IMG/VR virus record: IMGVR_UViG_3300031965_000074
Span: 1 to 40,740 of that record
Strand: one strand, 5' to 3'
DNA: 40,740 nt
From: a virus
Lineage: Duplodnaviria; Caudoviricetes
A program made the position numbers and the translations under genes. The notes below the pieces were generated by a model. The model was not told where the DNA came from. It did not search any database and saw only the letters and a list, made by a program, of their open reading frames with translations. Shown here piece by piece: positions 1 to 40,740 of this stretch (position 1 is the first letter of the stretch; every line of letters starts with the position of its first letter).

Positions 1-2
1 CG

Positions 3-902
3 CTGGCCTGCGCCGTGCCGGAGGATACTGGGCCGATTACGGCCGTGGCATTCCTGAACGAGACCATGGTCGTGTTCTGCACGACTGGCGTGTATGTACT
101 GCCAGGTCAGGGCTTGAATGACCTGGGCCAGGGTACGAACTACGGGCCGGCGCAGCTGATTGCCGCCGACGTTGGCGCCGAGAAGCAGGAGCTGGTCGCG
201 ACTAGCAGCGATGGTATTATCTTCAAGTCGAGCAAGGGCTGGTACCTGCTGACCCGCGGCTGGGAAGTCCAGTACATTGGCAAGGCTGTCGAGGAGTACG
301 ACGACGACACCTGGTTGAGCGCGCACATCCTGGAGGACCGGCGCGAGCTGCGGCTGCTGAGCACTAGCCGCTGCATGGTGTACCACTATGAAGAAAAGCA
401 GTGGTCGGAGTGGACCATTACGGACGCGATTGCACCGGCCGTGATTTGGAACGGCGACTGGGTGTACCTGGCTAGCGACGGGCTAGTCTACACTGAGGAT
501 GCCGACTATACGAACTGCGATTATAGCCTGGACGTGGAGCTGCCGTGGATGACGTTCGCGGAGTTGCTCAACCGGCAAAAGGTCGGTTGGTTCGAGCTGC
601 TCGCTGAGTACCGCAGTGCTTGCCGCATTCGCGTGCGAGCGGCGTATAATCGTAACCCGGCGTGGGTAGACGACAAGTATTGGACGCCGACCGGGCTATC
701 TGCCGGCGCGGCTATTATGTTCCGACACGGGCTACGGTACCCGAACAGCGAGTCGGTCAAGATTAGGCTCACCGATGCGCAGGTCGGAAGTGCCGACCCA
801 CCGGCGGGCGAGTCATATCAGTTGGCCGGGCTAGCGTTCGGTGTTGGTTTCTTCCGCAAAAAGCGGCTGTGGCACGGACTAGCCGCGGCGAACAAGCAAT
901 AG
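3..902 (+). CDS. Tail tubular/nozzle protein (T7 gp12 / P22 gp10-like beta-propeller), 5'-truncated
   Basis: Frame is open from the window edge. Beta-rich, Trp-rich blades (MVYHYEEKQWSEWT). Sits directly upstream of three ejection-like genes, as in podoviruses. Confidence 0.6.
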   Translation: MACAVPEDTGPITAVAFLNETMVVFCTTGVYVLPGQGLNDLGQGTNYGPAQLIAADVGAEKQELVATSSDGIIFKSSKGWYLLTRGWEVQYIGKAVEEYDDDTWLSAHILEDRRELRLLSTSRCMVYHYEEKQWSEWTITDAIAPAVIWNGDWVYLASDGLVYTEDADYTNCDYSLDVELPWMTFAELLNRQKVGWFELLAEYRSACRIRVRAAYNRNPAWVDDKYWTPTGLSAGAAIMFRHGLRYPNSESVKIRLTDAQVGSADPPAGESYQLAGLAFGVGFFRKKRLWHGLAAANKQ

Positions 903-911
903 GGGTATATC

Positions 912-1553
912 ATGGCGAGTTACAATCCGTTTACTGGGCAGGGTGATGCCGAAGTTGAGGCATTCTTGCAGGCGAACCGTGGTCAGAACCCGCGGCATGC
1001 CTTCCGCGAGGAGCTGGGTCACCAGGCTAGCAACGCAGGCGCGTTCGCTAACCGGGGCGAGGCGGGCTACGGCGCACTGAGCCGCGAAGCCCAGGGCGAC
1101 CGGGAGCTACAGCGCAAGATTGCCACCGGCGAGCTTAGCTATAGCAAGGAGCAGCTGCGACAGGCGCTTCAGCAGAACATGGGCGTGCAGCAGTCGATGG
1201 CCGCTGGGGCTAGCCCGCAGAACGCTGCGGCTTCCGCGCGGACGGCCCAGATGCAGGCCGCTAACATGGGCGCCGGGCTCGCGGGGCAGCAAGCGCAGGC
1301 GGGCATCGCCGAGCGCATGGCCGCCACTGAGGGGCTTAACCGGGCTACCCTGGGCGCGCGGCAGCAGGACCTCCAGGCGGCACTACAGTCGCGGCAGAAT
1401 CAGCTGGGTGCGCTGGGACAGGGCTTCCAGACTCAGACGCAGTATGATATTGCTCAGATGCAGGAGCCTGAAGGCTGGGAAAAGGTCGCTGGCGTGGCCC
1501 TGGGCGGTGCTAATGCGTTTGCTCGGTTCAAAAACCCGAAGCCGCGGACCTAG
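912..1553 (+). CDS. Internal virion / DNA ejection protein (small, Gln/Ala/Gly-rich)
   Basis: 213 aa, helical Q/A-rich with a Gly-rich hydrophobic C-terminus; synteny after the nozzle gene. Confidence 0.55.
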   Translation: MASYNPFTGQGDAEVEAFLQANRGQNPRHAFREELGHQASNAGAFANRGEAGYGALSREAQGDRELQRKIATGELSYSKEQLRQALQQNMGVQQSMAAGASPQNAAASARTAQMQAANMGAGLAGQQAQAGIAERMAATEGLNRATLGARQQDLQAALQSRQNQLGALGQGFQTQTQYDIAQMQEPEGWEKVAGVALGGANAFARFKNPKPRT

Positions 1554-1555
1554 TA

Positions 1556-3736
1556 ATGCCTACCCTAGATGAGCTAATCGGGTCGGTTTCGCTACAGGAA
1601 GAACCGACTGAAAATCTGTCGCCGTGGGAGTATGAGCACTGGCGACAGGAGCAAGGTAACATGTTGGCCAATGCGGAGGCTGAGCGTCAAGTGGCCGGTG
1701 CCGGTAGCGGTTTCGCCGGTATGGCCACGGCTCCGTTCGCACAGCCGGCTATCACAGCTGCTGCCGCTGAGCCGCCACCGGTGGCGCCGGTGCCACAGTT
1801 GCAACGGTCTGCGCAGTCCGTGTCAGTGTCTGGCAACCGGGCCGGACCAGTCTCCCGGGCGCCGATTCAGTCGCAGCTGAACGTACCCGAGATGGCCGTG
1901 GAGGGCGTCAAGGACGCGCAGGCTACGGCGGACATCAGCATGCAAGCGGCTGGCGCTGCGGCTGGGTACGAGGAAGGTATAGAAGCCGCCAAGGGTACTG
2001 CCGCGCAGAGCAAGCAGGATGCCGAGCTGGACTACCGAGATGCTATGCGCTCACTAGAAAAGGAACGCGACGCTTCCATTGCCAGGCGCCTGGAAGCCAT
2101 GCAGCGGTTCCGTGACAACATGGGCACCGTCGAGCCGAACCGGCTGTACAACGACATGGACGGCTTCCAGCGGTTCATGTTCGTGACCGCCGCCGCGCTG
2201 AACGGCATGCTGGCCGCCCACCAGGGCCGGACTACCAATGAGGTCCTGGAGATGGCCGACAAGATGGCCGACCGGGATGTCAAGGCCCAGATGGCGGACC
2301 TGGATACTAAGCAGGCCGTGTACGCGAACATGCAGGCCGAGCTGGACACGATTATCGGCGAGCATAACCGCGACGCCGTAGTCGAAACTGCGCTGAAGGC
2401 TAGCCGCCTTGAGGGTATTCAGCGCGCGTTCGAGGTCGAGGCTGCTTCGCGGGTGCCGGGCCGTGTGCAGGCGAACTACCTGGCGGCGGCGGCAGCGGCC
2501 AAGGGCAAGGTTGACGCCTCGTGGCAGGAAGTCCGCAAGCTGACTATCGACAATGAGAACAAGCGGCTGGACCGTAATCTCGATGCGTGGAAAGCCGCCG
2601 AGAGCGAGAATACCGAGCGGAACAAGTACCAGGCGCAGATTAAGCTGGCGCGTGACTTGGATGCAAGTAAAACCGGTAAGACCAACAAGTTGTCCCCCAT
2701 GGTACCTATCGGCGTCGTTACCGGGTTTACCGACAAGGAAGGCAACCAGATTCCGGCGCCGGGCGTGGACGCGAAGTCACAGCAGGAGAACCAGGAGCTG
2801 GCTCATGATATGTCGCTCGGTGCGCAGCAGCAGCTGAGGGCGCTCAAAGAGCTACAATCGATGAACCTGGACGAAGTTGCTGCGCTGGCCTCTATTAACC
2901 CCACGAGTCCGCACGTGGTGCGAGTCCAGACGTTGGCCAATCAGTGGCTGGACGGTAAACGCAAGACGGAGGGTATGGGCCTTGGTTCGGGCGTGTCCGA
3001 CAAGGATATGCGCATCTTCATGTCTGGCCTTGCGGCCGGTGACTACAGCCGGCTTTCTGTCGCTACGGGTACTATTGGTACCGTCATGTCGGAGCAGATT
3101 CCGGTTGCCATTGATGATGTTTACGACCAGATGAACCAGTGGATTAAGGGCAAAGGGGACCAGACGCAGTACGTGCAGGATGCGAAAGGTAAAGTCCATC
3201 GGATAGGCCATGACTATACGCAGGACACGTGGAAACCGCCGAGCTACTTCGACAAGACCACGGCGAAGTACGACCAGCCGCTAGAGACTGCGGATAAGGC
3301 GTGGCGAGAAATGAAGCCGCTGCGTGCCGAGGACGCCAGCAGGGGCCTAGACCAGCCCGGCACGGCCCAGACCGCCGTGGTGCGCCTGGAAAACCTGGCT
3401 AAGCAAGTCAAGCGCGGCACCTTTGATAACGACTTGCTACGCCAGTTGCAAACGGCACGACGTGGCAGGGAGTACGCGGAAAGTCTCGGAGCCTACGCGA
3501 AGGGCGAGCTGAAGGTCAGCGCACCCGAAGTGGAGAAAGCCGCCGCTGAGCTAGAGGCCGCTGTGACTAGCCGCCACGAGCAGATTAGTGGCGGGCAGTA
3601 CTTTCAGTCGAGCAGCGACCCCAGCCAGCCGTTGCCGCGCACTGTGCCGCGCATTGTGCAGCCGCTGGACCAGCCTGTCAAACCCTGGGAAAGCACCGAC
3701 GACCGGCCCGACCTTGTAGCCCCCTTCGACAGGTAA
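1556..3736 (+). CDS. Internal virion / ejection protein (726 aa, coiled-coil)
   Basis: Long Ala/Gln-rich helical ORF in a tightly packed operon with its neighbours. Confidence 0.55.
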   Translation: MPTLDELIGSVSLQEEPTENLSPWEYEHWRQEQGNMLANAEAERQVAGAGSGFAGMATAPFAQPAITAAAAEPPPVAPVPQLQRSAQSVSVSGNRAGPVSRAPIQSQLNVPEMAVEGVKDAQATADISMQAAGAAAGYEEGIEAAKGTAAQSKQDAELDYRDAMRSLEKERDASIARRLEAMQRFRDNMGTVEPNRLYNDMDGFQRFMFVTAAALNGMLAAHQGRTTNEVLEMADKMADRDVKAQMADLDTKQAVYANMQAELDTIIGEHNRDAVVETALKASRLEGIQRAFEVEAASRVPGRVQANYLAAAAAAKGKVDASWQEVRKLTIDNENKRLDRNLDAWKAAESENTERNKYQAQIKLARDLDASKTGKTNKLSPMVPIGVVTGFTDKEGNQIPAPGVDAKSQQENQELAHDMSLGAQQQLRALKELQSMNLDEVAALASINPTSPHVVRVQTLANQWLDGKRKTEGMGLGSGVSDKDMRIFMSGLAAGDYSRLSVATGTIGTVMSEQIPVAIDDVYDQMNQWIKGKGDQTQYVQDAKGKVHRIGHDYTQDTWKPPSYFDKTTAKYDQPLETADKAWREMKPLRAEDASRGLDQPGTAQTAVVRLENLAKQVKRGTFDNDLLRQLQTARRGREYAESLGAYAKGELKVSAPEVEKAAAELEAAVTSRHEQISGGQYFQSSSDPSQPLPRTVPRIVQPLDQPVKPWESTDDRPDLVAPFDR

Positions 3737-3738
3737 AC

Positions 3739-6700
3739 ATGCCTACGTATACAGACGGCATTCGCAGCCTCACGGTAGACCTGGCTGACGGGCAGAAGCT
3801 CCTGGACGCAGGCTGGAAAGCCGCGGACGATACTGAAGCTGTGCCCGTCGTCACGGTCGGTGGCCGCACTGGACAGGTGCAGCTGCGCGACATGGAGCGG
3901 CAGCAGGCGAAGGTTCCCGTCGCCGAGCGCAACCGGGCTGACCTGGAGACGGAGCAGTACGAGCTGCTGCGTAAGAAGCAGCTCCAGGACGACCACGGCG
4001 GGTTTGCCGACCGGGTCTTGACGGCCGGTGAGGGCGTGGTTAGTGCCGTCACTTTCGGCGGCTATGACCCGCTGGCCCGCGCGCTGGGTGTAAACGTAGA
4101 CGAACGCGCTGAGGCTAACCCGGGCTATCGCGGAGTAGGCGAAGCCGTGGGTCTGGTCGGCAGCGGCGTCGGCGCCCTGGGTAAAGGCGTCGTCGGGGCT
4201 GCGCTGCGCAGCCCGCTAGTACCGGCCGGCTTTGCGTCGGCGAAGACTTTCAAGGCAGGCGAGAAAATCGGCGGGCTGCGTGGACTAGCTGCCGGTGCCG
4301 CCGCTGATGGCGCCATCTATAGCGGGTTGCACAACCTGACCAGCACGGACTTCGCCGACCCGGAGCTGACCGCCGAGGTCGTCGTGTCTGACGTGCTCCA
4401 GGGCATGTTCGCCGGTGCGGCTATCGGCGGCGGCGCCGGTACCGTACTAGGTGCCGTCGGGAAAGCCGGCGCTGCGTACAGTGCGCGCGCGAAGAAGCTG
4501 GACCACCTGGAAGCGTTGGCCGGCTTCGAGAAGGCCGACGGGCTGCACAAGGGCATGGCCCGGACTATTGGCGACTTCGACCGCGCCGCAGACGGCACCG
4601 TGAAGCGTATGGCTAGGCAGGCCGGTACGCCCGGCCCGCTGCAAATGAGCCGCGACGAGCTGGACTACTTCGCGCAGGCGTCGAGGGAACTCGGCCCGCA
4701 CGAGAAGTCCGTGGTCGATAGCCTGGTCACGATGCACAAGACCGTCAAGTCGGCCAAGTCGGCACCGCTAGACCCGGCGCTGCTGCGCGAGCCGCTGGCG
4801 GCGTACGACCAGGCGCATAGTAAGCTGGTCAATGACAGCATCCTGGCCGCCGGTGTGCCCGCTGACAAGCTGAACAGCATACGCGAGCTGAGCGCTAACC
4901 TGCGCCGGGTCGCCGCCCTGGGCGAGAATACCAACATCGGGTCGGATATGCTGCTCCACGAGATTCGCACCGTCGGCCGGAAGTACGGCGTTAAGCCTAC
5001 GGCTGAGCTGGTAGAGAGCATCAAGGCGTTGCCGGCGCAGGCAGACGCTATCCGGGAAGCCGCCGCAGCTGCGAAGACATCCGCCGTGAAGGCCGGCGAC
5101 GTGGAGGGCCTCAAGGCGGCCAGTAGCCGGCTAGCCAAGGCTATGCTGGTTGGCAAGAACCGCAAGTGGTTCAAAGTTGACGCCGTAGAGCGCGCGGCCG
5201 GGAAGCTGTCGGACGACAAGTTTAGCCTGTACCTTGCGGACTGGGACGAGTACGCCGATGCGCTGAAGTCGGCGGCGACCCTGGGCAAGGCGGACGTGCC
5301 CGAGTCGGTTAGCCACATGCTGGACAGCTTCCGTGAACGGTTGCTGGGCCTGCGCCGCACGCCGGGCGCTATGCCGGGGCTAGACACAACGGCCGTGGAC
5401 GCCGCCCGGGCTCGGATGTTCGAGACCTTCGGGGCTAAGCACCAGCAGCTGACGAGTGACCATATTCGCGGGATTTATCACCCAAGCGTGTTGGAAGCTG
5501 ACCGCGCGATAGCTTTGCGCGCTGTATACGACTACCAGCAGGAAGTCCTGAAGTTTGGCGTGGCGACGAACAATCTGCCACTGCAGCAGCAGGCCGAGCT
5601 GATGATGACCCGTATAGGCGAGCAGATGCGCTCCGTGGTGGGCAACGCGCCCATCGATGGGCCCGGCGGGCTCAAGGAGCTGATGCTAGCCGTCGCTGGC
5701 GGCGAAGTCGTGGACGACCTGGGGCTGCCGGACGAGCTGAAGTACGCCATGTACGCCGGTGCAGTCGGCAAGGTCATGCGCGGCCGTAGCGGCGGCGGCG
5801 GGGGCGGCGGCCGGACTGGATTGGTAGGCCGGATGTTCCGCCGTGGCGGTGGTTACGGGCTTGGCCGTATAGCGGCTGGCCCGGGCGCTATGGCAGCCGC
5901 AGCCACTAGGGGCGCCGCTACTGAGGGCGGCTACAGCGGTGTGAACGCACTGCTCGGCGCTGGCGACGTGACTAGCGCCGTGGGCAACAACCGGGCCCGT
6001 ATGCGGCGGGCGCTCGCAGACGCTATCAGCGGACCGGCGAGCCGTGTGGCAGCCGCGAAGGGGCCGAACCTGTTGCATAACCTGGACCTGCGCATGGACG
6101 ACGAAACCGAGCGGCCGGCGGCGAAGTCGGACCGCGAAGCCGTGGAGCGACTGCGCAAGGATGTCGCCCGCGCGGTGGCTAACCCGCGGGTGCTAGCTGA
6201 GCGCCTGGACGAGCGGCTGGCCCCTATGCGGACCATCAACGACAAGTTAGCCGACAAGTCGCGCGACAAGCTGACCGGGGCGTACATGCACCTGAATGCC
6301 GCGTTGCCACGCGACCCGGGCTCGAACTACACGTTCGGGCGCAGTAACTGGGAGATGGACGAGCTAGCCGTGTTCGAGGCCGCCGAGACTATACGCGGCA
6401 CGATTACGCCGATGCTAGTCATCGAGGACGCCCTCGCCGGCCGGCCGGTCAGTATCCAGGCGGCCCGAGCGGTTCAGCAAGTGTGGCCCGAAATACTGGC
6501 CGACACGAAGATGGACCTACTTGAAGCCGTCGTCGGCAATGAGGACAAGGTTCCGTACGAGACCGTGGTACAGGCGAGCACGCTGTACGGCCAGGCCTTC
6601 GATGCGACGATGCAGCCCGAGTTCCGGGCATTCATGAAGAACATGCAGTTGAGTGAACAAGAATCCCAGGTACCGGCGGGGCCCCCACAGGGCGGCGGTG

Positions 6701-6750
6701 GCGGCACCTATGAAGAGGACCTGACGATGTCCCAGAGGTTGCAAAAGTAA
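3739..6750 (+). CDS. Large internal virion / ejection protein (1003 aa)
   Basis: Ala/Gly-rich with GxxxG hydrophobic segments (GAAIGGGAGTVLGAVG) typical of membrane-channel-forming ejection proteins; third of the triad. Confidence 0.55.
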   Translation: MPTYTDGIRSLTVDLADGQKLLDAGWKAADDTEAVPVVTVGGRTGQVQLRDMERQQAKVPVAERNRADLETEQYELLRKKQLQDDHGGFADRVLTAGEGVVSAVTFGGYDPLARALGVNVDERAEANPGYRGVGEAVGLVGSGVGALGKGVVGAALRSPLVPAGFASAKTFKAGEKIGGLRGLAAGAAADGAIYSGLHNLTSTDFADPELTAEVVVSDVLQGMFAGAAIGGGAGTVLGAVGKAGAAYSARAKKLDHLEALAGFEKADGLHKGMARTIGDFDRAADGTVKRMARQAGTPGPLQMSRDELDYFAQASRELGPHEKSVVDSLVTMHKTVKSAKSAPLDPALLREPLAAYDQAHSKLVNDSILAAGVPADKLNSIRELSANLRRVAALGENTNIGSDMLLHEIRTVGRKYGVKPTAELVESIKALPAQADAIREAAAAAKTSAVKAGDVEGLKAASSRLAKAMLVGKNRKWFKVDAVERAAGKLSDDKFSLYLADWDEYADALKSAATLGKADVPESVSHMLDSFRERLLGLRRTPGAMPGLDTTAVDAARARMFETFGAKHQQLTSDHIRGIYHPSVLEADRAIALRAVYDYQQEVLKFGVATNNLPLQQQAELMMTRIGEQMRSVVGNAPIDGPGGLKELMLAVAGGEVVDDLGLPDELKYAMYAGAVGKVMRGRSGGGGGGGRTGLVGRMFRRGGGYGLGRIAAGPGAMAAAATRGAATEGGYSGVNALLGAGDVTSAVGNNRARMRRALADAISGPASRVAAAKGPNLLHNLDLRMDDETERPAAKSDREAVERLRKDVARAVANPRVLAERLDERLAPMRTINDKLADKSRDKLTGAYMHLNAALPRDPGSNYTFGRSNWEMDELAVFEAAETIRGTITPMLVIEDALAGRPVSIQAARAVQQVWPEILADTKMDLLEAVVGNEDKVPYETVVQASTLYGQAFDATMQPEFRAFMKNMQLSEQESQVPAGPPQGGGGGTYEEDLTMSQRLQK

Positions 6751-6753
6751 ACT

Positions 6754-7161
6754 ATGCCAGTGATTCAGCTACTTGACGAGGAAACGGCTACCAATGGGGC
6801 CCCCAGTGCGGCTACCGACGGCGTAGCCGTGAAGGCCATTTGTGACCGGGCGGCAGTCGTGCTGAAGTCCACGGCGGGCAGTGGTACGATGACCGTGACC
6901 CTGAAGCTGTGGGGCTACTATGACGCGATGGCTGCGTGGGCACCTATTGGTGTGCACGCGACTGCTGCGACGAAAGGCGTGCTCAACGCGGGCAATGCTA
7001 TCGGCGAGACCGGCGCGGATTCGCTGCGCCATGCGGAGGTCGTGTCCGGCCTGCTCCGGGCTAGCCGGCTGTACCTGGAGGTCGCCGCTATTGGCGGTAC
7101 CGCGACCGCTGTGTCGGCGTGGGCTGACCTAGTGCCGGTCGGCGCAGTCACGGCAGGCTAA
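6754..7161 (+). CDS. Putative virion structural protein (beta-rich, 135 aa)
   Basis: A/T/G/V-rich composition; operon position. Confidence 0.4.
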   Translation: MPVIQLLDEETATNGAPSAATDGVAVKAICDRAAVVLKSTAGSGTMTVTLKLWGYYDAMAAWAPIGVHATAATKGVLNAGNAIGETGADSLRHAEVVSGLLRASRLYLEVAAIGGTATAVSAWADLVPVGAVTAG

Positions 7162-7164
7162 GCT

Positions 7165-8142
7165 ATGGCTGACGTTAGCCACCGCGGAGGTAGTTCGAGC
7201 CATGCGACGGGCAGTGTTAGCCACAGGTCGGCTGGCCCGGCTAACGTTGCACCGGTGGCTAGCTTCACGAGCGTAGAGTCTGACCTGGAAGCTACGTTCA
7301 CGGATACGTCTACGGACGGCGACGGCACCGTGTCGGCCTGGTCATGGGACTTCGGCGACGGCTATTGCAGCACGGTGCAAAACCCGGTGCATGAGTATGC
7401 GGGTGCCGGCACGTATGAGGTTACATTAACTGTAACGGACAACCTCGGCGCACAGCACTCGGTGTCGGCTGACGTGACAGTGGCGGCTGGTGCTGGCGGC
7501 GGGCGGGCCGAGGTAATAGCTGCGCTCCTCGAAACCGGTTTTGACCCAGCCAGTTTGAATACGTACCAAACAGGCTCAGTTGCCCCGTCGGCCAATCGGA
7601 CACTCTACATTGCCACGGTGGCTGTCGAACCGGTCGGTCACTTTGCGTGGGTCGCCGACGTAGTAGGCCTCGGTCTAGCTTGGAAACCTATACTGCAAGT
7701 CCCCAAGAGCGTCACCAACACCAACATGTCTATCTGGAAGGCGGACATCATCGGAGGTGCTCCTACTCCAGGCGTTATTGACATAACACTTGACGGCACC
7801 CGGGACCCTGCGGTCGATGACCTACTGTGGGTGGCGTGGGAGATGGGCGGACTGGCCGCTGATCGGGGACCAGAGCAGCAAACCCTGGTCGCCGATAATA
7901 CCGCGTCACTGACTGTTGAGCTGAAGGCGCTGGAGAACGCGGCAAATGCGATGCTCTGTGTAGCGTTCAACATCACTGCGGACATGACACCGGATGCCAA
8001 TTTTACCGAAATCGGCGAAGTGTATGGCGGGTCGCGGGGGCTCAGCGTCTCGTTCGCGATTGGTGAAACACAGTCAACGATTACTATGGCCAGTAACCAG
8101 CTGCGTGTCGCGGGCCTGGAGTTGCGGAGCGCAGACGCATGA
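7165..8142 (+). CDS. PKD (Ig-like) domain protein, probable virion decoration/adhesin
   Basis: PVASFT...SAWSWDFGDG...QNPVHEYAGAGTYEVTLTVTD is the PKD signature; unrelated beta-rich C-terminal domain follows a Gly linker. Confidence 0.85.
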   Translation: MADVSHRGGSSSHATGSVSHRSAGPANVAPVASFTSVESDLEATFTDTSTDGDGTVSAWSWDFGDGYCSTVQNPVHEYAGAGTYEVTLTVTDNLGAQHSVSADVTVAAGAGGGRAEVIAALLETGFDPASLNTYQTGSVAPSANRTLYIATVAVEPVGHFAWVADVVGLGLAWKPILQVPKSVTNTNMSIWKADIIGGAPTPGVIDITLDGTRDPAVDDLLWVAWEMGGLAADRGPEQQTLVADNTASLTVELKALENAANAMLCVAFNITADMTPDANFTEIGEVYGGSRGLSVSFAIGETQSTITMASNQLRVAGLELRSADA

Positions 8143-8411
8143 AAACCTACCGCACGAAGGTAGGCGTGGATGCGGGTGCGGAGTTCTCGCTTCCCCTGCT
8201 CGACCTGCCAATTGACACCCGTAACCTGGTTTCTATTGTTATCCAGCCAGACGGCTACGCGCATGTCACGGTACGCGACCCGTTGACTGTCAGACAATCA
8301 ACGATGCTCGGCACCGAACGCGAAGTCACCCGCACCGAGCGCGACGCTAGCCGCGAAGGAGCGATGCTGGCCGCGGTCGAGGACGAGGACGAGCCGCCGA
8401 GGACGAGATGA
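8139..8411 (+). CDS. Hypothetical protein
   Basis: ATGA-coupled to both neighbours. Confidence 0.55.
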   Translation: MKTYRTKVGVDAGAEFSLPLLDLPIDTRNLVSIVIQPDGYAHVTVRDPLTVRQSTMLGTEREVTRTERDASREGAMLAAVEDEDEPPRTR

Positions 8412-8614
8412 GTAACAAAGGACAACCCATGACTAACCCAGGCGACCTGAAGCTAGAAACGCGGCTTAGCCGCATGGAAGAAAAGCTCGATGTCCTCGTG
8501 GAAAGCGTGACTATTTTGCGCATTAAAGCGGGCTTCTACGGCGCCGCTACCGGCGGGCTGTTCGGGCTACTAGCCGGCGCGGCCGTGACGTACTGGCTGG
8601 GAGGCAGCGAATAA
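8408..8614 (+). CDS. Small membrane protein (coiled coil + C-terminal TM; holin/XhlA-like)
   Basis: RLSRMEEKLD coiled coil followed by a GAATGGLFGLLAGAAVTYW TM segment. Confidence 0.5.
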   Translation: MSNKGQPMTNPGDLKLETRLSRMEEKLDVLVESVTILRIKAGFYGAATGGLFGLLAGAAVTYWLGGSE

Positions 8615-9426
8615 TGCCCGAGGGCAGACCAGAGGACTATCTGCTGGACGAGAACGGCCGACCGGTTGGGCTGATGGCGGACCCCGCCGCGGAGGCGACT
8701 GGCTTTGACCCGGGGATTGGCCCGTACATGGACCGGCCGGGCATGCCCCGCGACGCCGACTATAAGGTCAACACGCCCCGGGGTCCGCTGTACAACCAGG
8801 GCGCAGCAGACTACACGCGCGACCGGGCGCAGCATATCCGTGACTGGCAAGCTAGCCGCAACGTTAGCAGCGCACCGGCGGAGGATGCCCGCCTGGATAA
8901 GCCGGCCTCAGCAGCCGAGCCCAGCGGCGAGGTCAGCAACCTGGACATGGCCCGCGCGGTGTATAACTCGCTGCGTGAGCGCATCGCGGCGGAGGCTGAT
9001 AACCCTAGGGGTATGCCCCGGCCGCCAGCCAGGATGGAGCGGGGTATGGAAGCTGCCGAGGCTAAAGCCAAGGTGCCACTCGCACAAGCAGACGCAGCCG
9101 CAAAAGGCGTCGAGTTTGAACAGCTGGACGCACTGCTGAAGCACCGAGAAAAGCTGGACAAGATAGGCCCGGACGCTTACTCCGACTGGGTCAAGACGCC
9201 AGGCGGCCACGACTTCATCGAGTCCATGTTGCAACACAGTGCCAAGCAGGAGTTCCGGGAACGCGAAGGCTACCATATGCCGGACCGCCCGGGCTACGAG
9301 GAGCCAAAGCCGCAGCCCAGCCACTGGGAGAAGATGTACGAGCAAATGCGCAAGGGCAAGGAAGACAGCGCCGCCGTGGACCGGATACTCCGGGAAGCCG
9401 AGCGTAGCAAAATGGACCCGGTCTAA
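8614..9426 (+). CDS. Hypothetical hydrophilic protein (270 aa)
   Basis: TAATG coupling; typical codon usage; no motif recognised. Confidence 0.55.
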   Translation: MPEGRPEDYLLDENGRPVGLMADPAAEATGFDPGIGPYMDRPGMPRDADYKVNTPRGPLYNQGAADYTRDRAQHIRDWQASRNVSSAPAEDARLDKPASAAEPSGEVSNLDMARAVYNSLRERIAAEADNPRGMPRPPARMERGMEAAEAKAKVPLAQADAAAKGVEFEQLDALLKHREKLDKIGPDAYSDWVKTPGGHDFIESMLQHSAKQEFREREGYHMPDRPGYEEPKPQPSHWEKMYEQMRKGKEDSAAVDRILREAERSKMDPV

Positions 9427-9445
9427 TCGGCCCGGTCGATTTCTA

Positions 9446-9514
9446 TTGACAGCCGCCACCGGATTTGGTATCATGTGTTATGCTGTAGGGTGGCTTGGGT
9501 GGGTTAAGTAAGTA
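9446..9514 (+). promoter_or_regulatory. Sigma70 promoter (TTGACA-17-TATCAT, extended -10 TG) plus conserved G-rich leader, copy 1; drives the lysis cassette
   Basis: TTGACA 9446-9451, TATCAT 9469-9474, then GTGTTATGCTGTAGGGTGGCTTGGGTGGGTTAAGTAAGTA. Confidence 0.85.
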
Positions 9515-9538
9515 CTATACAGATAGAGTTAGCACATT

Positions 9539-9802
9539 ATGACCACACTGGAAATCATCGCTGCCGTTGTAACCGCCCTCGTAAGTGCTCTCGGCTTCTG
9601 GCTAGACCACCGCCGCCGCGCCGCCGTCGCCGAGCAGCTCCGGTCCGAAGCCACTGCTAAAGCCGCCATGAAAGCCGTGGTCGTGCTACGAAAGGAACTC
9701 ACAGACCGTGATAGAAAGCTACAACTCGTCGCTGCTAAGCTCGCTGCGAACCGCCCTACTGCTGACCTTGCTGCTGACCTTAACCGCCTGTGGGGCAAAT
9801 AG
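9539..9802 (+). CDS. Putative inner-membrane spanin (Rz-like)
   Basis: N-terminal TM (IIAAVVTALVSALGFWL) then an Ala/Leu coiled coil; overlapped in +1 frame by a lipoprotein. Confidence 0.6.
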   Translation: MTTLEIIAAVVTALVSALGFWLDHRRRAAVAEQLRSEATAKAAMKAVVVLRKELTDRDRKLQLVAAKLAANRPTADLAADLNRLWGK

Positions 9803-9986
9803 CCTGGTTGTCCCCGCCGCTGCGCATAGCCACAGCGAGCCCCCGCCGCGGCCGGCCGTGACCTGGTTCGAGTGCCAACCCCGGGTCGTCTGTGTGGCCC
9901 ATGATGATGCCGCCGCTGTGTTTGCCTACATTGAAGCCCTAGACCGCTATTTCGCCCTACTTACAGAGGAACACTCAAATGATTGA
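9708..9986 (+). CDS. Putative outer-membrane spanin lipoprotein (Rz1-like)
   Basis: Hydrophobic signal ending in lipobox LTAC; Pro-rich segment; additional Cys; overlaps the i-spanin 3' end. Confidence 0.6.
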   Translation: MIESYNSSLLSSLRTALLLTLLLTLTACGANSLVVPAAAHSHSEPPPRPAVTWFECQPRVVCVAHDDAAAVFAYIEALDRYFALLTEEHSND

Positions 9987-10185
9987 TTTCGCCGGAAACT
10001 TGCTCGCGTTTGTCCGAGACCACTATGTCGAACTCCTGGCCGTACTGGGCGCGCTAGTCGCCGCCCTGAAGGTCATTGCCCCGCTGACGCCTACCCAGTA
10101 CGACGACAAGGCCGTGGCCGGGCTCAGCTGGTTCGTGGACAAGCTGGTCTCCGCGGTTAGTCCCAAGTCCAAGAGGATGCCCTAG
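9979..10185 (+). CDS. Putative holin
   Basis: 68 aa, TM helix followed by APLTPTQYDD motif typical of small phage holin-like proteins; basic C-terminus. Confidence 0.55.
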   Translation: MIDFAGNLLAFVRDHYVELLAVLGALVAALKVIAPLTPTQYDDKAVAGLSWFVDKLVSAVSPKSKRMP

Positions 10186-10817
10186 TGCGCGGGCTAGTGG
10201 TCGCGCTTAGCGTGCTCCTGGCGGCCTGTGGCGGGAGTTCCTACGACTCGGCGCTGTACGACAGCCCGGGGATTCAAAACGCCGCAGAGCGCACGTACGA
10301 CATCGGTGTGGAATGCTACGACGGCAGCGCCTCTGGGGGTAGCGCTATCTACCTCAGTGAGGGCAGAGCCCTGACGGCGTATCATGTCATGTCCGGGCTG
10401 GACAACTGTGAGGCTACCCTGACGGACGACCAGGGCCAGGAGTACAAGGGCTTCATGATTGAACACGACAAGAGCCTAGACGTGGCCCTGCTGGTCACCA
10501 CGGACGACAGGGCGTTCTGGCCGACCGAGATGCGCTGGGGTCGGCTGGGCGAGCCTGTGGTCAACGTGGGCTATCCTATGCACCCGTCGGCTATGCAGCC
10601 CTCGGTGTTGTCTGTGACGACTGGTACGTTTTCCGAGCGACGGTACAAGCGCCACCGGGTCACGGCGTCGTGCTTTTTTGGTAGCTCGGGTGGCGGTACC
10701 TGGAGCGTCCGGGATAACAAGCTGCTCGGCATTACCGTGAGTACTTACGCGCAGCTGGACGGGTTCTGCTACGTTACGCCGGCCGAGCTGATTCAGCGCT
10801 GGCTGGACGGCGAGTAG
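10185..10817 (+). CDS. Trypsin-like (S1) serine protease, lipoprotein
   Basis: Lipobox LAAC; catalytic triad motifs LTAYHV, DVALL, FGSSGGG; VGYP. Confidence 0.88.
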   Translation: MRGLVVALSVLLAACGGSSYDSALYDSPGIQNAAERTYDIGVECYDGSASGGSAIYLSEGRALTAYHVMSGLDNCEATLTDDQGQEYKGFMIEHDKSLDVALLVTTDDRAFWPTEMRWGRLGEPVVNVGYPMHPSAMQPSVLSVTTGTFSERRYKRHRVTASCFFGSSGGGTWSVRDNKLLGITVSTYAQLDGFCYVTPAELIQRWLDGE

Positions 10818-10818
10818 C

Positions 10819-11427
10819 ATGCGCACCGCGGGGCTTATACTAGGCGTAGTCCTAGCAGCGTGCGGCCAGGCACCGGACGAGCCCGAGGCTACGTTTATCC
10901 AGGTGTGCCTGTCGCCGCTGGCCCCCGTGGGCGTGTATAGCCTGTCCGGTCAATGTGATGAGCCCGTCGAGGTCCGCTGGCAGCTGCCGGCGCTGGTAGG
11001 CTTCGACCCCGGCGTGCCGGCTGAGACTGTAGCCGCGGTAGCAGCTGCGGCCGACAAGTGGAACACCTGGCTCGGCGGGGATGCCCTACTGGTGGTACCT
11101 GGCCGACTCGGGTTAGTCTACGGCGACATCCAGGTGTCGGCGCGTGGCTGGACGGCGGGACAGACCTACGCTGGTATGAGCCAGTTTGCCTATGACTACG
11201 GCTACGGCCAGTTCTACGTAGACGTGCTACTATACGGCACGTACGCCTGGCACGAGGAAACCATCCTGCACGAGCTGGGCCACACGCTGGGGCTGGACCA
11301 CGACCCGGAGCGTACGGATAGCATCATGTACCCGCGCGTGAACGGCGACCCGAGCATACTCACAGCGGCGGACTGCTTGGCGTTTCGCGAAGCTTATCCG
11401 GACGAGCTAGACCCGCCTGATTGTTAG
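10819..11427 (+). CDS. Matrixin-like (metzincin) zinc metalloprotease, lipoprotein
   Basis: Lipobox LAAC; HELGHTLGLDH zinc motif; Met-turn SIMYP; AADKWN helix. Confidence 0.9.
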   Translation: MRTAGLILGVVLAACGQAPDEPEATFIQVCLSPLAPVGVYSLSGQCDEPVEVRWQLPALVGFDPGVPAETVAAVAAAADKWNTWLGGDALLVVPGRLGLVYGDIQVSARGWTAGQTYAGMSQFAYDYGYGQFYVDVLLYGTYAWHEETILHELGHTLGLDHDPERTDSIMYPRVNGDPSILTAADCLAFREAYPDELDPPDC

Positions 11428-11446
11428 ACTAGACTAGACTGCACAC

Positions 11447-11493
11447 AAAAGAAAATCCCGGCGGCCACAGCGGCTACCGGGATTTTTCCGTTT
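11447..11493. terminator. Bidirectional rho-independent terminator
   Basis: AAAATCCCGG...CCGGGATTTT stem with an A-run on the left and a T-run on the right. Confidence 0.8.
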
Positions 11494-11508
11494 CAGGAGA
11501 ACACTGCA

Positions 11509-11907
11509 ATGAATACGATTATCACGGGCTACATGCGAGAGCTTCCGGTCGGGTATAAAACACGAATGCGAGAGCTAACGCTTGGTCCGATTGCCTGGGG
11601 CATGTGGTCCTGGACGTTTCACGATGGCTCCACCAGAGCAGCGGTGCTTGTGGGTCCGGATAGAGACATCCAGGCGTGGGCCAGCCTAACCCCGGAAGTG
11701 GATTTGCTGCCTGTGATAGGCGTTTACGTGCCCGAAGAACTGCGCGGTGCAGGTCTCGCAGCGCAACTTGTACGAACCCTGCTGCTTGACTGTCTGGCGA
11801 CAAAGGTACTAAGTCCAGGCGACGCAATCTACGCCGCAACTCAGCGGTGGTCAGCCTACCCGGCTGTGATTGCCTCGTGCGGGCTTGTCTGCCGGCCGTG
11901 GGTGTAG
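11509..11907 (+). CDS. GNAT-family acetyltransferase-like protein
   Basis: AGGAG RBS; acetyl-CoA motif A VYVPEELRGAGLAAQLVR. Confidence 0.7.
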   Translation: MNTIITGYMRELPVGYKTRMRELTLGPIAWGMWSWTFHDGSTRAAVLVGPDRDIQAWASLTPEVDLLPVIGVYVPEELRGAGLAAQLVRTLLLDCLATKVLSPGDAIYAATQRWSAYPAVIASCGLVCRPWV

Positions 11908-11910
11908 CCG

Positions 11911-12123
11911 TCATGCCGGCGTATCCGGGCAGCCCGCGGCTTGCCATACCTTGACGGCTGTCTCGATGATACACGTGGCAAGCCAGGCTGACATGTCCGT
12001 GTCCCAGCAGATTAGCATAGTGTTGCCTGTGGCAGTGTGACAAGCTGTCACGGCACCGGGCTCAGCGCCTAGTAGCTCTATGCCCTGTTTGCGAAGGTTA
12101 CGCACTAGTTTGGTCTCTCGCAT
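11911..12123 (-). CDS. Hypothetical protein
   Basis: Immediately follows polA on the same strand. Confidence 0.45.
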   Translation of the reverse strand: MRETKLVRNLRKQGIELLGAEPGAVTACHTATGNTMLICWDTDMSAWLATCIIETAVKVWQAAGCPDTPA

Positions 12124-12124
12124 A

Positions 12125-14179
12125 TCAGTCCTTCCCGTCGGCCCAGCAGTCGCACGGGCCGCCCTCGACCTTGAGCTGTAGCGTCAGGTCAAAGCGCTGC
12201 CGCACCATGTGGGTCGCCACCTGGGGTGCCAGCTCGTCTGCTAGGTCAGTCGGCACCTCGATGACCAGCTCGTCGTGGACCTGCATCAGCTGCCGCAGCC
12301 CGGCCTCCGTGAGCTGCTGGTCGGCGTCGATGTCTATCATAGCTGCCGCCATGATGTCGGCCGCACTGCCCTGGATAGGCGTGTTCGCTGCCTGTCGCGC
12401 GGCGCGGTCCCGGTCGCCGGACCAGTCGCTCTGGGACTTACGCAGCGGCCGGTAGCGGCCAGCGATGGTATAGATACCGCCGTGCTGCTCGGCGTATCGC
12501 CGGGTCCAGCCGTGGTACTCCTGGACGCCGGGGAACGTCGCAAAGTACCGGTTGAGCAAGTCGTTAGCGTAGTCCAGTCCGACTGACTCGCCGGTCTCGT
12601 CGAGCAGGCCCACGGCCAGGCCCTGCGGCGTCTTGAGGTAGTTCGTAGCCAGTACGACAATCTTGGCCAGCTTGCGCCAGTTCTGGACCGCCTTGTCCGG
12701 GTGCCGCTTGATGTCCACGGCGTCGATGCCGGCCAGCGCTTCCGGCCAGCACTGCTTGGCAATGGCGCCGTACACGTCGCCCGACGCAAGGGCCTCGGCG
12801 ATGGACCGGTCGCCGAACAGCTTGATTAGCACGTGCGCCAGGATGTAGATTTCCAGCTGCGAGAAGTCATACACTAGCAGCCGATATCCCGGCGCGGCCA
12901 CGAACGCCCGGCGGATAGCGTACGGGTCGGACCCCGGAATCTGTTGCAGGGCTGGTTTGCGCATAGCGAGCCGGCCCGTTTCTGTATCTGGGCCCATGAC
13001 GCTGTGCAGCCGGCCAGTCGTGGCGTTGACGAAGCCGGGCAGGTCACGGCCGTAGCCGCCGTAGCGGGCCGCCTTGCGACGCTGCCGAAGCAGGCCCAGC
13101 ATGGCGCGGTGCTCCGGGCAGTTCAGTTCGAGCCAGTGTAGGCTGGCCTCGGCCGTGGTACGCTCGCCGGCCTCGGTGCGCTGGATAGCCTTGACCGTGC
13201 CCTTGATAGGCGGCAGCGGGCAGTTCAGCCGGTCATAGAGGAAAGCCGCCAGCTGCTGCGGGCTGGACCAGAGTACGTCGGGCGCACAGTCGGCCAGCGC
13301 TCGGTCAATGTCCGCCACGTCTCGCGCCGAGCGACGCTGCACGTAGTTGCACCACACGGTGTCCAGCTGCACGCCGCGGGCTTCCATGTTGCTGACCACG
13401 CGGCAGAACGGATGCCAGAAGTCCTGGTACAGGTCCAGGTTAGACTTGCCCTCGCGAGCCGGTATGCGCTCTAGCCGCTGGTCTAGCTGCGGGCTAATCA
13501 CGCGCACGGCCCAGGCATCCTGGCCGGCGTACTGCACCGCGGCCGGCATGCGCTGCGGGTAGTCTGCCGCGACCTGGCTCAACGGTATCAGCTCGCGCCG
13601 TTTATCGCTCAGGCTGAACGTGCTGACTTCGCCCGGGCAGGTCAACACCGGCCAGGGCCTAGCCTCGGTGGGCTTGTTCGCACGGAAGGTCTTGTACAGC
13701 TTGGACTTGTTCCGCCCGGGCCGGCTGAACAGCGACTGAAACGTCGCCGGGTCGTACACGCCTGCGAAGCGCTGCTCCAGGGATTTCAAGTCGTGGCCGA
13801 TGGTATTGTCGCTGTAGCTCAGCTGCGACTTGCGCAGCGTGTCGCCGACGATGTTACCCAGCTGTACCCCGGCGCCTGCGAACATGTGCCGGTCGAAGCG
13901 CCAGATGTTATGCCCCTCGACGGGCGCAGACTCTAGCCACTCGCGGAACACCGGCAGCAGGTGCGCATACAGGAACGCGCACTGCACCGTGCCGTAGCGG
14001 TCGGTCCAGCCCAGGGACCACCACACGATGCGGCCCGTCGCGACCGGTGACTGCGCCCGCGGGTCGATGCCCTCGGTTTCGCAGTCCAGGCCGAACGGAC
14101 CGGGCATACAAGAAAGCTCGGCCAGTAACGACCGAGCTTGCTCATGCGTCTCAATTATGCGAGGCGCCGGGGGTTTCAT
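12125..14179 (-). CDS. polA: Family A DNA polymerase with 3'-5' exonuclease domain
   Basis: Exo I LDCET, Exo II HNIWRFD, Exo III YAGQDA; TGRL; motif A DFSQLE; motif B RKLAKIVVLATNY; NTPIQGSAAD; motif C QVHDEL. Confidence 0.95.
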   Translation of the reverse strand: MKPPAPRIIETHEQARSLLAELSCMPGPFGLDCETEGIDPRAQSPVATGRIVWWSLGWTDRYGTVQCAFLYAHLLPVFREWLESAPVEGHNIWRFDRHMFAGAGVQLGNIVGDTLRKSQLSYSDNTIGHDLKSLEQRFAGVYDPATFQSLFSRPGRNKSKLYKTFRANKPTEARPWPVLTCPGEVSTFSLSDKRRELIPLSQVAADYPQRMPAAVQYAGQDAWAVRVISPQLDQRLERIPAREGKSNLDLYQDFWHPFCRVVSNMEARGVQLDTVWCNYVQRRSARDVADIDRALADCAPDVLWSSPQQLAAFLYDRLNCPLPPIKGTVKAIQRTEAGERTTAEASLHWLELNCPEHRAMLGLLRQRRKAARYGGYGRDLPGFVNATTGRLHSVMGPDTETGRLAMRKPALQQIPGSDPYAIRRAFVAAPGYRLLVYDFSQLEIYILAHVLIKLFGDRSIAEALASGDVYGAIAKQCWPEALAGIDAVDIKRHPDKAVQNWRKLAKIVVLATNYLKTPQGLAVGLLDETGESVGLDYANDLLNRYFATFPGVQEYHGWTRRYAEQHGGIYTIAGRYRPLRKSQSDWSGDRDRAARQAANTPIQGSAADIMAAAMIDIDADQQLTEAGLRQLMQVHDELVIEVPTDLADELAPQVATHMVRQRFDLTLQLKVEGGPCDCWADGKD

Positions 14180-14180
14180 C

Positions 14181-14381
14181 TTAGTCGGCCCAACAGCCGG
14201 TACCGGCTAGAAAGTGAGCAATGTCTGCGCGCATTTCTTTCTCGGTGCTAAACAGGTGAAGTTCACTTCCTCTGACCTGGTCCTCACAGTCGCAATCGCG
14301 AGGTTCGGCCCAGGCGTACGTCACTTGATACCCGCCGTTAGATGCTAGCCTCACCTCGATGGTGCACAGAAAATCCGTCAT
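14181..14381 (-). CDS. Hypothetical protein (66 aa; start reassigned to MTDFLC)
   Basis: AAGGAG RBS upstream of ATG at 14381. Confidence 0.5.
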   Translation of the reverse strand: MTDFLCTIEVRLASNGGYQVTYAWAEPRDCDCEDQVRGSELHLFSTEKEMRADIAHFLAGTGCWAD

Positions 14382-14448
14382 AGAATGCTCCTTAGGTCTT
14401 GGGAAAAGGTTGTTCACAATTGGGGTCCACCCTGCTAAGCCGTATATC

Positions 14449-15432
14449 CTACTGGGCATACTTCCGCCGCAGGTAGTCTAGGTCTACTTCCATGATGTTG
14501 TACTCCCCGCCGCTGACGCCGTGCTTCATGATGATGCCCCGCCAGTAGCAGTTGCCCTGTGGCCCAGGATATTCCTCGTCGTGCAAGTAGCAGCTGCCGG
14601 CGATGAGACCACGCAGCAGCCGGTTGCCCACCGGGAGGTTAGCCACTTCCAGGCCAGGCGTGTGGCCCGCCGTGGCCGACTGCGCCGCCCGCTGAATCTG
14701 GGCCTTCGCGCTAGGTGCGCCGCGTGTGGTCTGGAACACGCGACCGTTCGCCGACCGCGGGAAGAAGTGCGCGTACAGCACGCCGTCCACGTCGATGGGC
14801 TGCAAGAACGGAAACCGCTGCCAGCCCGCAGCTTCCCAGCCGACGCCGTCCAGAGTGAGTGCACCTTCCAGCGCCGGGTGGTCCGCGACGTATCGCTCGA
14901 TGCGGTACTCGTGGTTGCCAGTGACGAACAGCTTCAGCTCGGGCTCGTAGCCATCCATGCCGGCTTCGAACAGCTCCAGCGATTCGCGACCCGAGGCGAT
15001 GTCAGCCGTGAAGCGCTTACCTTCGGCGCCGATGCGGCCGATGTCATAGCTGCTGATGCTAGCCATGTCGAGCCAGTCGCCCATGTGGATAACCACGTCG
15101 GGCTTCTTATGCGCGATGTACTGACCAATCCAGTAGAAGTGGTCCAGCGGTACACCGGCGCGTACTTGCGTGTCCGGGATAATCAGGTGCTTCCGGCGGC
15201 GGGGGCTATGGAACACCGGCATGCGGCTGCCATTGTCCAGGCCGTCGTACTGTGGCAGCTGTGGCGAGGGCTCGGCCGGCTGCGACTGTCGCGTGTGCCG
15301 CCCATATGCGATGCGAATATAGTCCGCGGTGCAGCCGAAGCCAGCGGCTATGGCTGGCCAGGTTAGGCCCTGACGCCGGCAGTAACGGACCGTCGTAAGC
15401 CAGTCAGTGGGTAGCCTATACTTGTTATTCAC
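14449..15432 (-). CDS. Calcineurin-like metallophosphoesterase with N-terminal HTH-like segment
   Basis: IIPDTQV, HMGDWLD, GNHE, YAH, GHT motifs; N-terminal GLTWPAIAAGFGCT. Confidence 0.85.
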   Translation of the reverse strand: MNNKYRLPTDWLTTVRYCRRQGLTWPAIAAGFGCTADYIRIAYGRHTRQSQPAEPSPQLPQYDGLDNGSRMPVFHSPRRRKHLIIPDTQVRAGVPLDHFYWIGQYIAHKKPDVVIHMGDWLDMASISSYDIGRIGAEGKRFTADIASGRESLELFEAGMDGYEPELKLFVTGNHEYRIERYVADHPALEGALTLDGVGWEAAGWQRFPFLQPIDVDGVLYAHFFPRSANGRVFQTTRGAPSAKAQIQRAAQSATAGHTPGLEVANLPVGNRLLRGLIAGSCYLHDEEYPGPQGNCYWRGIIMKHGVSGGEYNIMEVDLDYLRRKYAQ

Positions 15433-15922
15433 AGCGGTAATACTCCTTGCACGAGTCGCAGGCTAGTTCCATGCCGCTGCGGCCTTCGTAGGTTTGGCAA
15501 TCGCCGGGTTGGACTGGGACAGTATACCGACTGGGCTCGTGTTCGCAGTTCGGATTGTCATCGCCGTCAATCGCGGCAGCCGACTCACCAGGCTCAGGCA
15601 TCGGCAAGTCCAGCATACCCCGGCGGACATAGGTCACGATGAACGTCAAGCAAGCCAGCGCGTTCTCGATATGCCGCGTACCTAGCTCCGGGTCGAGCCA
15701 CTGACCGTGCCGCCCGTTGGTGCTCACGTACTTGTGGGCTTCGAGCATATGCCGCTGCATAGCCGCATACAGCCGGTCCCATGTCAGGCCGCCCTGTTCC
15801 CAGTTGCGGTCGCCATACTTCGCGGCGCCGGGCCCGAGGATAGCCGCAAGGGCTTCCATGGCCTCGGGCGGCACTAGGTCCATGCGGGCTTTACCGCCGT
15901 CGAACTTATTAGCTGGCGCCAT
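15425..15922 (-). CDS. dATP/dGTP diphosphohydrolase N-terminal domain (DUF5664-like) protein
   Basis: KFDGGKARMDLVP...GAAKYGDRNWEQG...AAMQRH...DPELG..HI..A. Confidence 0.85.
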   Translation of the reverse strand: MAPANKFDGGKARMDLVPPEAMEALAAILGPGAAKYGDRNWEQGGLTWDRLYAAMQRHMLEAHKYVSTNGRHGQWLDPELGTRHIENALACLTFIVTYVRRGMLDLPMPEPGESAAAIDGDDNPNCEHEPSRYTVPVQPGDCQTYEGRSGMELACDSCKEYYRCE

Positions 15923-16565
15923 TGGTAAATTCCTCCGTCACTCGGGCTTGGTCAATCTTATCGACCAGCTGCTCGTGGATGTCCATGTACTTCGCGTAGG
16001 CTTCGTCCGCGCTCCAGGGCGTGAACAGGTTGTACGGCATGAATAGCTCACCCGTGTCGGGCAGCGGCTCATACATCCAGCGGGCCTCGGGCGGCACGAT
16101 GCGCTTGACCTCGAAGGCGAACACGGCCTTGTCGGCCCAGCGAACCAGCGGGTCGCGTAGGTCCACCTGGTAACGGGCTTCGATGGCGCAGCCTAGCTTG
16201 GCCTCTAGGAAGTCCATCGCGTCGGTGCGCGTCCGCAGCCAGGCCTTGACTGGACTAGGCATATCCGACGTGACGATTTCACCATCGTCGTGGTGCAGCG
16301 CCGCCAGTACCTGCGGCGGGATGCCACCGTGGCGAAGGACCACTTCGGCGACCAGGCACGCATGCTGTGCCACTGTGTAGTCCGAATAATTGCCGGCGTA
16401 CCGCCTGATATGGCTGAGACTGCGCGCCACCGGGTCGGGCTGGAACGCAGCCGGGTCAGGATTGTCTAGGAATATCCGCGTGCCGGTTGTGCCACGCACG
16501 CCCATGTAGATATCGCCAGACTCGTTGCGATACGTTTCGTCTACGCTGGTAATATAGTCACTCAT
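15909..16565 (-). CDS. HD-domain phosphohydrolase (YfbR/YfdR-like 5'-deoxynucleotidase)
   Basis: RSLSHIRRYAG, YTVAQH, ALHHDDGE..SDMPSPVK, WAD...E. Confidence 0.85.
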   Translation of the reverse strand: MSDYITSVDETYRNESGDIYMGVRGTTGTRIFLDNPDPAAFQPDPVARSLSHIRRYAGNYSDYTVAQHACLVAEVVLRHGGIPPQVLAALHHDDGEIVTSDMPSPVKAWLRTRTDAMDFLEAKLGCAIEARYQVDLRDPLVRWADKAVFAFEVKRIVPPEARWMYEPLPDTGELFMPYNLFTPWSADEAYAKYMDIHEQLVDKIDQARVTEEFTNGAS

Positions 16566-16567
16566 GC

Positions 16568-16870
16568 TTACCTCCAGAAAACCCAGTAGCGGGCCGTGCG
16601 GTATAGGTTCAACGCGCCCGGTGCTAGCTCGGCCGCACGGTTGGCCGCGTGTTGCTCGGTCTGGTACGTCGCCGTACTTAGCCGCAACACGATGGTCGGG
16701 AACGTGTACTCGTAGTCGGGCCGTGGCTCGGTGTCGCCAGGCTCGTAGGCCGACACCGTAGTGTCAGCCGGAAATTGCATAAGCAAATCGTTGTCGTCGG
16801 GCGCACGCAAGATGTCGTCGCCGTAGTCTTCCACGGGCAACTCGTCTAGCTCCGCCTGCACAGGGTACAT
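16568..16870 (-). CDS. Hypothetical acidic protein
   Basis: Translationally coupled within the operon. Confidence 0.55.
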   Translation of the reverse strand: MYPVQAELDELPVEDYGDDILRAPDDNDLLMQFPADTTVSAYEPGDTEPRPDYEYTFPTIVLRLSTATYQTEQHAANRAAELAPGALNLYRTARYWVFWR

Positions 16871-17319
16871 TAGTATTCAAACTCCAGGAGGCGAATGCTG
16901 AAACTGGCCTCAGTAGTGGTAGACTTCTGCTGCTGATAGTAGCCGCGCCAGTAGCTGGGGCTGTCGTCTATGATGGCCCCGTACTGTCGTAGCACGTCGA
17001 TTAGCGGCTTGCAACCGCCGATTAGGTTCTCCTGGTCGAAGGCACGAGCGCCTTTGCCCCAGTGGCGTGTGATGATGCCCGCGCGGAACCGCTGCGCATG
17101 AGGCACGCGGTTCAGCCACGGGGCTAGGTAATCCGCCAGTGCGTCGCGGTAACGGCGGTACAGGAAGTGACGCTTACTATTGCCGCCCAGTTGGTTCGTA
17201 GACCACGGCGCCGGGACTAGTTTACCGCCGTGCCACTTGACGGCTAGCGAGCCTTGGAAGACCCACTCCGCGCCGACAGTGCGCGCCGGGTCCCAGTGGC
17301 ATAGTTCGCATGCGCTCAT
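16870..17319 (-). CDS. RusA-like Holliday junction resolvase
   Basis: FDQENLIGGCKPLIDVL...GAIIDDS matches the RusA DxxN..K...D..DD pattern. Confidence 0.8.
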   Translation of the reverse strand: MSACELCHWDPARTVGAEWVFQGSLAVKWHGGKLVPAPWSTNQLGGNSKRHFLYRRYRDALADYLAPWLNRVPHAQRFRAGIITRHWGKGARAFDQENLIGGCKPLIDVLRQYGAIIDDSPSYWRGYYQQQKSTTTEASFSIRLLEFEY

Positions 17320-18245
17320 CGGAGGTACGGCCTCATCTCGTCGTCGAAGTTCTCGATGTAGCCCGTCTCGGGGTGGACCCGCAAGTGCATGGCGCCGATG
17401 TTACCCAGGACGTTCTTCAGTACCCAGGCCTCCAGGATTTCCGGGTATATGCTAATCCGGTCCGGGTCTTCCGTGAGGTAGCGCTGGTACATAGCGTACG
17501 GGCCCTTGGCTTGCGTCGGGGCCTTGCACTTGTTCCACGGGCGGAACAGGCCGATGACTAGCTTAGCGCCGATACGCATGGCCGAGCTGCCCAGCATGTC
17601 GTTCAGGTTCGGCCGCGGGTTAGCTCGGTACTCGTCGGACTGTTGCTTCTGCTGCGAAATCAGCAGCACCGCGGTCTTGGTCACCCGGGCGAAACGCTGG
17701 AACCGCTTGACGGCGTCGTCCAGGATTTGCTTCTCAGCGTTCAGGCCCGTGTCGGAGCCTAGCAACTGGACATAGTCCACGGCGACACAGTCGGCGTTCG
17801 TGGCCAGGGCTAGCTCGGTGATAGCTCCCACCGTGGGAGCCATGTCGTCCGGCGGCACGAAGATGTTCTTCGCTGCCGTGTGGTCCAGCGTCAGGCCGAT
17901 GCGGTCGATGTCTACCTGTGCCGCGGTGCCGCCTGCGATTTCGCCGTAGCCTACGCCGCTGTGGCGGGCCATGTACCGGTGTGCAGTCAGCTCGGGCAGG
18001 TCCTCTAGTGAGGCGTCTAGTACGCGGAAGCCGGCCGATGCCATGGCCAGCAGGATGTTATTCTTCAGCGTGGTCTTGAAGTTTCCGGGCTCAGCAAATA
18101 TGGCCGTAATCTTGTCACCCAAAATGCCACCGGGCACCCGACGTTCCAGGCCGATACCGCTCGGTAGCCCAGTCGGCCGAATGCCCGCCTGTAGTCGTGC
18201 TAGCTCTACGCCCAGCACGTCGCTTAGCGTGCGGTTGCTAGCCAA
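17316..18245 (-). CDS. DnaB-like replicative helicase (C-terminal domain type)
   Basis: Walker A AEPGNFKT, SLE, VDYVQLL, LISQ, RPNLND..GS. Start placed at TTG 18245 behind a GGAG RBS. Confidence 0.85.
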   Translation of the reverse strand: MASNRTLSDVLGVELARLQAGIRPTGLPSGIGLERRVPGGILGDKITAIFAEPGNFKTTLKNNILLAMASAGFRVLDASLEDLPELTAHRYMARHSGVGYGEIAGGTAAQVDIDRIGLTLDHTAAKNIFVPPDDMAPTVGAITELALATNADCVAVDYVQLLGSDTGLNAEKQILDDAVKRFQRFARVTKTAVLLISQQKQQSDEYRANPRPNLNDMLGSSAMRIGAKLVIGLFRPWNKCKAPTQAKGPYAMYQRYLTEDPDRISIYPEILEAWVLKNVLGNIGAMHLRVHPETGYIENFDDEMRPYLR

Positions 18246-18750
18246 AGTCGTCTCCGATGTCAGCCGCGTCGGCTTCGTCGAGGGCAACGCCCACGCCGCG
18301 CCCGCCTGAACCGGCGACTTGCTGACCGCGGGTATCCCACGCGCGGGCTAGCTGTAGGTACTTCCCGATGTTTCGCGCTACCGTGCCGAACGTTAGCTGC
18401 ATGGGCCACTTGTCGGTCCAGCCAGCTGCAATCCAACCACACAGCCGGTGCAGGTCCGCCGCCTCCAGGCCATCAACGGCCCGGAGGTTGCGCGCCATGA
18501 TGGCAAAGTCCTGCTGATTTACCGGCTGGCAGAGTACCCGGTCGGGCACCCGGGCTGACATCTCCTGGTGTAGCTTCTGCGGTGAGAATGCTAGCTTAGG
18601 AGCATCAGCCCGGGCAGCCCGGCGGGTCCGTTGTGGTAGCGCGGCGTCAAGCATGGCCGCTATCGAGTGGATGAGTGCTACCTCGCCGGATGCGAATTCG
18701 CGACCGGTTTCCATTCCGATAGCTGCCAGCTCTTGCGCGCGCTTAGACAC
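18238..18750 (-). CDS. Hypothetical protein; possible replication initiator/helicase loader
   Basis: Position directly upstream of the helicase; no motif recognised. Confidence 0.45.
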   Translation of the reverse strand: MSKRAQELAAIGMETGREFASGEVALIHSIAAMLDAALPQRTRRAARADAPKLAFSPQKLHQEMSARVPDRVLCQPVNQQDFAIMARNLRAVDGLEAADLHRLCGWIAAGWTDKWPMQLTFGTVARNIGKYLQLARAWDTRGQQVAGSGGRGVGVALDEADAADIGDDFG

Positions 18751-18752
18751 GA

Positions 18753-19280
18753 CTAGAAGCTCGGTCCAGCTGGAGCCGCCACCGAGGCTGCCGCTCTCTT
18801 GGCCGATGCTTCCGGCAGCTGCGCCGGAGCCCTAGTCGCCTCCGTGACCTCACGCGCCGGCACCGATGCGGCCAGTGCCTTGAACCGCTTGGCGAAGTCT
18901 TTCTTGTCTTCGTCGCGCAGCGTGGGGTGTTCCTTCGGCTCGTTGGAGAACACCATGTAACGAGGCCGGGTCTTGCCTTTGTATTCCTCCATCTTTTCGA
19001 CGACGACGAACTTCGTATCGCCCAGGCCGTCACAAGTCACGATGTCATTGCTTTTCCAGCCCATGACACGCAGGGTCTCGGCCGTGATTTCCTGCGCACG
19101 GCCTTCCTTGAGCGAGCCGTACCAGGCGATTTCTCGACCGGCATGCTCGGGCGGGCTGACCAGTCGGACCCGGACATAGACCTGCGCCGACTTGGTCGAG
19201 CCGTCGGCGCGCTCCTGGTCGGGCTGGATGTCGTGCTCGATTGCTACGCCTTCGTATCGATTTGAAACTTCACCTTGCAT
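18753..19280 (-). CDS. Putative single-stranded DNA-binding protein
   Basis: Beta-rich core, Ala/Pro tail ending in F; lies downstream of Sak4, as is typical. Confidence 0.55.
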   Translation of the reverse strand: MQGEVSNRYEGVAIEHDIQPDQERADGSTKSAQVYVRVRLVSPPEHAGREIAWYGSLKEGRAQEITAETLRVMGWKSNDIVTCDGLGDTKFVVVEKMEEYKGKTRPRYMVFSNEPKEHPTLRDEDKKDFAKRFKALAASVPAREVTEATRAPAQLPEASAKRAAASVAAPAGPSF

Positions 19281-19283
19281 TGG

Positions 19284-20099
19284 TTACTTCTCCTGTGAGG
19301 GGTTAACATACTTGGCGAACTCGGCCCAGCTAAGCGGGATATCGTCCGGTACGCCCATGTCTTGCTTCGTAAGATAGGCTGGGTTATGCTTGAACTTCAG
19401 TACGCGCTCGCCGGTCGTGACGACCTTGGCCTTGAGTTCGCCTTTCTTTTTGCGGGCCAGGTCCTCGTGGCAGGCGAAGCCGATGATGTCTACACGGCCC
19501 CGGAGGATGCTAACGGCGCGCTTGTCTAGCTGCATGGTCCACACGTCGTAGTTCTCGCCGTCCGGGTTTTGGAACGTCCGAATGTCCGAGTGAGCAATGA
19601 GTATAACACCAAAGCCCACAGAGCGCAAGGCCTCAATGCCGGCGGCGAACCGGAGCCACTCGACCTTGGCGGCCACGAAGCCCTTGCCGTAGCCACCGGC
19701 GATTTGCTCGATGTTTTCGCAGCCGTGCTTGGCGCATAGCTCGGCGTGAAGCAGGTACTCCATGGCGTCGAGGGTATCGAACACGATGGTGGCGAACTCC
19801 GACTTGGCGGCCGTGACGGTGCACAGCTCGCGCATAGTGTCGAGGATGTCGCTCCAGGACGTGGGGACTACCCGGGCTACGTCCAGGTTGCCCGTGCGGC
19901 GGTCGGCGTCGATGAACAATGGCGCCGGGGCAGCGGCGGCAAAGCTAGACTTGCCAACACCGGGGCCACCGTGGATAGCGACGCGCACAGGTAGCTGCTG
20001 CTTGCCGCGGCTGATGCGGCTAACCAGGCCGGCCGGGGTCCGGGATGGCTTCGATGTTGACCTCAATATGGTCGGCCATTTCAGCGAACGTGTGCGCAT
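19284..20099 (-). CDS. Sak4-like AAA ATPase / ssDNA annealing protein
   Basis: IHGGPGVGKS, TIVFDT, GGYGKGF, ILIAH, DIIGF; start uncertain. Confidence 0.85.
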   Translation of the reverse strand: MRTRSLKWPTILRSTSKPSRTPAGLVSRISRGKQQLPVRVAIHGGPGVGKSSFAAAAPAPLFIDADRRTGNLDVARVVPTSWSDILDTMRELCTVTAAKSEFATIVFDTLDAMEYLLHAELCAKHGCENIEQIAGGYGKGFVAAKVEWLRFAAGIEALRSVGFGVILIAHSDIRTFQNPDGENYDVWTMQLDKRAVSILRGRVDIIGFACHEDLARKKKGELKAKVVTTGERVLKFKHNPAYLTKQDMGVPDDIPLSWAEFAKYVNPSQEK

Positions 20100-20349
20100 G
20101 GTAGCCTTGCTGGCCGTCGTTGCGGTTCCACAGGTCCGACGAGCCTTTCATGGCGTATGGGTCACGGTAATCGTCGCCGCGGTCACGGATGGCCTCGTAG
20201 TTGCACGAGCCTTGGATGACCATGGACAGTACGCCCAGGCAACAGTAGCGCTCGGTTTCCTTGTTATACAGCTGCGAATGGCCCTGTTTGAAGTTTCCAC
20301 TGCGCAGCGCTTCGAGCCACTGTGCTTTCTCGGTCTCGGTGATTTTCAT
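20020..20349 (-). CDS. Hypothetical protein, 'ALRSG...CCLGV' family, paralogue 1
   Basis: WLEALRSGNFKQG..QL...CCLGVL...ND...TFAEMADHIE. Confidence 0.7.
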   Translation of the reverse strand: MKITETEKAQWLEALRSGNFKQGHSQLYNKETERYCCLGVLSMVIQGSCNYEAIRDRGDDYRDPYAMKGSSDLWNRNDGQQGYHAHTFAEMADHIEVNIEAIPDPGRPG

Positions 20350-20410
20350 GCTTGCTCCTAGAAGGTGAACTTACTCTCGGTTGATTTTCTGCAGATAGTT
20401 TCACGCTGTA

Positions 20411-20439
20411 ATCCTACCATGTTTTACCCTGCCTGTCAA
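20411..20439 (-). promoter_or_regulatory. Sigma70 promoter TTGACA-17-TAGGAT (extended -10 TG), no G-rich leader
   Basis: Minus strand TTGACA 20439-20434, TGG, TAGGAT 20416-20411; lies in the gap between genes. Confidence 0.75.
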
Positions 20440-21470
20440 AATGTATGTTTAGACTCGGTTGGTTTTATCCGAATCCGGTACAGGTTCTGGTCTTCGATGT
20501 CAACGCCGGAATGACACACCGGCTGGTACTGGCACGGCCGGTTGTAAGCCATGCAGCTGTTCAGGTTGCGCGGATATGCGCCCGTCGCCCGGGCGGCTAG
20601 CATCTGCTGGCCCACGGCCCAGATGTCGGCCCGGATATCTTCGAGCTGGTCCGCGCTGTAGTAGAACTTCTGCCGCTTTAGGAAAGCTGCCGGGTCGCCC
20701 AGGACGAGCTGCTCGATGCGGGCTTCGTACTCGGCGAGGGTCTCATCGCGCAGGAACGTACCCGGCTTAGGGTCGCCGACGTTGCCCCACTTGCCGGCCC
20801 GTTTGTAAAATTCCCGTTTTTCGGGGGGTGTGGCAAATTGCCTCACCAGCTGGGGGCTGCGGACCACATCCCAGAGGACGTAGCTGACCTGGCGACCGTC
20901 GTCCGTTGCGGCCAGGTAGTACGCCTGTGGCTGCAAGCCGAACCGGTTGCGGTCCCAGTAGGGTCCGTCCTCGTCGATTTTGCTGCCCGTGGTCTTATGC
21001 TCAGCGATGACCGTGCGACCGTCGTGGTCGAACGCCAGGACATCCAGGACGGCCACGAAGACCATATTCGGGTCCGGGCGGCCATCGGGGCCCAGGACCG
21101 GTTGCTCGATGCGTTGCTCAGCTAGCGGCGCCGTGTGGAACGTGTAGCCCGAGTCGGACCAGGTCGTCGCGTAGGCCGTAAGTAGTACCCGGCCCAGGAT
21201 TTTGTCCTCCGGGCTGAGCGTGTTGCGACCCCGGTCTAGAAAGGCGTCGATAGCAGCGGCCAGGCGGGCCGAGCGGTCGTCGTCGGCGTAGCGGCTCCAC
21301 CAGGCGGCCTGGCCCTCGTGGAAGGCCACGCCGAAGTTGAGCGGGCGGTTATCGCCGCCGATGGCTACCCGGCGCGCTACGTGGGCGTAGTAGTAGTACC
21401 GCGGGCACAGCTGGTAGTCCTTGATGGCGGACACGGACAGACGTATCGGCGGCGGGTTAGCGGATATCAC
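20436..21470 (-). CDS. PD-(D/E)XK exonuclease (Cas4/AddB-like, 4-Cys cluster)
   Basis: LSVSAI...CPR, FGVAFH, LD...EHKT, QPQAY, C-terminal C..C..C. Confidence 0.85.
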   Translation of the reverse strand: MISANPPPIRLSVSAIKDYQLCPRYYYYAHVARRVAIGGDNRPLNFGVAFHEGQAAWWSRYADDDRSARLAAAIDAFLDRGRNTLSPEDKILGRVLLTAYATTWSDSGYTFHTAPLAEQRIEQPVLGPDGRPDPNMVFVAVLDVLAFDHDGRTVIAEHKTTGSKIDEDGPYWDRNRFGLQPQAYYLAATDDGRQVSYVLWDVVRSPQLVRQFATPPEKREFYKRAGKWGNVGDPKPGTFLRDETLAEYEARIEQLVLGDPAAFLKRQKFYYSADQLEDIRADIWAVGQQMLAARATGAYPRNLNSCMAYNRPCQYQPVCHSGVDIEDQNLYRIRIKPTESKHTF

Positions 21471-21795
21471 TGTCGTCGCCTTGTCGTCGGGGTGCCGTCC
21501 TGTGGAGGAGGACCTTCTCTACGTTGCGATAAGCCCGTGCGCAGCCGCGAGTATATTCGGACGCGGGGTAGCACTTGTCCTTGTTCATCTGCACGTACAC
21601 GTCCTCGCTGTTCTCTGCACACCCGCGGGCCATGTCCGCCGCTTGGACCAGACCGTCGCGAACGCCAGCGTCGTAGGCGTGTTCGACGATGTCGTCCAGG
21701 TCGCAAGAGGCGAAACCGCAAGCGCACCACTCGTCGCGAATCTTCCGCACGCGCAGGTCACGCGCATCGGAGTCCGCCGCCGCGCTACTCGACAT
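21457..21795 (-). CDS. Hypothetical protein (start reassigned to 21795)
   Basis: GAAGGAG RBS; coupled to neighbours. Confidence 0.5.
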   Translation of the reverse strand: MSSSAAADSDARDLRVRKIRDEWCACGFASCDLDDIVEHAYDAGVRDGLVQAADMARGCAENSEDVYVQMNKDKCYPASEYTRGCARAYRNVEKVLLHRTAPRRQGDDSDIR

Positions 21796-22270
21796 CGGGT
21801 AGCTCCTTCGGCGGGTATAGCTTGTCCACGCGCTCGTCCAGGGCTGCCACGTCGGCACCGGCCTCGCGGAGTAGGTCCACGGCGCGACGCAGCGTAGCCG
21901 CCGGTAGGCCTTTGTTTTCCTCGACGCTGCGAGCCTCGGACATGGCGTCGCGGATGTCCTGCGGCGTCATAGCCGCCGGGTCCAGCGCATACAGCGCGTC
22001 GGCGATGTCATTGCGCAGCCAGACTTCCTCGTGGAACAGGACCAGCGCGGCTCGTACCAGCGGCGGCGACGCCCACTTTTCGGCGTAGTCGGCCGCGATG
22101 GCATCGACGGCGGCCCGGGTAACACCGTCGTGAATGTTCTCGCGCAGGCGGTAAAATACTTGGTCGGCCTCGCAGCCGTCCATGATGAGCTTGTGAATAT
22201 CGCGCAGGTGCTTGCTCTCAGCGAAGGCTCGGTCGGCTGCTAGCTTCTGCGGGTTAACCTTGAGTGACAT
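21785..22270 (-). CDS. Hypothetical protein
   Basis: 161 aa; overlaps neighbours by a few nt. Confidence 0.6.
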   Translation of the reverse strand: MSLKVNPQKLAADRAFAESKHLRDIHKLIMDGCEADQVFYRLRENIHDGVTRAAVDAIAADYAEKWASPPLVRAALVLFHEEVWLRNDIADALYALDPAAMTPQDIRDAMSEARSVEENKGLPAATLRRAVDLLREAGADVAALDERVDKLYPPKELPDVE

Positions 22271-22853
22271 TGAGTTGCTCCTTTAGGGCAGAGATGGACC
22301 ACTTGCCGCAGGTTACGTCGAAGTCCCCGTCGTTGCTGATGATGTTCTCGGCGATGCGGGTTAGCAGCGTGTCGCTAACGCTGACACCGTCGGGCTTAGT
22401 TTGGACGCACAGGTCGTGCCACTTGGCTTCGTCAGGTGTAAAGGTCGGGACTTCGTAGGCTCCGTTGGCGTAGCTTTCGTGCCAGCCCTCAAAGGCTGCC
22501 TCGATGCGAACCATGGTCAGCTCGTCCCACAGTGCGCTATCCTGTATCGGGTAATGGTCATTGTTTCTGACTGCCGACCCACGGAATAGTGCACATACTA
22601 ACAAGGCGCCCCGGGCGCAGACGGTACACGTCGGCATGCGCGTGGCATCCGGGCTACATGCATCGTGGGGTAGCATGTTGCCTTTGTTGTCCCTGACGAA
22701 CAGCAGCGTGCCTTTTTCTGAGCGCAACTTGCGGCATTTCAGCCCGCTCAGGATGTCGTAGGCAATCATGACCCGCTGTTTCGCAGGCGATGCCTCGGCG
22801 AACTCGGCATTCGTGCGCAGAATGCGCTGCCGCAGCGACGGGGGCTTAGCCAT
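22254..22853 (-). CDS. Hypothetical protein, 'RVxIAxD-CxxC-AFE-NI..GxF' family, paralogue A
   Basis: RVMIAYDI, CTVCARG, IEAAFE, IAENIISNDGDF. Confidence 0.75.
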   Translation of the reverse strand: MAKPPSLRQRILRTNAEFAEASPAKQRVMIAYDILSGLKCRKLRSEKGTLLFVRDNKGNMLPHDACSPDATRMPTCTVCARGALLVCALFRGSAVRNNDHYPIQDSALWDELTMVRIEAAFEGWHESYANGAYEVPTFTPDEAKWHDLCVQTKPDGVSVSDTLLTRIAENIISNDGDFDVTCGKWSISALKEQLNVTQG

Positions 22854-23361
22854 CGGACTTGGCCTTTCGCTGCTTACGCGGCACGAACTCGCCGCCGTTG
22901 CGGACGATGTTGCGCATGATGCTCAGCAGCCGTTGCTGCGACGTATAGCCGGCCGGCCAGTAGCTGCCACGGAACTTGCCCCAGCACCCGGGTGCGAAGT
23001 CGTCCCAGCACTCGAAGGCTTCCTCGATGAGCAGCAGCTGCTTCTCGCTGAACCACGGTCGCAGCCGGTCGAACACGTCGTCCTCCGACTCGATGGCCTC
23101 GCCCTCCCGGTACGTCGCGGCCACTAGCAGTGAGCCAACGCCGCATACGTAGCAACTGGCGTACGGTGCGTCTTTGGTCGTAGGCGCGCAGTAAGTGCCC
23201 GTCGTGGCCAGGAGTTTGTCCACCTTAACGAAGGCGATAACGTCCTGGGCAATCATGACCCGCTTAGCAGCTTTGCCGGCCTTGCGGAAGGCCGCGTTAG
23301 ATGCTATGAAGTAGCCCGCGAGCTTGTCGTTGTCCCATACTGTGTCTTGGTTTAGTTTCAT
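22846..23361 (-). CDS. Same family, paralogue B
   Basis: RVMIAQDV, CYVCGVG, FSEKQLLLIEEAFE, IMRNIVRNGGEF. Confidence 0.75.
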   Translation of the reverse strand: MKLNQDTVWDNDKLAGYFIASNAAFRKAGKAAKRVMIAQDVIAFVKVDKLLATTGTYCAPTTKDAPYASCYVCGVGSLLVAATYREGEAIESEDDVFDRLRPWFSEKQLLLIEEAFECWDDFAPGCWGKFRGSYWPAGYTSQQRLLSIMRNIVRNGGEFVPRKQRKAKSDG

Positions 23362-23430
23362 GCGTGTTCTCCTAGCGGCGCCACCAGCGAAGGCAGCGCC
23401 AGAATAGCCAAAGGCCGATGATATAGCGTT

Positions 23431-23751
23431 TCACTTGAGGTGCTTCTCGATGTGGTCGGCGATGTCGTCGAACGTTGCGTCGCTCTTGTCATTCATCTCG
23501 GCCAGGTAGTTAGCCTGTGCGTCTGTCATGCAGCTACCGGGTGGACCGTAGTAGTAGCTAGACGAAGGGGTCTTGAGTGGTCGGCCCATGGCAGTCCAGT
23601 CCGGGCCGTTGACGACTTCGTATAGCACGCCCAGGCAGCAGTGCGTACCGTCGAGCGGTTTATGTAACTGGCCGCGGCCCTTGGCATACTTGCCGCTGCG
23701 TAGAGCGGCTACCCAGGCTGCTTTCAGCGCCGGGTCGAATTTTTCACTCAT
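23431..23751 (-). CDS. Hypothetical protein, 'ALRSG...CCLGV' family, paralogue 2
   Basis: WVAALRSGKYAKG..QL...CCLGVL...ND...TFDDIADHIE; AAGGAG RBS. Confidence 0.7.
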   Translation of the reverse strand: MSEKFDPALKAAWVAALRSGKYAKGRGQLHKPLDGTHCCLGVLYEVVNGPDWTAMGRPLKTPSSSYYYGPPGSCMTDAQANYLAEMNDKSDATFDDIADHIEKHLK

Positions 23752-23790
23752 GCTGTATCTCCTTGTAAGTGCACATTCTATGTGTAGTAA

Positions 23791-23860
23791 TACTTACCTA
23801 GCCCACCCAAGCCGCCCTAGCAGCATAACATATACTACCAAACTTGGCGGCGGAAGTCAA
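23791..23860 (-). promoter_or_regulatory. Sigma70 promoter (TTGACT-17-TAGTAT, extended -10) plus conserved G-rich leader, copy 2
   Basis: Minus strand TTGACT 23860-23855, TAGTAT 23837-23832, then ATGTTATGCTGCTAGGGCGGCTTGGGTGGGCTAGGTAAGTA. Confidence 0.85.
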
Positions 23861-24135
23861 GCTAATACTCGTAGCCCTCCGGGCGTGCCATCCGCTATCC
23901 AGCAGCGGATTTCCCAGAGTAGCCTACGCTTAGTCTGGCTTGCCGTTTCCCAGGGGTACAGCCACACTATGCGCCGCGTGCCGGCGTCGTGGTTACACAC
24001 CACGGCATACAGACGGTCCGTCGCCCAGTCCCGGAAGACTGTCATGCCGTCGTCTGTGCACACGCGCACTGGCCCGGTCCAACCCCAGGCGATGGCTCGT
24101 GTGACGCCATGGCGTACTTCCTCGATGGACATCAC
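23857..24135 (-). CDS. Hypothetical protein
   Basis: Coupled to the amidase stop codon. Confidence 0.5.
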   Translation of the reverse strand: MMSIEEVRHGVTRAIAWGWTGPVRVCTDDGMTVFRDWATDRLYAVVCNHDAGTRRIVWLYPWETASQTKRRLLWEIRCWIADGTPGGLRVLA

Positions 24136-24848
24136 CCGCCCCCAGGTGCGGCCACTCGGTCGCCGCGCAGGACTTTCAGCCCAGTCAGCAGCCCGTTGAA
24201 CAGGTTCCAGCTGAACCCGCCGGTCATGTCGCCCGGGTCCCAGCCCGGCCGGGTCACGGGGTTCACGTCCTCGTGGCCCAGGAGCTTGCGCCGGTCCAGG
24301 GTGTTGATGTCGTACGCCCCGGCGAGTTGCAGCACTAGCTCGGCCGTCGCGAGGTACGTCGCCCCGGAGAAGCGCGTGCCGCCGAACGGGTCGGCCCAGA
24401 ACGGTGTCCAGTTGCCGCTCTGGTTGGGCCAGGTACCGCAGGGTATCATCTCAATGCCGATGTAGTTCGAGCGCGGCTTCTGCGCCGGGAACAGGTGCTG
24501 CGGCGACTTCTGGCCGGGCCATCGTGCGCGCCACCAGCGGACTACGTCGGGCTTCACCAGCGTGGTCCAGTTGCCGTTCAGGAAGTCCCGGCGCTGGGCC
24601 AGTGTGGTCTTGACATGGAATGCCTCGCGGCGTGGGTCACGCAGCTGGGCTACTTGCCCGAGCGGCCCCACTAGGAAGTGCGGCCCCACGCGGCCCATGG
24701 ACTCGTATATGCGCAGCGCCTCATCGTACGGGTCGAGGCCGCCAGCCAAGGCTTGGCGCGGCGGTCCGTCGCCAGTCGTGTGTAGCATGATGCCCCATTG
24801 TTGGAGCGGTACGTCGTCCTGTGGCAGTGGCATGGCTTGCTTAATCAT
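24132..24848 (-). CDS. N-acetylmuramoyl-L-alanine amidase (Amidase_2/AmpD-like) endolysin
   Basis: IMLHTT, PHFLV, AFHV, NYIGIEM, LGHEDV, DPG; no signal peptide. Confidence 0.88.
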   Translation of the reverse strand: MIKQAMPLPQDDVPLQQWGIMLHTTGDGPPRQALAGGLDPYDEALRIYESMGRVGPHFLVGPLGQVAQLRDPRREAFHVKTTLAQRRDFLNGNWTTLVKPDVVRWWRARWPGQKSPQHLFPAQKPRSNYIGIEMIPCGTWPNQSGNWTPFWADPFGGTRFSGATYLATAELVLQLAGAYDINTLDRRKLLGHEDVNPVTRPGWDPGDMTGGFSWNLFNGLLTGLKVLRGDRVAAPGGG

Positions 24849-25117
24849 GGCTTGTCCTCCGGTATCGTGGCAGTACCACAGTACTCTCGCGTGTAGTCGG
24901 ACTTGTCAGCCGGCGTAGACACGTCGCGGGGTATCAAGTCGTGTCGCTTCAGTATAGCTGCTTGCGTCACAGCTACTCGCTGCCACACGGTGGCCCGCTC
25001 TAGAGCTTCGTACATACGGGCCTCGGCGTCTCGCCGCTGTTGCCACGCTCGGTTGCGCTCGGTGCGTAACTGTCCGATTTCGGCCAGGTAACTCTCAGGG
25101 CTTCTAGTCTCCGCCAT
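24845..25117 (-). CDS. Hypothetical coiled-coil protein
   Basis: GGAG RBS before ATG 25117. Confidence 0.5.
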   Translation of the reverse strand: MAETRSPESYLAEIGQLRTERNRAWQQRRDAEARMYEALERATVWQRVAVTQAAILKRHDLIPRDVSTPADKSDYTREYCGTATIPEDKP

Positions 25118-25652
25118 AGCCGTCTCCAGTGAACAGGAAATCCCGGTAGAATCGCGCACTCGCGATGCTATCGTCTAGGTCGCTAAGCGCCCGGTGGTGA
25201 CCGTCCGCCTGGGGTAGCAGTTGGTACAGCAGGCTGTTCCAGCGCTTGCACAGCTCGTTTAGGCTGGACACGTCGATGTTCCGGTAGTGAAAATATTGAG
25301 CCAGCGTGGGCATATGCGTGGCCAGGAACGCCCGGTCGAACCCGACGCTGTTACCAGCCAGCGGCGTCCGGCCTTCGGGCACGCCAAGGCTGCGTAGCCA
25401 CTCGACGGCTTCCGTAGCGGCCGTCGCGTTACCCTGCCGGCTAGTTTCGCACTCCAGCCACAGCCCGCTAGCCGTGTGCATGTCGGTCACGACGGGGTCA
25501 ATGCGTACACGCGGCGACCGCTTGTAGTGCAGTATCCAGTTGCGCCGGCCCAGCTCGTACAGCTGGTTAGTCGTCACGACCATGCCTAGCTCTAGAATGC
25601 GCTCCGTCGCCGGGTTTAGTCCGGTGGTTTCCAGATCGAGCCAGACAATCAT
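25104..25652 (-). CDS. orn: Oligoribonuclease (DEDDh 3'-5' exonuclease)
   Basis: VWLDLETTGL, MHTASGL, LAGNSVGFDRAFL, FHYRNIDVSS, HRALSD. Confidence 0.9.
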   Translation of the reverse strand: MIVWLDLETTGLNPATERILELGMVVTTNQLYELGRRNWILHYKRSPRVRIDPVVTDMHTASGLWLECETSRQGNATAATEAVEWLRSLGVPEGRTPLAGNSVGFDRAFLATHMPTLAQYFHYRNIDVSSLNELCKRWNSLLYQLLPQADGHHRALSDLDDSIASARFYRDFLFTGDGYGGD

Positions 25653-25945
25653 AGTTCCCCTAGCTTGCCGCCGCGATAGATGGTACCGCCTTTGTTAGAT
25701 GCACCAACGTAAGGCTCGGGCTTACCTGCCTTGATAATCTTGTACTTATACCAGTCGTCGCTAGGTCGCAAGTGGCGCCAAGACGGTAGCTCCTTAAAGT
25801 ACCAGGTACAGCGGGGCCCGAAACTCCAACCCCAGTCCTGGTCAGCCTGTGCCGGCTCTTTGGCACCGCTCGCCGGCTCACAGCGGTCACAGACGTAGCT
25901 CGTGAACAGCAGCAGCATAGACGAGCAACAGTTTGGGCATTCCAT
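25649..25945 (-). CDS. Hypothetical Zn-ribbon protein
   Basis: CPNC...CDRC. Confidence 0.55.
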   Translation of the reverse strand: MECPNCCSSMLLLFTSYVCDRCEPASGAKEPAQADQDWGWSFGPRCTWYFKELPSWRHLRPSDDWYKYKIIKAGKPEPYVGASNKGGTIYRGGKLGEL

Positions 25946-25955
25946 GGCGGTACTC

Positions 25956-26216
25956 CTAATTCAGCACAGTCGCGCTGGGCCTGTTGCCGTCGTACTCGCG
26001 CAGCTTGTCCACGGTTTCCGCAACCGTCGTCAGGAAGCGGCGGATACGCTCGGGCGACCAGACATCCGGCTTCGCCTGGAACAGTGTGTTCCCAAGCATG
26101 ACCCCGAGCACGCAGATATACTCAGATACGGTCAAGTCCGGGCAGTGCTGCTCCAGCTGGGCCACGATGACATCGTGGAGCAGTTCGGCAATCTCGGTAG
26201 CTTTGTCGGCGTTCAT
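25956..26216 (-). CDS. Hypothetical protein
   Basis: ATGA coupling at 26213-26216. Confidence 0.5.
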   Translation of the reverse strand: MNADKATEIAELLHDVIVAQLEQHCPDLTVSEYICVLGVMLGNTLFQAKPDVWSPERIRRFLTTVAETVDKLREYDGNRPSATVLN

Positions 26217-26416
26217 GATGTCTCGATTCGTAGTTGGCCGCACAGCTGGACCGAGCGCCCAGCGACGGCGACAGTAGTATACGTCGCAGCGTGTGACCGC
26301 ACGACGCCGGTATGCCCGGCCAGCGGCGGTTGCTTGTGACTGCCCATGCGGATACGCAGGTCGGCGGCAAAGCGGACCCGCGTGCCCGGTGGCAGCTGTG
26401 ACAGCTGGGTTAGCAT
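26213..26416 (-). CDS. Hypothetical small beta-barrel-like protein
   Basis: LPPGTRVRF...GHTGVV pattern; GGAG RBS. Confidence 0.45.
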   Translation of the reverse strand: MLTQLSQLPPGTRVRFAADLRIRMGSHKQPPLAGHTGVVRSHAATYTTVAVAGRSVQLCGQLRIETS

Positions 26417-26796
26417 GCGTTTAGCTCCTGGCGGCACAGCTCCAGGCGGCACAGCTCGTGTAGCCGTTCTACTGCCTTATCGTAGAGGCCGTCGTCGTTC
26501 CAGTTGTACTCGCAGTCGTGCAAGTCCTGCGCCTCCATCAGGAAGCCATGCGACTCCCGCGGTACGCCGATGTCATCTAGTGCGGCCACTAGACGCGACC
26601 TTGTCTCGTTGATAGAGTTACTCAGACCGGCCGAGTTAAACCCCGACACGTCGTAATCGTCGGGGAACAGGCAGCCGACTGCGCACTTGAGGCCTTCCGG
26701 CGTGCGGAACTGGCACGTACCGTGCTCGGAGACAGCTCGCTTACTAGCACTCAGCAAATGGTCTCGCACTCGTTGGACTACTTCTTGTCTGTTCAT
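26410..26796 (-). CDS. Hypothetical protein, 'CxFR..GLKCAVGCL...QxxHD' family
   Basis: CQFRTPEGLKCAVGCLF; LMEAQDLHD. Confidence 0.7.
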   Translation of the reverse strand: MNRQEVVQRVRDHLLSASKRAVSEHGTCQFRTPEGLKCAVGCLFPDDYDVSGFNSAGLSNSINETRSRLVAALDDIGVPRESHGFLMEAQDLHDCEYNWNDDGLYDKAVERLHELCRLELCRQELNAC

Positions 26797-26799
26797 GTC

Positions 26800-26976
26800 T
26801 CAGTCCTCCCAGCGGATAAGTAGCTCCGCCTCGCCAAAGTTGCGCTCGATTACGACGGCCACGATGTCATGCTTGGTTCCCATGGCGCCATGTTGCAATC
26901 GCACCCGTACGGGCTTCATGGGCTCCGTCGTAGCGATGACTTCATCCATTACGGCTTTCAGCTCGTTCGGTGTCAT
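26800..26976 (-). CDS. Hypothetical protein (58 aa, below the ORF-track cutoff)
   Basis: Read manually: MTPNELKAVMDEVIA...LLIRWED; fills the gap exactly. Confidence 0.55.
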   Translation of the reverse strand: MTPNELKAVMDEVIATTEPMKPVRVRLQHGAMGTKHDIVAVVIERNFGEAELLIRWED

Positions 26977-26977
26977 G

Positions 26978-27631
26978 TCAGTACTCCAGGCAAGAGTTGA
27001 TTAGGCATTTCGTGGACGGATAGTAGCCAGGCGCGAAGTGGCCGTGATAGTCGATGATGTTCACCATGATGGCGCGCAACAGCACGCTGGGCTCGTCGTC
27101 GTAGTGGTTCGACCAGGTGCAGGCCTCGATGGCGTCACGTATCCAGTCCGCGTCGCCGTCGCCGTCGTCCAAGGCATCTTGCAAGTCGCTCGCGTTGTAA
27201 GACTCGCCGATGCTGGACAAGCCAGAACTCTCGGGCGCGTAGACTACGCTGCCCTCGAACGCAGCTTCCATGAGTGACAGCTGCTTGTCGCTGAACCATT
27301 GCGACAGGTATTTCCGCTGCGAACGGAAGTCGTTCAAGCAGCCGGACATTTCGCCCATGGTTAGCTGGTCGCAGCGTTCCACGGCGGCAGCGAATACGCC
27401 ACCGATTGCGCAGACATAGCACACCGGCGCTTCTTTCAGGACTTCCTGTAGTTGCTTGTCCTCCGGAATGGGCTTGTAGTATTCGTCGTCGCCCAGCCGC
27501 AGATACGTCTGCTGTTCGGCTACGTAGTGCCGGCTATTCAGATGGCCCAGCACGTCCTTCGCAATGATTACTCGTTGCCGCGGGCTCGGCAGCGCGTTGA
27601 ACTCTTCGATTGATAGCGGTTTCTTGGTCAT
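26978..27631 (-). CDS. 'RVxIAxD-CxxC-AFE' family, paralogue C
   Basis: RVIIAKDV, CYVCAIG, FSDKQLSLMEAAFE, IMVNIIDYHGHF. Confidence 0.75.
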   Translation of the reverse strand: MTKKPLSIEEFNALPSPRQRVIIAKDVLGHLNSRHYVAEQQTYLRLGDDEYYKPIPEDKQLQEVLKEAPVCYVCAIGGVFAAAVERCDQLTMGEMSGCLNDFRSQRKYLSQWFSDKQLSLMEAAFEGSVVYAPESSGLSSIGESYNASDLQDALDDGDGDADWIRDAIEACTWSNHYDDEPSVLLRAIMVNIIDYHGHFAPGYYPSTKCLINSCLEY

Positions 27632-28299
27632 GGGATATCCTCCGTTAGGGTTAATGCCTCGGCGATGATTCGGTCCATCGAAGGCGGAAACTGCTGCGGG
27701 TAGAACCGTCCGCTGTTATCGATGATATTCAGCATGATAGCCCGCATGAGCGCACCGGGCGCATCACGGAACCTGGGCTTCCATTGTTCGCAAGCGGTCA
27801 GCGCATCCTGGAGCCACAAACGCTCGACAACGGGGTACGCCATTGTATCAGCATCGATGCCGACCAAGTTACGCAGGTCATGAACGTTCAGCGAACTGTA
27901 GCGCTTGGTTAGCTCGAAGCTACCCGGCAGATGGACCACGCGCCCCTCGAAGGCAGTCTCGATAAGTCGCAGCTGCGATTCGTTGAAGTATGGTCGCAGA
28001 TAGTCCATCTGCATTAGGGAATCGCCCAAGTCGAAGCCTATCTCGCCCATGGTAAGCGCATTGCAGCGCTCCACGGTAGCGGCGAATATACCGCTGATTG
28101 CGCACAGTCTGCACTTCCGTGCGCGCAGTACCTCCTGGACTTGAGTCTCATCTTCAGGCTTAGGCCCGGCGCCATCCGTGTGTATGTACATCTCGTGCCG
28201 CGCAATGAAGTGTCCCGAGTTGAGATGCCGCATCACGTCGCGGGCGATTGCAACCCGTTGTTCGGGCTTTGACAATTTGGTGAATTCGTCGTCGGTCAC
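27628..28299 (-). CDS. 'RVxIAxD-CxxC-AFE' family, paralogue D
   Basis: RVAIARDV, CRLCAIS, FNESQLRLIETAFE, IMLNIIDNSGRF. Confidence 0.75.
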   Translation of the reverse strand: MTDDEFTKLSKPEQRVAIARDVMRHLNSGHFIARHEMYIHTDGAGPKPEDETQVQEVLRARKCRLCAISGIFAATVERCNALTMGEIGFDLGDSLMQMDYLRPYFNESQLRLIETAFEGRVVHLPGSFELTKRYSSLNVHDLRNLVGIDADTMAYPVVERLWLQDALTACEQWKPRFRDAPGALMRAIMLNIIDNSGRFYPQQFPPSMDRIIAEALTLTEDIP

Positions 28300-28505
28300 G
28301 GCTGGTCCTCACTTTCGTCGTCGTCCTCTGGAAGTTCGACATCCTGCCATTCGTCGTCGGGGAACTCGTCGATGTCCATCCAGACGTCGTCGTCCTCGGT
28401 GTCGTCGTCGCCATCTTCAGCGTCGGGTGCAGCCTTCTCAGCAAGCACGCCGAATGCACACCAGCAGCCTGGGTAGCCGCACAGCTTCCCAGTCACGGTG
28501 TCCAC
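28296..28505 (-). CDS. Small highly acidic Cys-containing protein
   Basis: CGYPGCWC followed by a D/E-rich tail. Confidence 0.55.
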   Translation of the reverse strand: MDTVTGKLCGYPGCWCAFGVLAEKAAPDAEDGDDDTEDDDVWMDIDEFPDDEWQDVELPEDDDESEDQP

Positions 28506-28663
28506 TCCAGGTAGGTAATGCCACCAGCCAGTGCCACCGAGACCAGAATGGCCCCAAGCAGCAGCCCAAGCAGCGAGATGACCCGGTGCCAGCTAACGCT
28601 AGCCAGGTCGGTCACGACGAACACGACGTACGCAACGGCGATTAAAGCGGCGAATGCTATCAT
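28493..28663 (-). CDS. Small two-TM membrane protein
   Basis: Two hydrophobic helices; GGAGG RBS; ATGA coupling. Confidence 0.55.
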   Translation of the reverse strand: MIAFAALIAVAYVVFVVTDLASVSWHRVISLLGLLLGAILVSVALAGGITYLEWTP

Positions 28664-29244
28664 GATTTCCTCCATTTGTTCCAAGATTGTAGCCAGTTCG
28701 GGGGTGTACCCGTACCGCCCATGTCGTAGTCCGGGATACGGCTACCGTACGGGCTCCACGGGTCGAATAGCACCGGCTGGTCGCCGGCCATGCCCCAGTT
28801 ACCTGAGTGTGTGTCGGCGGAGTCTATCCGTTCGACAGCGCTACGAAAGTCGTGAGCGCTGCAAGCGCCCACTAGTTGTTCGCCCAGCAGCGAACCGTCG
28901 GACTCGCCCTCGATCCACCACTGGCGCCACGTCTCGTGATACGTCCAAAACCGCTCTTTGTCGGCAGTGTCGTACAGCGGAGTCCAGTAGCCGATGCACG
29001 CATACCCGCTGAAGTATACCAACTGCGGGTACACCACCGGCGCTAGGAACGAGAAGCGGCCATCGTGTAGCCCGGACGTAATGGCTCGTCGCATGCGGTC
29101 ACCGCGGGTTAGCTTCAGGACATGCCTTTCGCCCTGGGTTATCCATGCGCCCATGTCGGCGCCCGAGTCTAGCTGCCGCGCCGGACGCAAGTCTTCGGGC
29201 ATATGCGGCCAGTCCGCGGCGACGACATGTTGCAGCGCCAGCAT
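28660..29244 (-). CDS. Protein kinase-like protein (T7 gp0.7 kinase domain-like)
   Basis: Gly loop LDSGADMGAW, VLK lysine, catalytic DTHSGNWG...PVLFDP; TAATG-coupled start at 29244. Confidence 0.7.
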   Translation of the reverse strand: MLALQHVVAADWPHMPEDLRPARQLDSGADMGAWITQGERHVLKLTRGDRMRRAITSGLHDGRFSFLAPVVYPQLVYFSGYACIGYWTPLYDTADKERFWTYHETWRQWWIEGESDGSLLGEQLVGACSAHDFRSAVERIDSADTHSGNWGMAGDQPVLFDPWSPYGSRIPDYDMGGTGTPPNWLQSWNKWRKS

Positions 29245-29744
29245 TACAGTGCCTCCAGGTCGGTCACGTCGCGGTACCACAGCAGCTGCCCAGGTTGCGC
29301 AATGCCGCAAGGCATCGGCTCGGCAAACCAGCGGGCTACGTCGCGCGGCCGGTGCGCGTACACGTACAGGATACTCCAATCTGGTGTGCGACTTGACTTG
29401 AAGCGTCGTACGTGAAACCCGCGGCTTTCAGCTGCATCGCTGGCCTGTTGTAGTGAGCCTTTGACCACTAGGTGGTACTTAAATTTCCCGCGGTGTGGCT
29501 CGCCGGCCTCATGCGCCACCCGGTCCGCGACTGCTCGCTCGTGACCTTTGCGCAAGTCGCGCGCGGTCGTGTACGACGACACGTTGTAGCGAAACGTCGA
29601 AACGTCATGGCAGCAAGCACACTGCGCCTGGATTTCGTGACAGTCCGGCAGGCACAGATAGATGTACAACGTCTGCTTGCATTTCCGGCACGGAGGCCCG
29701 CTATCGGTGCCGTACCGCTCGGGTCCGAATTCTGCATTACCCAT
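29244..29744 (-). CDS. Hypothetical Zn-finger protein
   Basis: CRKC...CAC; AAGGAAGG RBS. Confidence 0.55.
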   Translation of the reverse strand: MGNAEFGPERYGTDSGPPCRKCKQTLYIYLCLPDCHEIQAQCACCHDVSTFRYNVSSYTTARDLRKGHERAVADRVAHEAGEPHRGKFKYHLVVKGSLQQASDAAESRGFHVRRFKSSRTPDWSILYVYAHRPRDVARWFAEPMPCGIAQPGQLLWYRDVTDLEAL

Positions 29745-30363
29745 TGGATGCCTTCCTTTCCGGCGCGTGTATAACCATTTGTGTGAGTTGACGATTTGGC
29801 ACCATCGTTGCGTCCGCCGACCTCGCCGCCGCCGACCACGCCGCCGACCTCGCCGCCGCCCTTGCCGCCGCGGGCCACGCCGCCGCCTCCGCCGCCAACG
29901 CCGCCGCCAACGCCGCCAACGCCGCCGCCAACGCCGCCGCCTCCGCCGCCTCCGACGACCACGCCGCCGCCGCTCTTGCTCTCACGCGTAACGACTCGTC
30001 GCCAGTACGCAACCACTGTAGCACCACCGGTGGTGCATCCCACATATGCGCGACACTAAGCGCTTGTGCCCGGGCGAACCGTCGTAACACTGCGGTTGCG
30101 TCGTAACCCCAGAGCACGGTGCGGCTAGTCGCGACGACCTTATCCTTGTCACGGATAATCGTGCCGCCGAGTCGTACGCGGCAGATGTAAGGGCCGGGCG
30201 CATATTCCAACGCGTCGTAAAGCAGGCGGCTAGCGTGTAGCCCACTGCTACAGAGCACAAGCGGTCCATCGTGTCGTAACTCGACGCCTGGCGCTGGTAG
30301 CGGCTGGCCATCGCGTAGCACGGGCCCAACCGGGCCTATGTTGCAGAAATGCCATGCCATCAT
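29737..30363 (-). CDS. Conserved phage protein with CxxGLHAS motif and Ala-rich repeats
   Basis: LCSSGLHAS..DALEYAPG...DKVVA; AAWSAAR-type repeats. Confidence 0.7.
   Translation of the reverse strand: MMAWHFCNIGPVGPVLRDGQPLPAPGVELRHDGPLVLCSSGLHASRLLYDALEYAPGPYICRVRLGGTIIRDKDKVVATSRTVLWGYDATAVLRRFARAQALSVAHMWDAPPVVLQWLRTGDESLRVRARAAAAWSSEAAEAAALAAALAALAAALAAEAAAWPAAARAAARSAAWSAAARSADATMVPNRQLTQMVIHAPERKASNG
29812..29973. repeat. Coding low-complexity (GCC)n-based tandem repeat
   Basis: GCG GCG (GCG) NNG units on the minus strand encoding poly-Ala with W/S/E/L/R spacers. Confidence 0.85.
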
Positions 30364-30830
30364 GACTCTAGTCTCCTTAGCTGCGCTTGCAACTGCACCA
30401 ATGGCGACGCCGTTGCAGTTGCGCGCTTAGCCTTGCGCCTAGCCGCACGGTTCCGCCGCTTGCGTTCGGCACGACCTGCTGCGGCGAATTCCGCCCGGTC
30501 ATTCTCGCGTGCCACTAGCACCGCCGGGTGCATATTGCACGCCAAACTATGCTCTCGCGTTGCTCCGGTAGCGCTCTGGACACTCCGGTCAACGGCGACT
30601 TGCGCAGTGGTAGCTACGCGCGCGGGATACGAGGTACGGTCCGCCGGTGCTTGGCCCGCTCGCGCTGCATACGCTTCCGGGTAGCGCAATATGCTATCCG
30701 TGCCGGGTATGACCGGCCGGGCCACACTATCCAGGCGCGACCCAGAGCGGGCCCCGTCGGCCGCCCCGGGTAGGTCATGCTCGCGCAAGCCTTGCAAATC
30801 CGTCATTGCCTTGAGTATTGGTTTTCGCAT
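30360..30830 (-). CDS. Hypothetical basic early protein
   Basis: GGAGG RBS; Arg/Ala-rich C-terminus. Confidence 0.55.
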   Translation of the reverse strand: MRKPILKAMTDLQGLREHDLPGAADGARSGSRLDSVARPVIPGTDSILRYPEAYAARAGQAPADRTSYPARVATTAQVAVDRSVQSATGATREHSLACNMHPAVLVARENDRAEFAAAGRAERKRRNRAARRKAKRATATASPLVQLQAQLRRLES

Positions 30831-30891
30831 GGTTACCTCCTACAGTCCAGGCAAGGCCCGAGTTACCTCAGGCCCTACCATGCACGGCAGG

Positions 30892-31203
30892 CTAGCGGCC
30901 GTACATTTTGGCGTAGCGTGCCATCAACGCGCGCCGATACCAGTGGCCGTCCGCGTCTTCGGGCACTGCCACGGTGCCAACTTCGATATCGATGCTCAAC
31001 AGCGTGGCACAAGTGCGGATTTTGCTGCGTTCCTTACGCAGCGCGCGCCGGTCTGCATCGCTGATTTCCGCAGCCACGGCGCGCCTGTTTTCCGGGGTAT
31101 CCGTGACCCCCATGGCTGCTAGGTCGGCGCCGGTGACGTCATGGCGCGTCGCGGCCAGCTGGTCCATAGCGCTATATGGAACAATCGCGTGCTCTTTGCT
31201 CAT
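30892..31203 (-). CDS. Hypothetical early protein
   Basis: AAGGAG RBS before ATG 31203. Confidence 0.6.
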   Translation of the reverse strand: MSKEHAIVPYSAMDQLAATRHDVTGADLAAMGVTDTPENRRAVAAEISDADRRALRKERSKIRTCATLLSIDIEVGTVAVPEDADGHWYRRALMARYAKMYGR

Positions 31204-31293
31204 TGGTGACTCCTTGGTGGTGTGTGGGTGAGCTAGCACCCTGGAGTACGACACTCCAGGACACTATCAGGCCCACACTGGGCCCGGGTACGG

Positions 31294-31479
31294 CTACATA
31301 TCTAGGGCCACGGCGCGATACGACGCCGCACGAGCGGCTAGCTTTCGCCGGGCCGGCGACCCTGGCGGGTGCATTAGGGCCCGTAGGCTATAGTCTAGCC
31401 ATGGTATCTCGGGGTCAACTGGCCCGGAGGGCCAGGGTAGCATTGCGCGCAACGCGCAGAGCGTATCATCCTGGCTCAT
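31294..31479 (-). CDS. Hypothetical early protein
   Basis: ATGA coupling with the upstream ORF. Confidence 0.4.
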   Translation of the reverse strand: MSQDDTLCALRAMLPWPSGPVDPEIPWLDYSLRALMHPPGSPARRKLAARAASYRAVALDM

Positions 31480-31664
31480 GGTTGCACCGCCTCGGCTAGG
31501 GCCACGGCACGCCAGTACAGCGCCGCACTGACCATGTCCAGGTCGCCGTAGTACAGCGCTAGCAGGCTGTAGTGGCACCAGGTGGCGACCGGGTCTGCGT
31601 AGCCCAGGTCCGCTGTGTCCGTCATTAGCGCGTCAATGGCGTCAAGTCGGTCAAATGTGTCCAT
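31476..31664 (-). CDS. Hypothetical protein, first gene of the leftward arm
   Basis: AAGGAG RBS. Confidence 0.55.
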   Translation of the reverse strand: MDTFDRLDAIDALMTDTADLGYADPVATWCHYSLLALYYGDLDMVSAALYWRAVALAEAVQP

Positions 31665-31906
31665 GGCTTCACTCTCCTTGCCGACTGGCCCACCGTGGAC
31701 CGGCCCGGGCAGCTATGATGCTACCCTGGTATCACTATGCCCGAGCCCAGCAAGGGTGTCCAGCAAAATGCGACATGACCTCAGCTACTGGCCCCGGGTT
31801 TAGACCCGCCTGTAGCTAATACCGACCACGGGGCCCGCATAATGGCTTGACATGCCGTCACAGCTGTGAGTTGGGGGCCACAGCCCCCAGTCGCGACGGG
31901 GTGCAT

Positions 31907-31935
31907 ACTGTACCAGCGGCCACGAGGCGTGTCAA
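31907..31935 (-). promoter_or_regulatory. Leftward early sigma70 promoter TTGACA-17-TACAGT (extended -10)
   Basis: Minus strand TTGACA 31935-31930, TGG, TACAGT 31912-31907. Confidence 0.8.
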
Positions 31936-32214
31936 GGCTATTCGCCCGGGGTCAACTGACCCCACAGGCACACTCGGGCGCGGCTGTCAAGCCTATTCGC
32001 TAGGGTCTGCCGTACCCAGCCGCGGGGCCTGGTGACCCTGCGCGACTGTACCCAGCCGTGACCAGGACATTCCTGTCATAGGGCCTCCGGGCCGCAGCTA
32101 TACACTAGGAATATCCTACGCTTAGAGCCGCGACAGCCGCGCCCGGGTACAGGCGACCCCATGTCACGCCAGTCGTGGGGACTCGAGAACCCTAATGATT
32201 TCCCCTATTTACGT

Positions 32215-32230
32215 TGGCACGGCGCGTGCA
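32215..32230 (+). promoter_or_regulatory. Possible sigma54 (-24/-12) promoter
   Basis: TGGCAC-GGCGC-GTGCA, GG-N10-GC spacing, intergenic, AT-rich upstream. Confidence 0.45.
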
Positions 32231-32563
32231 CAGCGTCGTAGCATAGAAGGTACATTTTCAAGACCGCCGGCTAAGTGGGGCCGCCACAGTGGCGCACTGC
32301 TAAGTAGGCAATCCCTGGCTAACCGCCGCCCGGGCTACGGCTCTGCGGTTGGTTGGGCGGCGGTCGCCACGCAACCAATATCAGGTATGTAGGCTAGTAA
32401 CCGTTTGTTCACGATTTGTCCTACACCGGCGCACATGTGCGGCAGCCGCGACCGGGCTGGGCGGGCCGTCGCAGCTAAGTGCGCGATTGCTGGCTAACTG
32501 GGCTATACTACTAGCGGCAGCCGGTTGTCATTTAGTAAATGATACGGGCCTAGAAATTACAGC

Positions 32564-32634
32564 TTGACACCAGGCCGCGGCAGTGGTATAGTATATGTTA
32601 CACTGTAGGGCGGCTTGGGCGGGTTAAGCTAGTA
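32564..32634 (+). promoter_or_regulatory. Sigma70 promoter (TTGACA-17-TATAGT, extended -10) plus conserved G-rich leader, copy 3; drives the packaging/structural operon
   Basis: TTGACA 32564-32569, TATAGT 32587-32592, then ATATGTTACACTGTAGGGCGGCTTGGGCGGGTTAAGCTAGTA. Confidence 0.85.
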
Positions 32635-32946
32635 TTCCTATATACAGCTGCTACTAGTCCGCCGCCGATTAGTCGCAAGTTAGCACATGCTGCCGCCGCG
32701 GCTAAGTCGCACAAAAATGAATAAATCGCCATTTGTGTCCGTTTTGACACGGTCCGGCCGCCGTCTAAACCCGTAGCGATGTCGCCCAGTTGTGAAATAG
32801 TTCATTTTTCCGTGAATACACTCCTGGGCTCGTACGTCTAACCTTTCTCTGCTCGCTACGCTCGCATGCTCGGCGCTTCGCACCTCGCGGTTGGTTTTCG
32901 GGTTCGGACACAGCAAGCCGCTGCCAAGCGGCTTAAGGATAGCTCC

Positions 32947-33360
32947 ATGACCAGACAGCTCACCTGTATCGTCGGCATGCCCCGCAGCGGCAAGACCACC
33001 CTGGCAGCTAAGCTAGCCGCCGACAGCGGTGCCACGGTCATCCATAGTGATGACTACCTGCATCTGCCGTGGCGCGTCATTCCCGGCGCGCTGCTACGAG
33101 CCCTCAGCGGCGCCAAGGGCGACGTTATCCTGGAGGGCATCCATGTGGCCCGGCTACTAGGAAAACCCCCGCTACGGGGCGCAAGCGTCATCCTGTGCCA
33201 CTCTACGCCAGCCTTGGTCAGGCAGTACCGCTCGCTGAGCTGGGTACTCGACAAGGTCGGCGAATATGCCACCCGCCACGCGGTGCGGCAGTACGACTAC
33301 CGGAAGGAATCATCGCATGAGGGAATTCCTGGAAGTACCCGACAAGCTGAAGCGACTTAG
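32947..33360 (+). CDS. Small P-loop NTPase / nucleotide kinase-like protein
   Basis: IVGMPRSGKTT, VIHSDD, VILEG; start reassigned to ATG 32947. Confidence 0.75.
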   Translation: MTRQLTCIVGMPRSGKTTLAAKLAADSGATVIHSDDYLHLPWRVIPGALLRALSGAKGDVILEGIHVARLLGKPPLRGASVILCHSTPALVRQYRSLSWVLDKVGEYATRHAVRQYDYRKESSHEGIPGSTRQAEAT

Positions 33361-33712
33361 CGACGACGTAGACGAAGCCCGGGCCGTGGCGCACGCCGAG
33401 TTCGAACAGTACCGGCGCGAGGGCAAGACTGGCCTGCCGCGCGGATATTCAATGGCGCTTAAGGACCTTGCGACGGCGACCAAGTCCCTTGCGTCCGAGA
33501 TGCGGGCCTGGGCGGGTCATGTCAAGTCCAGCATGGACAAGATGACCGACGCCCAGAAAGCACGTATCTTCTTGCAGTTCATCCAAGGCTTGCCGCTGTC
33601 GCCGCGGCGCGACATGTACATCGTGCTAGCCCGGGCTGAGAACGAGCGGCCAGACGGGCTTGGCCTGTACATGGAAGACAAGTTCGACCCAGACCGCAAG
33701 GTGGAGCTATGA
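33317..33712 (+). CDS. Putative terminase small subunit / hypothetical helical protein
   Basis: AAGGA RBS before ATG 33317; size and position upstream of TerL only. Confidence 0.4.
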   Translation: MREFLEVPDKLKRLSDDVDEARAVAHAEFEQYRREGKTGLPRGYSMALKDLATATKSLASEMRAWAGHVKSSMDKMTDAQKARIFLQFIQGLPLSPRRDMYIVLARAENERPDGLGLYMEDKFDPDRKVEL

Positions 33713-34140
33713 AGCTAAAATTCAAGCGGCTAGCGGCACCGGACCTGATGCCTGAGTATATCAAGGTCAGCTGGCTGAACAGCTACCGGAAGTCGCGCTT
33801 CGCTGGCGTGGTGCCGAATAACCTGTACTCCGTCGTGTATACCGAGGCCCTGCGGCAGCTCTGGCTGCGCGGGGCTGAGCTGTTTATGCTCGTGAATGCC
33901 GACTTCGAGCAGCAAGTCGTGGCCTGGGCCGTGGTCGAGCGCACCAGCGATGGCAAGCCCGTCGTGCATTATGCGATGACCAAGCCGAACAGCCGGCGCA
34001 AGGGCTATATCCGGCAGCTGCTAGCCTACGCTGGCGTGGACCATAAGCAGCCGTTTTACTACACGTTCAAGACCGGGGCAAGCCGTTACTTCCCCGCCGG
34101 CCGGTACGTGCCCGAGATTGCACGCCGCGCCGTAGCCTAG
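33709..34140 (+). CDS. GNAT-fold acetyltransferase-like protein
   Basis: VVAWAV...VHYAMTKPNSRRKGYIRQLL resembles GNAT motif A. Confidence 0.6.
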   Translation: MKLKFKRLAAPDLMPEYIKVSWLNSYRKSRFAGVVPNNLYSVVYTEALRQLWLRGAELFMLVNADFEQQVVAWAVVERTSDGKPVVHYAMTKPNSRRKGYIRQLLAYAGVDHKQPFYYTFKTGASRYFPAGRYVPEIARRAVA

Positions 34141-34148
34141 GAGCAAGC

Positions 34149-34385
34149 ATGCGCTATACAGTCAAGAATATCTGGTTCAACCAGGCACTGCCCATGAAGG
34201 TAGCCGGCCAGTTTGGCCCCACGGTACTTATGGACCTGACGCCGCATAAGCAATGGCGCGCGGTGTTCGACGCCGACCAGGGCTTCGTGAAGCTGACCAT
34301 CCAGGGCAGCACGCCGTATATCTTGCCGCTCAGCGAGGTCCGGCTCATGCAGCTGGACTCGGCTACGCCTAAAGCCGACGACTAG
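34149..34385 (+). CDS. Hypothetical protein
   Basis: AGGAG RBS; coupled to TerL. Confidence 0.6.
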   Translation: MRYTVKNIWFNQALPMKVAGQFGPTVLMDLTPHKQWRAVFDADQGFVKLTIQGSTPYILPLSEVRLMQLDSATPKADD

Positions 34386-36004
34386 TGGGCACTTTTACCG
34401 ACGCGCTGTTTAGCCACCTGGGGCAGCGGTATGCCTCCGTGGACGAGTCGTCGGTCGAGGACACGGCGTGCGCTGATGCCATGGTGGCCAGCCTAACGCC
34501 GTATCAGCAGTACGCCTGGCGGGACCCGTGCCAGCAGCTGGCCGTTATCTGCCCCCGGCGCGCGGGTAAGTCGCACCTGGCCATGGTCATGGCGTTCGAC
34601 AAGTGCCTGCGCAAGACTAATGCGCGGGTGGTCGTCGTTACGCTCACGCTGAAGCACGCGAAGAACATCTACTGGTACGACATGCACGCCTTTGCCGACA
34701 AGTTCGGCATCCAGGGAGCGCGGTTCTACCAGAACGAGCTACGGATTATCTTCCGCAACGGCTCGCAGCTGATGCTCATCGGCGCCGAGTCGCGGGCCGA
34801 AATTGAGAAGCTGCGCGGTGGCCAGTACGACCTGGTCGTCGTGGACGAGTGCAAGTCGTACCCGGATTATATCCTGTCGGAGCTAATCTACGAGGTTATC
34901 TTTCCGGCGCTAGCAGACCGCAGCGGCCGGATTATGCTAATTGGCACGCCCGGCAGCGTACTGCGGGGGCTATTCTTCGAGACCACGTACCCGGGCTGGA
35001 CCAGCGAGGACACTGGCCGGCCGCGTAGTCGTAGCTTCCACAAGCCCGAGCAGTTCTGGCTGGATAACCCCGACAACAATACGTACTGGTCGCGGCACAG
35101 CTGGACCGTCCAGGATAACGTGGCTATGCCGCACCTGTGGGACGAGATGCTCAAGCGCAAGGAACTCGCGGGTTGGGCCGACGACGAGCCCATCTGGCTG
35201 CGCGAGGCCCTCGGCATGTGGGTCGCGTCCGACAACGCTTTCGTGTACGCTTACCCGAACCTGGCTGGCGACCAGGCGACCCGGCAGCAGCTGCACTGGC
35301 ACCCGAACTTCAAGACCGGTAATCAGTTTGGCCTGCCAGTCGGCGAGCGCTGGCGCTACCTGCTCGGCGTGGACCTCGGTTACCGGGACCACACGGCCCT
35401 GGCAGTCGGCGCGTATAACCCGCACGACGGCGTGCTACACCATGTCTGGGAGCACAGCGAGGCCGGCATGGACACTTACCGGGTCATCGACCTCATCCTT
35501 GAGGCTAACGAGCGCTTCGGCGGCTTCGGGGCCATCGTGATGGACGTGTCGGCCGGCGGCAAGCAGCTAATCGAGACGCTGAACAAGCATCACGGGCTGA
35601 GCATCAAGGACGCCGAGAAGCAGCACAAGTTTGACTTCATCGAGCTACAAAACGCCGACACGCGGGCGGGCCGGATTAAGTACATGGCCAACAGCGAGCT
35701 GACGCAGCAAATGTCGCTGCTACAGTACGACCTCAGCCGCGGCCAGGAGTTCAGCAACGTCGCGCGCAAGGGCAAGCTGGCCGAGAACCCGTCGCAGGCT
35801 AACGACCTGTGTGACGCCTGGCTGTACCTGTGGCGGTATAGCTATCATCACTGGCAGTCTAGCCGCATCGCCGTGGTCGAGCCCGGTTCGCCCGAGCACT
35901 GGGCCCAGGTGAGGCGCAACGACATCGAGAGCTTGCTCCGACAGCGGCGGCAAGCGCAGACTGGCAACCCGAACGACCCGCTCCGAGATAGGTACCTGTC
36001 ATGA
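34385..36004 (+). CDS. terL: Terminase large subunit
   Basis: Walker A PRRAGKS, LRGG, Walker B VVVDE, coupling motif GTP, nuclease GVDLG...D and DLCDA. Confidence 0.93.
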   Translation: MGTFTDALFSHLGQRYASVDESSVEDTACADAMVASLTPYQQYAWRDPCQQLAVICPRRAGKSHLAMVMAFDKCLRKTNARVVVVTLTLKHAKNIYWYDMHAFADKFGIQGARFYQNELRIIFRNGSQLMLIGAESRAEIEKLRGGQYDLVVVDECKSYPDYILSELIYEVIFPALADRSGRIMLIGTPGSVLRGLFFETTYPGWTSEDTGRPRSRSFHKPEQFWLDNPDNNTYWSRHSWTVQDNVAMPHLWDEMLKRKELAGWADDEPIWLREALGMWVASDNAFVYAYPNLAGDQATRQQLHWHPNFKTGNQFGLPVGERWRYLLGVDLGYRDHTALAVGAYNPHDGVLHHVWEHSEAGMDTYRVIDLILEANERFGGFGAIVMDVSAGGKQLIETLNKHHGLSIKDAEKQHKFDFIELQNADTRAGRIKYMANSELTQQMSLLQYDLSRGQEFSNVARKGKLAENPSQANDLCDAWLYLWRYSYHHWQSSRIAVVEPGSPEHWAQVRRNDIESLLRQRRQAQTGNPNDPLRDRYLS

Positions 36005-36228
36005 CTCTAGACGAACTGCGGCAACTGGCTACTGTGCTCCGTGAACTCGGGGTGCACAGCTACAAGTGCGGCGACGTAGAGCTACAGCTGGGTCCAGCCG
36101 TGGCAGTCGTCGCGGCGGCGACCAAGCGCGAACCGGCCCGGCCCGAGATGGACCCCACGCTGCAAAAGCAGCTACAGCGGCTGCCGGCGGCTTACCGCGA
36201 CCCTACTTTTTGGAACCACGGGCAGTAA
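36001..36228 (+). CDS. Small hypothetical protein between TerL and portal
   Basis: ATGA coupling. Confidence 0.6.
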   Translation: MTLDELRQLATVLRELGVHSYKCGDVELQLGPAVAVVAAATKREPARPEMDPTLQKQLQRLPAAYRDPTFWNHGQ

Positions 36229-36231
36229 CGC

Positions 36232-38178
36232 ATGCGAGAATACGGCGAATACGGCTGGTGGGAATCCGACGCGGAGCAGACTGTTCATGACAGGCTGTTC
36301 ACGCACGTGCGCGCAATCGAGGAAGAACAGCTGGACCAGCATTTGCAGAACATGCTGAATGCCCGGTTGTACGCTAACCGCGAGCCCATGCTGTTCGAGT
36401 GGAACCAGGATATTCAGCTGAATTTCCGCCCGCTGTCGGACAATACGGACAATGTCATCCAGTCCGTGGCGGACACGTTGAAGAACCGCCTGACCATGGA
36501 ATGGCCCCGGCCGTCGATTATCACGCGCGGCTCGGACTTCGGCATGTACCAGCGCGGGCGCAAGTTGGACCGCTTCGTGTGGGCCGACTTTACGCACCTG
36601 GGCGTCTATGACAAGCTGCCGCGGCTGGTGCTGGATAGCATCATCTACGGCGGCTGCTTCATGAAGATGGGCATCGATAGCGACGAGGTCTACGCCGAGC
36701 GCGTGCATCCCGACGAGATTATCGTGGACCAGCGCGAGTGCGTCAGCAATGAGCATCCGTATAGCATGTACCAGCGCAAGCTAGTCAGCCGGCAGTGGCT
36801 GATGGCGCAGTACAAGGGCAACACCAAGGCGCAGCAGGCCATCATGGAAGCCCAGCCGAAGGGTTTCCAGTACACGAGCTATCGCTGCGCCGACGAGGAC
36901 CAGGTTGTCCTAGTCGAGGGCTGGAAACGGCCTAGCCGACCGGGCGCGGGCGACGGCCGCCACGTGCTGTGTACCGAGAATTTTAGCTTCGTGGACGAGC
37001 CCTACACGAATGATGATTTTCCTATCGTCACCATGAAGTACAAAGAGCCCGAGACCGGTTACTACGGGCTGTCGCTGGTGTCGGACCTTATCGACTTTCA
37101 GGTCCGGCTGAGCGAGCTGAACGACCGCATTCGGCGTGGCATCGACCTGGTCTGTATTCCGCGTATGCTCTACGAGGAAGGCAGCGAGATTAACGTTACT
37201 ACGTTCGACAATATGCTAGCCCGCGGCTACCAGTACCGGGGCACCAAGCCCGAGGTGGTCAGCTGGAACGCCTTCGGACCCGAGGTGTACAACGAGCGGC
37301 AGCGTATCAAGGACGAGGCCTATGAGTTCGCCGGACTGAGCCAGGCCCTGGCGCAGGCTAAGCCGATGACGAACCAGATGCGCTTCGATAGCAGCCCGGC
37401 TATTCGCGAGCACAAGTCCACGCAGGACGAGCGCTATGTCGATAAGGTCCGGTCTATCGAGAAGTTCATTCTGGACATCGCGAAGAAGCTGATTAAGCTC
37501 TCGGCCGAGCTGTACAAGACCAAGGGTAAGTCCACCAAGGTGACCTACGCCTCGAAGTACATCGCTGAGGAAATCGACTGGGCCGACGTGGACATGGACG
37601 CCGACCGCTACGTGCTGCAAGTCTCGGCGACTAGCGTGCTGAACATGTCCGTCGCCGCCCGCCGTGACCGGCTAGAGACCTGGTACCAGGAAGGCAAGAT
37701 TTCCCTAGCGCAGTATCATGCGTACTCGGGGCAGCCCGACCTGGAGCGGCTGTCGGACATCATGTCGGCCGACGGCGACTTCATCGAGTGGTGCGTCCAG
37801 GAAATGTTCGAGGGGCGGAATGTCATCGCGACTCCGCTCGACCCGCTGGAGTACGGTTTCTCCACGGTGTGGAAAACCTACCTGCGCGTGCGCACCATGA
37901 AGGGCGTAAAGCCTGCTACGCTGAATGCGTTCAAGAACTGGCTAGTAGCCGCGAAAGAAATCATCGAGCCCTCGCAGCCGCCTGTGCAGCAGCCGCTCGA
38001 CCCACAAGGAGTAATGCCTAATGTCTCAGGAATCCCAGAACTCGCAAGTCCCGCCCTCGCAGGCCAGCCCGGAATCGGGCCAGCCGACCTCAGCGCCGCC
38101 CTCGCCGGAAACTCCCTCGCAGCAGGAAGCCCAGGCGGAATACCCCCAGGCGGAGGCTTCCCAGGAGCCGGAATTTAA
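36232..38178 (+). CDS. Portal protein
   Basis: 648 aa after TerL; DSIIYGGCFMK, FPIV..., YYGLSLV; Pro/Gln-rich tail typical of podovirus portals. Confidence 0.8.
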   Translation: MREYGEYGWWESDAEQTVHDRLFTHVRAIEEEQLDQHLQNMLNARLYANREPMLFEWNQDIQLNFRPLSDNTDNVIQSVADTLKNRLTMEWPRPSIITRGSDFGMYQRGRKLDRFVWADFTHLGVYDKLPRLVLDSIIYGGCFMKMGIDSDEVYAERVHPDEIIVDQRECVSNEHPYSMYQRKLVSRQWLMAQYKGNTKAQQAIMEAQPKGFQYTSYRCADEDQVVLVEGWKRPSRPGAGDGRHVLCTENFSFVDEPYTNDDFPIVTMKYKEPETGYYGLSLVSDLIDFQVRLSELNDRIRRGIDLVCIPRMLYEEGSEINVTTFDNMLARGYQYRGTKPEVVSWNAFGPEVYNERQRIKDEAYEFAGLSQALAQAKPMTNQMRFDSSPAIREHKSTQDERYVDKVRSIEKFILDIAKKLIKLSAELYKTKGKSTKVTYASKYIAEEIDWADVDMDADRYVLQVSATSVLNMSVAARRDRLETWYQEGKISLAQYHAYSGQPDLERLSDIMSADGDFIEWCVQEMFEGRNVIATPLDPLEYGFSTVWKTYLRVRTMKGVKPATLNAFKNWLVAAKEIIEPSQPPVQQPLDPQGVMPNVSGIPELASPALAGQPGIGPADLSAALAGNSLAAGSPGGIPPGGGFPGAGI

Positions 38179-39109
38179 CCTAGACGAGTTCCTGCAGGAG
38201 CGGTTCGGCGCTGAGTACGCAGTCGAGGAAGCCCAGCCCGCAGCTGAGGCGGCCGAACCAGCTGCCGCACCCGCTGAGCCCGCCGAGCCTAGCGTAGAGG
38301 TCACGGACCCCGCCCAGGAAAAGATGCTCCAGCGCGAAGCTGCTGCGCTACAGCGCGAAGAATACGCCCGCAGCGTCGAGGCCGACCTTCGCAGCGTTAC
38401 CAAGCAGCTGGACGACATTACGTCCAAAGAACGGCGTATGCGCGCCGACCCCGTAGCTTACATCCGGTCCATTGCCCCGGATTTGGACCTCCGGCAACTA
38501 TCCTACGCGGCCTGGTACGCCGCTGACGGAAAGGAGCCGCCGGCCGACATTCGTCTGCAACAGCAAGTAGCCGCAACCCGATATGAATTGGAAGATTTGC
38601 GCACGCAGACGGTCGGACAGAGCACCAGGCAGGCTGAGGCCGCTGCCGAGAATGCACGCCAGCAACAGGCACTGAACATGTTCGCCAACGAGGTCAGGAC
38701 TATTGTCGTTGACCCGGCGGCGAAATACCAACATGTTACCAAGCTGGCCAAAAAGTCCGCCGACAAAGCAGTCGAGCGGGCCATTGAGAAAGCACGTCAG
38801 ATTGCTATTCGCGATAACCGGGTTCCGACGGCTGCCGAAGTTGTGGCAGCTATCGACATGGACCTCGGCGAACTCGCGGAGGCGATGGGCCTGGCAGCTG
38901 AGCAGACCGCTCCGCCGCCGCCCGTCGCCGCTTCGGCGCCACAAGCTAGTACGCAGTCGCCGACTACACTGAGGAATAATCATTCTGGCGTTCAACCAAG
39001 CCGGACCGATGCGGACCCGTTCAGCGAAGATGCGCTGCGGCGACTGGCCTATGCCGAAGTTGGTGTAGACTACGACGACCCGAACGTCCGGCGACTTTAC
39101 GAGGACTAA
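38021..39109 (+). CDS. Capsid scaffolding protein
   Basis: AGGAG RBS; acidic P/E/A-rich N-terminus and coiled coil; lies between portal and MCP. Confidence 0.75.
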   Translation: MSQESQNSQVPPSQASPESGQPTSAPPSPETPSQQEAQAEYPQAEASQEPEFNLDEFLQERFGAEYAVEEAQPAAEAAEPAAAPAEPAEPSVEVTDPAQEKMLQREAAALQREEYARSVEADLRSVTKQLDDITSKERRMRADPVAYIRSIAPDLDLRQLSYAAWYAADGKEPPADIRLQQQVAATRYELEDLRTQTVGQSTRQAEAAAENARQQQALNMFANEVRTIVVDPAAKYQHVTKLAKKSADKAVERAIEKARQIAIRDNRVPTAAEVVAAIDMDLGELAEAMGLAAEQTAPPPPVAASAPQASTQSPTTLRNNHSGVQPSRTDADPFSEDALRRLAYAEVGVDYDDPNVRRLYED

Positions 39110-39116
39110 GTAACAA

Positions 39117-40382
39117 ATGGCTGAGATTACCCACGACTACGAAGGCGCAGATAGCGCTGACGTAATCGCGTATTACAAAAAGCGTTTCCCCCAGCGAGTC
39201 GTCAAGAGCCTCGTCGAGTACGAGACTCCGTTCTTCGCTGGCTGCAAAAAGCTGGACGACCTGGAAGGTATCCACACCGTTATTCCGATTGAGCTGGACA
39301 GCCCGCAAGGTATGTCTGCGCTGGTCGGAACCGCGATGGGCAACATGTCGACCAGCATCGCCCGGGCGTGGACCATCACGTCGGCGGACAACTACGGCGG
39401 CATCAAGCTGGATGGCAAGACCATGCTGGCTTCCCGGTCGGACAAGGGTGCGTTCTTCAAGGCTCGCGAGCGAGACTACAAGAACCTGATGCAGCAGATG
39501 GGCCAGCGCTTCGAGTACCAGTGCTGGAACGACAGCTCGGGCTCGGTGGGCGTGCTTAGCGCGGACCCGGGTACCGGCTCGACCTGGACGCTGACCAACC
39601 CGGACGACACCCTGTTGCTGCACGAGAACATGACGTTCCGCGTGTACGACGACGACGGTGCCGGTGCCCCGGATGATGCCGATGAGCGCGCTGGCGGACC
39701 GTACGTCATCGCCGGCATCGACGAGGACGCTGGTACGTTTACCACGACTGCTGTGGCTAACGCGGCTATCGAGGTGGGCGACCATATCGTCCGCGACGGC
39801 GACGTGTGGGACGCTTCGACTGGTGCGGCTGTTCTGGCGACCGGTATTCCCAAGTGGATTCCGGCTGCGGCTCCGACTGACACGCTGTTCGGCGTGGCGC
39901 GGACCAACTATCCGCAGAAGCTGGGCGGACACCGGGTCGCGTGGCAGGGCTCCATCGAGGAGACTGCTAAGAAGCTCGACGCCAAGATGCGTCGAGTGTC
40001 GCAAAAGGGCCGCGTCCTGTGGCTGTCGTTTGCGAACTACAACCGGCTGGACCTGGAACTCGGTGCTCGTGGCTACCGCGACGAGAACAAGAGCGAGGGT
40101 AACTTCGGTCGTATGCGTCTGCGGATGACTACGCCCGGCGGTGGTGTCGAGGTCCGGTGCAGTCCGTACTGCCCCGAGGATGCGATGTTCCTTCTGGACC
40201 CGGAGTCGTGGGAAGTCCACACCCTTGGACCGGCGCCGCACCTGGCGAAGGACGACGGCCTTAGCGCTCTGCGCGTGGGTAACGGGTCCTCGTCTGAGGA
40301 TGCCATCGAAATCCGCGTTCGTGCTTTCTGGCAGCTGGTCTGTGTCTGCCCGTATAGCAACGGCCGCGCGCCTATCGTGTAA
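39117..40382 (+). CDS. Major capsid protein
   Basis: 421 aa after scaffold; strongly biased codons; GIPKWI...LFGVAR; size and synteny. Confidence 0.8.
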   Translation: MAEITHDYEGADSADVIAYYKKRFPQRVVKSLVEYETPFFAGCKKLDDLEGIHTVIPIELDSPQGMSALVGTAMGNMSTSIARAWTITSADNYGGIKLDGKTMLASRSDKGAFFKARERDYKNLMQQMGQRFEYQCWNDSSGSVGVLSADPGTGSTWTLTNPDDTLLLHENMTFRVYDDDGAGAPDDADERAGGPYVIAGIDEDAGTFTTTAVANAAIEVGDHIVRDGDVWDASTGAAVLATGIPKWIPAAAPTDTLFGVARTNYPQKLGGHRVAWQGSIEETAKKLDAKMRRVSQKGRVLWLSFANYNRLDLELGARGYRDENKSEGNFGRMRLRMTTPGGGVEVRCSPYCPEDAMFLLDPESWEVHTLGPAPHLAKDDGLSALRVGNGSSSEDAIEIRVRAFWQLVCVCPYSNGRAPIV

Positions 40383-40391
40383 GGAGCAAGT

Positions 40392-40740
40392 ATGTCTTTT
40401 GCACCATATATGCTGATGTCGGCTGGACCGGAGGTCGTGTTTCACGTATTCCGGTTCCAGATTAACGGTACGAGTGACCCGGACTTCCAGATGCCTGCGG
40501 GCGCTGTGGTGGACGTGGTCCGTCAGGACGCCGGGGACTTCGATATTGAGTACAAGGAGAAGTTCCCTGTGCTCCTGGGCGTGATGGGTAGTGTCATGGA
40601 GGCAACTCCGGAGCACGACCTGCAAGTCAAGGCGGACCTGGCCGACTATGACGCGAGTACCGGCGTGCTATCGATTAGCATTGTCGGTGCTGACGGCACG
40701 CCTATTGACGAGGACCCGGCCGACGATGACTGGGTGTTCG
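40392..40740 (+). CDS. Virion protein after MCP (decoration/head fibre-like), 3'-truncated
   Basis: AAGGAG RBS; MSFAPYMLMSAGPEVVFHVFRFQING... open to the window edge. Confidence 0.55.
   Translation, partial: MSFAPYMLMSAGPEVVFHVFRFQINGTSDPDFQMPAGAVVDVVRQDAGDFDIEYKEKFPVLLGVMGSVMEATPEHDLQVKADLADYDASTGVLSISIVGADGTPIDEDPADDDWVF

Follow-up and report, generated by a model that had tools for sequence, protein, structure and literature searches.

In the Reg576/EGeRS2 system of the pLS20-family clade II plasmids, strong promoters of the TTGACA-N14-TGn-TATAAT type are served by one dual-heptamer operator (PMC6294495, PMC8708921). Four strong TGn promoters are described as being repressed by Reg576, which acts at direct heptamers paired with a 2-bp gap; each pair is bound cooperatively by two ribbon-helix-helix dimers, and some pairs sit downstream, near the ribosome site (PMC6294495). 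A 6-bp direct repeat is also read by 21Q, and Q is reported to bind between the -35 and -10 elements and to need a terminator to read through (PMC6606751). At the lambdoid late promoters pR' (lambda, 21, and 82), a -10-like hexamer follows the -10 by about one helical turn (PMC5001585, PMC6606751), and sigma pauses in Escherichia coli keep a conserved distance of 11 bp, class G1d comprising 407 promoters (PMC7876045). T4-type phages RB49 and phi1 carry the PeSL, a repeated cassette of ~100 bp on a consensus sigma70 promoter (PMC2839356), and the human PDGFR-beta promoter contains a vacancy quadruplex of three GGG runs and one GG run with loops of 1 to 3 nt (PMC8682790). Repeated phage motifs without an assigned function are common (PMC4351075).

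Here we compare with these systems a promoter-leader module that occurs three times in the window, that is, the whole stretch of DNA analyzed, which is an entire IMG/VR virus record (40,740 bp; 62% GC; 88% complete). Judged by this comparison, the module would work most like the dual-heptamer operators of EGeRS2/Reg576, without being a member of that system. The phage belongs to an uncultured family of ~45 kb that is podovirus-like by gene set, and the module raises the question of how its genes are ordered in time.

Genome setting and gene content

A 44,531-bp contig carries the same proteins as the window, leaving ~3.8 kb of the genome outside the latter, and the two runs matching at least half of the window's sampled words are soil metagenomes, one of which may be its source. 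According to PHROGs and Pfam, genes for a terminase, a portal-type protein, and a weakly SU10-like capsid protein lie right of 32.9 kb, and the leftward block from 31.7 to 11.9 kb comprises orphan genes along with genes for an amidase, exonucleases, Sak4, a DnaB-like helicase, nucleotide-pool enzymes, and a DNA polymerase. Searches with the capsid protein gave 91 uncultured relatives, the closest being 67% identical, and zero matches among 50,697 GenBank phage records; a search of genome_contigs returned no capsid relatives and 3 weak terminase matches, and the polymerase query found no match in viral_contigs.

Scans against PHROGs (63 proteins), Pfam (61 and 30), and NCBIfam (30) recognized no RNA polymerase, sigma factor, Q, N, NusG family protein, or integrase in the window, in agreement with the initial annotation, which had recognized no Q, N, or phage sigma factor, and every clear promoter of the phage is of the host type. 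Two regulator candidates, the helical product of 21785-22270 and the arginine-rich product of 30360-30830, had no usable Atlas match, and a homologue search for one of them was also empty. Among the early open reading frames (ORFs), 28660-29379 (-) has kinase-like motifs by eye and 30360-30830 (-) an arginine-rich C-terminal helix, both with no meaningful family match. A gene cluster at 14449-16565 (-) encodes a metallophosphoesterase, a dATP/dGTP diphosphohydrolase, and a YfbR-like dNMP phosphatase and is syntenic with the distant relative G002; no PurZ was recognized. The window also contains two families of Cys-motif paralogues (22254-23361 and 26978-28299; 20020-20349, 23431-23751, and 26410-26796).

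One promoter-leader module at three sites

Six sites in the window match TTGAC-N16-18-TAnnnT, and the common block follows three of them (Table 1), the others (31935-, 20439-, and 8212+) being without it. The initial annotation had described three promoters of the form TTGACW-N14-TGG-TAnnnT at 9446+, 23860-, and 32564+ with a common leader, a further downstream tail common to copies 1 and 3, a second extended -10-like element in each leader, and two leaderless promoters at 31935- and 20439-, and all of these features were recovered. A 29-nt core occurs at these 3 sites and at no other site on either strand at 0 to 8 substitutions, the tail AGTTAGCAC is present after copies 1 and 3 only, and the second -10-like element begins 10, 10, and 12 bp after the start of the true -10, matching the consensus at 4 of 6 positions. 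With start sites predicted 6-8 nt after the -10, the cassette consists, in order, of the promoter, the extended -10-like hexamer across the start, a dual heptamer, a conserved YTARGYWAGTA reaching +35, and a looser tail. The dual heptamer, WGGGYGG-CT-WGGGYGG, is a 7+2+7 direct repeat at about +8 to +24 from the predicted start, and a scan of the window at 0 and 1 mismatch found the three copies only.

Table 1. Positions of the module copies, control promoters, and neighboring elements in the window.
Feature	Position	Strand	Details
Copy 1 promoter (predicted)	9446..9474	+	-35 9446-9451; 17-bp spacer ending TGG; -10 9469-9474; 11/12 consensus, TG present
Copy 1 extended -10-like element TG-n-TATGCT	9476..9484	+	10 bp after -10; predicted start ~9480
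Copy 1 29-nt core	9486..9514	+	Heptamers 9487-9493, 9496-9502
Copy 1 G runs GGG/GG/GGG/GGG	9488-9503	+	
Copy 1 tail	9515..9538	+	AGTTAGCACAT at 9527-9537 common to copy 3
Genes behind copy 1	9539..11427	+	Predicted i-spanin, o-spanin-like lipoprotein, holin-like (sequence features only), trypsin-like and M10 peptidase proteins
Control: promoter without block	20411..20439	-	Directly ahead of Sak4, helicase, and polymerase genes
Copy 2 promoter (predicted)	23832..23860	-	-35 23860-23855; -10 23837-23832
Copy 2 extended -10-like element	23822..23830	-	10 bp after -10
Copy 2 core	23791..23819	-	Heptamers 23818-23812, 23809-23803
Copy 2 tail	23749..23790	-	Ribosome site AAGGAG 23764-23759; start codon of gene 23431-23751 (phrog_18067)
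Control: early promoter without block	31907..31935	-	
19-bp dyad TGTCATTTA-G-TAAATGATA	32526..32544		Center ~65 bp upstream of copy 3 predicted start
Copy 3 promoter (predicted)	32564..32592	+	-35 32564-32569; -10 32587-32592; 11/12 consensus, TG present
Copy 3 extended -10-like element TG-n-TACACT	32596..32604	+	12 bp after -10
Copy 3 core	32606..32634	+	Heptamers 32607-32613, 32616-32622
Copy 3 long non-coding leader	32635..32946	+	Common tail 32678-32688 after 30-nt insertion

Conservation of the core

Self-comparison with blastn aligned copies 1 and 2 over 92 nt (79% identity, E 1e-13), copies 2 and 3 over 53 nt (83%, E 4e-7), and copies 1 and 3 over 42 nt (83%, E 6e-5). The alignable stretch of copies 1 and 2 extends from the -35 almost to the ribosome site and includes spacers that are identical at 9 of 14 bases (chance P 0.005), so these two copies are paralogous cassettes rather than a leader added to unrelated promoters. 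The spacers had initially been called unrelated, which is true of copy 3 (6/14 and 4/14) but not of copies 1 and 2.

In the three copy pairs, identity in the core is 26/29, 25/29, and 24/29 (83-90%) versus 9/14, 6/14, and 4/14 (29-64%) in the spacer (Fisher p 0.089, 0.0085, and 0.0014). The core is therefore likely under selection, which bears out the proposal of a cis element common to the three promoters, and the module is a real, probably selected, and apparently undescribed element of this kind. Within the core, the same position, the fourth base of GGGYGG, is variable in both half-sites.

Gene context and timing of the three units

The three sites had been regarded as heads of the lysis, replication, and packaging/structural operons. 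Copy 3 is such a head, its first plausible start codon, at 32947, being followed by packaging and structural genes, but copies 1 and 2 are internal promoters within continuous same-strand gene arrays: the -35 of copy 1 lies 20 bp past a stop codon, that of copy 2 overlaps the stop codon of ORF 23857-24135, and the terminator scan listed none upstream of either copy. The lysis assignment of the copy 1 unit rests on sequence features, by which its genes look like those for an i-spanin, an overlapping o-spanin lipoprotein, and a small holin, whereas the recognizable amidase (PF01510, 24132-24848) is located elsewhere, upstream of copy 2. An A- and T-flanked hairpin at 11447-11490, after the peptidase genes, is a likely two-way terminator closing the copy 1 unit. 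Nor does copy 2 directly head the core replication genes, which have the leaderless promoter 20439- immediately in front; gene 23431-23751 behind copy 2 is a paralogue of the gene behind 20439-, and the two phrog_18067 genes of the window thus each stand directly behind a promoter.

Several related contigs start at a GGGGTACC-type motif, ~1.7-2.7 kb upstream of terL, which suggests that a genome end lies next to copy 3 and that promoter 31935- and copy 3 point inward from opposite ends. As copy 3 would then sit at the end opposite the early promoter, the order of DNA entry could supply the timing, and the premise that strong late promoters need a delay device is weaker than originally stated.

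Distribution among strains and relatives

Among the sequences searched, the module is carried by the window and two near-identical strains only. Contig L025 represents an independent strain (96-98% identical) in which core and tail are unchanged and the module differs at two positions, one in the copy 2 spacer and one at the free base n of TG-n. It is without ORF 23857-24135, between the amidase gene and copy 2, with a breakpoint ~20 bp before the copy 2 -35; ~170 bp inside the gene after copy 2 (window 23500-23708) are missing as well. The second strain, a single contig of low depth (depth 3) from run X2, spans 32426-32918 with 9 differences, 6 of them listed and none of those listed falling in 32544-32811; for copy 3, such invariance has P 0.22 over the 77-nt module, which is not significant alone, and P 0.03 over 157 nt. 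Runs X3-X5 gave no usable coverage of copy 3.

The three-copy profile was absent from 65 other loci, mostly capsid or terminase relatives (747 kb, best E 0.28), and from five related genome records (four complete, one 81% complete; best E 4.2 and 9.2), and self-blastn of these five records revealed no repeated promoter-leader unit. The dual repeat was found at 0 of 31 distinct promoter-like sites of 55 family loci. An exact 23-mer had 0 matches in viral_contigs, and a 27-mer matched 4 stretches in metagenome_contigs, 3 from the window's own contig and one from L025. Relaxed patterns gave 3 and 10 matches, which were discarded as chance, the three-copy profile scoring no better than E 0.04 and 7.7. 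A blastn search of GenBank phages yielded one weak 24-bp match, Rfam gave 0 matches for the module, and five short motifs, including the 19-bp dyad, were without match in the searchable literature text. The module is thus lineage-specific within the sequences reached; the search of related contigs that had been recommended at the outset recovers it from two near-identical strains but not from the 65 loci or the five related records.

These distributions bear on the possibility that the three copies arose, much as a PeSL, by duplication of a strong promoter including its initial transcribed sequence and 5' UTR, without a dedicated regulator. The purine-rich start would then be retained for the sake of promoter escape or mRNA stability, or through old gene conversion, and the order of DNA entry would set the timing. 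The 92-nt homology of copies 1 and 2 starting from the -35, the gene missing directly upstream of copy 2 in L025 with its breakpoint ~20 bp from the -35, the restriction of the module to one lineage, and the probable genome end beside copy 3, to which the contigs starting at the terL-proximal motif point, all agree with such an origin. As in the PeSLs of RB49 and phi1 (PMC2839356), a cassette on a consensus sigma70 promoter is repeated and a gene indel adjoins one copy. However, the core is more conserved than the spacer, its 3-5 differences are scattered instead of leaving 100% tracts, and conservation reaches ~+35. In contrast to the ~50 PeSL copies described among clustered ORFans, which lie close together in one orientation and serve for crossover, the window has 3 copies ahead of core modules, 9-23 kb apart and one of them inverted, so that recombination between them would remove or invert essential modules; the indel in L025 does not reach into the cassette, and there is no common terminator stem-loop, a rod being supported for copy 3 alone and no U-tract following the core (PMC2839356). 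We consider regulator-free copying unlikely; should the module be neither an operator nor a vacancy quadruplex, it would be an ordinary duplicated promoter.

A candidate operator for one cooperative regulator

We tentatively favor, at somewhat less than an even chance, the reading that the G-rich dual heptamer is the common operator of one cooperative regulator that represses all three promoters. RNA polymerase would start ~6-8 nt after the -10, with the repeat at +8 to +24 lying inside its footprint, and two dimers bound to both heptamers could block promoter escape, perhaps assisted by a sigma pause at the -10-like hexamer. A repressor made from an operator-free early promoter would hold down the lysis, copy 2, and virion genes, while the operator-free promoter 20439- would drive replication, and the newly replicated operators might then titrate the repressor and release the late genes. 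Such simple operator logic fits the absence of the repeat from the early (31935-) and replication (20439-) promoters.

Support for an operator comes from the triplication, the fixed offset and orientation, the excess conservation of the core over the spacer, and the 7+2+7 repeat, as well as from the core remaining unchanged in L025 and, over copy 3, in the X2 strain contig. Variation of the fourth base of GGGYGG in both half-sites is as expected if one protein reads two repeats. L012, L014, and L017 have a similar box (GGTTGGGCGG or GGTTAGGGCGG) ahead of the late promoter, in opposite-strand orientation, which, if homologous, would point to a role at the DNA level. Against an operator, no regulator came out of the library scans or of the Atlas and homologue searches, which covered proteins of the window and not the ~3.8 kb beyond it, and the module is missing from the 65 loci, the five related records, and the 31 promoter-like sites of the family. 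In addition, conservation extends over ~40 nt, beyond the 16 bp that it would require, the comparison comprises three paralogues and two near-identical strains only, and the invariant Gs are equally well predicted by a quadruplex.

The resemblance to the Reg576/EGeRS2 operators (PMC6294495, PMC8708921) lies in the strong promoter type, in the use of one dual-heptamer operator, and in the direct orientation and 2-bp gap of the heptamers, found in all three copies and at no other window site at 0-1 mismatch. Unlike the Reg576 heptamer TTATCCC, described as lying directly upstream of the -35 (PMC6294495), the heptamer of the window is WGGGYGG, is located downstream of the -10, and forms a pair fixed at about +8 to +24. 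Host group and replicon also differ, the genes concerned are lysis, middle, and virion genes as opposed to the establishment genes of the plasmids, and no ribbon-helix-helix gene was found among the window proteins scanned (PMC6294495, PMC8708921). Among 30 small window proteins, no member of a ribbon-helix-helix or helix-turn-helix family was detected at E up to 0.5, and no ribbon-helix-helix operator of a phage late promoter turned up in the literature listings. If the operator reading is true, a new regulator would be found among the orphan genes. With a target of 16 bp, three variants that occur naturally, and two internal control promoters, the cassette makes the question testable with short oligonucleotides and reporters.

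A plausible sigma pause and the proposed Q-like switch

The initial annotation interpreted the leader as a temporal switch in which RNA polymerase would pause at the -10-like hexamer and be loaded there with an unannotated Q-like antiterminator, timing three operons. The hexamer itself agrees with this, since an extended -10-like element at 10-12 bp after the -10 is present in 3 of 3 copies, compared with 2 of 31 promoter-like sites of the family for the plain hexamer at that distance and 0 of 31 for the extended form; L025 changes just the free base of its TG-n, and the pR' of phage 82 is described as likewise using an extended -10-like element (PMC5001585). Yet the hexamer matches the consensus at only 4 of 6 positions, and such pauses are common. 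The spacer, where Q would bind, is the least conserved part of the module (9/14, 6/14, and 4/14), no Q-family protein was found among the window proteins scanned with PHROGs, Pfam, and NCBIfam, no hairpin with a U-tract follows copy 1 or 2, and behind copy 3 there are three weak terminator candidates (-3.9 to -8.1 kcal/mol). Terminator-like sites occur at chance level (9 versus 10.4 and 10 versus 9.7 expected).

The spacing near 11 bp makes a sigma-dependent pause plausible, but an ordinary one: pauses are reported for hundreds of E. coli promoters (class G1d, PMC7876045), and a pause alone would therefore not be a new system, as had been suggested. Like the lambdoid pR' promoters, the window has a -10-like hexamer about one helical turn after the -10 at a late promoter; unlike them, as far as they are described (PMC5001585, PMC6606751), it has no conserved site between -35 and -10, no Q that could be found, no terminator after copies 1 and 2 and three weak candidates after copy 3, and a conserved repeat downstream of the pause element. 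We regard the loading of a Q-like factor as very doubtful, and a switch of the lambda Q type is unsupported. The hexamer accounts for 6-9 of the ~40 conserved bases, and the G-rich dual repeat needs another explanation.

Guanine runs and a possible vacancy quadruplex

A further candidate explanation is a quadruplex attenuator: the GGG-GG-GGG-GGG runs of the non-template strand, of the nascent RNA, or of a DNA:RNA hybrid would form a quadruplex with one vacancy. Were a guanine nucleotide to occupy that vacancy, promoter escape or early termination would follow the guanine pool. None of the 11 Gs of the runs differs between copies, variation being confined to single-base loops (P 0.039, post hoc), and with loops of up to 3 nt the vacancy pattern occurs at the three leaders only; with loops of up to 4 nt, it is present in 5 of 16 genome-end regions, window included, versus 1.06 expected. 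Vacancy quadruplexes are reported to accept GMP and to form in transcribed duplex DNA (PMC8682790), hybrid quadruplexes to inhibit transcription in vitro (PMC7736831), and the phage encodes dATP/dGTP diphosphohydrolase and dNMP phosphatase domains. On the other hand, shuffles yield 2.3 such patterns per genome, loops of up to 4 nt bring three extra sites in coding DNA, and both the vacancy pattern and the loop length were picked after the matches had been seen. The CTT loop and the flanks are conserved as well, although a quadruplex does not need them; ViennaRNA, which models complete tetrads only and not a filled vacancy, prefers the quadruplex in 1 of 12 folds, and vacancy quadruplexes are called unstable (PMC8682790).

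In four relatives the motifs are located ahead of the promoter and on the other strand, and three of the four relatives represent one clade (70-74% in the best terL segment), both of which weaken the case. In L012, L014, L017, and L006, the GG/GGG box is located 175-253 bp from the end motif and is reached by at most 1 of 400 shuffles in each. The boxes, each a GG run with three GGG runs upstream of a late promoter, are at L012 314-335, L014 2727-2741, L017 3407-3421, and L006 ~395-412, all on the minus strand. Other phage promoters with G-rich runs directly after them were seen at L034 1233-1295, L065 2141-, and L032 10001; those of L034 include a 9-bp tandem repeat upstream of a Sak4 gene.

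The runs resemble those of the PDGFR-beta promoter in number, loop length, and proximity to a promoter, and differ from that human case by their location on the sense strand, immediately past a predicted start site of bacterial type (PMC8682790). No case of a phage quadruplex leader turned up in the literature listings. Taken together, we judge a quadruplex attenuator quite unlikely. It is highly improbable that the core is a natural guanine-nucleotide sensor in which the vacancy quadruplex competes with a G-U-rich hairpin and in which GTP, (p)ppGpp, or c-di-GMP in the vacancy would gate lysis, middle, and virion genes without a phage protein. If the core is a vacancy quadruplex, it would constitute a new type of metabolite switch and, as such a sensor, would resemble a riboswitch made from a quadruplex.

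Folds of the leader RNA and of single-stranded DNA

The nascent leader might instead act as a nut- or put-like element or as a 5' stabilizer through a 6-bp G-U-rich hairpin with a GYGGG loop, either bound by a phage protein, for example, the arginine-rich product of 30360-30830, or remaining at the 5' terminus of an RNA started from the second promoter, of the extended -10 type. The hairpin is retained in 24 of 24 cells of the comparison with three one-sided changes, copy 3 with its own promoter folds as a rod (32554-32640, z -4.36), and the copy 3 leader folds at z -2.41 (32600-32740). Nevertheless, the hairpin is weak (-1.9 to -4.3 kcal/mol) and was matched by 500 of 500 shuffles in the tool's control, 6 of 7 leader folds have z scores at chance level (-0.73 to +0.76), and Rfam had no match. 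Two-sided changes numbered 0 in 10 pairs and 0 in 6 pairs, a comparison of low power with 4 sequences; a conserved stem-loop of the nut/put type with covariation was accordingly not seen in these 4 sequences. We therefore rate an RNA element as decidedly improbable.

A rod spanning the whole module, in which the spacer pairs with the leader, had been seen by eye in all three copies and was rejected as a common feature. Its z scores were +0.28, -2.23, and -4.36 for copies 1, 2, and 3; spacer shuffles folded as well in 192/300, 144/300, and 3/300 cases, respectively, and pairing with the leaders was about equally good for the 5' half of the control promoter 31935-. RNase III processing was dropped together with the rod. 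A single-stranded DNA promoter or cruciform was likewise discarded (DNA fold z -0.21, -1.12, and -1.96 for the sense and +0.10, +0.08, and -1.09 for the antisense strand): unlike promoters of the Frpo type as described in PMC8708921, the module has no stable hairpin that would rebuild a promoter, and its loop comes directly after the -10. A leader peptide was excluded too, the reading frames differing between copies and an AUG being located at the predicted start in copies 1 and 2 and not in copy 3.

Two leaders stand out in their own right. At copy 3, the rod and the leader fold, with no listed strain change in 32544-32811, may represent a non-coding RNA ahead of the packaging genes. In L006, the leader at 550-760, between the promoter and the first late gene, is closed by a perfect 14-bp stem around ~165 nt (z -2.88), possibly a structured RNA, and G002 has a tRNA-like sequence, recognized by eye, at the matching place.

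Dyad upstream of copy 3 and presumed genome-end elements

The 19-bp dyad (Table 1) accompanies copy 3 alone; since copies 1 and 2 are without it, it does not belong to the module. In the X2 strain (one contig, depth 3), its center base is changed and its single mismatch perfected. A perfect dyad occurs once in the distant, syntenic relative G002, inside a GNAT-like gene (L043 4139-4157), and once between genes in G006 (G006:C1:39159-39177), and in 0 of 4 other records; 8 of 10 viral matches, which lie inside open frames of contigs with 21-36% GC, were dismissed as chance. A single copy in each of three GC-rich phages, at a different location in each, suggests a candidate site for a host protein.

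Patterns of the -24/-12 kind, which we label sigma54-type, cluster at the presumed genome end in this family, at 32215-32229 (+) in the window, 84- and 224+ in L006, 7042+ and 6694- in L043, 2296+, 2339+, and 2511+ in L014, and four sites in L063. They may indicate the host group or be packaging signals.
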